Part shown: piece by piece, positions 1 to 64,000 of the stretch
How positions within the stretch are numbered: the stretch's first letter is position 1
How the letters are laid out: every line of letters begins with the position of its first letter
Assembly: GCA_030295235.1 (NCBI GenBank)
Contig: AP026126.1
Location: forward strand, 124,001 to 188,000
Length of the DNA: 64,000 nucleotides
Origin: Fistulifera solaris
Lineage: Eukaryota
Direction: 5' to 3'
Program-made: the position numbers and the translations under genes
The notes under the pieces: generated by a model
Told to the model about the DNA's origin: nothing
The model's database searches: none
Seen by the model: only the letters and a program-made list of their open reading frames with translations

Positions 1-2141
1 GATGTCTTCATCAGTCATGAACTCTTTTAACTCATGTGATGCCTCATTGTCTAAGCGTTGTAGGGCGAGGTCGGAGGCCACCATTTACAAGTCGATTATG
101 GAGCTTTTTGTATGCTGTCAGGAGACTGGCACTTGTCTTAGTGGGATATGGTTGTGCCCAGATAGAATTACTGTCGTAATCATAAAGCACCATGAGATAA
201 TTATTGCCGGTTGTAGAAGGCGTGATGAATTTTCCAGTTTGGTCGGTATAGATCTGACCGGTAGGTTCGATGGCGTTGACATAGCAGTAATGTGTACGAG
301 CCGTAAGCTGTGGTGGTTGGTGATCCTCGGCTGCATCATTGTCGGGAAACAAGATTGCATCCGATGCAGGATGGGGTTGCAGTTTGGTAGACTTCAGGTT
401 TTTACGAATTTGATCCATGTGCCCCTTGTGCATGGCTAAACTGCGTGGTGGGTATTTGCGGAGGCTGCTTAGTGTTAGGCCAGGAAAATTAGTGAGGAAG
501 CCACGTGCAGCCTCCAACGTTGATAATGCTGGCAAAAATAAGGAAGCATGTGCAAAAGCGACCAGTTCGGCGGTGGCAGAAGCACCAATCGCACGGGCTG
601 CGATGGGATGTGGCAGAGGGCATGGTGGCGGCCATGGTGCAGGTGTTACTGGGACATGGGGTACCGGGACATGCCAAAGGCCGGTACAGTGATCGCGGTG
701 ACCAGTGAGCACAATATTGGAGAGACTGTCGTGAACTGTCATGGTTGTGGCGTCAAACCGCACAGTATAGCCCGCATCGCAAAGTTGGCCAATGGAAAGA
801 AGTGAGCACTGGTGGAGTTCAGGGAAAATGTGAACATGCCATGCAGCAGGGGCCAAGCCAGGGAAGTCTAACACGCCTTCATGTGTGGAGGTAAGGGTCG
901 AACCATCTGGAATGGTGATGTGCAGAGGTTTGGTAGTAGGGACAATATTCAGGACGGGAAAATTGCTGCTGACGTAATTGCCGGTACTACCTGAGTCAGC
1001 AATGAGATGAGAGGGGGACCTGGGCTAACATTAGAATCAGATGGCGGAGAAGTTAACAGGTTGTTAAACTTAACATCGTGCTGTAGAATGAGCTCAGGCT
1101 CCCCTCGTCCCTATTCTGCAAGATTAGGTGCAGCTGCTGAATTGGCCGAAGAGGTGTGGCGACGTCCATTACTGTTTGTCTTGCCAGATTTTCCAAATCT
1201 CAACTTTTGCTGCCTCCTTTGCGGTTGGTGGCTGTAGCATCAATGTGGTGGCCTAGCTCGGGGTTCTTGCATGTGTTGCCATTGTGAGTCACAGTAGAGG
1301 AGGGTGGGTTGTTTGCTGCTGCTGCAATAGGATGGGCAAAAGTGGTGACCATGTGTGCGCCATGGTAGCCTGCCGCCCTGAGCAGTGAGGTTATGTTTGC
1401 GATCATTATCAGCTCGTGTGAAATGATCCTTAAAATTAGCCCACGTCTGCTCGGCTGCCGGTTTATCGCGCCAGGTCTGCAAATAGTAGTGGAAGACTCC
1501 AGATTTTGCCAACGCTTCCTGAGTTTTGAGGATGACCGTGGCATCCTGAATGGTAGGATCAATGGCCTTAATTTTTGCAATGTGGGCCCATAAATGCTCG
1601 ATAGGATTAGATGGATCCCATTGATTGGCAAGCTGATCACGATTGTTTTCGTAATCCAATGCCGTCATTTGCCCGTAATTGGTCTCCAAATATGCCAGGA
1701 AATCGCGAATGCTCACAAGATTGTATTCATGGAGGGGGTCAAGAAGTTCCTCGCGGTAGATGGGTGCCACTGCAGCCAAAATTTGTCTTGTATAAGATGG
1801 CAATGAGGGCCGTGTATGTTTCAAATTCGGCCACGGCGGCATCATAGGCTTGTCGCGTGGCTGTAATAACATACTGTGTGTCGCCCTGTTGGGGCACAGG
1901 TGGCGGTCCTGGGCTAGGCGGTGGAATGAAGTGCTGATTGGTTAATGCAAAATATTCGTTGTCGGGCATGACAGCTCAAATGACCATGTGCCCCGCCACC
2001 AGCGAACAGAACGGATTGCTTCCCGCATTTGCATACACTTGTCGTTTCAGGATGCTTAAAAGTATAAGGTGTGGGGTGTCCTGGGATGACATCAAGAGCC
2101 CTGTTGGGAAACTGGGGGAAATTGGTGTCGATGGTGGACAT
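1..2141 (-). CDS. gag-pol of first copia element (gag, in-frame UAG, protease, integrase); broken by single-base indels
   Basis: ORF pieces 1914-2225, 1976-2164, 1739-1969, 1240-1872, 1200-1640 and 44-874 join into gag-PR-IN after one-base corrections. Confidence 0.85.
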
Positions 2142-2208
2142 TGCACTGGTGGCAAGATCGACAATACAATTTGCGAATTGGTTGCTGGTGACTCGTGAGA
2201 GTGGCGAC

Positions 2209-2416
2209 TGTTGTCGTTGATGCAATGCGAGATAGATAAATGAAAGAAAAAGATAATTGAGATCTATTGATGGGAACCTCTATATGATGATAAGGTGATC
2301 TCAATTATTATGAGTTACGAGGTTGCTATCAAATGGTCGATCCGTATACTGGTGGATGCCGTGATCCGAGAGGGTTACGGGTTGGTCGGTTGACGTGCAG
2401 AAACTGGCTAACAACA
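2209..2416 (-). repeat. 5' LTR of the first copia element (208 bp)
   Basis: Bounded by inverted termini TGTTGT (2209) and ACAACA (2416), just upstream of the gag ATG at 2141. The partner LTR is outside the window. Confidence 0.75.
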
Positions 2417-3052
2417 CTATTTGACTTTTTGGTATCCTGAAGAAAATGTTCGGTATTTTGCAGAAGAAACACACCAAAAGGAATTTTATGGAGTCTCACC
2501 GTCTCCGGGTGATTCTCCTCGAAGTCGTGTTCGAGTACGACTAAACGTCTGACGTTGGATGTACCATGTAATATGGCTTGCCATGCGAATAGGCTGAGCC
2601 AACATCATTGTTCGACACGATGTTTTTGCAGAGTAGACTTAAGCTCTATGTAAACTTTAACTTTTCGCTAAGCTACTATGGATACACACGGAACACATAA
2701 CTGAGCCGGTTTTCTGGGCGGTTCTATTGTTGTCGTCTACGTTTCTGTACCCCCTCTTTTTCGGCATAGTTGGCTGATTGTTCGTGGGCACAGAAAGAAA
2801 TGAGCCTCCTCCCAAAGAATACACCCATTGGCCAACTCATTTCTCCGAACCAATGGCCACAAAATATGATCGTAATGGCTCCATATTTGTTGATCTGCCC
2901 AACGTCGCTTTTCGATAACCACAAGTGTAGGATGATATTTTGGTGCTCGGGGCCAAATATAATGTGAACTAACAGTTTCCTACTCTGTCGCAAACACATT
3001 ACATTGTTTACCGCCTTGCTTTTTGTTGCAAAAAAGATCATTGGTCTCAGTT

Positions 3053-3695
3053 TTATTTCCAACCAAATTTGCCGCGCCGTTGTGTGCTAGCCCATCTACA
3101 GTAGGAATAGATGGTTTTATCTCCCAATAACTTTTCCACTGTATTGAATTGCAACGCCAAGGTCATATTGTCATGTGTTCGATGAATAGTTGTATGACAC
3201 GGTCGACAAATAGTACACGTCGCTTGCAGGGCTTGTCGGACACGCTGCTTATTGGTGGAGTTCGAATCCGACTGTCCTATCCTATCGAGCAAAGACTCCA
3301 AACCATCCGATGACGGATCAGCGCCTAAAGCTCTTAACAATCTGGGTTCCAACCGACTCCATGTACATCGAGGTACCAAATGGTGTCGCGTCAATCGCAT
3401 AGAACGTTCACAAAGCTCACATTCTCCTTCTCCGAGATAGTCGTCGTCGTCGTCATCGTCGTCCATAATCGACCTCCTCTTCTTCACTTTGCGACGAGTT
3501 GTCATTGTGTTCTGACTCGATTCTATAAACTTTTCGCCAAAGAGACTGGGCCTCAGGCAACGCCATACCAAGATAATCTTGCAATCCTTGTTCGTCCTCT
3601 ACAGCATTAGCAATGGCGTCGGCTTCCTCATACGTCAAACAGTAACCTTCGTCGATGAGAATTTGAATGAAACGAGATAACTCGGGTGCTGTCAT
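3053..3695 (-). CDS. HNH-like (YisB-type) zinc-binding protein
   Basis: CELCER...LTRHHLVPR...CTICRPCHTTIH...LALQFNTVEKLL. The N-terminal ORF 3453-3695 joins 3053-3571 through one frameshift. Confidence 0.75.
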
Positions 3696-4358
3696 TACAT
3701 CAATTTATCAAACAAATGAACAATCATGATGATAATAAACAGGATGATGAGTAGATACGATATCCGAGTGCTTTGACGGTTTGTTTTTCTGTTTGCTTCA
3801 AGCTTAGTTTTACGGACCTTCCAGTTTCTCCTTCGTCGCTCACTCATCATGGTTATAAAAGCGCGCACACGCCATTTTGTGCGTGCGTGGACTGAAAAAT
3901 CATCATCGAGTCAGTCACGCAATGAGTCCCCAGCAACGACCCAGCAAGGCATACAGGTTTTACGGAGTACAATAAAAATCCGAAAGGTCGAAATGCTCTG
4001 CAACAAAATGACCCCAATGCTATTTTTTTTGTTATTGGAAGGTTCGTGACTCATGCATCCAGAAAAGTAGACCCGTGGTTCTATAAAGAAGAGAATACCA
4101 AACCATCTTGAAACAGGTTCTTCTGCTTTGTAGCTGATAGCACCATCGGACGTCGCCGACTGCGTTCACGTTTACTACGTACTTTCGGGAAGAGGGTCGT
4201 ATCGTTGGTCGTTAATTTTGTTACTCTGATGATGATTCTTGAGAACAACAAACACCTCCCTTTTGAAAGGCATCTTCCTGCATTCGAATCCAAATCAGGA
4301 TAGAACACGTTGTTGATGATTCGTTCGACATTGTTTCATCAACAATCCGCAATAAGTA

Positions 4359-4406
<48 letters not shown>
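4359..4406 (+). repeat. (AATC)12 microsatellite upstream of the 4483 gene
   Basis: Perfect tetranucleotide array read directly. Confidence 0.97.
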
Positions 4407-4407
<1 letters not shown>

Positions 4408-4482
4408 CAAGGCTTCTGTTACGAGCGACAGTTGCTTTGTTTTGAGAAAGGCATTCATACGCTTCTTTCCAAGTAAGCAACT

Positions 4483-6570
4483 ATGGCCACTGCGTTAATC
4501 ATGAGCAATAAAATGGCATGGGATAAAAATCAATCGACGACTCTTTCGTCGGACAACGCCCATTTATTTGAATCCGAATCATCATTGGTCGCTTCGGTGA
4601 AAGAAGAACCATCCGAAGTTTCCTTATCGTACGAAGATGACTTTGCGATTTTGCGCGCGGCCGATCCGCAAGTGACGGAACAATTTCACATGTCCATGGG
4701 GAAAAATCGTAGCAAAAGTCCGGCGACACGGAAACTACAAGCCGTCGAGTTAATGGCTCCGTTCTCCAAGTCAATGCCGAATTTGGAGCAGGAAGAAGGT
4801 AGCGAAAACATTGCCGCTGCGTTCGTTTCTCCCAAGCCTCCGAAAGAAACACTGTTTTATGGCTCCAAGCAAGATGTTTTTGCGTCGCCGGCGAGTATAG
4901 ATGATAATTCGTCTTGCAATAGTTCCAAAGAAGATGTCTTTTCCTCGCCACAACCTGTTTCGGTCGGCAAACCCAAGAATTTAGTCAAGAATGTGAAACC
5001 GGCTCCGATGCTGACAACAGCGGGGAGTCCAAAGAATAAGCAAAACATGAAAGCTTTGACGCCTCGTCGTCCCAGCGTCAAAGCAGTTGCGAACGGTGTG
5101 TCCCCAAAGTCCGATTCTTCTCCAGGAACAATACGTGTGCCGGTGAACGCCTTGAAAAAGACACAGACAAAGTCCCGATCTTCATCGTTAAAACGCAATA
5201 GACAACCCGAAGCACCAAAGACTAGCAAAAAGGATTTGAAAGAACAATTGTTGCGCACTTTGCTGGCCGATGCGAATCACCAGCAGAAAAACGTGCCGAG
5301 TGGATCCAAAAGCGTTAGCTCGAAAAGTGTCTCGACCACGTTGACTCCCACCGAAGTCGATAGTATCGTTGGAAATGTGAGTCAACATCATCGATCCCGA
5401 ACTCCGACGACGAATCATCGCATCAAAATAACGAAATCCGACTTGTTACAGAAATTGCAACACGACCAGACGGCCGATGGATCGGCAACGACAACCGTCA
5501 CCACTTCGACTTCCACGAAAAGCTCCAAATCTCCTACCAAGCAGAAACGTGTCATTAAGATTCGAAAAAGTGACTTGGAAGACAAAAGAAAGCAAATTTA
5601 GATGATTTGTTGGATAAGGCCGCCAGTGAATGGAAAGCGACACTCCGACGCAGCTCGATGAGCAGCGGAACGAAATGGCAAACGACGTCCGATGATCCGG
5701 CCGTACGAGAGAAGAAAGTCGAAAAGAAACGGCCGTCCTCACGTAGTCGTCGTGAAAAACGCTCCGTCACGGATGCGGAGACAATACTTTCTTCCGACAA
5801 AAGTCAAGCCAAGCGTACCGGAACTGCCCGTGAAGGATCCGAATTAAACAAAGATACTACAGTACCCACCAGTAATGAGGAACAAACTCGAGACTCGTCT
5901 CGCAATCGAAGTCGTCGTCGTAGTCCCCGATCTTACGAGATGTTACGTTCAGTCGATGATCATGCTTCACACGATCCTTCCACAGACGGTCACAGCAGAA
6001 GCCGCAGTCGACGAACAAGTGTGACGCAACCGTCTCCCGCGCGAAGAAAAAAGTCTGTTTGGCGATTTTCGTATGGGAGAACGATCGAGTCGGTCGACAC
6101 GAACCAGTGATGCCACTCGGCGCCCATCTATAATGGCATCTGTCGCCAAGAAATTCAGTTCCGAACGGAAAGAGCGCAGTGTGTCGACTCCCCGAGCCTC
6201 GAGTCCGTCCCTGGTGAAGGTCGACAAGGCAAAAGCCCGTCGATCACTTAGTAACCCACGAAGCCCTCGAAGCCCCGCAACAACTTCTGATGACAATAAG
6301 CGAGGCACTACGTCCAATCCGTTTTCACTGCATGGCTTGCAAAAGATGCTCGGCTTTTCGCCTTCGTCCAACAATGAAAAAATCCAGGTGGAGAGTTCTG
6401 GAAATCCCAAAGGATCATTACCATCGTTTCCCGACCGTGTTGAAAGCTCACGGTCTGAAATGAATAGCAAGTTACTCGCACGTATCCGACAAGCTGGTGT
6501 GACGGATGCCATTTTGCTCGCGTTATCGGAACAAGGTTTAGTGATTGTGGAACGAAAGGCTCTTACTTAG
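4483..6570 (+). CDS. Ser/Lys/Arg-rich disordered protein with a short conserved C-terminal motif
   Basis: ORFs 4483-5601, 5607-6110 and 6073-6570 are collinear and join by single-base shifts. Ends LLARIRQAGVTDAILLALSEQGLVIVE. Confidence 0.7.
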
Positions 6571-7210
6571 TTAAGATTGAAAGTTAATCACTACTATGCT
6601 GCTGCTCTTCTATTAAACAAGAGGGTACTTTAGAGTTAAACAGTTCATTGACTTGATTATAATGATGGGGATATGGGAAGTATAATGCAACCTAGGATTG
6701 GCCTAGCGTCCACAGGACTCATTGCTCGTGACTGCTATCTACCTCAAGGTCATCATCCTTCCAACAGTCATTGTTGGTGGTCATTAGAAACTTGAAGTGG
6801 GGAGAGGAGCCAGTATGGAAAATGATGTTGTACACCGTAACATGGATCACGAGTGAGGACTCGGTAGTAGAATTCGGCCCCTTCGTCGCTATTGACAAAA
6901 CGCGTTCTTATTGGTCGATTTAGTACATTTCGAATAGATAGGCAAGGTCGTCTAGTTTGGATTGTAATAGTTTCCCGACCAAATCAGGCGCGGTTTTTTT
7001 TTCCCCTAATGGCAAACGAATGAGTTGTTGTATGCGCTGTATGCCTCTTGTGCTTGTTGTTGCTCTTGTTGACAAGTGGTGGATTGAACTCAAAGGGGAA
7101 GCAAGTTGTTGAATTTGAGAGCTTTTGAATATCGCCTTTTCATTAAGAAATCAGAGGGATCGCTTTTTGCGCTATTTTGAAATTTTCGTACAACAAAACT
7201 GTGAAAAAAT

Positions 7211-9361
7211 ATGGTAGAGGTCACAAAAGAAAACAATGTCAAGTCGATGCGGCGCTTTTGGGGCGGACTGCGCGGTCAGGGCAAGTCTCAAGAATCGGTA
7301 GGGACAGACACAACAACGAGCGGTACGAGTACACCGGCGAATGAAGATGATGCCGTTCCGCTAATTGAACGGATTAAAATGGATATGGCCGCTTCTTCTT
7401 CGTCCCTGGGGAAACGTTCTGAATCGGCCAGTGAGCAGTCATTGACATCCTGGATGAACGAAGAGAGTCACTCGGTGTTGTCTCTGGTCGGCACGCGATC
7501 CATCACCAGCACCCCGTCGACACGTTCAGGCCGACCTGAGCCTACTTCCGAGGAAGCCGAGGCTGCGTCCCGAGTGAACCCTTTGTTGAAAAAGAAACTC
7601 ATCAAAGTCAAACGGACACCCGGAAGTGCAGCCAGTGTTGACGGAAGTGTTGATATTTCGGTTCTTTCGGCAATGAAAAGTGCCGGAAAGACCAAATTCA
7701 CCGCCAAAGAGTTGAAAGAAATGGGGTCGATATTCCCGCACAGCGGGGCCGAGCCGTGACCAAGGTGAAAAGTCGCTCGGAGGAAAGCGATAAGAGCGTG
7801 CGTCGATCTCGCAGCAAGTCGCGGGCGCGTGACGGAGACAGCTCGCGAGGACGAGACAAGTTGCGTTCGAAAAGCAGCGGACGAGCACGCTCGAGAGTTC
7901 GTGCTCGTTCAAGCACCAGTGTTTGTGGCAATGACGAAGAGGAGGCTACACAAGTTGTTCCTATTGAGATTCGTCCCAAGTCACCTTCGCAGGAAAAACT
8001 TTCGGTCAAGGAGCGTGCCAAGAATTTTGAGCAAAAGGTGAAGCGACAAAAGTCAAGGAAAGCAGCGCGTCGCGTTTACCAATCGTCTCGGGGGCTACGT
8101 TACACGACAGTGCATCACGAGGAAAAGATTCGACCGAGAAACTGAGGTCGCGATCGGTGCATCGTAGAAGCATTGAGCCAGAGGACCGCGGAAGCGAGTC
8201 GCCGGAAAAGTCCTCGCGAAGAAAAGACTCGACCGAAAAAACCACACGAAGGTCTAGGTCCGTGCATCGCAGAAGTACAGAAGAAGATGAACAAGATGCT
8301 GGCGAGAAAACTTCCCGAAGATCCCGATCCGTACATCGTAGATCCATCGATCTAGACGACCGTGATGGTGAATCACCCGTAAAGTCATCTAGAGCAAAAG
8401 ACTCGACCGAAAATTCTCCGCGAAGATCCAAGTCAGTGCATCGTAGAAGCATCGAACCAAATGATCGTGATAGTGAATCGCTGGAGAAGTCTTCTCGAGG
8501 AAGAGACGCGACCGAAAAAACGACTCGAAGGTCAAGGTCGGTTCATCGCCGAAGTTTCGAAGATAATACTGAACCACAAGTCGGCGAGAAAACAGTTCGA
8601 AGGTCCCGATCCGTGCATCGTAGATCCATTGATCTAGACAATGTTGATGATGAGTCGCCTGCAAAGTCGTCGCGAGGAAGAGACGCGACTGTGAAATCTC
8701 CGCGAAGTAGGTCCAAGTCGGTGCGTCGTAGAAGTATTGACTTAAACGATAAGGTCGAATCGCCAGGAAAGTCATCTAGAGGAAAAGATGCTACCGAGAA
8801 ATCTCCTCGAAGGTCCAGGTCCGTACGTCGTAAAAGCATTGACCATGAAGATCGTATTAACGATTCACCTGAAAAATCGTTACGGAGTAAAATTGTAACG
8901 GAAAAGTCTCCCCGAAGATCCCAGTCTGTGCATCGTCGAAGTATTGGCCAAGGAGAGTCTTCTGCAGAAGGAACAAGGCGCAAAAGTCTTGCCAGCGATA
9001 AGTCACCTCGCCAGAGATCCATCCCCATGGATGAAAAGGCCGGTCACCCCGACGATCAGTAACATCGTCGGGGAAATCTCCTCATCGGAGGTCGAAGAGC
9101 ATTGGACGAAGAGTGGAGCCGAAACCAAAGCCGCAAGAACACGAAGACGATTCTTCGTCCGAGGAAAGCATGCCTCCAGTTCCTACTCAGATATTAATTC
9201 GACCCGATCAGGAAGACGAAACAGATGAGGAAAGAGAAGCGCCACAGCAAATAAAGGGAAACAACGATGAAATCTACAGCAAAATCAAACATGCAGGTAT
9301 TACCCAGGAGCAATTTTTGGCCTTAACCCAGGCTGGATTAACGATTACGAATGAAGAATGA
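7211..9361 (+). CDS. Arg/Ser-rich repeat protein, probable distant paralog of 4483-6570
   Basis: ORFs 7211-7759, 7756-8145, 8157-9062, 8944-9228 and 9113-9361 join through frameshifts. Ends IYSKIKHAGITQEQFLALTQAGLTIT. Confidence 0.7.
8145..8950 (+). repeat. Coding tandem repeat, about 9 units of 23-36 aa anchored on RRS(R/K)SV(H/R)RRS
   Basis: Recurring RRSRSVHRRSI(E/D)...ESPxKSSR.(K/R)D.TEK in ORF 8157-9062. Confidence 0.9.
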
Positions 9362-10384
9362 AAAGATAAAATAATATAGATTGAACAATCGTGCACTCTC
9401 AACGTGTCAACTAGATGGGATACAGATAACAATCGGAGAAATGGAACACCGAACTTGGATTAGAGGATGAAAGAAGTGCGCTACTTGAATAAAATATTAA
9501 AGGTAACGACAATAAACTTATTAAACAGGCCGTTAGCAATTGCTGTAGCTTATAGTGGAATAGAATGACATGTTGACAGTCGACAGTGGTAATGATCAAT
9601 GATAGACTAACATCTGGATGGATTGCTAATACAAGTACCAAGTAAAGGTTGAGCGCGTTTTCAGCAAGCTTGAATAAATCCAAGGTGAAGAATAATTGAT
9701 CATCGAGTTTCGAAATGAGTTTGCAACAGCACGGTGTAGTGTCTAGTTAGTCCAACGTCTAACCGTCTAACCCTGGGCATTTGCTAGTTGGTAGAGATCT
9801 CACCATCTAGCTCCTTCGTTTCCCAATATTTTCAAAATTCAAAACCCTTTTTCTCGTTGCACATCTACATTTCGCTTGAAAACGTGAAGTACACTGCTGT
9901 ACTGGTGTACCGACAAGCAGCGTTTTTACTTATACACTTTGTGAAAGCTTGTAACGACTCGTGATTTGCTGTTATGCTTCTTTATTTAATGTCCAACAGA
10001 ACGTTAGTGATTTGGTCAGAAAGCGAATAAATGAGCCGTACTCAAGTTCCAACAGTAGCGTGCGACTACAGTTATAGTACTTAAGTTGCCTCCACGAGCG
10101 TCTGAGTATTGCCCGAGGATGACAAATGTAGCTCAGAAGGTCAGATAGAGTGAAGGGACAGAAAATCGTGTATGAGGAATACTGTTTATTCAATGGAAAA
10201 ACTTTTTCGCCGAATAGGGCTTAATAAAGAAGCCCATAAATCCTTTAATTAGCCCCAGCGTTTGGAGAGCCTTGTGCAGTCTTGAGCCACCAAAAAAACA
10301 TTCGTCTCCTCTCGCCACAAAACGAACCATCGGATTGCTCCAACATTACCGGTAACTAGTGAAACGGAAGTTATCCAATCGACC

Positions 10385-11053
10385 ATGCCACCCATTGTCT
10401 GGAATGACGGCGAATCAGCCGCTTCGGAATCATCATTTGATAGAAGAGATCTGCTGTGCAATAAGCGCGTACGATTTGATGATCGCTGCAATCGTGTCTG
10501 CTGGGTCTACTCGTTCCTTGACTTTCGATTCGACCTATGGTACAGCCGCGCTCAATATGATGATATTATGGACGAAAACTGGGACATTGTGGATCGAAAA
10601 ACAAAAGGAGGCTTCCGAGAAAGTCGGCACGACAGCTACCGTGGACTGGAACCACTGACACAAGAGAAACCCATCTACATGAGTGCCGTCTTTGCTGTGA
10701 TACAAGAACAGGAACGACTGTATCGACAGGGCGCTTACTGTGCCGAGAAAATTGCACAAGCTTCCCAAGTCATGTCACGCGAAGATAAACGCATTGCCTT
10801 GAAACACGCGGAGCAAGATTACCTCAATTTGTACGGCAAGTCGAAAGCCACCCAATCCAAAATAGTTTCGGACGACAAGAGCATCACCTCGACTGTTTCT
10901 TCTTCTTCTTCATCCTTATCTTCCTTGACACATTCGACAAAAGAGACACGAAAAGTATATGTGTCGCCTATCCGACGAGTGCAGCGGTTACTGAACCCCA
11001 AAAAACACTCCGATACCAACAGAGTTATGCCACAAGGCATTCCTACGCTTTAA
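10385..11053 (+). CDS. Diatom-type hypothetical protein (RVxF...WYS...RGLE family)
   Basis: 222-aa intact ORF with KRVRF, LWYS, YRGLE and AVIQEQERL motifs. Confidence 0.75.
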   Translation: MPPIVWNDGESAASESSFDRRDLLCNKRVRFDDRCNRVCWVYSFLDFRFDLWYSRAQYDDIMDENWDIVDRKTKGGFRESRHDSYRGLEPLTQEKPIYMSAVFAVIQEQERLYRQGAYCAEKIAQASQVMSREDKRIALKHAEQDYLNLYGKSKATQSKIVSDDKSITSTVSSSSSSLSSLTHSTKETRKVYVSPIRRVQRLLNPKKHSDTNRVMPQGIPTL

Positions 11054-11408
11054 TCATTTTTCATAGTCGCAGTAGTCTGGTTAAATCAATAAAGATTGCT
11101 CTATGATCCCTTTGATTATATCGCTTGCATCTCACAAAACAATCTATAGCCGGGCCTGCGTTATTTGTACCGCGTTTACGACTTGTCAATATTCATTCGC
11201 AACCGTTGCTTCTTCGCCAGTGCGACATAACGACGAGATGATGCATGACGACAATGATGAATGTGTTGCGATGTGGAGGTTCGCCATAAAACGTTGGCAT
11301 GATGATAACATCTCTTCTTTTCATTTGCAACTGAGCGCTGTTTTGTGCCCTAGTCGTCAAAAGAGGAGATCGGAACGTGCAGGATGTCTCGGTTGAACTG
11401 AATAAGAA

Positions 11409-13019
11409 ATGACAAAGCAAATTCGACTGATTTGGCATCGTCGTGATTTGCGTTTACACGACAATGTACTCTATCACCAGCAAGACGATACCATTCTCTA
11501 TAGTATCTTTATATTCGATCCTGCTTTTACGGAACCCCGACCTTCTACTGTCTGTCGAGAATGGCAGACGGTTTGGATGGGACCGCACGCCCTCAGTGCT
11601 TTAATACATGCGCTGCAGAGTCTCCGTCTATCCTTACGAGAACGGGGCAGTGATTTATGGATTCGGTCCAGCGATCCTGTTGAATGTATTACGAAATTGG
11701 CTCGACAGGTGAAAGCCACGCAAGTTGCATGGCATGTCGAGCCAGGATGGTATGAAGAACAAGTGTCACGACGACTACGTCTGGCGTTGACTCAAATGGG
11801 GATCGAATGGATTGTATACACGGGTTGTACGTTGTATCATCCCGACGATGTACCGCAAACAGCACATGAATGGAAAATCAGTCAGTCTCGGAAATACAAA
11901 AAAGAGACGAGTGGCATGCAACGAGTAAGGCAACACAGCCAAAGGAATGGTTCATCGCTCCTCCAATCGCAAGTTCCACCGATTATGGGGAATTTCCGTA
12001 CCGCGTGTCGTAATTTCGCCTCTGTGCGACGATCCCTGCCTGCACCTGTCACGGTGAATACAGAGCCAACAACAGTGGAGCCGGGTGAAATACCGACACT
12101 GGCACAATTGTTAGAGCCCCTCCTTCTGCAGCAAGATGGGTCCATTCTGGGGTTGCGTCGAGATCAGATTGAACAATTATGCAAGGTAGCCATGAAACGG
12201 CATGAGGAAGATTCGGGTTGTCAAAGGGGCAGTGAGCTTTGGGCTTTGGAACGACTGAACTTCTTTTTACAGCATCATGCGGCGACCGCCGATCGTAGTC
12301 GAGCCGATGTCGAGCTGAATCATTCCTCAAAATTGAGTCTTCCGCTGGCGCTGGGATCCATCTCACCTCGAGTTGTCTACGAACAAGCTGTATTGCACAG
12401 TTGTTCTTGGTTGATCAGTCATTTGGAAATGCGCGATTTCTTTCTCTATACGGCGATGCAGGCGGGTTCTAAAATCTATAGAAAAGAAGGGTTACCGATG
12501 AGAGCATATAAGGGAGAATGGTTCTCTCCTCGGGATCGAAGTGAAGTCTGGGACAAATGGTTATCAGGGACAACCGGATTTCCATTGGTCGACGCGGGGA
12601 TGCGAGAATTGATCGCCACGGGGTATTGTTCGAATCGGGTGCGACAGAACTGTGCGAGCTTTTTGACGAAAGATTTAGAAATCGACTGGAGAGCGGGAGC
12701 CGACTTGTTCCAATTTATGTTAGAGGATCATTGTGTTGGTGCCAATTGGGGGAACTGGATGTATTTTTCGGGTGTAGGAAGTGATCCGAAGAACCGCCAC
12801 TTTCGAAGTATATCACAAGCGTTGCGCTATGATCCGACGGGTGCCTACGTAACGCGATGGATACATGAGCTTAAAGATATTGATGCTAAGGAAGCCAGAT
12901 TTCGGCCTTGGGAACATGTGTCGGGATGGCGAATACCTGTCGTGAATCCCGCGACTCAACTCACCTGGGACGACAGTCGAAAGTTGAACGAACAAGGCTA
13001 TCTTTGTGATAACGAGTGA
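11409..13019 (+). CDS. Cryptochrome/photolyase family protein, CRY-DASH-like
   Basis: WHRRDLRLHDN N-terminus. FAD domain reads TGFPLVDAGMRELIATGYCSNRVRQNCASFL, IDWRAGA, NWGNWMYFSGVGSDPKNRHF. Confidence 0.92.
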   Translation: MTKQIRLIWHRRDLRLHDNVLYHQQDDTILYSIFIFDPAFTEPRPSTVCREWQTVWMGPHALSALIHALQSLRLSLRERGSDLWIRSSDPVECITKLARQVKATQVAWHVEPGWYEEQVSRRLRLALTQMGIEWIVYTGCTLYHPDDVPQTAHEWKISQSRKYKKETSGMQRVRQHSQRNGSSLLQSQVPPIMGNFRTACRNFASVRRSLPAPVTVNTEPTTVEPGEIPTLAQLLEPLLLQQDGSILGLRRDQIEQLCKVAMKRHEEDSGCQRGSELWALERLNFFLQHHAATADRSRADVELNHSSKLSLPLALGSISPRVVYEQAVLHSCSWLISHLEMRDFFLYTAMQAGSKIYRKEGLPMRAYKGEWFSPRDRSEVWDKWLSGTTGFPLVDAGMRELIATGYCSNRVRQNCASFLTKDLEIDWRAGADLFQFMLEDHCVGANWGNWMYFSGVGSDPKNRHFRSISQALRYDPTGAYVTRWIHELKDIDAKEARFRPWEHVSGWRIPVVNPATQLTWDDSRKLNEQGYLCDNE

Positions 13020-13311
13020 CGGAGCAAAGCAAGCAGATAGAAATCGATTCCCTATTAAATCCTTGTTGAAGAAAGTAATTAATTAGAGCCTCATAGATCA
13101 TTATCTTCTCTTGAGTCGTTCCAAGTTTGCATGGAAATTCTTAGAGACACTAGTACAAAATCCGACTTACAAGGACAAGATTGAGACACGTGTCATGCGC
13201 CATCCGCCGTAGTTCGTACGGTCTTCAACGGATCGGACGTCGTCTATGTATCAGTGGTTGGAAAGAAGTACTTAGGTGTGTTTCTGAGCTTTCTACCATG
13301 GGAGTTGGGAG

Positions 13312-13525
13312 TGTCAAGGTAAAGTAGGATTCCGTGGAACAGACGGTACAGTCTTATATGAATAGGCGTTTCCTTTGGAAACGTAAATACTCAAATCTTT
13401 AACGTCTCTTGCCCTTCAAAGTTTACAGTATTCTTTGACTCGGTATTCAATCTGCTTTCGTCTCTTATCGAAAAACCAAGGAGACTCTAAGTACAACTCA
13501 GTATAGGTTATATAGTACTTTCACA
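13312..13525 (+). mobile_element. Candidate lone LTR (214 bp)
   Basis: TGTCAAGGTA...TACTTTCACA termini (8/10 inverted match), purine-rich GGGAGTTGGGAG before and PBS-like TGGCGACAG after. No target-site duplication (TSD). Confidence 0.45.
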
Positions 13526-13793
13526 TGGCGACAGAATTCAACGGCTCAAACCGCCGTTGCCTCACACTCCTCCTCGCCTTTTTTCTGTCACAACAATATC
13601 AAACCGAGAACTTGGGTAACTGGTAGAGCCAAAGCAAAGCGAACAACGCAATCTTGCTGATTCATTTCAAGGTTGCTGCAGGCACTTACTTGATACTTTC
13701 TTTTGCGACCAATTGCTTTGCGTAAGGCGTGCAGGACCGTTTGGGAACGTACCTAAATTGTACGATCGATATCAAAAGATTTTGTTACAAAAA

Positions 13794-16303
13794 ATGGTTG
13801 CACACGATCGTAAAATCAAAACAAAACGATGCCCCTTCGTCTCATTTCCATGTTGACATAACACTTGTCTTGTTTTGGGGAAGCATCATTTTGGCGTCGC
13901 TGGTTGCTTTCGGAATTGGTTATTTTTCTCGTATTTATTTGTTCATTCAATCGTCACCGAAAGTCAATATTTTACCGGCGTCTCATGTGGTGCGGTCGGA
14001 AACGCTGCCACCGCCTCTGTTGGATAAATGCAAAGTGCTACCGCAATTCGTTTACACATCGAAGCATTATGAAACAGGCATTCGAACCACGAGTGATAAT
14101 ATGTTGGTACGTCACCAGGCCGGCTCCGAGGACGTCGAGGCGTGTCCTTCTCCGGATACTCAACAGGGGGACGATGAAGAAGAACATCAACCAGCCGGTC
14201 AGCACATGTTGGTGGATATTAAAAATGTTGACGGCAGTTTCCTCAATTCGGAACTGCGACTGGCGAATGCTATGGTCGAATTGGTGCGACTGAGCGGTTT
14301 AACGATGTTGTCGTATCACTGTCATGGATTGGATCCAGTGGGTGTCAGTTGTATCGGTGTTTTATTGGAAAGTCATGTGTCCTTCCACACGTGGCCTATT
14401 GAAGGCGTTATTACGTTTGACTTGTTTACGTGCGGCCCAAAGTCCTTGATTCCGTATTTAGACACCATCAAAGAACTCTTCGGCGTTCCCCGTCAATTTG
14501 CTCTGACTGGGGGTAGTACGGCGGATCAGCCACACATGAATTGGTCGTACAAGAAGCGAGGCTTCAAACGGGGCAGCAAAAGTAATGCTGATGAAACTAC
14601 GGATATGAATATGTTCTTGTTGGGATGGATGGAGTACGACATGAAGCAGATAGTGGCTGACGTTCAAACCGATTTTCAAACCATTGAAATTTACGACGTT
14701 CTGAACCCTCGATTCCGTGATTTGGATTCGTACAAACGATCACTGGTCAACGATGGCTCGTACGAAGCGACTCATCCCGAGTTTTTTAAACCGGACCGCA
14801 TTGTATACATGGATCATATCATGCAATCTCGTTTGTTTGGTGAAGCGGCGTATCATGAAGCACTCGTTCATCCTGCTCTATTTGCTCACGTTGATCCCAA
14901 GCGCGTTGCTATTATTGGTGGAGGCGAAGGTGCGACGCTTCGTGAAGTATTGAAACACAATACCATTCAGCGCGTCACCATGATTGAAATCGACGAGCAA
15001 ATGGTGCAAACATCGCGCCAATACTTGCCCGAGTGGAGTGACTGCAGCAATTTGGAAGGAAGTGCCGATTCTTGTTTTGACGATCCTCGAGCGGAAGTCT
15101 TTTACACGGATGCCGTTCAGTGGTTCATGAATCACTACGGTGAGGGTAGTACCAACGAGAAATATGACGTGATCATTATGGATGCCTTGTAAGTACCTTC
15201 AAGAGTTTCTACACATCAAGCGTTACGTTTGTTTCATTCCACTAAGTTGCAATTTCGTAATGCTTTTTCGCAATACAGAGACCCTAGTTCTGAAGTGGAA
15301 TTTTCCGATGTTCTCTACAACAACGACAAATTAGCCGCGGCGCTCTCTCGAGCCCTTGGTGATGATGGTATTATCATATCGCAAGTCGGTGAAGATGACT
15401 TTCTGAATGATGCTGGAAGCCATATTTCCAAAAAAGAAATCCGAGCAAAAGTTTATGAAACTATTAAAGAATAATGGATTCACAGCTGTGAAAGAATACT
15501 CGGAAGCCCACGGAAACTTCCATGGGGTTTGGCATTACGTAATTCTCTTCAAGGACCGAAAATCGCTAGCCAATTGGTACTCCAATGAAGCAGAAATTAA
15601 TTTAAAAATGCGGCATAGAAGCATGAAGGTGAAAAATGCTTCTTCGACACCATTCCGATTTTTCGATGGCGCTACGATGATGGGCTACCAGTTTGCTACC
15701 CGTATCAATGAAGAGGTGGCTTGTCGCGGTATGCCCCGGCCTGCGTTTTGCGAGATGCAGCATGGCTTCGATCCTAATAGAGAGAATACGCCAGCGTCTA
15801 CGTTGGAAGTCAAGCCAAGTCTATTATTGAATGGTGAGCAAGGGCTTTTTTCGAAACAAGTCATTCCCGAAGGAAGCTACGTCGCCATTGAAGAAAAGGT
15901 GAATGCTATCTTATTACCACCATCAACCACAAGAATCATTGAAGCACTTCAAAGTCAAAGTAGCTCGCTGCAACCCTTGGCTGCTTACCTTTCTGAGTAC
16001 GGCCAAGGACATAACTTTTACGGAATGTATGGCATGTCGGTCGATCCCAGTCGCATGCATTTTCTGAATTATGGTTGCTACACCAGCGGAATTGCGGCGG
16101 ATGCCACCGAGATCGAATCATCGTTTTACAACCCTTTCATTGACCGTAGTCATCTGTTGTTATTACGGGGGACTGAAACGGTGACACGAGACGTACAAGA
16201 AGGTGAAGAACTACTCGGTAACTTTCTGTCGGTTCTTCTCGACAAGAACACCAAAAGCAGAAGTTATCGTGCCCAATGTCTTGTCGAGACCCCCGTCGCT
16301 TAG
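13794..16303 (+). CDS. Membrane-anchored S-adenosylmethionine decarboxylase / aminopropyltransferase (spermidine-synthase-like) / SET-like fusion
   Basis: N-terminal TM segment; bacterial-type AdoMetDC motif LLESHVSFHTWP; IIGGGEGATLREVLKH and YDVIIMDAL-DP; SET-like tail GLFSKQVIPEG, HFLNYGC, RDVQEGEELL. Intron 15189-15278. Probable A-run frameshifts near 13812 and 15433; start codon inferred. Confidence 0.9.
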
Positions 16304-16578
16304 CGACCATACAAAGTATTATGTTTCCGATGAATGGTGGTCACCATTACCCCCTAATAATTAGTTCATAGAGTGGAGTTTGGCTTCAAACGAATAAATA
16401 AATGAAATTTTTTCGAATCAATATGGTTTTTACAGTTAGTCCTGGGGAGGAGAGCGTTTTTCTTTCAAACGGAAAAAGGATAGTAGTGCATTACAAAGAG
16501 ACTTAAGCAAGAGGAATCGTCAATTACCAGTCGACACACACTTAGTTTGAAGACCCCTCGAAGGACTCCTTTATACCA

Positions 16579-17714
16579 TCATGTCCCCATTTCCATACTC
16601 CCCTCCAAAATGCGACTCACCCGCGATCCACTAGCCCGTCCGAGTGGCACAATGTGCGGTTGGACTGGCACATCTTCCATCCCCGCCGTCACGGTGGGTC
16701 CTTCTACTCCTCCTACTCCTCTTCCTTCTTCTTCCGCTATGGTGCCCCATTCCTTGTTGTTCCATTGCACCAGTGACGATCGGACCCCATGCAAATTCGT
16801 GGCGGTGACCGGATTTTGCGCTGCGGACGGTGCCTCCACCACGATAGTCCGGGCAGGCGTGGCCGTCCGTGGCAGGGGCGGATAATAGGATGGTAAATAA
16901 TAATCATAATGTTGCGGCGGAAGATCAAGAACTTTGGATGCCTTGATAGTATTGTCCGTCAATTTGACCTTTTTCGAAACAGATTCTTCCGTTTCGTTTT
17001 CTCGTTTTCGTTTTTGGTTTTCGTGTGGGTGTAGTAGTGATCCCCAGGTTGTTTGAAACAACGTTTCCGGTAGATTGTCCGATACGGGTATTGTTTCAGA
17101 TACCTCGCTCATCACACCGTATTTCTTCGTCTTCTGTTCAATGACAATTGTCTGTAATTCTTCTTTGGGCTGCAATGAATGGGGATTGGCAATGAGGGCT
17201 GGATTGGCGACAATGGGGAAGTAGGGAATTTCTTCGGGATACGGTGCATGCCATCCAGCGTGTGCGGTGGAACGGGGTCCTACTTTCCCTCCTCCTCCTC
17301 CTCCGGTTCTTTCGGAAGATCGTTGTACATTGTTTTCTTCTTGCATCCAATCGGGTCCCAACAAAAGGTTGCCAATCCTTTCCACGATGTATCGCGTGTT
17401 GTTGTTGTATTCGTGACGACGAGATGATCGTCTTTGTGACGAGGTGAAAAATGAATTTGCGTGACGGCAGTTGTTGTACAGAATTCCACCGCCCTTAGCG
17501 CATCCAACACATGCACATGTGCACTGGATCGTCCCGATGCTTCTACCGTGTATCCTATCGATTGTCCGAGACGATTGAGAAATTCCAACAAGATATCACC
17601 CAAAACATCCAAGGCTTCGGCCGTCATGTCCGCAATTCCTAAATGCAAGGCCGCCCGAGCAACGGCGCGTCTGGCGATTAAAGCGCAATAAATATCGTCC
17701 GATGCGTGTTGCAT
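16579..17714 (-). CDS. TAF8: TFIID subunit TAF8-like (bromodomain-associated histone fold)
   Basis: Histone-fold N-terminus (ARRAVARAAL...ALDVLGDILLEFL...EASGRS...DALRA) and a YLPSYYPPLP motif like the TAF8 C-terminal region. Frameshift near 17365. Confidence 0.7.
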
Positions 17715-17720
17715 AATTTT

Positions 17721-17789
17721 GAAAGAAAGAAAGAAAAGAAAGAAAAGAAAGAAAAGAAAGAAAAGAAAGAAAAGAAAGAAAAGAAAGAA

Positions 17790-17820
<31 letters not shown>
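17721..17820 (+). repeat. 100-bp GAAA/GAAAA polypurine microsatellite
   Basis: Read directly; begins 6 nt upstream of the TAF8-like ATG on the opposite strand. Confidence 0.97.
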
Positions 17821-17821
<1 letters not shown>

Positions 17822-18757
17822 CGAAGACGAAGAAGAATAGGATGTTATACTTTTGTTATCGGGTTGTTATTGGGTTGCCAACATAAAACGCGGCGGTGTG
17901 GGCGCGTGATGTTGCGGTCTTTGCAGTCACGAAACAACGGGATCCATCAGGAGTCAGGAGTGAGTCAGTCGTCATCAGGAGAGTCCGAAGAAATCATCAA
18001 CAAACCCATTCTCTATCGGATCGGTATTCGACGAAACAACGGGATCCAAAATCGCGGAGAAAAAATAACACAGAGACACCCGTAGGATGAAGAATAGAAA
18101 GAATAATAAGAAGAAGGTCTTTTTGAGATGGGCATAACATAAGGATTTCCTTTCCGTTCCCTCACCACCAGAAGAGTCACATTACCCGTCACAAAAAGGA
18201 AGGCGATTCCTAAGATCATCGCCATCAATACAATGGACTACGTTGGAATTGTTCGGGCAATGTCCCAGATTTTAGCAAACAAATTTTTCATGCAGGCCGG
18301 TGGAACGGTGTTCTGTCATTTCACAGTACGGACTCTGGAGGTAGGTTTGTTCCTTGCGACAGAACCAATCCGTCTCAAGAGCTTTCTGATTAGACTACTG
18401 GTACTGATTCGAAATTGCCATAGCATCATGTGATGACCGCTTTAGCAAAAATTTTCCAAGTCAAATTATTCCAATGTATTGTTGTTTCATTACACCAAAT
18501 GAAAAATCTTAAAGCCTTTTATATGGCTCTAGACCTAGAGCTCCAGAGACAATAGGCCGTTTTCATGACCAATCCATGGTCAGTAGCCTCTTATATAGGT
18601 TAAAGCTTTTGTTGTTATGAGCCTGTTTAGTTGTCTAGCCGGTCAAAACGACACCGGATAGTATGGTAAAAGAATTTTGCTAGTGTCCTAGACATCATTT
18701 TTGCTTTCAAGTGATCGTTATAGTGTTATAGCCAGTGCTACCTTTTATAGAAACAGT

Positions 18758-21036
18758 TTATAGCTTACAAAAGTGGGGCAAGGATAACTGGGTGTTCGTC
18801 CCCGGAAGCATGAGACAGGCTGTGATCGAATCATACGCCAGCGAGATATAGCGAAGCATTTGACACGACAGCTCCGTCAAGTAAGGTTGCCAAGAAAGTG
18901 TCCAAGGAACGCTAAACACGGAAAGAGGAAACACTAAGGTGCCCATTGAGCGCAATCCATCGATGACCCAGCACAATAGGATGTGCCCCAAATGGAAGAC
19001 CCACCCCCAAAGCTCGCCCAGAAATACAAAAGGAGAGCGTCGACGCGCATGCTGTTCCAATTGGAGAATTCGAGCTTCTTGGTCACGTCGAATGGATTCC
19101 ATTTCGACCATGAGTTCCATCACGACGCGTTGGTAACAAATGATGGACTCTTTCGCATACATATCATGGATCGACACGCTTGCTTGCAAAGCTTTGATTT
19201 CGTCCGTGAGTTTCTTGAAAATGGGTTCCATGGGGCTATTGACCTGAGCATTTCCGTTACTGGCCGACCCGGCAATTTTGGAATTGACAAATTTCGTCTT
19301 AAAATTGGGAAAATCGAGATCGAGGAGGCAACGGGAACTGGGTAGTCTCTCCAGGGCCTTGGCAAATGCCAGTCCTGTTTCGACAAAATAATCTGCTTTT
19401 TCCGGTACTATTTCCGTAGACAACACAGCATCAGCAACTTCGTGTTTCACTCCATATTTCTCATGTGGTTCCGTCCCTTGTACTGCTTCCTCAAGGCCTT
19501 CCTTTCTGGTTTCGTGTACCACAGGTTTTACAGCCTGTCTTTCATTTAGTGTTCGTTCACTAATAATTTTATCAGGAATCATAGGTTTTGTTTCATCATT
19601 CGTGTCCGTCAACTTCACCACAATATTCTGAACTCTTTTCTCTGATTCAACACCCATACTTGCGAGCAGCTTGCGTATGTTTGTGACACAAGGAGCATCA
19701 CTTCGTTCCACTAAACTCCACTCTCCTCTTTTCATCATTTCTGTGGGTGGAATGACTGCTGCCGTGCACGTTGGTTGTTCCGGTAGCAAACGACGACGTT
19801 GCCACAGCGAATACCGTGGCGGTCGGCTCGTACGAACCTTCACCCGCGATAAAAGACGGATCGAAGCGTCGGGAATTACCGAGGGCGCGTTGGATGACGA
19901 CGCCGCTACGCCCTCGAAATCCAACGCTACCGGACAGGGAGCATTACTCAAAGGTGTGACGCAAATCGTAATTGGATCCAAATCGCTGGTCTCGGGTACA
20001 TCCAGTGCGTCGGCAGCTTTCACATCTAAAGTCTCCACTGCTTCTTGATTTGTTTCTTCCCACTGTTCATGAAATCCCTGCAACATCGTACTCCCATGAA
20101 CACTGATTTGGCTAACGGTGCAATAGTATTCGTTACCATAATGGGTCAAAAACTGAAATTTGAGATAGCGTGCCCAGGCTGGTTTCTGCAGTTCAAATGT
20201 TTGTTTGCCATTGGTCGGTCCTTTCCTCGAAGCCGTGAACGTCCCCAAATCCCTCCAATTCCCCATGGTCATGGAACCTTGCACGCGGAATGTTTTCACG
20301 TGACTGGAATATCGTTCGTAATTGGCCAAAACAACTTGTTTGACTAAAATATCTTCCGACAATCCAATGACGACGGACTTGTTGGGTTCTTCGCAAGGAA
20401 CAATCGCGTACGCATCTTGATCGTTGGTCAATAGGTTGGAAGTCCCTTGAAAATGATCACTGCTTTCCAATACCAAGGCACCCGCGGACTTGCTCGCATA
20501 ATCGACTCGAAATAATGTGGCTTCTTCTTCGACAGGTTGTGGTGTCGGTGGGTCGATTTCGGGTGGTTGTGTTTGATTTTGGACGAACGTATCATTTCGC
20601 AAAAGCGTCGCATCCTTTTCTAAGATCTGCGGATCTTGCCGTCTATCAATGGTATCTTCGGTTATGTAACACCATTCCGTTTTATTATATACAAAAGTCC
20701 GTGGACATGTGTCTTTTCAAAGATTGTTGCGTGAAATAAAAATTCGGACGCTTTCCTGTCGCCGAAAAAGTCATCCTGTAGTCCGTAAGTGTTCCTCCAT
20801 GAACTGTCACGGTCGTCAATTGCCAGAGGACTCGACCAAAGTTTCCGTAATTGCGCTGTTCCGTTGCGTTTTCGATGCGCACGACGCCTTGAAGAAGTAA
20901 TCGGCAGATCTAGCTGTTCCTTCCACGGTTCGTCGACGATTATTGGTGAATTTTTCCGCACATCATCTTGCGCTACCAGCGGTAACGCACTGGCTAAAAG
21001 CCACGCTATTCTCCGCCCTCTCACTCGTGATCTCAT
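18758..21036 (-). CDS. Mid-SUN domain protein (SLP1/SUCO-like)
   Basis: Signal-peptide-like start (RIAWLLASALPLVAQ); SUN domain VDYASKSAGALVL...LSEDILVKQVVLANYERYSS...ARYLKFQFLTHYGNEYYCTVSQISVHG; coiled coil and C-terminal hydrophobic segments. Frameshift near 20680. Confidence 0.88.
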
Positions 21037-21597
21037 AAGATCTAGTGTCATTCTATGAACAAGATAGCGTTTGTGCAATTACAATCAATCACCGAAGAAT
21101 GATGGTCGTTTTGTTTGACAGCAACGGGAAGGTGTGGGGTGTGACAGGAAAGAAACAACGTGGAAGAAAATAAATGAACGACACCAGGCGGCGCGACGGC
21201 TATATGATTGACGTGTACCACGGCTGTACTCCGCATGATACAGTCAAAAGGCATACCGAACACCGAACACCGAAGAACATATCCGTCCGTCTGTCCGAAT
21301 GCTCTTTGACCTTTGACCTTCACGTGGAAGCCTTCGTTCGTACTTTGTACGTCATCGATGGAACAACGTCAACAATTCCGGAATTTCTGCTTTCGGACTA
21401 CGCGTTTTGCAGAATTCTGACTTGGTCTACCCTCTTTTCTGTCCAGGTTTCCACAAAACACAGAATGACAGAACACCGAACACCGCGACAGACGATAATA
21501 ACGCCACCCTGCCAAAGTCCAAAGATATCCTCTGATGATTGCCGTAATTGGATTGTAATAGATAGTTGAATGAAGTGGATTTGTACCTCAACATAGT

Positions 21598-22038
21598 TTG
21601 GAAGATGCATTCAAAAGACGCCATTGTCATTCTATCAGACTGGCGGCTCTTTTTTGGACGCTTCCAACAATCATTGCTTTGACCAATAATAGCATCAGGA
21701 ATAATCAATTCCTTCAATCAAAATACGCTCACCTTTGGTTGGGTCCATGTTATTTGTCACTCATATTCCTAGGACCAGTCCCATCCGCCGAGGCAATACT
21801 TCCATTAAACAGCCCGCCACCACCATACACGCTAATACAGCAACAAAAGCGACCCATTCCTAAGCTCATACGGCAATTGGAAAATTTAGAAGATGATCGA
21901 TTGGTACAGTGTCGCGACAAAGGATCGAAATGGGAACAATGTTTCTTTTACGGAACCGATACGGTAGGAAGCAATCGACAAGGGGAATTTCTCCGATCAC
22001 GACCATCGTCTCTGAAAAATGGTCCACCGACTTGGTAA
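21598..22038 (+). CDS. Small hypothetical protein, possibly plastid/thylakoid-lumen targeted; start uncertain
   Basis: Two hydrophobic stretches, the second ending PSAEA (A-x-A), then a short CRDKGSKWEQCFFYGT domain. Confidence 0.55.
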   Translation: MEDAFKRRHCHSIRLAALFWTLPTIIALTNNSIRNNQFLQSKYAHLWLGPCYLSLIFLGPVPSAEAILPLNSPPPPYTLIQQQKRPIPKLIRQLENLEDDRLVQCRDKGSKWEQCFFYGTDTVGSNRQGEFLRSRPSSLKNGPPTW

Positions 22039-22559
22039 TTGCTACGCTTGGAATTAGCGCCTAATGTATTCCTTTGTCTCATATCTTTATGGGAGGAGCG
22101 ATTTCCCCTGGTGATCTCAAACATACACACTAATTTTCTCCATCGACAGGAATCATCATTATCATTACTATTATCATCACCATCATTACATCACCAAATC
22201 GAGTTTTATCAATAGTTTTGTACGTTATCATCATTGTGAATGGTTCTTAGTGCCATAACGGTTTTGTTTTTCTACACCGAAGTTCAAATCCCATGTTTTT
22301 TTGTCGGTGATCGACCTAGCTTTTCTTCATTTATTTGCACACGTAAATAATATGACCGACGTCAGACCTGCGTACGTTGCGATTTTGTTGCAACCGCTCT
22401 ACTCGAACGCATCACAAAGTCAAAAGTAGAGTTATATCTCGCGTCGACATGCGAATGTGAAAACCAAAAGAAGGAACAAGCGATAATACATCCAATAGTA
22501 ATCCTTATTTTAAATTCACGACGGATCAGTTGACTAAAAGACGACAAAACTAGGGGATC

Positions 22560-23286
22560 ATGTTTATGCCGGGGCGGAACGCCGAGGAAGAGCGACAAGC
22601 GCTACAAAAGGAATACCGTCGCGTTGAAACCATGTGTCTCGAATTATTGCCAGCAGACCCAGCGTTGCGTGAGGCTTGTACGATTTCGGTGCAAGAAGTG
22701 CAATGCGGAGACCCGGAATGTGCTCCCATTGACACAATAGTCACTATGATGTTTCCAAGGTAAGTGAAATAGCGATCCTTTTTCGCTGGATTTCAGGAGG
22801 ACCCTTTTTCGTGGCTGGGCTCTTTCGCGTGTTGATGATGTTACCCCCTTTCCGGAACGTCTCACATGCTTTTATTCGTTGAAGTGGTGGGCAGGGTTTT
22901 TTGCTTTACCCATGGAATGTAAAGAGGCAACGGTAGAACATTTAGAGAAAGCCTTCCCTCCGCCGGATATTGTTACAAAATGGTTTAAGGGCATTGATAC
23001 GGAAGGAGAATGGCCACCTGAACCAGAACCACCCGCATTGCGGTTTCCCCTCGGGACTTTTGTTTTGTGCCGTGTAGGACCTACTGATTGGGCACCGGGA
23101 ACCGTTATACAGCACTGGTATCGAGAAGCCAATTGGCAGCCTGGCATGTTTGCTCCCTATAAGATTCGTTTGGATGACGGTCGAGACATTTTTGCACCGC
23201 AGGATATGGATCAGATTATTCGTCTGAATCCGAATAAGCAGCAGGAAGTCAAAGTGGATGCAGTGGAAACGCTATGGAGCGAATAA
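22560..23286 (+). CDS. Hypothetical protein with QCGDPECAPIDT motif and C-terminal SH3-like barrel
   Basis: Exon 1 ends at 22759 with a GTAAGT donor; acceptor near 22884. Exon 2 reads LRFPLGTFVLCRVG..WAPGTV..WYRE..APYKIRLDDG..IFAPQD. One T-run indel is needed. Confidence 0.75.
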
Positions 23287-23452
23287 TGTTTTGAATGTAG
23301 CAATCGTTTTGTTGATCTAGAGAAGTATCCATAGAGAGTTCGTAGCGTAACAACGAAGAGATCAAGATTTCGCCTCAAAACAAACTCTTTAATTCTGTTA
23401 CAAATTGTCGAGATCGCGAAGAGCAGGAGGTGCAAAACTCGATACATCATTA

Positions 23453-25562
23453 TTATTTATTGTTCGAGGTGTCTTGACTTCCCAGGCCGAGTAGAGCCGC
23501 CAATTGTAGTTGCTCAATACTAAGATTCCCCGCCCCCGTCAGTTGGTTCTGAAGAGCTAATAATCCGTGAGCCGACTGATCTGGTGCCTGCTGTCGCTGC
23601 TGGAGCCGAGAAAGAATATCAACGCCTTGATTAGGCCTGGAGGCGGAACTGCTTTGTCCCGTTATGGACTGAGGCTGAACGAGAAGAGCTTGGAGCTGGG
23701 AAATTTGGCTACCGAGCTGTTGCTGCTGGGAAACCATGTCTTGAACCCCAAGTCTGTTTGACTGACTAAGCTGCTGTCCCATCAATGGAGCCGCATTCGT
23801 GGGAAGCATACTATTGGGCTGCATTTGACCGAGAAGCGATGAAACTGTGGCTGGAACACCATTCGGGGCCTGAGTGCTACTTTGACGAGATTGCGAGGAG
23901 CAATTCGATGGAACGGGCCCATTCAGACTGGGAAAATGAGGCACACTCATCTGTGATTCAATCGGTTGTGGTAGCGAAGAAGCACCAGCTGAACAAGGCT
24001 CGACCCCATTGTCACCGCTTGCTCGCTGGTTTTGAAGAAGCGTAGCTAGATTGGCCAGGACACTTGGACCGCCACTGAGAAGAGAATTGATGTCGATATT
24101 AGAGGAGAGTTGAGGACCATTGTTGCTTCCATTGAAGATGCCTGTGTCGCTATTGCGCCTTGCCTCGCCTGATGGCGCTGTCACAGCAGGACGAAACGAC
24201 AAACCACCATTCTGACCTACATTCGGATCTTGCAATCGAGGGAGGAGGCGGCCTGAGGTAAGGCAGGGCTATCCAGCAAGGTTCCTTGCAGTTGACGGAG
24301 TAGAGCAGTAGCGGCTGGGTGACTAATGAGCTGCTGCAGGTCATGCGCAGTCGCCGGTGCCGGAGATTGCAGGGGAGCATTAGCAGCAGGCTTAAAATGT
24401 TGCTGTCCCTTCTGTTGTAGAAGAAGTGTAAAAATGTCCGGACCGCCTGCCGCTTGACTACTAGAGGTGCCGCCCGTAAGGTGGTGTAGTCCTTGCATGT
24501 TATTACAAGGTGCTGCTGAGGATTGTCTTACAGGAGATGCGTTGGTTCTATTTTGCAATAAGATGGCCAAAAGATCAGCGATGTTTCCTGTCGGGGAAGC
24601 AGAAATGCCTGATTGCTGCTGGGCTGTCAACAAAGACAAAACCGATGATAAAGGATCAGCTCCCCTTGGCTGTGCAGGTGCAAGTGCAAGTCCTTCAGTC
24701 ACTAAGGATGCTAGGCGCTGCATAATTTCATTACGGCGAAGTTCAAGCGCCTGAAGAACTAGTCCTCCTACGACATCTCCACCACTTCCGTTATGACCGA
24801 CAGAGGCCGCTACAGCGGCTGGTGCATTCTGAGAATCAAAGACAGTTCTCCTGAATTCCCGGTCGCGAATCCGTTTCCCCCTCGCCCAATCGCGGCTCGG
24901 CCAGCATCTCCTGTGTTTAATTCAAAACCAACTTGGGCTTCAACTTCATCGTTGTCTTCCGGAAGAGGATTTTGTCTTGAAAGAGCGTAAAAGTCGGGAG
25001 CAGGAGCATCTGAATTTTCTGCATTTTTCTTCTCGTCTTTTCCCGACAAACGCTTCATTTTCTCACAGAGTCGAGGGAGCCCTCTTAGAAACAGTTCGTG
25101 ATAATAGGAATTGTAATCGGGACCGTGAGCGATGCGCTTGAATCCCCATCCGTTCACCTGCCGAGCGAACGAAGAATAGCGACCATGGCGGAAGTAGAGA
25201 GGGATTACCTTCTCTTCGAAGGCTTTATGCTGAAGGATGCGAAAGGCTCGTCCGTGTGGCAACCATGACACTATATTGGAGAACTCAGGATTCGATAAGA
25301 TGGCATGCAGCTTCATCGGAAACGTCTGAACGGACTCTCTTGTCTCGTCCGTTGACAGGAGCATAGCTTTATCTTTCGAGTAGTCATGATAAACGGCTTG
25401 CGAATCCTCGCCCATGGTTTTGGAGTCATGATTACCGGCGTTTGGGGTCTTCCTCGGCTTTTCTGCATTACTACCGGCTGTAGAACCACTAGAGGAAAGG
25501 GAGTCTGTATCCGACTGCTCAGTTATACAGCTAGACTTGCTCGGCTTGCCTTTTTCTGACAT
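23453..25562 (-). CDS. Heat-shock-factor-type transcription factor with Gln/Leu/Ser-rich C-terminus
   Basis: FPMKLHAIL...IVSWLPHGRAF...YFRHGRYSSFARQVNGWGFKR...YYHELFLRG. ORFs 24217-24723 and 23453-24235 continue it through frameshifts. Confidence 0.9.
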
Positions 25563-27038
25563 GTTTGAAAGAGTCGGTTTGATTAGAAAGTGCGGAATAA
25601 ATAGACAGAGTTCGCTGTGTTGCTGTTTCATCCTCAGGAAAAGCAAGCAACTGAGAAAACGATTCTGTCCGTTTTCTATCCTTTGGAAAACACGTGCGAT
25701 TTGTACCGGCAGATCTGAACCATGAATTACGCAATTCTTCGCATCTGTTATTTCCACAGCTTGATCGTGACGTATGCAAACAAGCTTACACTACAAAGTA
25801 CTTACACAATACAAGTACCGTACTGCAGAGCGATGTTTGCGTCAGACGAGTAGTATCGAGAAGGGCAGGCGTCAGAAACGCCTCTTGATGTTGCACGCTG
25901 TGCGTACCAGGTATTAGTCTCGAAATTCGCCAAGAAACCGGAAGAGCGTTTCTGGTTTCTGGTTTCCACAACCTATTTCACGCTGTCACATGAGGAGTAC
26001 ATTAGACATTAGATGATGTAAATTCGTGACTCGTGACCCACGATGTAGCGAGGAATGAAGCCAGCTAGGAACATAAACAAGTTACCGTAGGTTGACATAC
26101 GCATGATTTTCGTCTTCACGATTCACAACTTGCAGCAAATAGTTCGGTCTAAAAATGTTTTTTCAAACGATGTCGTCTAAGTTTGTTAGGACAACTGTTG
26201 CAAAGCTTACATTGTCAGAAGTCTTTGAAGTAATTGTCGGCATTTCCTAGTCTTGTTTACCGACCCTCTACAGAAAATAGCAACAGACCCAGACACAGTC
26301 CCTACGCTTGATCAATTTCACATGAAACGCGGTGCAATTTCTTTTCCACTAAGCGCAATGCCCATTTTAAGATACTTGACTGTTAGGATGACACAAACAT
26401 TATAATATGCCTCTGATAGCTTAGATCACGCTACCTTTTATTGATTCTTCGAACATGCATAGCCGTTGGAATTTGAAAGCAGTGGCTCATGGAACATATC
26501 TTGGTTGAAGAAAGTAAAAGAAGTATGCCTGAAAAGTGGAGTCCGTTTGAAGTACTACGTTGATTCTTAGTGTTCATAGTCAAGCATACATCTTTCCATG
26601 AAAGTTGCATTCACAAGTCTCAACGGCTTGGCTGCTGTGTAATATGCCGTACACAAGACAGCAGAGATAAATGTGGTCCATCAATCCCGTTTCTTGACTC
26701 GTGATCTACGAAACTATTCTTCCATTCCTTTAACGTCATTAGCCCAAATTAAACAAGCATCGATTCAAAAACTATGCAGAGATTCAATTTGTTGTGACAA
26801 GTTAGAAGTATTTCACGTCCTGAGTGTCTGCAATTACTTTTTACCCTAAACTATTTTTTACTTTTACCACATATATTTTGAATGATTCGCTAATCGGTCC
26901 ACAAGATAGCAGACCAAAAATGATCAAGGGGCTATGTACAAACTGCCCGCCTTTTGCGTGTTAACACAAATAGTACAAGAACGTACGCAAAGGAAATGGT
27001 CATTGCGATAGAGGAGCGCGTGAAACTTCAACCGCTAA

Positions 27039-27641
27039 TCAATGGACAGGGTTACCACGGTCAAGTCCGACGCGTTCCTGTGTAGAAGGTTCTTCTTGAA
27101 CTAAATGCTGCAGGTGAATCGGATGCACTAACTCTCCACTGACACTGCAAATAAACATTCCATCGTCTTCCGTGACCGTCCTCCAGTCCCAGCCTTCCGC
27201 GGCAAACTCGAGGGCATTGCGTTCGGCGTTTTCTTGCAGTTCATGGCGGTTGGACCAAATTCGTGACTTGATGCGGTCACTGTACTCGTATCGAGTGGGA
27301 ATGGGAACGACGTCAACTTCGTCTTGAAAAGCAATCTTCCGGCTTTTCTTTTCGTTCACTGACGTTGTACAATCAATCTTCAAGGGTTCTTGAAAAGACT
27401 GTACCCCACCAAGAGGAGGACGTGCAGCGCTACCATCGGGCGGCGATGGTTGATGGGAATATCCCACACCCATGCCCCGAAGGATTCGTAGACGTCGATG
27501 CTGTGCCGCTGTCATAGGCTGTGCGGTGGAAGATGGGGCATCGTAAATTCCCAGACGGTTCAACAGTTTCGATCTGATTTGCTGATCTTGCGAAGGCGTT
27601 CGCTGATGTCGCGGTGATAGTGATTTAGGAGGAGAGCTCAT
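27039..27641 (-). CDS. Diatom-type hypothetical protein (IxF..V.V.PIP...IWS...EFAAEGWDW family)
   Basis: 200-aa intact ORF from ATG to stop. Confidence 0.8.
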   Translation of the reverse strand: MSSPPKSLSPRHQRTPSQDQQIRSKLLNRLGIYDAPSSTAQPMTAAQHRRLRILRGMGVGYSHQPSPPDGSAARPPLGGVQSFQEPLKIDCTTSVNEKKSRKIAFQDEVDVVPIPTRYEYSDRIKSRIWSNRHELQENAERNALEFAAEGWDWRTVTEDDGMFICSVSGELVHPIHLQHLVQEEPSTQERVGLDRGNPVH

Positions 27642-28219
27642 ACGGTCTTTTGCGATTAAAGGTTATGCTTGCAATGTTGTGATGCGCTCACGTCCAGCTT
27701 TTTTGTGAAATACGAAAGAGAGGAGAGCGGAGAGCTTCACGCTGCTGCTGCGGCAAACACCGCGGCAACCCGCGACGATGCCTCCTCAAAAAAGAAGAAA
27801 AGTCGTCGTCAAGCGTCTCGGACGAGCAATGGTTAATCTACCTGTAAAAGTATGCGTAGAATATGTACCTAAATTTACTGTACAGCAAACGATGAAACGC
27901 AATCCGCAATCCGAGAATGCACAAAAATGGTCTATACTTTATGGGACCGCTATTATCTCAAAAGAAAACATCGGCAGCATTATATCATAATAGTGTACCA
28001 TTGTTTTTCATTGTATGACGCTGCTTGTTGTTTCTTGTTTTACTCCGTATCGTTTATCCCGTGTCTGTGTTTGTTTTTTATGGGTGTGCCTTCGTCCGTT
28101 CTTCAACAAAAGCAAAGATGTACGTCACCGCATCCAAAATCCAACCCACATTCAACGCGGTAGTGGTAAACAGGTTCGTGACTTGTGTCTCGTGTCATTA
28201 CTTGCACTTAGAAGTAGGG

Positions 28220-28464
28220 TGTCTGATGTCAGAACATTGAGAAGTTCCAGGTTCCAGTGAGATAAGGGAAAACGGTGGTTTCTGTCAGAATGAAGGTAAA
28301 TCTTTAGGAATTTTCTGATCTTTCTCTTTGTTTAAGTTATGACCGTAAAAGTTCAGGATTTTTGACGAACAAAGGAAAGGTATAGTCTAACTGTACCAGG
28401 GAAAGAATTTACTCCGGAGTACTATTTAGTTACTCCCTAAAACTAAAAACAAGTACATAAGACA
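28220..28464. mobile_element. Candidate lone LTR / small element (245 bp)
   Basis: TGTCTGATGT...ACATAAGACA termini (9/10 inverted match), AT-rich interior, purine run AGAAGTAGGG immediately 5'. No TSD. Confidence 0.4.
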
Positions 28465-28544
28465 GCTCAGGGTTGAGGATAGATCCTTGACGGTTGATGG
28501 GCAGATGAACGAATGCGTTGCGCGCGTATCTCTTCGCGTGCAAC

Positions 28545-28781
28545 CAAGTTTCCCTTGTCGTTAGGGCTTTACTTACGAGGATAAAGATATCTGAGAAAGA
28601 TAAGAATGCAATAGATGCTAAAGCTCGTAAGGTGTAAAAGCGTCTTAGAGTAATTGTGCGTTTAAGGCTAGCAGCAAGGTGTTGAAGAGGAAACCCCGAA
28701 GGGATGAAAACCTCTCGGACGTGGTGAGGGAATATGCCGTACCATGACAGACATACCCGTATAGACCGCATATTTTACTTG
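28545..28781 (-). repeat. 3' LTR (237 bp)
   Basis: Matches 34901-35138 except one substitution and one 1-bp indel. Preceded on the minus strand by a polypurine tract (PPT), GAGGGGAC. Confidence 0.97.
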
Positions 28782-28845
28782 GTCCCCTCAAATCGTTCAT
28801 CATCCCGTGTTGGACGATTTGTTATTCACCTCACGCCAGTTATCG

Positions 28846-31800
28846 TTAATAGTAAGCAATATCTCCGAAGAGAGTATCGTGTATACTTACTTAACCGTTT
28901 AGGTGAGCGTGTCAGCTAGATTCTTGTGCGTAGGAATCCATATGACCTCGATGATCCCAGCCGCCACATGCCAGCGTGTTAGGTGGTAAGCGACTGAGTT
29001 GTGCTTCTTAGATAGCGTCGATGAAAACTGGGAAGAATTTAACACCACCGAGTTGTTGTCGCAAAAGATTTTACTTGGCTCATTGTCTAACGGTACTCCC
29101 ATCATCCGTAACTTATACCGTAATCCAACAATCATTTCGATGCACGTCTTCATAGCAATAAATTCACTCGCAAATGCACTGGATTCGACCGTCGACTGCT
29201 TCTTGCTAAACCACATCGTCAATGCTCGATTGACGAAGATCTGAATCCCAGTATGCGATTGCCGTGTAACCTGGTTCGCCGCATGCGATGCATCAACATA
29301 TGCAGATATGACCACAGACTTACCCTGTGGCTTCGGCATTCGTGGCGGCAACTCTTCTTTTAGCGTCTCTATAATGTTCTTTGAAATCATCCGCCTGCCT
29401 CGTCATCTGCATTAATTCGAACTTTGGTAACTCCGGCGACATGTAGAGAGAGAATTTCGGATTCCTTTTAATAAACGAAGATACGATAGACCTCCTGTAA
29501 ATGATTCCACCTCGGCATCGCTTGAAAGGATGACAATAGCGAGACCTCGAGCAATATATCGATTCGCCCAAGTTCCGTTGCCCATCGCAAGATGCCGATC
29601 AACTCTTGGAAGTGAGTGATCTCCTCTTCATCAAGCAAACGTGAGTCATCGAGTTCAAATACAATGTTACTGTTCGTTGGTGTACTTAGCGCATTCGGTA
29701 GTTTCAATTTCTTTTGTCCAATTGTCTTTCCAAATTTTCAACTGCCGGCTTTTAGATATTTGTCGCTTGTCACAGACCATCGGGGGAACGCCCGTCCAAT
29801 GTGCGTTGTTTTAATGTCGCCCCGAGGTACATATCTGGTTCCTTTATCTCGTCGTTCTTAAACTGGAAGCTCTGACCCAATTCCTTTAATACCTTAACCG
29901 GGTCATCACTGATGCACATAATGTCGTCAACATAGCAAAGAATATATTCGTAGTATTCATCGCCATTGCCTTTCACTGCTGGTCGCATCCAAACGTCGGG
30001 GTCCGCCACAGAAGGCGCTGAATCCCATTTCTTCCAACCGTAGCAAGGTAGGCACGAAAGGAAGCTCCAGCACCACGTAAGCCATAAAGTGCCCAAACCA
30101 CCAGCATCCAGAGTCCCTCTTCACTTCCAAACTCCGGACCGGCCTTTATATAAATTTTTTCTCGGTTCGGTGCGGTGAGATACGCGTTTTGGATATCGAC
30201 ACACATCACTTTAATTCCGTTGAGAGCCGCGAAGTAATAAACAAATGCGAACAGAGTCACGAGACACAACAGAACTGTACGAAATCGTTGGCGGTGTCTC
30301 TACCTTGTGGCCATCGGCGACAAATCGCGCTTTTCGTCGGAAGCCTTTGCTCAATTTGACATCGAAGATAATATGACAAGTGATCTGATCGTAACCAATG
30401 AGATCTTCTAATTGCCCGTTGTAGACCTCGAACGCCCACGCTGCACGTTTTTCATCTCTTTTTGTATCACGTCGGTACCAGTAAGTATTGCCATTTTCTT
30501 TGTCAAGTTGCAACGCTTCTTTCATCGTCTTAGGAATTCGGATGCCGTACTTATGAGTTCGTTCCCAATACTTTGTTTTTAGCTTTGATAAGATTCGATC
30601 TCGCTTCTTCAACACATGTTTATACCAAAATGCAAATGCTGGCATCTCCTGCAACTCGTGCTTCACTGCATATTCAGCCAGCTCGACCGGATAAGTATTC
30701 TTTAGATCCTTCAATGCAATCCAGTCCGTGAGAGCCGTCCTTCCATTGCACCAGTATTTCCCATCCTTTTGTCGTGATAATGCATCGCCGAGTTCCCGTC
30801 CCCGTCTTTATCCACCCTTTCTCTTTCGGTACCGCTTCGTCGGTCATTCGGTGGTCGAGGATTTCGTCTAACTCGCGGCTGCCATAGCCGTTATCATCGA
30901 CCTGGGATAAAATATTTTGTGCAATGGTGTTAGCAGTAAGCACTTCGCAAACACCGTCAATGTACTCTACCACGTATTGGCTGGTATCGAGGGAGTGGGT
31001 TATCGTCCGGTGTCCCAAGCGGTCTGCCGTCTTTGTCGGTAGCCCTTTTAACTACCCTTGCTGCTACCAGCTTGCCGTCGCGATCACGTTTTAAGCTAAG
31101 CCTCATATCAACATATGAGTCGTTGTTTGGTCCAATCAAATCGTCGGATCCGTGTGGCACAGCTGGGTCATCAATCACTCGTTGGAATTCGTCGAGGAAG
31201 GCTTGGCTCTCCCATTCTAGCACTCCTAAACACAAGTCATCCGGGTATATCGTTCGGTACCTCGAGTGGCTGTCGCCAAGCTCCTTCAGCTTGCATTGAA
31301 GTCGGCCATCCGTGCCTTCCACTCGTCCGTTTGCATCTCGAGCCGCGTTAACCGTTGGACCGTTGTGACTGAAATAGGGATGCCAGACTCCGGTAGGATC
31401 CAATATGCCATTAAGTTGCCAACATGGTGTGAGACTCCTAGCCAGCGCCCCAGACTGTTTTCACCCAGTCCGGCGTTGCTGCGATAAACAACATAATCAT
31501 AGAAACCAAAGTCAGTATACTCACTGATGTCGGGCGTCTCGCCTGTTAGGCATTCCAACGGCGTCCGTCCATCGGAATACTTTGACGAATTGACAGTGAG
31601 GTTGCCAATCTCTGATACCCACTTAAGGCCGTAGTCCCAAAGCCGTCGTGGCACGTTAAAGCTTGTGCATGGCTCGGTAAAGTTTCATCTTTAGCTGTCC
31701 AATTCCCTGCTCCACCGGGTTCTGGTTGACCCGATCCTTTTCTGTCACGTGAGATAGGATGTCATAGCGTCGCATCATTTGCTGGAAACGCGTGTTAGCT

Positions 31801-34506
31801 CGCACTTGGGCCGCTGCACCATCATGTACTAGCCATTCAGGTGCGCCAAACTCATGACAGAAAGAATGCAATGAGCAATGAGTTACCAATTGAGTCACCC
31901 GTCTTATCCTTCATCGGGTACACTGCGGACAAGCCACCTTTCTTCCAATATACCTGGGCGTACTTCATTCCTGTCAAGGACTTAACGTCGGCATGCAATG
32001 TGTCAGTGGACACTTTACCTTTTATGTGAGGCACAATATAGCGTCGGTCGGCACGGTAACGTCGGGGCGAGTGGTAAAATCGCTGATCGTGTGCCGCGTT
32101 GCCATGTGGCCCGCAAGGTTGCCTCAGCCTGCTTCTCTCCTATGTTCCATTGCTCACTTAAATGTATCGGCGTCACCTTTGGATGTCGTTCGGGAAGATT
32201 CAAATGTTCGTCGTGGGTAGATCTTCAAATCCAAGTCTCGGTTCCGGCGCTGAAGTCCCCTCAAATTCGGTCCCCTCAGGCCGAGTCGCGAGTCAAACAT
32301 CTGTAGATGAAACACGAATCTCTTCATCCGATGTAACACTAACAGAAGCAAGAGCATGCTCTTTGAGAGCGACAAGGGCTGGAGAGATGTCAAACAAGCC
32401 GGGCTCCTGGACAATATCAAAGTGCAAAGATGAGGTCACGAGTGACAAACGGAACATCTGGTTGCAGCGCAACGTCGCGTGGGTTCCATTCGTTTTTGTT
32501 TGTGAGATGCAAGTGGCGACAGGTATCCAGTTCAAACCAAGTCATCTATCTGCAATGTCAAGCGGTCTTCTGATGGATCAAAGGGTTGTCATTCACCACA
32601 ACACCGTTATAACGCAATTGATTTGGATTCCAAAGTGTGTGGGGAAGTTTAGAGCCATAATACAAGCATTCGTTCAAAACTAGGATAACTGTTTAGCCAG
32701 TTACCGGATTCGTCCACGCCGTCGCTGGCCGTAACAATCGGCACGCTTCGCACCGGTTCGTATGATGCGTCGTATGGATAAACATTGGCAGTGCGGTTAG
32801 TGTAAGAAAGAACAACAAAGTTCTTACCGGCGCAACACGTGTCGGCATTGGAATCACATTCGTTGGCCGGCCGATACACCTGGTTGCGGAATAGCACTGC
32901 GTGTCGCTTGCACTGATCTGTCGTTGGCAGTGGAGCGTAGTCGATTGGAAATAAGAGATAGAATGATCATCGCCTGTTCGTTTCGTCCACCATGAACTGT
33001 ACCAACGGGGTCGGTGTTAGCTTGTGCGACTGTAATCGTAAAACCTGCATTTGGAGATTGAGAAGCAGCGCCAGTCAATGCTGAAATCAATGTTGCTGCG
33101 TCCATTTGCTGATTTCCTGTGTTAGCCGCATTGATGGAACGGTTGTTTAGTCGCTGCGCTTTATATGCTGCTCGGGCGTCGCAGATCTTCTGCCAATCGT
33201 GGGGCTGCATCTGCCGGATTTCGTCGTCTGAAAAATCATAAGATGGATGGACGTTCAACTTGTTACCATTTTTCAAAGTAATCGTGTACTCGTCGTTGCG
33301 GTTGCGTGTCCCACGTCCTTTCCTGTTTTTGAATCTCGCATTTTTACCTTTGGCTTTGTGAGCGTTCTTTTCGTTGTTCTTTTGCGTTGTTGCTGACCTG
33401 ATGTTGCAATTAGAAACGCCTCCTGGTTTCACATGCTGTTGAACAATTTGACGGGTTAGGGCAAGAGCTTGTTCAAAACTCATGTCAGGAACTGGCTTTG
33501 AAAGGCCAGCCATGATCATGGCATTCATCGCGACAAGAGGTTGGTAAGAGCTTCGTCTTCTTCACCAACAGCTTCGTCATGTCTGTGTCGGAGTAACGGA
33601 CAATACCATCTCCAGCGTTGGAGTTAAGAACATGAAAAGCCGTCACCAATTCTTGCTCAAACTTCGTCCAAGTGTAGCCCGCTTTTTCTCCTGCGAAGAA
33701 CGAACCATCAATGACGCGTTCCGCGTCGAGCAACTCAACCCGGTACACGCCTGTCCCTTCGTATGTCGCCTTTAATGCTGCCCAATCCGTGCGGCCGCAA
33801 GCCTTTGCCGCATGGGTGCTTACCGTCGCCTCCGCCCCGTATTACCTGCAATGAAGCTGGCAATGTAAGTGTGGACCTGCAACGTATCCGCCTTAAACTG
33901 CGGACCGTCAAGAGGAGCAGCCATGACGTAACGGTCGAGCGCGCTCAGGACCAAGAGTCACATCATAAATGGGCTGCTCAATGTCACGAATGACATAGGA
34001 CAAAGGAATGCCCATCGCGTTAGGAACCTGGCGCAAGAAGTTAACCACCAACGGCTTCCCACTTAGCCCACGTGTCGCTCGACTTGAACGGGTTCGGCTT
34101 GGCAGCTGTTGCAGTGATCTTTGCATTAGCAATGAATGCTGCACGGACTCCAGCCAACTTCGATGAGTTCGGTGCCGCCTGCACCGGGAACACCGTCGTT
34201 GCCGGGTCAAAACCACAGATCTCGCACTCCTTCGCCCCATGCAATGAACGCCTTCATGCAGTTGCGTGCGCGAGGAGGAACACAAAACGGTTGCTCAGGG
34301 ATCTGAGCGAGTTTGGCAAGCTCCTTCTCCAACTGCTCGAACTTAATGTTGCGAGCCTGGCGAAAGGAGTCACCAAAAATCTCCAGCGCGATGAAGCGAG
34401 CAGGAGTAACCATGTTCGCATCAACTGGAGGGGCGTTTGGGATGCCACAGAGGGCCATGATCTGGGTCACGGTCTGGGGAATGGCGTCGGGAGGCAACTG
34501 TTCCAT
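28846..34506 (-). CDS. gag-pol polyprotein of second copia element, fragmented by many indels
   Basis: gag MEQLPPDAIP...GGRNEQA; PR ECDSNADTCCAG; IN VSTDTL, VHDGA, QNPVE; chromo-like EILDHR...WEILVQWKDGS; RT RKARFVADG, DIQNAYL, ALYGL, YVDD; RNaseH YVDASHA, SSAFASEF, KKHNSVAYH, NLADTLT. Confidence 0.92.
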
Positions 34507-34900
34507 GGTATCCTGAAATAATAAAATAGGTAAATGAGTTCGTTAGTCGTTTTCGTAATCGTGTTTCATCACGATCCATTTTGTGTGAGCATCGCATCCG
34601 CGTAATGCATACAACACAAGAGAGAGATAAATACTTCTCCTTTACTTCGTTTCAAGCGGCTTGTTTGAGCCAGCTTCGGACAGCGCATTCTGACCGCATC
34701 GTTGTCGGTTCATCCCGACCGTCTTGACCATTCCGTTGGTCTGTGACTCGCAAAGCATGCACAACGGCATGTGCTCAAGTATCGAAATACCGGTCACTTT
34801 GCACCTCTATCGGTAGATGCAACGATCGGCACATGCCAGATCGCTTCGCCGTCGTTTTTCGTTTTTGTGCTGCGGCTCGCGGTGGCTGGGTCTGATAAAC

Positions 34901-35138
34901 CAAGTTTCCCTTGTCGTTAGGGCTTTACTTACGAGGATAAAGATATCTGAGAAAGATAAGAATGCAATAGATGCTAAAGCTCATAAGGTCGTAAAAGCGT
35001 CTTAGAGTAATTGTGCGTTTAAGGCTAGCAGCAAGGTGTTGAAGAGGAAACCCCGAAGGGATGAAAACCTCTCGGACGTGGTGAGGGAATATGCCGTACC
35101 ATGACAGACATACCCGTATAGACCGCATATTTTACTTG
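34901..35138 (-). repeat. 5' LTR (238 bp)
   Basis: Direct repeat of 28545-28781, followed on the minus strand by GTTTATCAGACCCAG. Confidence 0.97.
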
Positions 35139-35272
35139 CAACTTCTCGCCCTCGCTTGCTTCGTCCACTTCTCACTTCTCACCCTCAAAAGTGCTACAGT
35201 AAAAACAACGGATAATCTGAAACTGTAAATAATTCCCAGGCTTTGCTTTGTATCATTATCGCTATTAACCGA

Positions 35273-37636
35273 ATGAGTATGGAAGAGATCGACGACGGAA
35301 CATCACACGTCGAAGGTGATTCAATGGATGAAGCTTCAAGTATTGTCAAGGACTCTCAGGAAGCTGAAAGTGCACCCCAATCGTTTGATTTGCTCGAAAT
35401 TGACGGACCTTTTGAGTCAGTTGCCGAGCCACAAAGCCATTTTAACGGTGATTCAACTCATGTTGACTTATTGAATGACATTCATCCTCTTGATGCTGAG
35501 ATACCGACGCTGCAGGATAACGACGACCCATTTGGCTTGGCCTTGCCTCATTCGACAGACAACTTGACGGAACCTCCATCATTACTCAACGTCGAGCCTG
35601 TTGCTCCCAATCTCTTAGGAAACGAAAATTCGAAGCAACCAAGCACAGAAGATGATGAATTGATGAAGACGTCGGAAGCCGAAAACTCTAACCAGCCGTT
35701 AATTCACGATCCAAGCAGAAATGGTACGGCAGATTCTAGGAATAACTTGGTACCTTCAGAAGATACCAGACCTACTCCACTTGACGGTGAGCAAAGGGAC
35801 GAAACCTTGCCAGAAAAATCACAGTCCACGGTTGCATTGCACGTTGAAGGAAATTTTCTTGCAGAAGTGCCAGCAGAATCTGCCGTATCTATCAATATTT
35901 CAGACGTGACCGGCGACACAGTAGAGGAATCGACCCCCAAAGAACCCTTAACAAGTGCGGACATGAAAGTGAAGCAGCTACAGCGCGAGCTATCCGATGC
36001 AAAGGCAGTGATTGATTTGTTAAAAAGTCAACAAAATGACGCTCTTGTACAAGAACTACAAAGAAAGCTAGAGGAGCAGATGAGCCTCAAGGCAGAGGCA
36101 GAAAATCAAGCGCGTCTGTGCACCAAAGAAATCAATGATCTCAAAGCAATGAATGATAAAATGGTTGCCGAAATCCAAGATTTTCAGGAAGTGAGAGCAA
36201 ATGTTGAGCAACAAATGAGCACGAAAGCTGAAGCAGAGAATGAGGCTCGCCTTGCCAAAAAAACGTGCAGCGGCCTTGGAATCCGAACGCAAAGAACTCC
36301 AACAACGCTTGAACGAACTTGAAAACTTTAAAGAACAAGAAAGTAGTGCAGCGAGTGAGGCTGAAAGCAATGCCAAGCTTGCGTTTGACCGAATCGAGGA
36401 GCTCGAGAAAAACTTGAGAGACCGCGATGGAAGGGTTGACGCTTTGGAAGAGCAGCTTACGCAAGCATGCCAGGAGGTGGAATCGCAACGCCATGAGCTC
36501 CGCAAGTTGCGCGAGGAGCGTGAAGAACTGCTGAGGAAAGAAGTGTCTTTAACTAGCCGTCTTAATGCTGCAAAGATGAAAGAGTCGGATAAATCAAATC
36601 TAGCGGAGCAATTCGAGAGTGAGATTACAGCAATTGAAAACGAATTGAAGTCAACAAAAACAGCATTGGTGGAAATGACTACTTCGAAGCAGAAATTGGA
36701 TCAGCAACTGGAAGCACTGAAAGCCTCTTCCACTGAACGCGTGAAGCACGCGGAGCATGCTTTGGCAGAAGAACGTCGTCTCAACGAAGAGCGGAAGAAG
36801 AAAATGAAAGTTTTTGTTGAAAACAAGGCTGAGGAGCTTCGTCAAGCTAAAGAGGAAAATGACGCGCTTCAGCTTGAAGTTAGTCAAGCGAATAGTTCCC
36901 TTTGGAACTCAACAACAGATGGAAACAGGTACAAGCTCAATACGTCCAGTCTCAAAGTCGAAATCGAGAACTTCAAATGGATTTAAACCGAATCATAAAA
37001 GATTCAGAAAATCTTCATAGAGTTGGTGACACTCTTGAAATGAAGCTTTCTAAATCGGCCACCGAAACGGAAGAACATAAGAATAAGCGTTTGGCTGCAA
37101 AGCATGAGCTCATGACCGTCTTACGTAGCCTAGAGAACGAAAAGAAGTTAACAGCAAGGCTACGGGATACCATTAAGTTCACCTTTACCCCGAAGGCATT
37201 AAGTCAGCAAAAACTGTTGCAAGAGAACCTGGACGATTTCGAATCGCAACTTCAAAAACTCGCCCAACGACTAGGCAAACCAATCCCTCCGCCAACATCT
37301 ACTATTTTAGACTCATCCGAAACGGAAGCAGGCAACGACAACGATACGAGTTCTGACACAGACATTGAACGCCTTATTGCCAAGCTGGACCGAGAAACTC
37401 AGGCTGTAAGCCAATGCATCATGGAACTCTCAGGGAACCTAGAAAGGATGCACCTGGTATTAGATTCCAACGGGGAACGAACATGTGTCTCGGTAATAGC
37501 TGAACTATTACTGACGGGGGGGAATATGACAAGCCCAGCTGCGCTTCAACCGGAAGGAAATATTTTAGGTGGACAGACACGCTTAGGGAGTCGTCACCGG
37601 TATGGATCTGTACCTTCGTCAAATACACATAACTAG
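35273..37636 (+). CDS. Long coiled-coil protein with acidic disordered N-terminus
   Basis: ORFs 35243-36322, 36240-36986 and 36902-37636 join by single-base shifts (A-run ~36260, ~36900). E/K/Q/L-rich heptad pattern. Confidence 0.82.
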
Positions 37637-37830
37637 CTTTTTTTGTCAAAACTGAGTTGGCGATTTTGCGATGACTTCAAAGGTTTACGGAAAGCTACGG
37701 AAATATATTCTTTGGGGACGTAGCCATTCCAAGAACGTTTCGTTCACTCTTACTTGGGTGCATAAGGCTCTTCCAATGCTTGAGTTGATCAAATACTTTC
37801 AAGCAAAAAGTAGTCGAAGCCACACAGCCG

Positions 37831-38832
37831 TTACTTGTCAAATTTGTGCACTGTCTTCACTGCCAAGCATGCCGACGTGGCTCTTTGAAGACAGGACATC
37901 CATTCCTCTCGACTAAATATATCGTCACTGGCGAGGTGCCAGACCAGTCTTCCACCAAGCGTTTCGACTGCCCAGGCATACTTCTCCCCGTCGTTTACAA
38001 CGGCGTGCATCTGTTTGAGGTCAGTCAGAGCTAAGCGGTGCTTCTTATTTGCAGTGTTCTGTTTCCTTGAGTTATTATCATCGTAATGATGGAGGATATT
38101 AGACGACAAGACAAAGAAACGGCGGTTCCAGTAAGGTCTGCCTCGCGTGGATACCTCTTGTTTCCACAAATAACCTGCTTTCCGCATATGTACAGGATTT
38201 ATTGTGATATTTGTATCACGACTCGCCTGTAAATTGTTTTCTTTCCCTTCCATCACTAATTGGGCTACTTCGTAGGCTATGTGCGCGGTAAGGCCCGTGA
38301 TTCTAAAGATTTCTCGACTGCCTTTCGGTGTAAAATGATATTCTCGCAAGCAAAAGTCTTCTCCAGACCACTTGACTTGATAACTTGAAATGGGGGGCTT
38401 CAAAAATAGATCCAGAGGGACAGCAAAAACTGCTTGTACCTCGCATACATTAGCCTTGCAGTTTCCCACATCGAACAAGCCATCAGCCCATGCAACAACG
38501 GGTGTAACGCATAAGTGATGCAGCGATTCAATGGTCCGCAAACAAGCCATGGGAGTGACAAAATTGGGCTTGAGACCAACCTCCTCATACGCTTCTCTCA
38601 ATGCCGTTGCAATGTCATCCGTGTCCCCTTCATCGCGACGCCCACCAGGAAAACAGCATTCTCCTGGATGTGACCGTAGCGAAAAGGAGCGTTGTGTTAT
38701 AAGCGTTTGTATTTCATTTTCAGCTTCCCACAACAGCACCAGAACACTTGCGCGTTTCAAAGATTGATGATGTGCGCACTCTTTCGTTTCAAGGCCGCAA
38801 GCTTCCAGCCGTTTCCGACAAGCCAAAGACAT
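37831..38832 (-). CDS. Nudix CoA diphosphatase (NUDT7/PCD1-like) fused to a PH domain
   Basis: ITQRSFSLRSHPGECCFPGG..DEGD..DIATALREAYEEVG, EVQAVFAVPL, ITGLTA; then KAGYLWKQ...WNRRFFVLS..ILHHY...SREEWMSCL. Confidence 0.85.
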   Translation of the reverse strand: MSLACRKRLEACGLETKECAHHQSLKRASVLVLLWEAENEIQTLITQRSFSLRSHPGECCFPGGRRDEGDTDDIATALREAYEEVGLKPNFVTPMACLRTIESLHHLCVTPVVAWADGLFDVGNCKANVCEVQAVFAVPLDLFLKPPISSYQVKWSGEDFCLREYHFTPKGSREIFRITGLTAHIAYEVAQLVMEGKENNLQASRDTNITINPVHMRKAGYLWKQEVSTRGRPYWNRRFFVLSSNILHHYDDNNSRKQNTANKKHRLALTDLKQMHAVVNDGEKYAWAVETLGGRLVWHLASDDIFSREEWMSCLQRATSACLAVKTVHKFDK

Positions 38833-39515
38833 GACGAATAGAAGGACCAAGCTTGATAAAAGCAACGCTACGGATTTCGTTCCACAGCTTGTACAAAGTA
38901 ATACGGACTCCCGATCATAACGAAACATTCAAAGAAAAAAGGTACCGTACCGGTAGTTGCGTGAGACGTACTCGCGTACAGACATCAAAGTCATTTTTAT
39001 TACTCCGTATTGTTTACGATGTGGTCCAAAAGACAAACGAAGCCACAATTCAACACCACGCTTTCCCTAAGGGCATTGTTCTCTTTTGGAAAGAATAGCA
39101 GTGTCGTCCAGATAGGATTGTTAATGCTTAAACTGGGGAAATGCAGTGCGCCAAACACCGCAACGGACAATTTTCATAGGTCGTTACGAGCTCAGATGGT
39201 GTAGGAGGGCTGCACCGCGAGATCCCGTCAGCTCATGACAACTTCGCTTCGAATGTTCTCTTCTTGCAAAGGCCGAAAACAGACAGATGGACTATATAAA
39301 AAATCTAATAGCATCAGCACAGAAAACAAAGCTCTGAAAAGCCCTTCGAAACTTGATATTGAAATCCAACTTAAGCAAATAAGGGAATAAAATTATAAAG
39401 GATAAGTGAATGTGGACAACAGCTGGCAGGACTGCTCACAGCTTGTCAAGCATTCATTTTTGAGATAGTGCACGCGGAACTATTACAACGAGACCAAATC
39501 TGAAAACGGCGCACC

Positions 39516-39765
39516 ATAAAAAGGGGTCCCCTGGCAGCAAAAATTCAAGTTAAGCCTATAATCAGATCCTTAACCAAAGGCTAAAAAAGTACTGTTACGA
39601 TTCGTAGACAATAAATTTTATAAGCGTTATTAAACAGTTCTGCTCATCGAGCTGCCCCGTGCGCGTCGTAGGACAAGTCTGAAGTAATAAATGGGGTCTC
39701 CTGCCGGCAACAAATGTAGGCTAAAAAGACTATAATCAGATCCCCTATCAGCAATGGCTAATATA
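39516..39765 (+). repeat. Imperfect ~70-bp direct repeat, two copies (39516 and 39687)
   Basis: ATAAA.GGGGTC.CCTG...GCAA.AAAT...CTATAATCAGATCC...GGCTAA occurs twice. Confidence 0.65.
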
Positions 39766-39849
39766 TGTGTCCTCGACCAGCTTTCAGTCATTTCATCGCA
39801 ATGCCTACAAATGACGTCGGGATTCTGTTCCTTCAGTCCTTACATCTGC

Positions 39850-42090
39850 GTTCTCCGATGCCATGCAAAGCAACATTATACATTTTCTATTAAAAATACA
39901 TATTATATTTGCATTTGCGTCACTTTGTTTGACTGATGTACTTGATATCGTGACGGCCGAATGAATCGTGTGCAATAGAAGCTCCTTTGTTGGAAGCATT
40001 ATTATTTTTTTAGCAGGACTATTCTATTCTCTTGATATTTCATATTATAAAGGTTAACACCAAGTTGCCCACAGTTGTGAGCATCCTTCGCTGGTATGAA
40101 TTGGGAATTGGGCGTTGGTACCTATAAAAATTTCATATCACGTGTGTTTGGGACTGTAAATTTCGCTAGGTATGATTTTCCGCCGGGAAAATAGAATCTG
40201 AATTTTTTATCGTCGCATCTGTCTTTAGCTGGACTGCAAATCGCAAATGTAATGGTGTTTTGAATCTCCTTCAATGCTTTTGAAACAAGACGGATTTATC
40301 GTAAACACATAACATAATTTTTTCCGCTGTCTTGCCAAAGCCGAATTTTTTACATCTTAGTAATCATCTCATCCTAGTTCCGATGAAGATAAAAACGAGA
40401 TGAAAGAACGGATCATGTATATTTAAGATTCATTGTTCTTTTTTAATGGAGTTTGAGTTATATGCAGGAAGAGTTCACCACCTTAGTCAATTTCTAGATT
40501 TCGAGAAAATCGCGTTGATTTCGTGTTTCTTCAATTCCGAAAACTTACACACAATGATTTTCGGCACTGAAATCGATTCTTTTCGATGACAGCATAAAAA
40601 AAACCATTGCGATTTAATTTGTTTTTTTAAGAAGCTTATATTTCCTGAAAACACAAAGTATATTGATGATAAAGATTATTCAAGAAGCAAGGTACTACGG
40701 TTTACATTTTTAGAAAATGACAACGGCATTCATTGGGACTTGGCTAAGTCTTTCTTCGGTTTAGACATTACGCATTCAACTTTATTCGGAAAAGTGAGTC
40801 TGTGAAGGATAAGCTCAGAATATCAAATTAGATAGAAGATAGGGTAAAGCAATACATATTGCTAACAAGCTTACAAATGATAAAGTCATTAAAACGTCTT
40901 CGATTTATTATTAGTAAAGGGAGAGCAGCAAGAGTAGGCGAGGGGTCGCCGTACAATGACAAATATGGCTGTATAAAATTTTTTTCTCCACAAAGGGTGC
41001 ATAAACCTGTGTCGATAATTTCCATGCATTTCACGCATTTCGTTTTTGTAGTATTAAATAGTCTCAATTATTTACTTAATTTCTTCTTCACAAGTTCGTA
41101 AGGCTCCCAGCTTCGAAATGGTAAATGGTGAGGTGATATGCGACAAAACTGTTCTTCCTGGATTATGCTGATGAAAATTGGAAGGAATAAATACAACTGA
41201 ATTAATGTTCCAGAATGGATATTTTACCTGGCTCGTCGTGATTAGGTGGATTGTTTCTGCCTCAACCATTTTGTCAACACGCATTTCACAGTGATCCTTA
41301 CTCCATTTAACAACGGAATGGTAATCTGCAATACTCCATTTTTGGTTGCTTTGGTAACATTTAAAGGAATAACCCTGGGTTTATCTTGAAATATAAAAGC
41401 TTTGGTTAAGTACACTTTCTGCAAATGATTCAATCGCGGCAAAGCCTGGATTGATGAAAAAGTGATACATCAAATCATTAAACAATTAACTTGAGTTCTG
41501 TGTAACTCATTTAAGGATTCCAATGAGCACTTTGAAATGTGTAATTTCATTTTCATCAATATGATCGCTCGTAAGGCTGGTTTAGGTCCTTTTCTTTCAG
41601 TTCTTGTTCCAGAATATTATTCGCTGCCTTCAAGTACTTATCATTTATCACGGATCACCGTTTCAATCGTTGTTTTTCAAAGAGAGACCTGGCAAAACTC
41701 ACTGAGTTGTTGCTTTTGCACATGATGTAACCAAAGTGGCAAAGAATGATCGTATAGCATTATTTATGTTAATAATTTGAAACAAGGTAAGCCCAATGGT
41801 AAAGCTCCGAGTAACTCCTCATTCTCCGAAATTTTTGGTTTCATCAGAGCTCGCTTTAGTCTTTCCCTGGTCCGGTCAGCTAGCATGCCTCTGCGGAATT
41901 CAAGAGAAGGAATGCCAAGACGGTCAGTCTCTCAGAGAAGTGCCAGATAAGAATGTACTTGAAAAAGTTCAGTCGAATGTCAAGATTTCTGACCTTAGGA
42001 AGTTAGGAATAAATATTTGTATTTAGTGTGTGTCTTAAAAAAATCAATCTTCTGTCTGTTGTTTATTAAGTGAAATCATTTTAAATTCAT
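39850..42090. other. AT-rich island with decayed coding-like sequence on the minus strand; origin unknown
   Basis: Visibly lower GC than the flanking genes and no intact long ORF. One minus frame (~41070-41570) runs about 165 codons with only a few stops. Confidence 0.5.
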
Positions 42091-43000
42091 AGAAGGTCTC
42101 AAAGCATCTTAAGATGGGTGGGAAATGGTGGAGAGAGCACACAGCAAATTAAGGTTGTTGCAAAAGAGTTTGTGAGGGAACTGATGAAAAAGAAAGCCTG
42201 TTCTGTTCCTTTGCCCTGGAGTTTTTCCAGGTGTTCATCTACCCCGCTTTGGTTCTGTTTGAGCCTCTGGATTATGGCCGAAAGCTCTTGTTCAATCAGC
42301 AAATAGGATCGTATTACAAGATGAATAAATGTCACTATCTTTTGCCAGTATCACCAAGACTTCACAGAGCTCCTTTTGCTGCAGGTTTTGGGTGCAAGTC
42401 TTTTTGAGGAAAGCTCACAACCACAGAACACGCACAAACATGCAAACACAGCGGTCTTGTCATCCTTCAACATGATGATGTCAAAAACAAGTTCATGTCT
42501 CTCTGTGCGCAGGCATATGGCCCGAAAGCAGTACACAATGAACAGACGAATCACACATACAGCACCAACAATCAGAATGCACAAAAAGAACACAGGAACT
42601 TTGAGGCGACATTCTACTTACAGATTTTGGAGCAATCGCAAAACAACCATCTTTGATGTCCGTGTTACTGATACAGATGCCCCTTCATACAAGAATTGCG
42701 ATCCAATGAATGTACTTGCTTCTCAAGAGCTGGAGAAACAAAGACTCTCACGGACAGCCTTGCATGGACTGTTATTGGGTTTTCACGCCTCTTGTCTTTT
42801 CTGTCAACGGGCTTATGGGTAAACAAGCTGTTGCAGCCTCTCGCCAGCTTGCAAGAAAGCTGCCAAAGAAATGGAAGAGACTACTGTACTCCAAAATTTG
42901 TGGCTTTATCAGATCCTGTCTGAGGCTCTTGTTGGTTCAATCGATAAGCATGCTATTCGCGAAATCCGAGAGATGGCGTGCCACAGCACTATTCACCGCA
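42090..43000 (+). mobile_element. Decayed 3' fragment of a CRE-type non-LTR retrotransposon (zinc knuckle plus restriction-like endonuclease)
   Basis: EHAQTCKHSGLVILQHDDV, then RFWS...IFDVRVTDTDAPSY...VLASQELEK and FTPLVFSVNGLMGKQA...LARKL..KW...YSKICGFIRS. Confidence 0.8.
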
Positions 43001-43712
43001 CTGGGAATCTGGTGCAGGTTTGTCACTTTATTAAAAAATGTGGTACAGTGATTAGAAATCTGAGCTTCTAAGGACCAGAAGCCATCAAAAACAAAAAAGA
43101 AAAATGGAAAATTCAGACGAATGTCAAATTTTGCATTCTGACTGAAGGAATTTAGGAATTCTGATTTAATACTCAACAATCAGAACTTGCTTGACTGTGT
43201 CTACCTTGTGCTGTTTTGGGAAAAAGTGCTTAGCACAATGAGTCTCCAAGTCACAGTTGCGTTGCTGATTGCTTGGTCTGGCTGTTGTGATTGTTAGCTA
43301 TTCTTCAAGCAATTCATTTGCCACCTTTTCAACTGGAATAAAGTAGTCCTTTTCCAGGGAGTCCTGTAGAGTCACACCAAAGGTCACACCTCCATGTCCA
43401 AAAATCTCAAGGCTTAGGTACGTTCTTATCACTGCACATGTGCAGCACATCTGCACACCGCGCGCCGGCCTGCCATCGGATTGCAAAAGCCCCAAAAACT
43501 CACCTTCTTATCAGTGCACATTTCTTGTGCAACTGCACACCATTCTTTATGTCATAGCAGACATAAAATTTCTTAAATAATAATACCGCTTTCATTTCTC
43601 CCCCCGTTGTGCATTTCATCGCAAGTTGCTGCTCTTGTTTTTATTTTTGCCTAATGTTTTTAGCATTGCGCTTGACCATTTATTTAACTTCATGTTCTCT
43701 CATTTGTACACC

Positions 43713-44989
43713 ATGAAGCTCTCTACTCGCGAAGCCTATGAAGGTATTGGAAACGACCAAAACCAGTCGTTTCCTCGAAAACTCTGGAGGAGTGCATAAT
43801 GTTGAAATACGTTGCTCGAAAGAAGCTTCTAAGGAAATTGATGCTAGCCGCCAGTATTGTTTTAAAAGCAAGAGAACCCAAGGTAGTCTATGAACGTATG
43901 GACTGGGATCTCTATGTTCAACGGCTAATGAGACAATCCGAGAAACAGTTTTCCCGAAAGAACAGGATGCAGATCCAGTCATTTTTGTTGTTGGTCGACT
44001 TGATTTCGCCTCACCTTCCCGTTCATTATTTTTCTGGGATAGCAGGAACTAAGCCAATCCCAGTTGAGGTACAGGTTCACATGCTCCTCACGCTGGCTTG
44101 CTGGCGGGTCATACATCGACGTGAGCGATCAAATGGGTCTCAGCATGCAGTCATTTTACCGATTGCTCCATAAAGTGATGCAGGCGATAGTCAGATGTGA
44201 CGCCCTGAAACTACATTTTCCCACGACTCTGACCGAAATAGACGAAGCAGCTAAGAAGTTCAAGAACATTTCCTCGCATGGAATAATGAGTGGATGTGTT
44301 GGGTGCCTCGATGGATACCATTTAGAGACAAGAGCTCCTTATAGTTCGGAAACTAAAACGGCCATGGCTCATTTTTCTGGTCATTACAGTTCGTACGGAG
44401 TCAACATACAAGCTGTGTGCGATGAAAGATCTCGTTTTCTCTTTATAGATACTGGGGGGTTGGGAGTTGCAGTGATAGTCGAGCCTTCAACAGCACCCAG
44501 TTGCCAAAGTTGGTTGCTAACCTACCGTATTGGAAATATATAGTGGCCGGATAGTGCATACACGTGTTCAACAAAGGTTTTGACTCCTTTTACTGGCTCA
44601 CAGAGATCTGATCGATCAAAGAGCGACTTCAATTACTTTCTCAGTCAGCTTCGGATGAAGATCGAATGTGCGTTTGGTATGATGACGCAACGCTGGCGTG
44701 TACTTCGGTCCTTGGTCTTGATCAAACAAACCCGAATTTATACTTTTATTCAGTGTATTGCTCGGCTACATAACTTTTGTATTGACCAAAAGGACATGGC
44801 CCACACCTACTTTGATAGCCCACAAGGTAGGCGCCGACCAGCAGCAAGCGAGCCTGCAAACTTGGAACGCCTAGCGCAGGTCGCCCGCAAAGAAATTCCA
44901 ACCTTGTTCGGCAAGCAATCGTCGACAAGATCATTGAAAAGGGGGTAGCCCGAACCGCCCGTAACCTGACTAGAAATGGTGGATACTAA
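43713..44989 (+). CDS. Harbinger DDE transposase (frameshifted; start uncertain)
   Basis: RWLAGGSYID, GCVGCLDGYHL, FSGHYSSYGVNIQAVCD, DSAY, FNYFLSQLRMKIECAFGMMTQRWRVL, ARLHNFCID. Confidence 0.9.
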
Positions 44990-45031
44990 TTTGAGTAAGT
45001 TTAACTGTCATTACATAGGTTATGGTATTCT

Positions 45032-45560
45032 TTAAACCGCTTTATGTGTAGGATCGTTATCGGCTTTTGGAAACAGAATAGCTTTAAGCTCCTCTTTCCT
45101 ATTCATATACGTCGTCAAATCGCTTCTGTAATACTCCACACGGTGTTGCGGAGGATCGTTGTCAAGTATGACAAACAATCGTTCAAGACGATTGTCTACG
45201 TCTTTGAGTTCTTCCCATAATGCGGCTCTCTTCTCTTCTTGACGCTCTTCTTCAAGATCGTAAGTTGATTGAGCAAATTGCAACTTTTTGATCTCCAATT
45301 CATGCGACTGCTTGTGAAACTCAACCAGTTCCTTGATTTCCGATGATTCCGGTTCTCGATCGACCAACTCCTTCAAGATATCCGTGAAGGTTAGGGGACG
45401 GGGACTCCTTTTCTTGTCCGCAAACTTCGTCTTTTCGTCGCTCGTCACACCCCTTTGCAAAAATTGTTCGTCCTTCGTGCCACATCTTTCAAATTGCCGC
45501 GCGGCTGAAAACGATACTGGTACATCAAGCTGTTGATAACAAGCAACATAAAAGGCATTT
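45032..45560 (-). CDS. C-terminal part of the putative Harbinger second ORF (coiled-coil tail); no start codon or DNA-binding N-terminus seen
   Basis: Open frame convergent with the transposase, stops 42 bp apart, charged coiled coil (ELEIKKLQF...EEKRAALWEELKDVDNRLERL). Confidence 0.55.
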
Positions 45561-45661
45561 GGACTTGAAAAGATTACAATACGACTTGTCTTTACTTGTT
45601 GAAGCTGATCAGGAACGCATTTTCCCGTTGATAAAAAAAGAAAAAGAAAAAACACAACAAA

Positions 45662-48600
45662 ATGTCGTCCGCAGCAGCTCGTCAAGCCGGTGCAACCACG
45701 CTAACGCAAAATTCGGAAAACTTCGGTTACAGCCGTGTTCGCTTGCGTCGTATCGTCAAAATGCAGTTTGGAATTGTAAATCCTCTTGAATTGGTGCGTT
45801 GGGATCGCGATAAAACGTCGTTGAGGAGCTCTTTTATGACGTGCGAGACAGAATGTCAGTATTTTTTCTAACTCTTTTTGACCTTGGTTCTTTCTCTTAT
45901 CGTGTAACAGAAAGAATACAGTGTCACTCAGGCGGTTACGATCAACGGTCGTAAAGTCCCTGCTGGCGTGACTCGTTACGAAACAACAATTCAAGGTCAG
46001 CCTGTTTACGGTGGTGCGAATGACCCGCGGTTGGGTTCGTTGCATGACAAGTCGGACCCTGGTTATTTCGGTCACATTGAGTTAGCTCGCCCTGTCTATC
46101 ACCAAGGCTTCATTGATCGAACGCTTAAAGTCCTCCGATGCATCTGTCACAAGTGCAGCCGTATTCGTATTGCCGAAGATGACTTCAAGTACCAGAAGTG
46201 TGTGCAGATAAACAACAAAAAGCGGCGATTAGATGCCTTGGCAGAGCTTTTGCGCAATAAAAAGAAATGTGATCACTGTCAGGCGCCTTTGCCCAAGTAT
46301 ACGAAGACGGATCTTCATATCACGACAGAGATTCCGGTAGATGCTTTGCAAGGCATCGGGGGAGACTCGAAGCAGTACTTGAGTGGCGAGACGGCTGTCA
46401 AGATCTTGAAGCAGATTCGCGAGCAAGATATCCCCACATTGGGATTGCACCCACAGCACGCGCGACCTGATTGGCTCTTGGTCCAAGTCTTGCCGGTTCC
46501 GCCGTTGCACGTTCGTCCCAGTGTCATGGCAGGTGGGACGGCTTCGGAAGACGACTTGACGCATCAGATTGTGAATGTCGTCAAGTCCAATTTGAGTCTG
46601 AAGCAGGCTCATGAGAGCGGAGAACCTGACATCGTCAAGGAACAGTTCGAGTTGGCATTGCAGCACAATGTCGCGGCTTTTATGAACAACGAGATCCGTG
46701 GACTTCCGCAAATTACCCAGCGCAGTGGACGTCCCTTGAAAACGATTGCGCAGCGCTTGAAAGGCAAAGAAGGCCGCATCCGTGGTAACTTGATGGGGAA
46801 GCGAGTGGATTTCTCTGCCCGTACTGTCATTACTGCTGATCCCAACTTGGGTATTCAGCAAGTTGGTGTTCCTCGAAGTGTCGCCATGAATTTGACGGTA
46901 CCGGTAAGAGTCACCGCTTTCAACATGCACGAACTCAGTCAAGCCGTAGCGAATGGTCCGACGCAACACCCGGGTGCGAAGCATATCATTCGCAGTGATG
47001 GCACACGCATTGATCTGCGTTACGTGAAGAATAAAAGCGAGTTGATCTTGTCTCATGGATGGATTGTGGAACGTCATTTGAAAGATGACGATGTCGTTTT
47101 GTTCAATCGGCAGCCTTCGTTGCACAAAATGAGTATCATGGGGCACCGCGCCAAGGTGCTGGACTGGAGTACGTTCCGTTTGAACCTGAGTTGTACGTCG
47201 CCCTATAATGCCGATTTTGACGGCGATGAAATGAACTTACACGTCCCTCAGAGTTTGACGGCACGAGCGGAAGCCGAATTCATGATGCTGAGTCCACGAG
47301 TGGTGGTGAGTGGCCAGTCCAACCGTCCTGTGATGGGCATTGTGCAAGATTCATTGCTGGCCGTTCAAAAGATGAGTAAACGAAGTGTCTTTATCGAAAA
47401 GGACCTATGTTTCAATCTGTTGATGTGGGTGAAGCAATGGAACGGGAAAGTTCCGATGCCAGCAATCTTAAAACCCAAACCGTTGTGGACCGGAAAGCAA
47501 CTTATCAGCCAAATCTTGCCGCCCATTCACTTGCAAGCTAAGGCCAACACCGGTCCTGGTAAGGATGCGTCGGGCAAAACGATGCCTAATGCCTTCAACA
47601 TGTACGACAGTCAAGTGACTATTATTGAAGGGGAACTTCTACAAGGCATCATCGATAAGAATACGATTGGCAAGAGTATGGGCGGTTTAATTCATACAAT
47701 TTGGTTAGACCAAGGTCATGATGCCACTGCCATGTTCATGAACCAAGTCCAGCAGCTTGTAAATTACTGGATTTTGCAGTACTCTTTCTCGATTGGTGCC
47801 ATCGACGCTGTGTCAGATGAAGCCACTATGCGACAAATTGAAAGCACGATTGACAAAGCGAAGAAACAAGTTCAAGACTTGGTGCGACAAGGCCAGTTAG
47901 GCGAGCTCGAAGTACAACCGGGGCGTACCATGATTGAGTCGTTTGAGCAGTTAGTTAACAAAGTTTTGAACACGGCACGTGACCATGCCGGAAAGTCAGC
48001 TCAATCGTCATTGGATGAGACCAATTCAGTGAAAGCCATGGTTCAAGCGGGTTCGAAGGGTAGCTTCATCAATATTTCTCAGATCATTGCTTGTGTGGGA
48101 CAGCAAAACGTCGAAGGAAAACGTATTCCTTATGGTTTCAAGAAGCGCAGTCTACCTCATTTTTCGAAGGACGACATTGGTAGCGAGTCACGTGGTTTTG
48201 TTGAGAACTCGTATCTGCGCGGATTATCTCCCCAAGAATTCTTCTTTCATGCCATGGGTGGACGAGAAGGTCTTATTGATACGGCCTGTAAAACTGCTGA
48301 GACAGGTTATATTCAGCGCCGACTTGTGAAAGCAATGGAGACTGTCATGGCTAGGTACGACGGAACACTACGAACATCCTCAGGGCAAATCGTTCAGTTT
48401 CTATACGGTGAAGACGGAATGGACGCATGCTGGATTGAGAAGCAAAAATTTGATTCGTTGACGCTTAATAAGGCTGAACTAGAAGCTCGATATCGGATGG
48501 ACACCACCAATCCCGACTTCGGTCTTGACGAACAAGGGTTACCTTTTCTTGAATCCGAGGTGCTAGAGGACTGTCGCCGTGAGCCTGAAGTGCAGATATT

Positions 48601-50905
48601 ATTGGACAGGGAGCTTGAAACGATTCGAGATGATCAAGCGACACTTCGCATTATCATGAAGTATCGCGAGCCCAATCGTGAATCCGATCCATCATCTTAT
48701 GCTCCAGGCAATGTGTTGCGTGTGATCAACAATGCCATTCGACAATTTAGATTAGATCGCAACAAACCCAGCGACTTGCATCCAAAGCAAGTGATTGAAA
48801 CGGTGTCATCGCTACTGGATCGATTAGTAGCTGTAGTCGGTGACGACCCGCTTTCCGTCGAAGCGCAAGCCAACGCCACGACGCTGTACCGTATTTTGAT
48901 CCGCAGTCTTCTCGCCTCGAAGCGTGTACTCAGCGAGTTCCGTCTGACTAAAGCCGCGCTCGAATGGGTTGTGGGAGAAATTGAAACACGCTTCTTTGTG
49001 GCAAAAGTGTCTCCAGGCGAAATGGCCGGTGTCTTGGCTGCCCAATCCATTGGTGAGCCTGCTACCCAGATGACATTGAACACATTTCATTATGCCGGAG
49101 TGTCAGCCAAAAATGTGACGCTTGGAGTTCCGAGATTGAAGGAAATCATCAATGTTGCAAAGGCGCCTAAGACTCCTGGCCTCACTGTTTACTTGCCTGT
49201 AATCGTGTCGTCAGACGAAAAAGTTGCCGAACTCGTAGTCAGTCTCCTGGAGTTTACTGTACTTGGTGATCTTGTCCGAAAGACTGAAATTTATTATGAT
49301 CCCGATGTAAAGAACACTGTCGTCAATGCAGATCAAGAACTTGTAAAAGATTTTTATGCATTCAGTGACATTGTGGAGGAAGAGTTGCGTCGTTTAAGTC
49401 CCTGGGTGTTGCGCATGGAACTCGACAAGGACCTTGTCTTCGTGAAGAAGCTTCAAATGAATGAAATATCGGCTCAAATTGCTGCAGAATACGGTGCCGA
49501 CTTGTTTGTTGAGATTTCCGATGACAATGCCGACATACTGGTCGTGCGAGTCCGCATCGTAAATGACGCACAAGCAGGAGAGGGAACGCAAGACGATGAC
49601 GATGAGGGTATGGTTGGCCAAGAAGATGATGTTTTTCTGAAGCGTCTCGAAAAGAGCATGCTCTCTACTCTCAAGCTAAGAGGAGTTGATCACGTCAAGA
49701 AAGTCTTTATGCGTGGCGGTGCTAAACGCAGCACTTGGAACGATGAGAAAGGCTTTGGTGTGCAAGATGAGTGGGTTCTTGAAACAGACGGCACGAACCT
49801 AATGGCAGTTCTAGGGGTTGACTACGTTGATGCTACACGCACTGTTTCGAACGACATCGTGGAAGTCTTTATGGCCCTTGGTATCGAGGGGTGTGCGCGG
49901 TGCGCTGTTGAGTGAACTTCGCAATGTAATTTCATTTGATGGCTCTTACGTCAATTACCGCCATTTGGCTTGCTTGGTGGATGTGATGACTATGCAAGGA
50001 CACCTTATGGCAATTGATCGGCACGGAATCAATCGCGTTGACAGTGGCCCACTCTTGCGTGCGTCATTCGAAGAAACGGTTGACATGTTGATGGATGCAG
50101 CTGTCTTTGCAGAAAGCGAAATTCTCAAAGGTGTTACTGAAAACATAATGATGGGACAATTGGCGCGAGTAGGTACTGGACAGATTGATTTGCTTTTGGA
50201 TGAAGAGAAGGTGGTTCGTGAAGCTGTCGAGGTGGTTGTCGATGAATTTGCGGCCGAGGATGACTTGGTGTTGCCGGTGCCGGCGGCATTGGTGGAGCCA
50301 CACCTTATGCCACTACACCATTTGCTCGTAGTCCCATGATGGGAGATGGTGGAGGCGCGACCCCATTCGGAGATGGCGCATTTAGTCCTGCGACTGGAGG
50401 AGCCAGTTTCTCACCCAGCTACTTCCCAGGCAGTGACCCATCTTCATCACCTAGCTATAGCGCCACTTCTCCCGCTTACAGCAGCTCTGCAACGAGCCCA
50501 CAGTACAGTCCAACAAGTCCGGCTTATTCTCCTACTTCGCCAGCTTATTCGGCGACTTCCTATGGGCCATCCTCATCGCCAGCATACAGCGCGACTAGTC
50601 CGGCTTATTCTGGCGCACAGTATTCACCAACAAGTCCCGCTTACAGCCCTACGAGCCCCGCATATTCTGTCCAATACAGTCCTACATCACCTGCCTACTC
50701 TCCCACAAGTCCTGCGTACAGTGCAACGCAGTTTTCCGCGACTTCCCCAGCCTATAGTCCGACGTCCCCTTCTTACTCTGTTCAATATTCACCAACAAGT
50801 CCCGCCTACAGCCCTACGAGCCCCGCATATTCCGTCCAATACAGTCCTACATCACCTGCGTACTCTCCAACAAGTCCGGCCTACTCCCCGAATCGCGAGG
50901 AGTGA
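45662..50905 (+). CDS. RPB1: RNA polymerase II largest subunit
   Basis: Exon 1 45662-45793, in-frame intron 45794-45910. [60 protein letters not shown] and a YSPTSPA CTD. Two single-base breaks (~49890, ~50267) are probably assembly errors. Confidence 0.99.
50450..50890 (+). repeat. RPB1 CTD repeats: YSPTSPA pairs separated by 4-5 aa spacers
   Basis: Translation of ORF 50336-50905. Confidence 0.95.
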
Positions 50906-51097
50906 TCGGAGGGGACGAAATAGGTCGAAATTAATTGCAGAATGGACTTGTTTTTAGAGCAACAGTTGATTAATTAGGATTTTTACGGATCGTGGCTGCA
51001 AAATTGCCATTCTAGTTCAAGTAGAGCAGCATCGAACGGATGACGGTTCTACCAAAGATCTCCACTTTATAGTAGCAAAGTGCTGGTTCGTGCGCTC

Positions 51098-51351
51098 CTT
51101 GACTGAATTTCAGTCACGATCGAAAGAAGTAAAACAGATCACACGGCAACAACAAAGTCCACAATACTAGCACTAAGTGTATGATCAGATGTACGGGCCT
51201 TGACCGTGATGCTACGAGTAACCATCATTATTCTAAACGTAATGTATTGTTTCTTGACTCCGAAAGCTTCGGTGACGGGCAGCCTCACTATACCTGGTAA
51301 GATCAAAGTGTTCACACTCGCCCTGCTTGACTGAATTTCAGCCACGATCGA
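51098..51351. repeat. Two direct copies (51098-51123, 51326-51351) of a 26-bp element containing the dyad TGACTGAA-T-TTCAGTCA
   Basis: 25/26 identity; the first copy holds a perfect 8-1-8 inverted repeat. Confidence 0.85.
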
Positions 51352-51600
51352 GATATGGTAACCGTAAGGAACAAAGAACCCAATGTTTTTTAAAAGTCAT
51401 TGCATTTCGTAAAGATTAATCTAGTTAAGATTTTTACAGCTGATTCTAAGGATCATCTAGTTTCATTCTCAGCTTGTTTCATTGAGAAAATCCTCCGCAG
51501 TAAAGCAAAACAGTAGATGCACCATTTAACATTCGGTTCTTCAATTGATAAATGTAGCTTGACATTGAATATTTTTAAAATCCAAGCCCACATAACAGAC

Positions 51601-52290
51601 CTATGAGCCTCGGCTGCTTGTTACGTTCCTTCGAGCGGCATTGTACAGGGTTGTCAAACGTTTACGGTAGAACTTCCTCTCGTCTTGGCCCCGAATGAAT
51701 AGCTCGCAAAATTTGTTGTTTGAGAAAGAACCGATACCGAATGATGGAAGGATACGTAAGCCACGTGCAAATGAAAGCGATCGGCAGTCGTCGCTTCGGG
51801 AAAATTGAAATAGTCCATCGCATGGATGTGTAAAGGAGCGGTCAATATTTGAGCACTCATGGGTATCGCTAACGCCATGGTCAATTCCGCCGTATTTCGT
51901 TCCCAGCCTCGCTCATAATCTAATTACTTGGCTACACTCGGGGCCGCGTAGAATGTAGCATACATGGTAGCCGTGTCGCGTGCGGCAAACAGGCCGAACG
52001 TTCGTAACGGAGTTTTTGCGTTTCGCAGTCTCAGAACAACCCAAAACTTTGGCAAATACGGAATCTCTCCACGCCAATAAAGAAATATTCGCCACAGCCG
52101 ATGCCGCAACCTTTCTTTGCTTGCGTGCTTCGTCGTTGCGTATCTTTTGAACATCTAAAAACATATCGGAAAGATTCGCAACAGCATGTGTACCGAAGTA
52201 GACGGCAAACTTTAAACGGAACGACAAACCTCCGAAGAATACGCGCGGCTTTGCTACCATCTCGTGAGTAGCATTCCTAATCGCGGTGAG
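51601..52290 (-). pseudogene. Disrupted mitochondrial membrane protein gene (S. pombe C365.16-like family)
   Basis: LLAWRDSVFA, GLFAARDTATM..TF..P, QILTAPLHIHAMDYFN and ARGLRILPSFGIG lie in shifting frames, with an in-frame TAA (~51924) and an apparent deletion near 51775. 5' end unclear. Confidence 0.55.
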
Positions 52291-52670
52291 AAATATATCT
52301 GGTAAACCGAAACGTCGGCTTCACAAGTTGTTGGCAAATTGTGAAGCGTTCTATTGTGTTTACGTACGATTCTGCTGAAATGAATCACTATTCAATGTTT
52401 TTCTTCATTTTATTTTCTATTTTGGAAATAATGATGATGGACATGGGTGATGGCGAACGGCGAGTGGGGACTTCGATGGTGGAGGACCTGAACCGGTGGT
52501 CACAATGGCACCCGCAAAGTCCATTTTTTTCTCGTTTTTCCCCTTTCAGATCGATGAATGGCCTAGGCATTAGAAGGAAATTAGGGAATAAAAATAATTA
52601 GGATAGTTTCGATTGAAAAAAAAGAACGAAAGAGAATGGTTGCAACAATATCACTTTAAATACAGTCTAC

Positions 52671-53951
52671 ATGAGAAAGCCGTGTCATTTGTGGTGCCTG
52701 CCATTTGCGGCTGTCCTCGCACTGGCCTACAAACATCCCCAATGTGACCGTGCGCACCGGGCACAATTCCAATTTCCAGACTGCTACGTTCCTGCACACG
52801 CGGACTCTATTCTAATCCACGAAGCATCATTTTTGATGAGTCACGATGCTGCAACGGGATATATTCGTCCGGGCGATCGCTCCAAACAAGGACTGGCGTG
52901 GTCTTACGCCAAAAACCAAGTAGGGTCGGTTTATCAACAACTCAACGATGGCGCACGCGCTTTGGATCTTCGACCGAAGTTACTTGCCAACGGCACAATT
53001 ATCTTTCAGCATGGTTCGCTTATCAATATACCCGTTACTTTCGAGCAGGTGGTATCGGAGGTGGTCCAGTGGTGCGGCGAGAGCAATAATAAAGATGAGC
53101 TGGTATTAATTTTGCCGAGCAATTTCTTGTACGAACATGACCCCTCCTCGTCCGAATCGGCTACGACGTCAATGTACTCTGCAATGAAAAATGTTTACGA
53201 CAAGTTTGGAGTCACCTATCTTCATTGCAACGCGGTATACGGTCTGACAATAGGGCAAGTCAAGGAATTATCCCTTCTAGCTTCTGGGGGCTATTTGCTG
53301 GCGCTGGATGGACAGGATTATGGCGGTACTTTCTGCGGAAAATCCAATTGGATAAGAGAACAAATTGTCACATGCTGGGGAGGGTCCTCAAATTCGCCAA
53401 CAGGGAAATCTTGTCGAACTTCTCAGGCGCCACTGCAAGATTTATTTACCTATGTTCTTGCAAGTTCCAACAACCCTTCTACGGATGACGTGAACACTCT
53501 TGGTCCACCGAATGATCGTTTTAATTATCCCCTGAACGAGATTCAAGCCCTTTGGCAGGTAGACACTCGCTCTGCCGCTAAAGGCCTTGCTCATTTTTCA
53601 TCAATCTTAGAAGACAATCGACAATCTCAGGTCAATCGACACCTGGTGGAGTTGATCCATAGTGGTCAATTTCAAGTTCCAATCTCCATATTTGCCGTGG
53701 ACAATCTTGCGCTACATGGCAATGCACTCTTGTCAGTACTACGAACGGCTTGTGGTCAGTCGGATCTAGATTTTTGTGGCGTAGAGCTAGAAGCTCCTCG
53801 TATCAATTATGTGCATTTGTCGACGCGTCAACTTGTGCGGCTTGGCTTATCTGTTTACTTGGTTTGGTTAGTATTTTGGCTAGGATTGAAACTCAAAAAT
53901 TCTCGTTTACAAAGAACGTTTGTATCAAAGTTCCAGCGGCATCAAAAGTAG
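52671..53951 (+). CDS. Secreted/membrane-anchored PI-PLC-X-like phosphodiesterase
   Basis: Signal peptide; SHDAATGY, NQVGSVYQQLNDGARALDLRP, FQHG; C-terminal TM followed by a basic tail. Confidence 0.8.
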   Translation: MRKPCHLWCLPFAAVLALAYKHPQCDRAHRAQFQFPDCYVPAHADSILIHEASFLMSHDAATGYIRPGDRSKQGLAWSYAKNQVGSVYQQLNDGARALDLRPKLLANGTIIFQHGSLINIPVTFEQVVSEVVQWCGESNNKDELVLILPSNFLYEHDPSSSESATTSMYSAMKNVYDKFGVTYLHCNAVYGLTIGQVKELSLLASGGYLLALDGQDYGGTFCGKSNWIREQIVTCWGGSSNSPTGKSCRTSQAPLQDLFTYVLASSNNPSTDDVNTLGPPNDRFNYPLNEIQALWQVDTRSAAKGLAHFSSILEDNRQSQVNRHLVELIHSGQFQVPISIFAVDNLALHGNALLSVLRTACGQSDLDFCGVELEAPRINYVHLSTRQLVRLGLSVYLVWLVFWLGLKLKNSRLQRTFVSKFQRHQK

Positions 53952-54111
53952 TTAATCATTGCGAACAAAGTCCCGAGACTCCTAAAACAGCTACACTGTC
54001 ATGGAGGTCTTCGAGCGGCCTCTTGACATGATATTCTAGGTGAATATTGATTCGTTCATCGAACACAAATCATAAGGGTCAAATAGAAAAAATCTATAAA
54101 TGCATTATCGA

Positions 54112-54830
54112 TTAAGCTGTCGCCATCTCGATCTCGTGAAATGTCGACAATGCATCTAGAACATTAATGCTCGAACTCCAGCTATTGACGACGGCTTTGA
54201 GACGCTGATAATAACGTGGATCATAAAAATTTCCCTTGTCCATGATGACATAATCACCTCCTCTAGCCTTAACAGCGGCATTGATCTCTTTTGTGTGAAG
54301 TTTCTTGTTGATTTTGTGCGATACCTTAGTCCACGGGCCCAACGGGACTTGTTGAAAGGTCGGGTCATCGACTTCCCAAAATGGTTCGGTACCGTTCTGA
54401 TAGCCACGATAACTCGGATAGAGCAGGCAAAGACCGGCATTGTCTGAGAAAATGTACGCATCATCGTAGACATCAAATGAATAAGGAAGGTTTTCTTTCG
54501 CCGGTCCAATGTTGAAAGCTAGCATGCCGTAACCACATGGAATTGTGAACTCGCGGCGATAGTAACGGCCTTCCCCAGTGTCTTCTGTCAAATACTCAAC
54601 AGTACCGTGATGAAGCTTTTTGGGATGGGGCGGGTGAATTTTCTTTGCAAAGGGACCAAGTGCAGTCTGATAGGTGAGTGGCTACAAGAGCATGATAGGA
54701 GAGACATGCCTAGAGCTGCAGTAATGACAGTCAAGAGAAGCAAACGTCCAACGCGAATCGTTCTAGTTAAAGAGCGCGGAGGCTCGTTCTGCAGCGGTTG
54801 CTTCAAGGGAAGAAAAGATTCGTCGCCCAT
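54112..54830 (-). CDS. Hypothetical type II membrane protein
   Basis: ORF 54588-54830 with a signal anchor joins globular ORF 54112-54591 through one frameshift near 54610. Confidence 0.55.
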
Positions 54831-55399
54831 GGTTTCTTATTTCGATTAACGGTAAATGAGACACGTAAATATATTACCGTGATGATGTGTGCGCCGTATT
54901 GCAATGTTCTTATAACTTTTCTATAACTCTCACCTCTTAATTTTTGTAACGGACCGCAGTCTTTCATTTTTTGGTGTCAGAAAATCTTCAACGGACGAGC
55001 AGCGCGGAGGGAGGTGCGAGGTGCGCTTTTTGTCGATACTAGTACCGGTAGGAGATTAAACAAAGTTTCATTTATCTGAAAATTCGAAGTTCCGTCATAC
55101 AAAATGCGATGGCGATTTCTCATTCAAATCTCAGTCATCACCGTGGCCCAACATGCGGTCCTTGAGAGTGGCAAGTCCAAAGGGAGAGTCGTACGTCAAC
55201 TACCAGCTATGCATCAAGCATTAGTTTCGACGTACATCTCAGGCTTAGACCTTACTTCAAGCTTATTTCGATGGTTAACTTCCCAAACACCCAGTTGAGC
55301 TCTGTAAAAACGAACATTGATTTAACTAGTGTTCATACATAATACCGAAGCCATTCCGCATCCAAAGGAACGATATTACTCGGAGTTATTAGTTAAAAC

Positions 55400-56646
55400 C
55401 TAAGATCCATCTTGAAGAGAACGTCGAATAGCTTCAGCGATCATTTCTTCTTCTGTCATTTGCTCATCAGAGGCTCCTTCCTCCTGGTTGGCGGCAGTTC
55501 TATTACGTGCATTGTTTGCAATGAAATTGTTAAAGGAAGGCGGCATGTCACCAAAAAGGCCACCTCCGGCAAAATCCGCTGCTCTTTGTTGCATTTGCTG
55601 CCGCATAGCAGGATCCTGCATCGCCTGACTGACTTGCTGCAAGAGTGCCGGGTTGTTCAACATTTGTTCCATGTACGGATTATTTCTAAAACGTGGATCG
55701 TTTCGAATCATGTTTTGAACCATAGGGTCCTGTAGGTAATTTTCTTATTAAAACAAGCTCAAGCGGGTAATTCGAACAAAAATAAACGTACCTGCAACAT
55801 TGCTTGCAATGCGGCTGGATTTGACATAAAATCAGAAGGTATCTGATCAAAATTGAAGGGCAAGTTCGGACTAGACCCCATAGTCGGAGGCACAGGGGAA
55901 GGAGTCGGAGCCGCTGATAAAGCCTGCGCTTGACGAACCACTGCTTGTAAGGTGCCATGCGTTGCAACTAATTTTGGCCACGCTTCAGCACTCGCTTGCA
56001 GAGCATAATATTCCATTCCATCTCTGAATTCTACAATGAACCCGGCTGCTTTCATGAGCTCATCTCCGCCTCTCTTTCCCCCTAGTTTTCGTTGAAATGC
56101 AACGTTGGACTTTTTCAAAGAGCGATACTTTTCTTCCATGGGTTGTGTTACAATATTAGACACAATCTTTTCTAATGTTTGAACCGCGGTCAAATAATCT
56201 GCCGGAGATAGACCGGCACGTAGCGTTGCTAAGGCGGCTTGAAGAGGATCAGCCGTCGAATCGGGGACTGATACAGACGCCGATGGGAATGCATTGAAGG
56301 AAAGTCTACTGGCTGGTAGCGCCGCTGCTGCAGAAGCTACGTTACTTGTGGTCGCTGTTTGGCTCGATGCTGCGCCTTCCGCAGTAGACGCTGCGGGCGC
56401 CGGTTTACCCATGCAGTGAAGAACGCTACCGTCTTCTAGTTTAAATTCAGAAACAGCAAGTTGCGTGTCGTTATTCGCAATGATGCGGCCTCTGAAGATG
56501 AGTTTGAGCGTTTCAAGAGGGATTTTTGTGGCTTCCGCGACTTGTTGTCGAAGCTGCGTGGATGTAATTGATGGTTCTATTGTGAGAGGAACTTTGGGTG
56601 CGCCATCGGTACCTGTAATGGTTAATTGAATTGTTAAGGCTGACAT
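55400..56646 (-). CDS. Ubiquitin-like + PUB + STI1-like + UIM protein
   Basis: LKLIFRGRII...LEDGSVLHC (UBL); LEKIVSNIV.QPMEEKYRSLKKSN..F..KL...ELMKAAGF (PUB); MLNNPALLQQ (STI1); TEEEMIAEAIRRSL (UIM). Intron 55730-55791. Confidence 0.85.
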
Positions 56647-57040
56647 TAAGCAAGGTTGGTAGCTTAGAAAGAAAGATAATGCTTTTGTTTGATGCCAATA
56701 GCCTTTTCTACTTGCTGCAATGCTCCGCTGCTCCGCTACGCTACGCTGCTTTATTTGCCGCGTCTGGCCTCTGGCCGCGAATGAATTCGTTCGCAAAAAA
56801 GAAACGTGACGTCAAACGTGTGATTGCAACGGAGAATAGACTTTACCAGATGATATTCTTTACTTTGTACTGTGTGTACTACTTTCGTACAAGCGTGAAC
56901 AGCCACACAAATAGTAGCAGTAGTATGGTCTAGCTAGGTTTTGGAATTACCTCGTTACATCCTTCTGAACACTCGTTTTTGGTTGTAAATTGAAAAACCT
57001 ATCGATCTTCCTCGAAGTTGATGTGATAAAAGACCATAGG

Positions 57041-58875
57041 CTAAACAACAAACCCGTATGCGGGGCGAATCTGCGTACTCATATCTGGAAACACACTCGT
57101 CCACGATTCAACCATTTCCCGGGTAAGAGAGGGGTGCTGTGTTTCAACAACTGCCGGCGAATCCGCCCAGCATACTATTAGCGTATTCACCGCTCCCTTT
57201 ATCACATTCATCATCACAGATGACACCCACAACCCAATAATGAGCCCGATCCTTTTAAGTCGAAAACAACCGTTTAGAATTCAACATACACTTTAACTAG
57301 CCAGACCTTAGAAGCTAGGTACTTACCCAAACGTTGCATACTTGTTCAGGCCGAGATAAGAAGGACCAGAGTCGGCGGAATGATTTGTGTCATGATATCG
57401 ACTCGAGACAAGTTGCTCCACCAACATTGCCACAATCCCAGTAAGAACGCCCACGAAAACAGTCGATGCGTTTAATACATATACCACCAAGTTATCCGTG
57501 ATAATCGTTGTCCATCCCCGAGCATGGAAGAGCTCTAACACTCTTCGACCACTTTCTAAGTATGAAAACCCATATATTCCCACAAACACATACGCCCACT
57601 GGTTGAAATAGTTCAAAATATCTTCAAAAAGTCTCGCCAAGCACTCGAGTACGCACAAATAGATGGACCCACAAAAGAATCCTCGGCATTATCTCGCTGG
57701 TTTCGAGCGCTCTCGACAAGGCAGCGGAACACACTAACAATTGCTTGAAGAAGTGACCCGAAACAGATGGACCCGAAAGCGTAGGTCAGAGATCGGAAGA
57801 GCGACCCGAAAACAGCAGAACTGCAGCAATTGCTTGCTTCGTCTTTATCAAAGCACCACGTAGCCATAACTCCAGCTACTGTCACTTGAATTGTGTTCTG
57901 GAAAACGTGTTAGCAAAGATAAGCGAGCAAAATTACGGATGATAGGTTGTCTCTCAAGAATCTTACCATGACGACAGTGCTAGTCCAGTACAGAGACAAT
58001 AAGAAGAGAAAGAAAGCCAGAGATGACGGATCACATGTATCGTCATAGTCATCGGCTGTAATATCGTCAAAGTCTGCCCCCGGATGAGCTACTTGACAAT
58101 TTTGGGTTTGATAGGAAAATACACCTACCACGGTGTAAAACCAAAACACCAACCAAATCAGACCCAATTGTGTAATGAAGCAAGCAACAATGTAGATTCC
58201 CCAATTTTGGCTCATCCCTCTGAGCGCAATTTTTAGATTCACTGCTGCAAACGGCACCATCCGCCAGGCTAAACGAACGTAGTACGTCACCGCCAACATC
58301 GCGACAAACAGCATAAAGGATAAAGCCAGCGACTTGCTCGTGATGATGGAAATGAGTAACAGTACGGCTGATGTGGCAAATGACCCGATCAAGCATCCGT
58401 AAACAACGGTCAGCGGAAAAGGCCGAAGGATAAAGAAAGTTGTTCCAAGAGCGATGACAAACGCAACGAAGCAGCCTGGAACAACCGAATAATGGAGGAT
58501 TCGAGATGGATAAATGTGCATATATTCTGTTGCTTGCTTCACAAACTCTTCGAATTTTTGAATATCTTCTTCCTTGATACCATCATCCCCCTTTCGCATC
58601 TCCTCCTCGAGCGGGGCGAAATCGAACTTCATATCTGCATAGCCACGAGGTGCTACCGAAAGGCCCAGGTAAAGCATCACAGCAATATGGAGCCAAAATA
58701 ATACGCCAAAGAACATATCTTGGAATTGGGGTGGCGAGGGTGCGCTGGCTTCCAGCATGGAGACATGCTCATCAGCTGCATCGATCGTGACAACCGGAAC
58801 TGCGCCGTAACTCGTCATATTCGCCGAAGAAATTACTAAGGGAGGATTTACTTCATCGTCAACTTTGTGATTCAT
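57041..58875 (-). CDS. Choline-transporter-like protein (CTL/SLC44/Pns1 family)
   Basis: FQDMFFGVLF, multiple TMs, SLYWT, VTVAGVMATW, RSLTYAFGSICFGSLL, YFNQWAYVFVGIYGFSYLESG, RGWTTIITDNL, VCWADSP. Introns 57898-57966 and 57252-57326; frameshift near 57660. Confidence 0.93.
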
Positions 58876-59200
58876 TCTTTAGCAAGGGCTGTGGGGAGAA
58901 TAAAACGCCGTTTTCAAAAGAAATGAACGGAGCTTTTTAAAGATTTCATTCGTGAAACGTCATGGTTGCGTTTCATGATGTCGATGTCAAACCAACGTTT
59001 CGTCATGCCCTACCGGTACCCGTTTCGCAATTCCCATCTACGCACTATGCACATAAAACCAAGGAAATCATCATCGCGTCTCATAAGGAATAGATAAATG
59101 ATTTACATTCTTCGTTATGATGGTCAATAGTCGAAAAGCACTCGCATGGTATGGTCACCTTGGCTGACAGCTGAATTGATTGGGCTCGAAAAGTAAATTC

Positions 59201-60391
59201 TTATAGAAGAAAAGCGAACAACCAACTGAAAGACAAGACGGTTCCCCAAACGAAGCTCCCTTTATCAGCTGCACTCGACAATACCGAGTCAACCGCTGTT
59301 GGACTGTTGTTACTCGAGGGAGAATTGGTGCTGGTGGACTCGGAAACTGGAGCTGGTGTAGGTAAGGATACAGGAACGGGTGGATTTGTCGGTGCGACGA
59401 ACGGCATGTTTTGAAAGGACAGCCATTGTTGCTCACAAGCGAATTGCGTGGCTGTTTCACTCAAGCATGCAGGTTCATCGGATTCATCAGTGGTCAAAGT
59501 GTTTCCAGAATCTTGCCATTCTCGTACAGACGGTCCTTCGTATAAGTGACTCGCAAAACCGTGCGACCGGAGAACGACGATGGCATTCGCAGCCGATTCA
59601 CCATAAACGACTACCGAACAGCGGAAGCACGGCTCGAAGGATGCTAGCTTTTCTTCTACATTATCGAAGGAAAGAGGACCAACGAGTGTAGCACCGGATA
59701 TGTGTCCTCCCGAAAAGTCTTAATTGCAGTGATCAGATGCGAATGTTGTTTTCCAGAATGCAGAACTGTAGGGCCACTTACCTTCCCGTACGTCCAAAAG
59801 GACACCGACGTCTCCATTTTCTTTAATTCGCATGAGTTGCTCCGCACTCAAGCGACGGGATTCATCAAGCCGACCATAAGTCGGAGAGAGCGACATTGCA
59901 GCTGTTGGCGATGGTGACGGTAAAGCAGGCGTAGTAGGAGCAGGCACACCAGAACAAGCGATAGACTCTACTCCCGTGCATGGTGGAATCACAGAGTCTG
60001 TACCCTCTTCCATCACAAATTGCTGCGACTTCCACGCATCGATTCCTCCTTCGAAAAGATAGAGATTGGTAAATCCAGCTTCCGTAAGAAACTCGAGGGC
60101 AACTCTTGATCGTGCACCGTTGCTGTCATAGACCACGATCGGACAGCTCTCGCATCCAGATAGATCTGCAGGCGTGGCAACTTGAGCAGCATTACCAAGT
60201 GACGCCAAATTTTCTAGAAGCGTACTATTAGGAATGTGCCCGTTCTCGTATTCCCGACTGGTACGAACATCCACTAGGATGTTATAACGACCATCGTTGA
60301 CTCCATCGGCAAACTCTTGGAGCGACAAGTCGACAAAAGTGGCACTAACGCATTGCAGCAGCAAGAAAAGTGACGAAAGGGCATTTCGGAG
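59201..60391 (-). CDS. Signal-peptide, double rhodanese-like domain protein with Pro/Ser/Thr stalk and hydrophobic C-terminus
   Basis: LVDVRTSREYENGHIPNS, VVYDSNGARS, GFTNLYLFEGGIDAW. Intron 59719-59781 joins a second domain, LLDVREDFSGGHISGA...PCFRCSVVVYG. Confidence 0.85.
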
Positions 60392-61162
60392 CATTGTTAG
60401 CTGCGTTTTCTTCACTTTCACGAGTCAATGGGTCGAACAACCGATGATGATTGTTTGGAGGCAACAATGGATTCGACCGTTTGGAAGGATGACGGCTGGT
60501 GTGCAGTTTTGTCATTTCAAGCTTTGCATTTATTGGCTACCTCATCAACACATACTAATTATCCCACTCTCTGAACGTTTTGATTTTGGCGTATGGAAGA
60601 AAAAAGAATCATCCAAAGGACCGTCGATGTTGACTCTATGTTCTGAAAGTAGCGCGCATTCTTTATTTGGTGACCGTTGCACGATAATGGAAGAAGAACG
60701 TTCTAGTATCAAAAACAAGTGCACGAGTTAGTACGATATTCAAAAACACAAATTCAAAATCTGACCCTTAAGTGGAAAACAAATTTATGTACACATCATC
60801 ACACAGTGACTACGCCGAGTGCCGCGTGCCGCGTGCTGAACGAAGAATAAGTGCGCGACAGAGAAGACCACTCCTAAATCGTTAAGTACTATAGACAAGA
60901 CAACCTATTTATAGAACAAAAATGGCGCTTCAACGGAAATTAATCTTACGATTGATTAAGCAGGTCCCTGCACAGCTTGTTTCCTTTATATGATAAACGA
61001 TGTGCTTGTATGATACAAATTCTGCCACCAACCACGCCGACACAAGACAAAACACGATGCGAGACTTTTTTATGTCAGTCCAGTCGCTTTGCATTTTGAC
61101 CCCCAAAAGACCAAATTATCGATACAACTGTTTATCATTATTGCTGAAGAGTGTCCGCAAAA

Positions 61163-62301
61163 ATGAAGCTTTTAATTACATCTCTTCTGCCTTTGGCGCA
61201 TGCCGTAGTCACGGAGCTCTCCACGCAGCAATTGTTCGAAGGAATTCAAGAGAACAAATTTCAAGTGATTGTAGATGTTCGGAGTCAAGCCGAGTTCGAT
61301 GCAGGCCACATAGAAGGAGCAACTTTACTCGAGAACTTGTTTTATTTTGGCATGGGAAGTTTAGAATCTGCTACACCAGCCGATCTAGAGGGTTGTGAGA
61401 TGTGCCATATTGCGGTGTATGACCGATCTGGTGGTCGTACTATCAAGGCCATCGAAATACTGGAAGAAGCAGGTTTCGTGAACTTGTACAATGGGCAGGG
61501 AACAAGTCAATGGATGTCTGCTGGATATTCGTTGGTTACAGACGAGAGCGTTTTACCCCCTTGTACCACAGACCCGGCCGCTCAGGAACAGTGTAGCGCG
61601 CTGGAAGAAGCTCCCACAACATCACCAACCGTAAATGATCCTACCGCTATTCGTTCACTGGATGCCGCACAATTTGTTCAACTGCGCAATCAGGGCATGT
61701 TTGATGTTATTTTAGATGTTCGAGAAGGTAGGTTGCGATTTTAGTTTCCGCTGGCGTCCATCGAATCTCGCTGATTTTGTTTTATTTAGATACATCTGGA
61801 GGGCATATTACAGGCGCAACTTTGATTGGACCTTTATCTGAAGACATTTTATCGGATTTGGAGGGATGTGTTTATTGCAACATCGCGATCTATGGTGGAG
61901 GCGCCGAGGACGCAGCAGATTTGTTAGTCGAAAATGGCTTCGGTGGTCGTTTGTATTTTGGACCGAGTGTAGAGGAGTACTCTGATGCTGGGTTTGACCC
62001 AAGCACTGCAGAATCAGTCGAACCTCGTTGTACAACGGATACTGTCATCCAGGAAGCTTGCGAAGCGAGATGGATAGAGGATGGTGGAGATTCAGGAGAA
62101 TCTAGTGGTTCGGAACCGCCATCGGCACCCACTCCATCATCTTCAAAAGAACCTAAGCCCTCTCCAGCAAAAGAGCCTACCGAAGAGATCCCCCCAAAGA
62201 CAAACTCTACCGCTGCTCCGACGGCCCCTACTAGTGATGTTCAGTACATTACTGCGATGTTCTCTTGCTTCGTGGGCTTATTGATAATTGTGCTCCTGTA
62301 A
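61163..62301 (+). CDS. Paralog of 59201-60391, same architecture, divergently oriented
   Basis: IVDVRSQAEFDAGHIEGA, AVYDRSGGRT, GFVNLYNGQG. Intron 61728-61789 sits at the same DVRE-G position; second domain GCVYCNIAIYG; hydrophobic tail. Confidence 0.87.
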
Positions 62302-62645
62302 AGCTACTACAATATCGCATAAAAATATGTTTATCTCGAACATTGTAGCGTCATCCATTGGCGTACGTTACCCTATATGAGACTGCTGCATAGCTCTAAT
62401 GGGGGACCAGATAATGGTCTAATGTGTTCCGTTTGAGTTTTTGGCATAATGACCCATGTTCGTGTTCGCTACCGCCAGAGCTCATGACTATCCCTTTTTA
62501 GTACATGCAATCGTAATTCTGTGTCTCGAAGTGTCACATCAAAATCCATTGGAATTTTTTTTGGCCCCTTGCTTCCCATTATTGTCAAAAGAATAAACAA
62601 CGCGAAGACCTTTGATTGCAGCGTTCCTCTCATAATGAAACAAAG

Positions 62646-64000
62646 ATGAGTTCAATCGAAGAAGCCCGTAAGGCCTTGAAGAAGAGAGATAAGCCCAACA
62701 AGAAAGAGGAAAAATGCACTCCTTTGATCAGTCCTCGAACGAAACGTCCTTCGTTCCTTCGTCGTGAAAGTAGTAAAGACCTCGACAAGCCGGTGGCGAC
62801 TGCCAAGCCCCCGGGCGTGAAGAAAATGATTCAGTCGAAAATTACCAGTTTTTCCGAAAAACCGAAGCAAGTGACGCCATCTCCAAAGAAGCGAAAGAGT
62901 TTGCTAAAGGCAGGTGTCAAATTGGCACCAGCTCCCGCTCTTGACAAGGAAAAGAACAAGAAGGAGACACAAAAGACAACGGGAAAGTCTGTTTGTAAAA
63001 TCAAAGCTTCGAAAATTACCATTAACGGCGAGATCAAAAAGTACATTGATACGTTGAAGCAATATCATGTGCTGGCGGATATCACGACGACACCTCGTGA
63101 CAACGATCTCGTCACAGCGATCATCCAAGCGACCTGTTGCGATCCTGCTGCGGGGTCGATTGTCTGTGATGCCGATCCTCGTCACATCAGTCCTTCTGTG
63201 CTGCTTGATTTCGGAGACGCGTTGCGCTACAATGTATACTTGACGAAGCTACAGCTTTCGCACATGGAGTTGGGCAATGCTTTTTTGAGTGCTGTAGCCG
63301 ATTCTTTGCCCAAAAATTATACCCTACAAAAATTGAACTTGAGTCACAATCAATTCACAAGCGACGCATTGGTAGAGTTCTGCTTGGGTATGAAGAAGAA
63401 CAAAGCATTGACGAGTGTCGATTTGCGGTATCAAAATTCGAAAATCTTTACGCATCACGAAAAGGACGTTTTAGAGGCGTTGTCGGAAAACAATTACATA
63501 CAGGAATTTCACGTCGAATTCTTAACTCCCAAGTGTGAAAAGGTTATCGAATACGTTTTAGATCGAAACCAGAAGAAAGAGAAGAAGTTTCTGTCGCGTG
63601 AGAAGAAGGTGCTCGAATTTTTGAAGAAAGAGAGTTCGGACGCACAAGCTGACGCGAAAGGATCAGAAGAAGAGCAGGAGATTTCTCGTGAGCTACGCGA
63701 ACACGAAACTGAGTACTTCTACGAACTCGAACAAATCGCAAAGAAGCATAAGGTTGATTTGACAACTGACAAGGAGAGTGTTTTTTCGAAACCAGGAAAC
63801 AGTACTTTTGCGTTTGTTGGTTCCCCCGCCGCAGAGGTTTTAAAATTTCCAGCAACGCCCATGACCGCCGACGGTGCTTTTCTAACCGCCGGCTTCATTG
63901 ACAACTTTCTCAAAACGGGAGACGATGGCGTGTTGATATTTGAGTTCACCAATCAGTTCAAGCTCTTTAAACGCTTTGGGACCGACGATCCTGCTCGATC
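62646..64000 (+). CDS. Tropomodulin-like LRR protein with basic disordered N-terminus; runs off the window end
   Basis: Frame open from ATG 62646 to the window end (missing from the ORF track because it has no stop). Reads ALRYNVYLTKLQLSHMELGNAF...NYTLQKLNLSHNQFTSDAL...NKALTSVDLRYQ...EKDVLEALSENNYI...YVLDRNQ. Confidence 0.78.
   Translation, partial: MSSIEEARKALKKRDKPNKKEEKCTPLISPRTKRPSFLRRESSKDLDKPVATAKPPGVKKMIQSKITSFSEKPKQVTPSPKKRKSLLKAGVKLAPAPALDKEKNKKETQKTTGKSVCKIKASKITINGEIKKYIDTLKQYHVLADITTTPRDNDLVTAIIQATCCDPAAGSIVCDADPRHISPSVLLDFGDALRYNVYLTKLQLSHMELGNAFLSAVADSLPKNYTLQKLNLSHNQFTSDALVEFCLGMKKNKALTSVDLRYQNSKIFTHHEKDVLEALSENNYIQEFHVEFLTPKCEKVIEYVLDRNQKKEKKFLSREKKVLEFLKKESSDAQADAKGSEEEQEISRELREHETEYFYELEQIAKKHKVDLTTDKESVFSKPGNSTFAFVGSPAAEVLKFPATPMTADGAFLTAGFIDNFLKTGDDGVLIFEFTNQFKLFKRFGTDDPAR

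What the first reader, a model, noticed from the sequence alone, without database searches (positions are those of the whole stretch)
1011..1113. Probable UAG read-through with a long stimulatory stem-loop at the gag-pol junction of a copia element
Seen: after a one-base A-run correction near 1205, gag ends ...APNLAE-UAG (plus-strand 1111-1113), followed by purine-rich GGA CGA GGG GAG. The same frame stays open for about 33 codons and reaches the protease (IADSGSTG) if one C is added to the C5 run at ~1015. The protease frame itself has stops between the UAG and the protease, so a frameshift upstream of the UAG cannot deliver pol. Four nt after the UAG, GAGGGGAGCCUGAGCU (1091-1106) pairs with AGCCCAGGUCCCCCUC (1011-1026) at 14 of 16 positions, extendable by CAUU/AAUG. 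Established: UAG-G plus a purine spacer plus a 3' structure drives gag-pol read-through in gammaretroviruses, whereas most copia elements use one ORF, splicing or a frameshift. Inference: this diatom copia family sets its Gag:Pol ratio by structure-stimulated stop suppression.
Basis: partly seen in the sequence, partly recalled or inferred. Interest (0 to 1): 0.75.

Follow-up and report, generated by a model that had tools for sequence, protein, structure and literature searches.

The report
Diatom retrotransposon stop-codon read-through signal
A jumping gene of a diatom, like dozens of its relatives, has its capsid and enzyme genes in one reading frame split by a single stop codon that is followed at a fixed distance by a conserved RNA hairpin, so ribosomes most likely make the enzymes by occasionally reading through the stop, a trick known from some viruses but not described for this group in the papers searched.

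Summary
Observation confirmed; interpretation supported, with corrections. The UAG (1113-1111) ends a 342-codon gag of a young, full-length diatom Ty1/copia element. Of 79 informative relatives, 76 keep one in-frame stop 29-68 codons before the protease; across 39 families it is UGA (23), UAG (15) or UAA (1), switching about 11 times on a tree. The conserved signal is stop, six bases, GGG(G/A), a small internal loop, then a helix whose partner lies 55-135 bases downstream; variable columns co-vary (67/100 paired versus 44 permuted). Corrections: the conserved stem starts six, not four, bases after the stop; it is a hairpin, not a pseudoknot; the signal is not UAG-specific, though UAG nearly always carries G next. 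Read-through itself is inferred, not shown; splicing is not excluded for this family. Known mechanism (MuLV, alphaviruses, Tca2), new signal variant. The scan noted in-frame UGA junctions in diatom copia elements before on other DNA.

The parts
2265..2416 (-). 5' LTR, 152 bp, ends TG...TA, 5-bp target-site duplication at 2417-2421; the 3' LTR lies outside the window (G000:C6 about 120,994-121,145)
   Evidence: 155 of 156 identical to the 3' copy; ends and duplication read
2253..2264 (-). primer-site position; 12 nt that are the reverse complement of 2297-2308 inside the LTR (candidate self-priming site; side observation)
1114..2141 (-). gag, ATG at 2141-2139, 342 codons by the short-read contig; broken by seven small indels in this assembly; this copy lacks about 19 codons of the Cys/His knuckle present in the second copy
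1111..1113 (-). UAG ending gag, in frame with pol; next base G
   Evidence: position conserved as a stop in 76 of 79 relatives
1105..1110 (-). 6-nt spacer GGACGA between stop and helix; G and A at its last two places are conserved in 31 and 30 of 39 families
1091..1104 (-). 5' arm: GGGG basal helix, unpaired A, GCCUG upper helix and extension
   Evidence: first 22 nt from the stop identical in the two genomic copies
1027..1090 (-). interior of the hairpin; folds, but length and sequence vary freely between families
1013..1026 (-). 3' arm AGCCCAGGU-CCCCC (one C more in the short-read contig); encodes the Gly-Pro-Pro seen before the protease in many relatives
986..1003 (-). protease active-site motif IADSGS (Asp codon 997-995)
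   Evidence: motif recognised from knowledge of retroelement aspartic proteases, no Pfam hit
1..1110 (-). pol 5' part (spacer peptide, protease, integrase start); continues off the window to RT and RNase H

Best explanation
This is the gag-pol junction of a recently inserted diatom Ty1/copia (CoDi-type) LTR retrotransposon. Shown: gag and pol share one frame, separated by one stop; the stop, the GGG six bases after it and a long-range helix are conserved across the lineage. Inferred: most ribosomes terminate and release Gag; a minority, meeting the helix at the mRNA entry channel while the stop is in the A site, take a near-cognate tRNA and continue through the 36-codon spacer into protease-integrase-RT-RNase H, giving a Gag-Pol fusion at a few percent of Gag. 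The helix base is set by distance from the stop, its loop is dispensable filler, and the stop's identity is free but coupled to the next base (UAG needs G; UGA tolerates C, U, G, A).
For: Unedited copies read gag-stop-protease in one frame; window copy has exactly one stop between ATG and protease in the phases given by the short-read contig. 76 of 79 informative relatives have the in-frame stop, with the gag knuckle in the same frame in 62 of the 70 genomic and metagenomic loci long enough to show it. The stop changes between UAG and UGA about 11 times on the tree (9-10 forced by strong branches) and stays a stop. 36 of 37 UAG loci have G next, against 6 of 40 UGA loci. All 35 Gly codons at the third codon after the stop are GGG, against 26 of 412 Gly codons in pol. 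Variable helix columns pair 67 of 100 times, permuted mean 43.9 (0 of 100,000), slid registers 28-42; covariation 0.244 against 0.134 shuffled and at most 0.120 slid; G-C/A-U swap in the basal helix found by RNAalifold. The other two frames of the spacer are closed in 36 and 38 of 39 families and only 9 of 39 have an in-frame AUG. Precedent: structure-stimulated read-through in MuLV and alphaviruses.
Against: No read-through product, RNA or ribosome data were seen. In the second copy the junction is not unusually stable (rank 22 of 155 windows). Other GGG triplets also pair at long range in 142 of 215 control folds, and the cognate spacer beat all other windows of its own locus in only 20 of 39. 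Two of five measures did not exceed shuffles clearly (316 and 33 of 500); RNAalifold recovered only 4 pairs. Third-position excess in the spacer is weak. A frame-keeping GT-AG intron over the stop is possible in this family. Tca2's similar-looking junction gave no read-through in yeast. One relative has no stop (L101).
Confidence: 0.7

Rival explanations
1. Pol is made by read-through, but the hairpin is not the stimulator (it serves packaging, dimerisation or RNA stability), or read-through needs distant sequences or a host or element factor, as proposed for Tca2.
For: Tca2's 300-nt junction with a predicted pseudoknot gave only background read-through in S. cerevisiae (PMC2194720). Modest folding energies.
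Against: The helix base sits exactly 6 nt after the stop in 35-39 of 39 families while the 3' arm floats by 80 nt, which ties it to a ribosome standing on the stop.
Confidence: 0.13
2. A minor spliced RNA removes the stop and joins gag to pol in frame; the hairpin modulates splicing.
For: In both genomic copies a GT at 1172 and a UAG at 1027-1025 would give a 153-nt frame-keeping intron that spares the protease motif (row L013; same sites in the window). Two public gene models of these elements skip the junction from the same donor.
Against: Such an intron is possible in only 6 of 29 families at no shared position, and donor-like words are no commoner before the stop (6 of 29) than in control windows (8 and 6). 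The gene models' junction deletes the catalytic Asp, and its acceptor exists in 6 of 39 families. Splicing would not explain the coupling of UAG to G together with free UGA.
Confidence: 0.07
3. Pol is translated separately, from an internal promoter, by re-initiation or by internal entry at the hairpin.
For: Tca2's junction holds a weak promoter; a stem-loop-linked internal entry or bypass was suggested for some plant copia elements (Gao et al. 2003, recalled; paper not held).
Against: 30 of 39 families, this one included, have no in-frame AUG between stop and catalytic Asp; separate translation would not keep gag and pol in one frame or the spacer open (shuffled spacers stay open 1,277 of 7,800 times).
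Confidence: 0.05
4. The stop is converted to a Trp codon by A-to-I editing on the structured RNA, or ribosomes hop over it between matching codons.
For: UAG and UGA both become UGG by one A-to-I change (general knowledge; hepatitis delta amber/W site recalled); one database protein shows Trp at the stop position (P0125), which may equally be a gene call under another code or a mutation.
Against: The stop lies outside the conserved helix; I know of no ADAR-type mRNA editing in diatoms (recalled, not searched); codons flanking the stop match in 1 of 39 families.
Confidence: 0.04

Closest known systems
Gammaretroviral (MuLV) gag-pol read-through, 'type III' signal (PMC3159437 introduction and discussion; PMC13517186 passages)
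   Same: gag-UAG-pol in one frame, G after UAG, purine-rich spacer with G at its first and fifth places, G-rich 5' strand of a 3' structure
   Different: 6-nt rather than 8-nt spacer; long hairpin with no support for a pseudoknot; UGA is as common as UAG in the lineage; host is a diatom LTR retrotransposon
Extended 3' stem-loops of alphaviruses and some plant viruses (Firth et al. 2011, PMC3159437); SEPN1 stem-loop 6 nt after UGA as cited there
   Same: basal helix from two arms about 55-135 nt apart, unconserved interior, constrained synonymous sites after the stop
   Different: those use UGA-CUA/CGG; this element uses UAG-G, and the lineage conserves a GGG(G/A)-loop-GCC/GGU core
Tca2 of Candida albicans (Ty1/copia; PMC2194720 abstract, background, discussion)
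   Same: copia element with gag and pol in one frame split by one stop, followed by a purine-rich spacer and a predicted structure
   Different: UGA, 8-nt spacer, predicted pseudoknot; its local signal did not work in yeast; no lineage-wide covariation reported in the sections read
Tj1, Tcry1, Tosmo1-3 of fission yeasts (Ty3/gypsy; PMC10085805 passages)
   Same: in-frame stop between gag and pol, GAA before the stop as here; stop essential for Tj1 transposition
   Different: gypsy superfamily; strictly UGA-CU context; no 3' structure described in the passages read
CoDi elements of Phaeodactylum and Thalassiosira (Maumus et al. 2009, PMC2806351 sections 6, 17, 18)
   Same: [quoted passage not shown]
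   Different: the paper records the interruption without a mechanism or RNA signal; its supplement could not be read, so the CoDi subgroup was not assigned

Membership tests
Ty1/copia LTR retrotransposon | two LTRs and a target-site duplication | tested here: met
   152-bp LTRs, 155 of 156 identical, 5-bp duplication
Ty1/copia LTR retrotransposon | pol order protease-integrase-RT-RNase H with copia-type RT | tested here: met
   motif order in ORF pieces (motifs recognised from knowledge); RVT_2 at E 3e-4, below Pfam's cut-off in this broken copy; the 98%-identical P0121 carries PF07727
CoDi (diatom copia) subgroup | RT phylogeny with reference CoDi1-7 elements | not tested
   no reference sequences at hand; named relatives are all diatoms; supplement of PMC2806351 unreadable
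Type III (gammaretrovirus) read-through signal | UAG followed by G | tested here: met
   this element; 36 of 37 UAG loci
Type III (gammaretrovirus) read-through signal | 8-nt spacer before the structure | tested here: not met
   conserved helix starts after 6 nt
Type III (gammaretrovirus) read-through signal | compact H-type pseudoknot | tested here: not met
   loop-to-tail pairing beyond shuffles in 3 of 38 families, median z 0.23; only this one pseudoknot geometry was tested
Type II (alphavirus-like) signal | UGA-CUA or UGA-CGG | tested here: not met
   UAG-GGA here; C follows UGA in 11 of 23 families
Type II (alphavirus-like) signal | extended 3' stem-loop with conserved base and variable loop | tested here: met
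Any programmed read-through signal | measured read-through that depends on the signal | not testable with these tools
   needs a reporter, ribosome profiling or mass spectrometry
Rfam RNA families | match to a curated model | tested here: not met
   window 800-2600: one chance match elsewhere (E 0.94), none at the junction

The most novel reading that the evidence does not exclude
A large lineage of diatom copia elements shares a so far undescribed class of read-through RNA element: a codon-independent stimulator defined by a 6-nt spacer ending in GA, a GGG(G/A) basal helix and a conserved A-containing internal loop, which has converged on the gammaretroviral rules (UAG-G, G at spacer place 5) each time the stop became UAG, and whose unpaired A could act as a tunable switch for the Gag:Pol ratio.
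Probability: 0.3. Interest if true: 0.7.

Novelty: new variant of a known kind. Interest (0 to 1): 0.5.

Why it matters
If true it gives the first structure-stimulated read-through signal with comparative support in a Ty1/copia lineage and, by the searches made, the first recoding signal of this kind in diatoms. The natural series of about 40 divergent versions (three stop codons, one fixed spacer, swapped stem pairs) is a ready-made test set for an open question: how 3' structures and the base after the stop combine to suppress termination. It also explains why public gene models invent introns at this junction, and offers a compact two-level expression switch for diatom genetics. The mechanism class itself is known.

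Tried and rejected
Frameshifting: unnecessary since gag and pol share a frame; no X XXY YYZ heptamer or Ty1/Ty3 +1 site in window 991-1300. Degenerate nonsense mutation: rejected by conservation. Genome-wide codon reassignment: UAG and UGA both occur at this place in one genome; diatoms use the standard code (knowledge). Pseudoknot and matched-codon hop: not supported. Expression: no RNA holder listed; the one holder covers element and flanking host DNA evenly, so it says nothing on expression or splicing; the two other runs gave next to no cover. Pfam on gag and protease pieces: nothing. PDB sequence search: only unrelated matches. Viral contigs: 13 pattern matches, none a relative. Earlier-findings search by sequence: nothing. 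Gao et al. 2003 is not held; the supplement of PMC2806351, which lists ORFs of the CoDi elements and may bear on whether the stop was recorded, could not be read. Literature searches that found no description of read-through in diatom retrotransposons: (open-licence library only). PMC6875170, PMC5445492 and PMC2774666 (passages) describe no such junction. The careful tree did not finish; the quick tree was used.

Full report
What is in the window. The minus strand of window 1-2416 is the 5' half of an LTR retrotransposon. Its 5' LTR (2416-2265) matches the 3' LTR, fetched from the neighbouring genome stretch, at 155 of 156 letters, and a 5-bp target-site duplication flanks the 5.4-kb element, so the insertion is young. 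ORF pieces give the order protease, integrase, RT, RNase H (motifs recognised from knowledge), with a weak RVT_2 match (E 3e-4, under the cut-off). Named relatives are diatom proteins, the closest a Fistulifera solaris gene model 98% identical over the protease. It is a diatom Ty1/copia element; its CoDi subgroup was not determined.

The observation. The UAG at 1113-1111, the following GGA CGA GGG GAG, the open frame to GPP and the six stops in the assembly's protease frame are as described. The two arms pair at 14 of 16 places; the stretch folds at -31.9 kcal/mol, z -2.42 (z -1.80 with wider flanks). Reading the window's own pieces in the phases this table implies gives 342 codons from the ATG at 2141, one stop at 1113, and then an open frame into IADSGST. 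Independent of any correction, a second full-length copy (80% identical overall, identical LTRs) reads ...APEPSE-UAG-GRGEP...GPPAHLIADSGST in one frame, a second family in the genome does so with UGA-GGA (L015), and a third with UGA-CUC. Between the two close copies the first 22 nt from the stop are identical and 29 of 30 nt from the 3' arm to the catalytic Asp, against 67 of 90 in the end of gag, 54 of 67 in the loop and 176 of 218 in the protease.

Relatives. A metagenome scan found 253 relatives, of which the best 80 were kept, plus 3 in binned genomes; their hosts are not named. Four of the 83 begin inside the spacer or protease and were dropped. Of the 79 left, 76 have one in-frame stop 29-68 codons before the protease Asp; two (L033, L100) have the stop and its motif but a frameshift after it; one (L101) has no stop. 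With three unedited own-genome copies added, the gag knuckle lies in the stop's frame in 62 of 79; 9 contigs end too early and 8 show a variant knuckle or a broken gag. Protein records agree: of 120 listed homologues, the 44 with a recognised protease motif have at most 40 residues before it. Two records run through the position, with Gln (P0020) and Trp (P0125); these may be mutations or gene calls under other codes.

The signal. Dereplicated at 70% protease identity, 39 families remain: 23 UGA, 15 UAG, 1 UAA. On a quick tree of 70 rows (five rows with short in-frame pol left out, including two own-genome copies) the stop changes type 11 times, 9-10 of them forced by well-supported branches: the codon is free, termination is kept. 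All 15 UAG families have G next, against 4 of 23 UGA families (36 of 37 and 6 of 40 loci; not corrected for kinship). Counting the stop's first base as +1, +8 is G in 31, +9 A in 30, +10 G in 35, +11 G in 38 and +12 G in 39 of 39. The third codon after the stop is GGG in all 35 cases where it is Gly, while GGG is 26 of 412 Gly codons in pol, so the constraint is on the RNA. The other two frames of the spacer hold stops in 36 and 38 of 39 families, and 9 of 39 have an in-frame AUG.

The structure. In 38 of 39 families the GGG is predicted to pair far downstream, but so do 142 of 215 control GGG triplets, so this alone is weak. Stronger tests: own arm with own spacer averages -18.0 against -13.5 kcal/mol for swapped pairs (0 of 100,000 permutations). 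In the 20 of 39 families that can be anchored by sequence alone (stop on one side, a GGU-C-rich word on the other), the five variable columns above the anchor pair 67 of 100 times, against 43.9 +/- 4.4 permuted and 28-42 in slid registers. On a plain alignment of those 20 plus the window, trimmed at both anchors, the named 12 pairs give 85% paired cells and covariation 0.244, against 75.5% and 0.134 shuffled and at most 67% and 0.120 slid; two count measures did not clearly exceed shuffles. RNAalifold by itself found only the four basal pairs, one with a G-C/A-U swap in 9 and 8 rows. In 21 disjoint pairs of relatives, 12 of 26 changed pairs in the upper helix stay paired, against 19 of 104 in protease control windows, and paired sites change at 0.18 against 0.32 for unpaired. 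Synonymous permutation gives a median z of -2.3 (24 of 39 under -2) against -1.2 (9 of 38) for controls. Against: in the second copy the junction ranks only 22nd of 155 windows by energy, the cognate spacer is the best partner within its own locus in only 20 of 39, and third-position excess in the spacer is slight (178 of 684 against 144 of 680 and 135 of 686). A pseudoknot by loop-to-tail pairing is not supported (3 of 38). A two-arm pattern hits only three such junctions in the 51.7-Mb genome and its reversed control none; the window's copy, short of one C in the assembly, is not hit. Rfam has no model for it.

How it most likely works. Shown: one frame, one stop, a helix whose base is fixed six bases after the stop while its 3' arm floats between about +65 and +147. 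Inferred: programmed read-through, the helix hindering termination from the mRNA entry channel, as proposed for MuLV and alphaviruses (PMC3159437, introduction and discussion read; PMC13517186, passages). The MuLV spacer conserves G at its first and fifth places; these are +4 and +8 here, a parallel that may be convergence or chance. Splicing is the main mechanical rival for this family: a GT at 1172 and a UAG at 1027-1025 would give a frame-keeping intron, and two public gene models skip the junction from that donor, though to an acceptor that deletes the catalytic Asp. Across the lineage such introns are possible in only 6 of 29 families at no shared place. No RNA data were available to decide it. 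Tca2 is the caution: a similar-looking copia junction gave background read-through in yeast although Pol came from the gag-pol RNA (PMC2194720, abstract, background and discussion read).

Relation to what is known. In-frame gag stops are known in gammaretroviruses, Tca2 and fission-yeast Tj1/Tosmo elements (PMC10085805, passages). Maumus et al. [quoted passage not shown] Searches found no paper describing read-through or this RNA element in diatoms; subscription papers and Gao et al. 2003 (recalled only) are outside the library. The signal works like type II/III structure-stimulated read-through but fails membership in either as defined (6-nt spacer, no pseudoknot, any stop). Earlier notes of this scan report in-frame UGA junctions in diatom copia elements, two in this genome; they are not independent evidence, and this report adds the UAG form, the stop switching and the covariation tests. 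Verdict: real feature, new variant of a known kind, read-through about 0.83 likely in some form and 0.7 with this hairpin as stimulator; interest 0.5.

Noticed in passing
window 2253-2264 with 2297-2308 (minus strand); also L013, L014, L016, L018: No tRNA-type primer site is evident after the 5' LTR; the 12-13 nt there are the exact reverse complement of a stretch 44-53 nt from the LTR's end, with different letters in three families (4 of 5 own-genome copies tested; 7 nt in the fifth). Candidate Tf1-like self-priming; the scan has noted this many times.
   Followed up: partly
window about 1290-1300: This copy lacks about 19 codons of the gag Cys/His knuckle that the second copy has, in frame; the short-read contig and the public gene model show the same loss, yet the LTRs are 99% identical, so it may have been mobilised in trans.
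   Followed up: partly
P0121, P0122: Public gene models of the two copies bridge the stop with a predicted intron that removes the protease's catalytic Asp; probably an annotation artefact.
   Followed up: partly
L101:900-1230: A distant relative (39% protease identity) runs from the gag knuckle into the protease with no stop; its gag is broken further upstream.
   Followed up: no
window 1100 with 1017, and relatives: An unpaired A opposite one or two C's sits between the basal and upper helix in most anchored families; an A.C mismatch could be pH-sensitive (speculation).
   Followed up: no
window 1-2200: The assembly carries about ten small indels in 2.2 kb against the short-read contig, so frameshifts seen elsewhere in this genome should be treated as likely sequencing errors.
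   Followed up: yes
L099-L101: Three bacterial MAG contigs carry these diatom-type retrotransposons, probably binning contamination.
   Followed up: no
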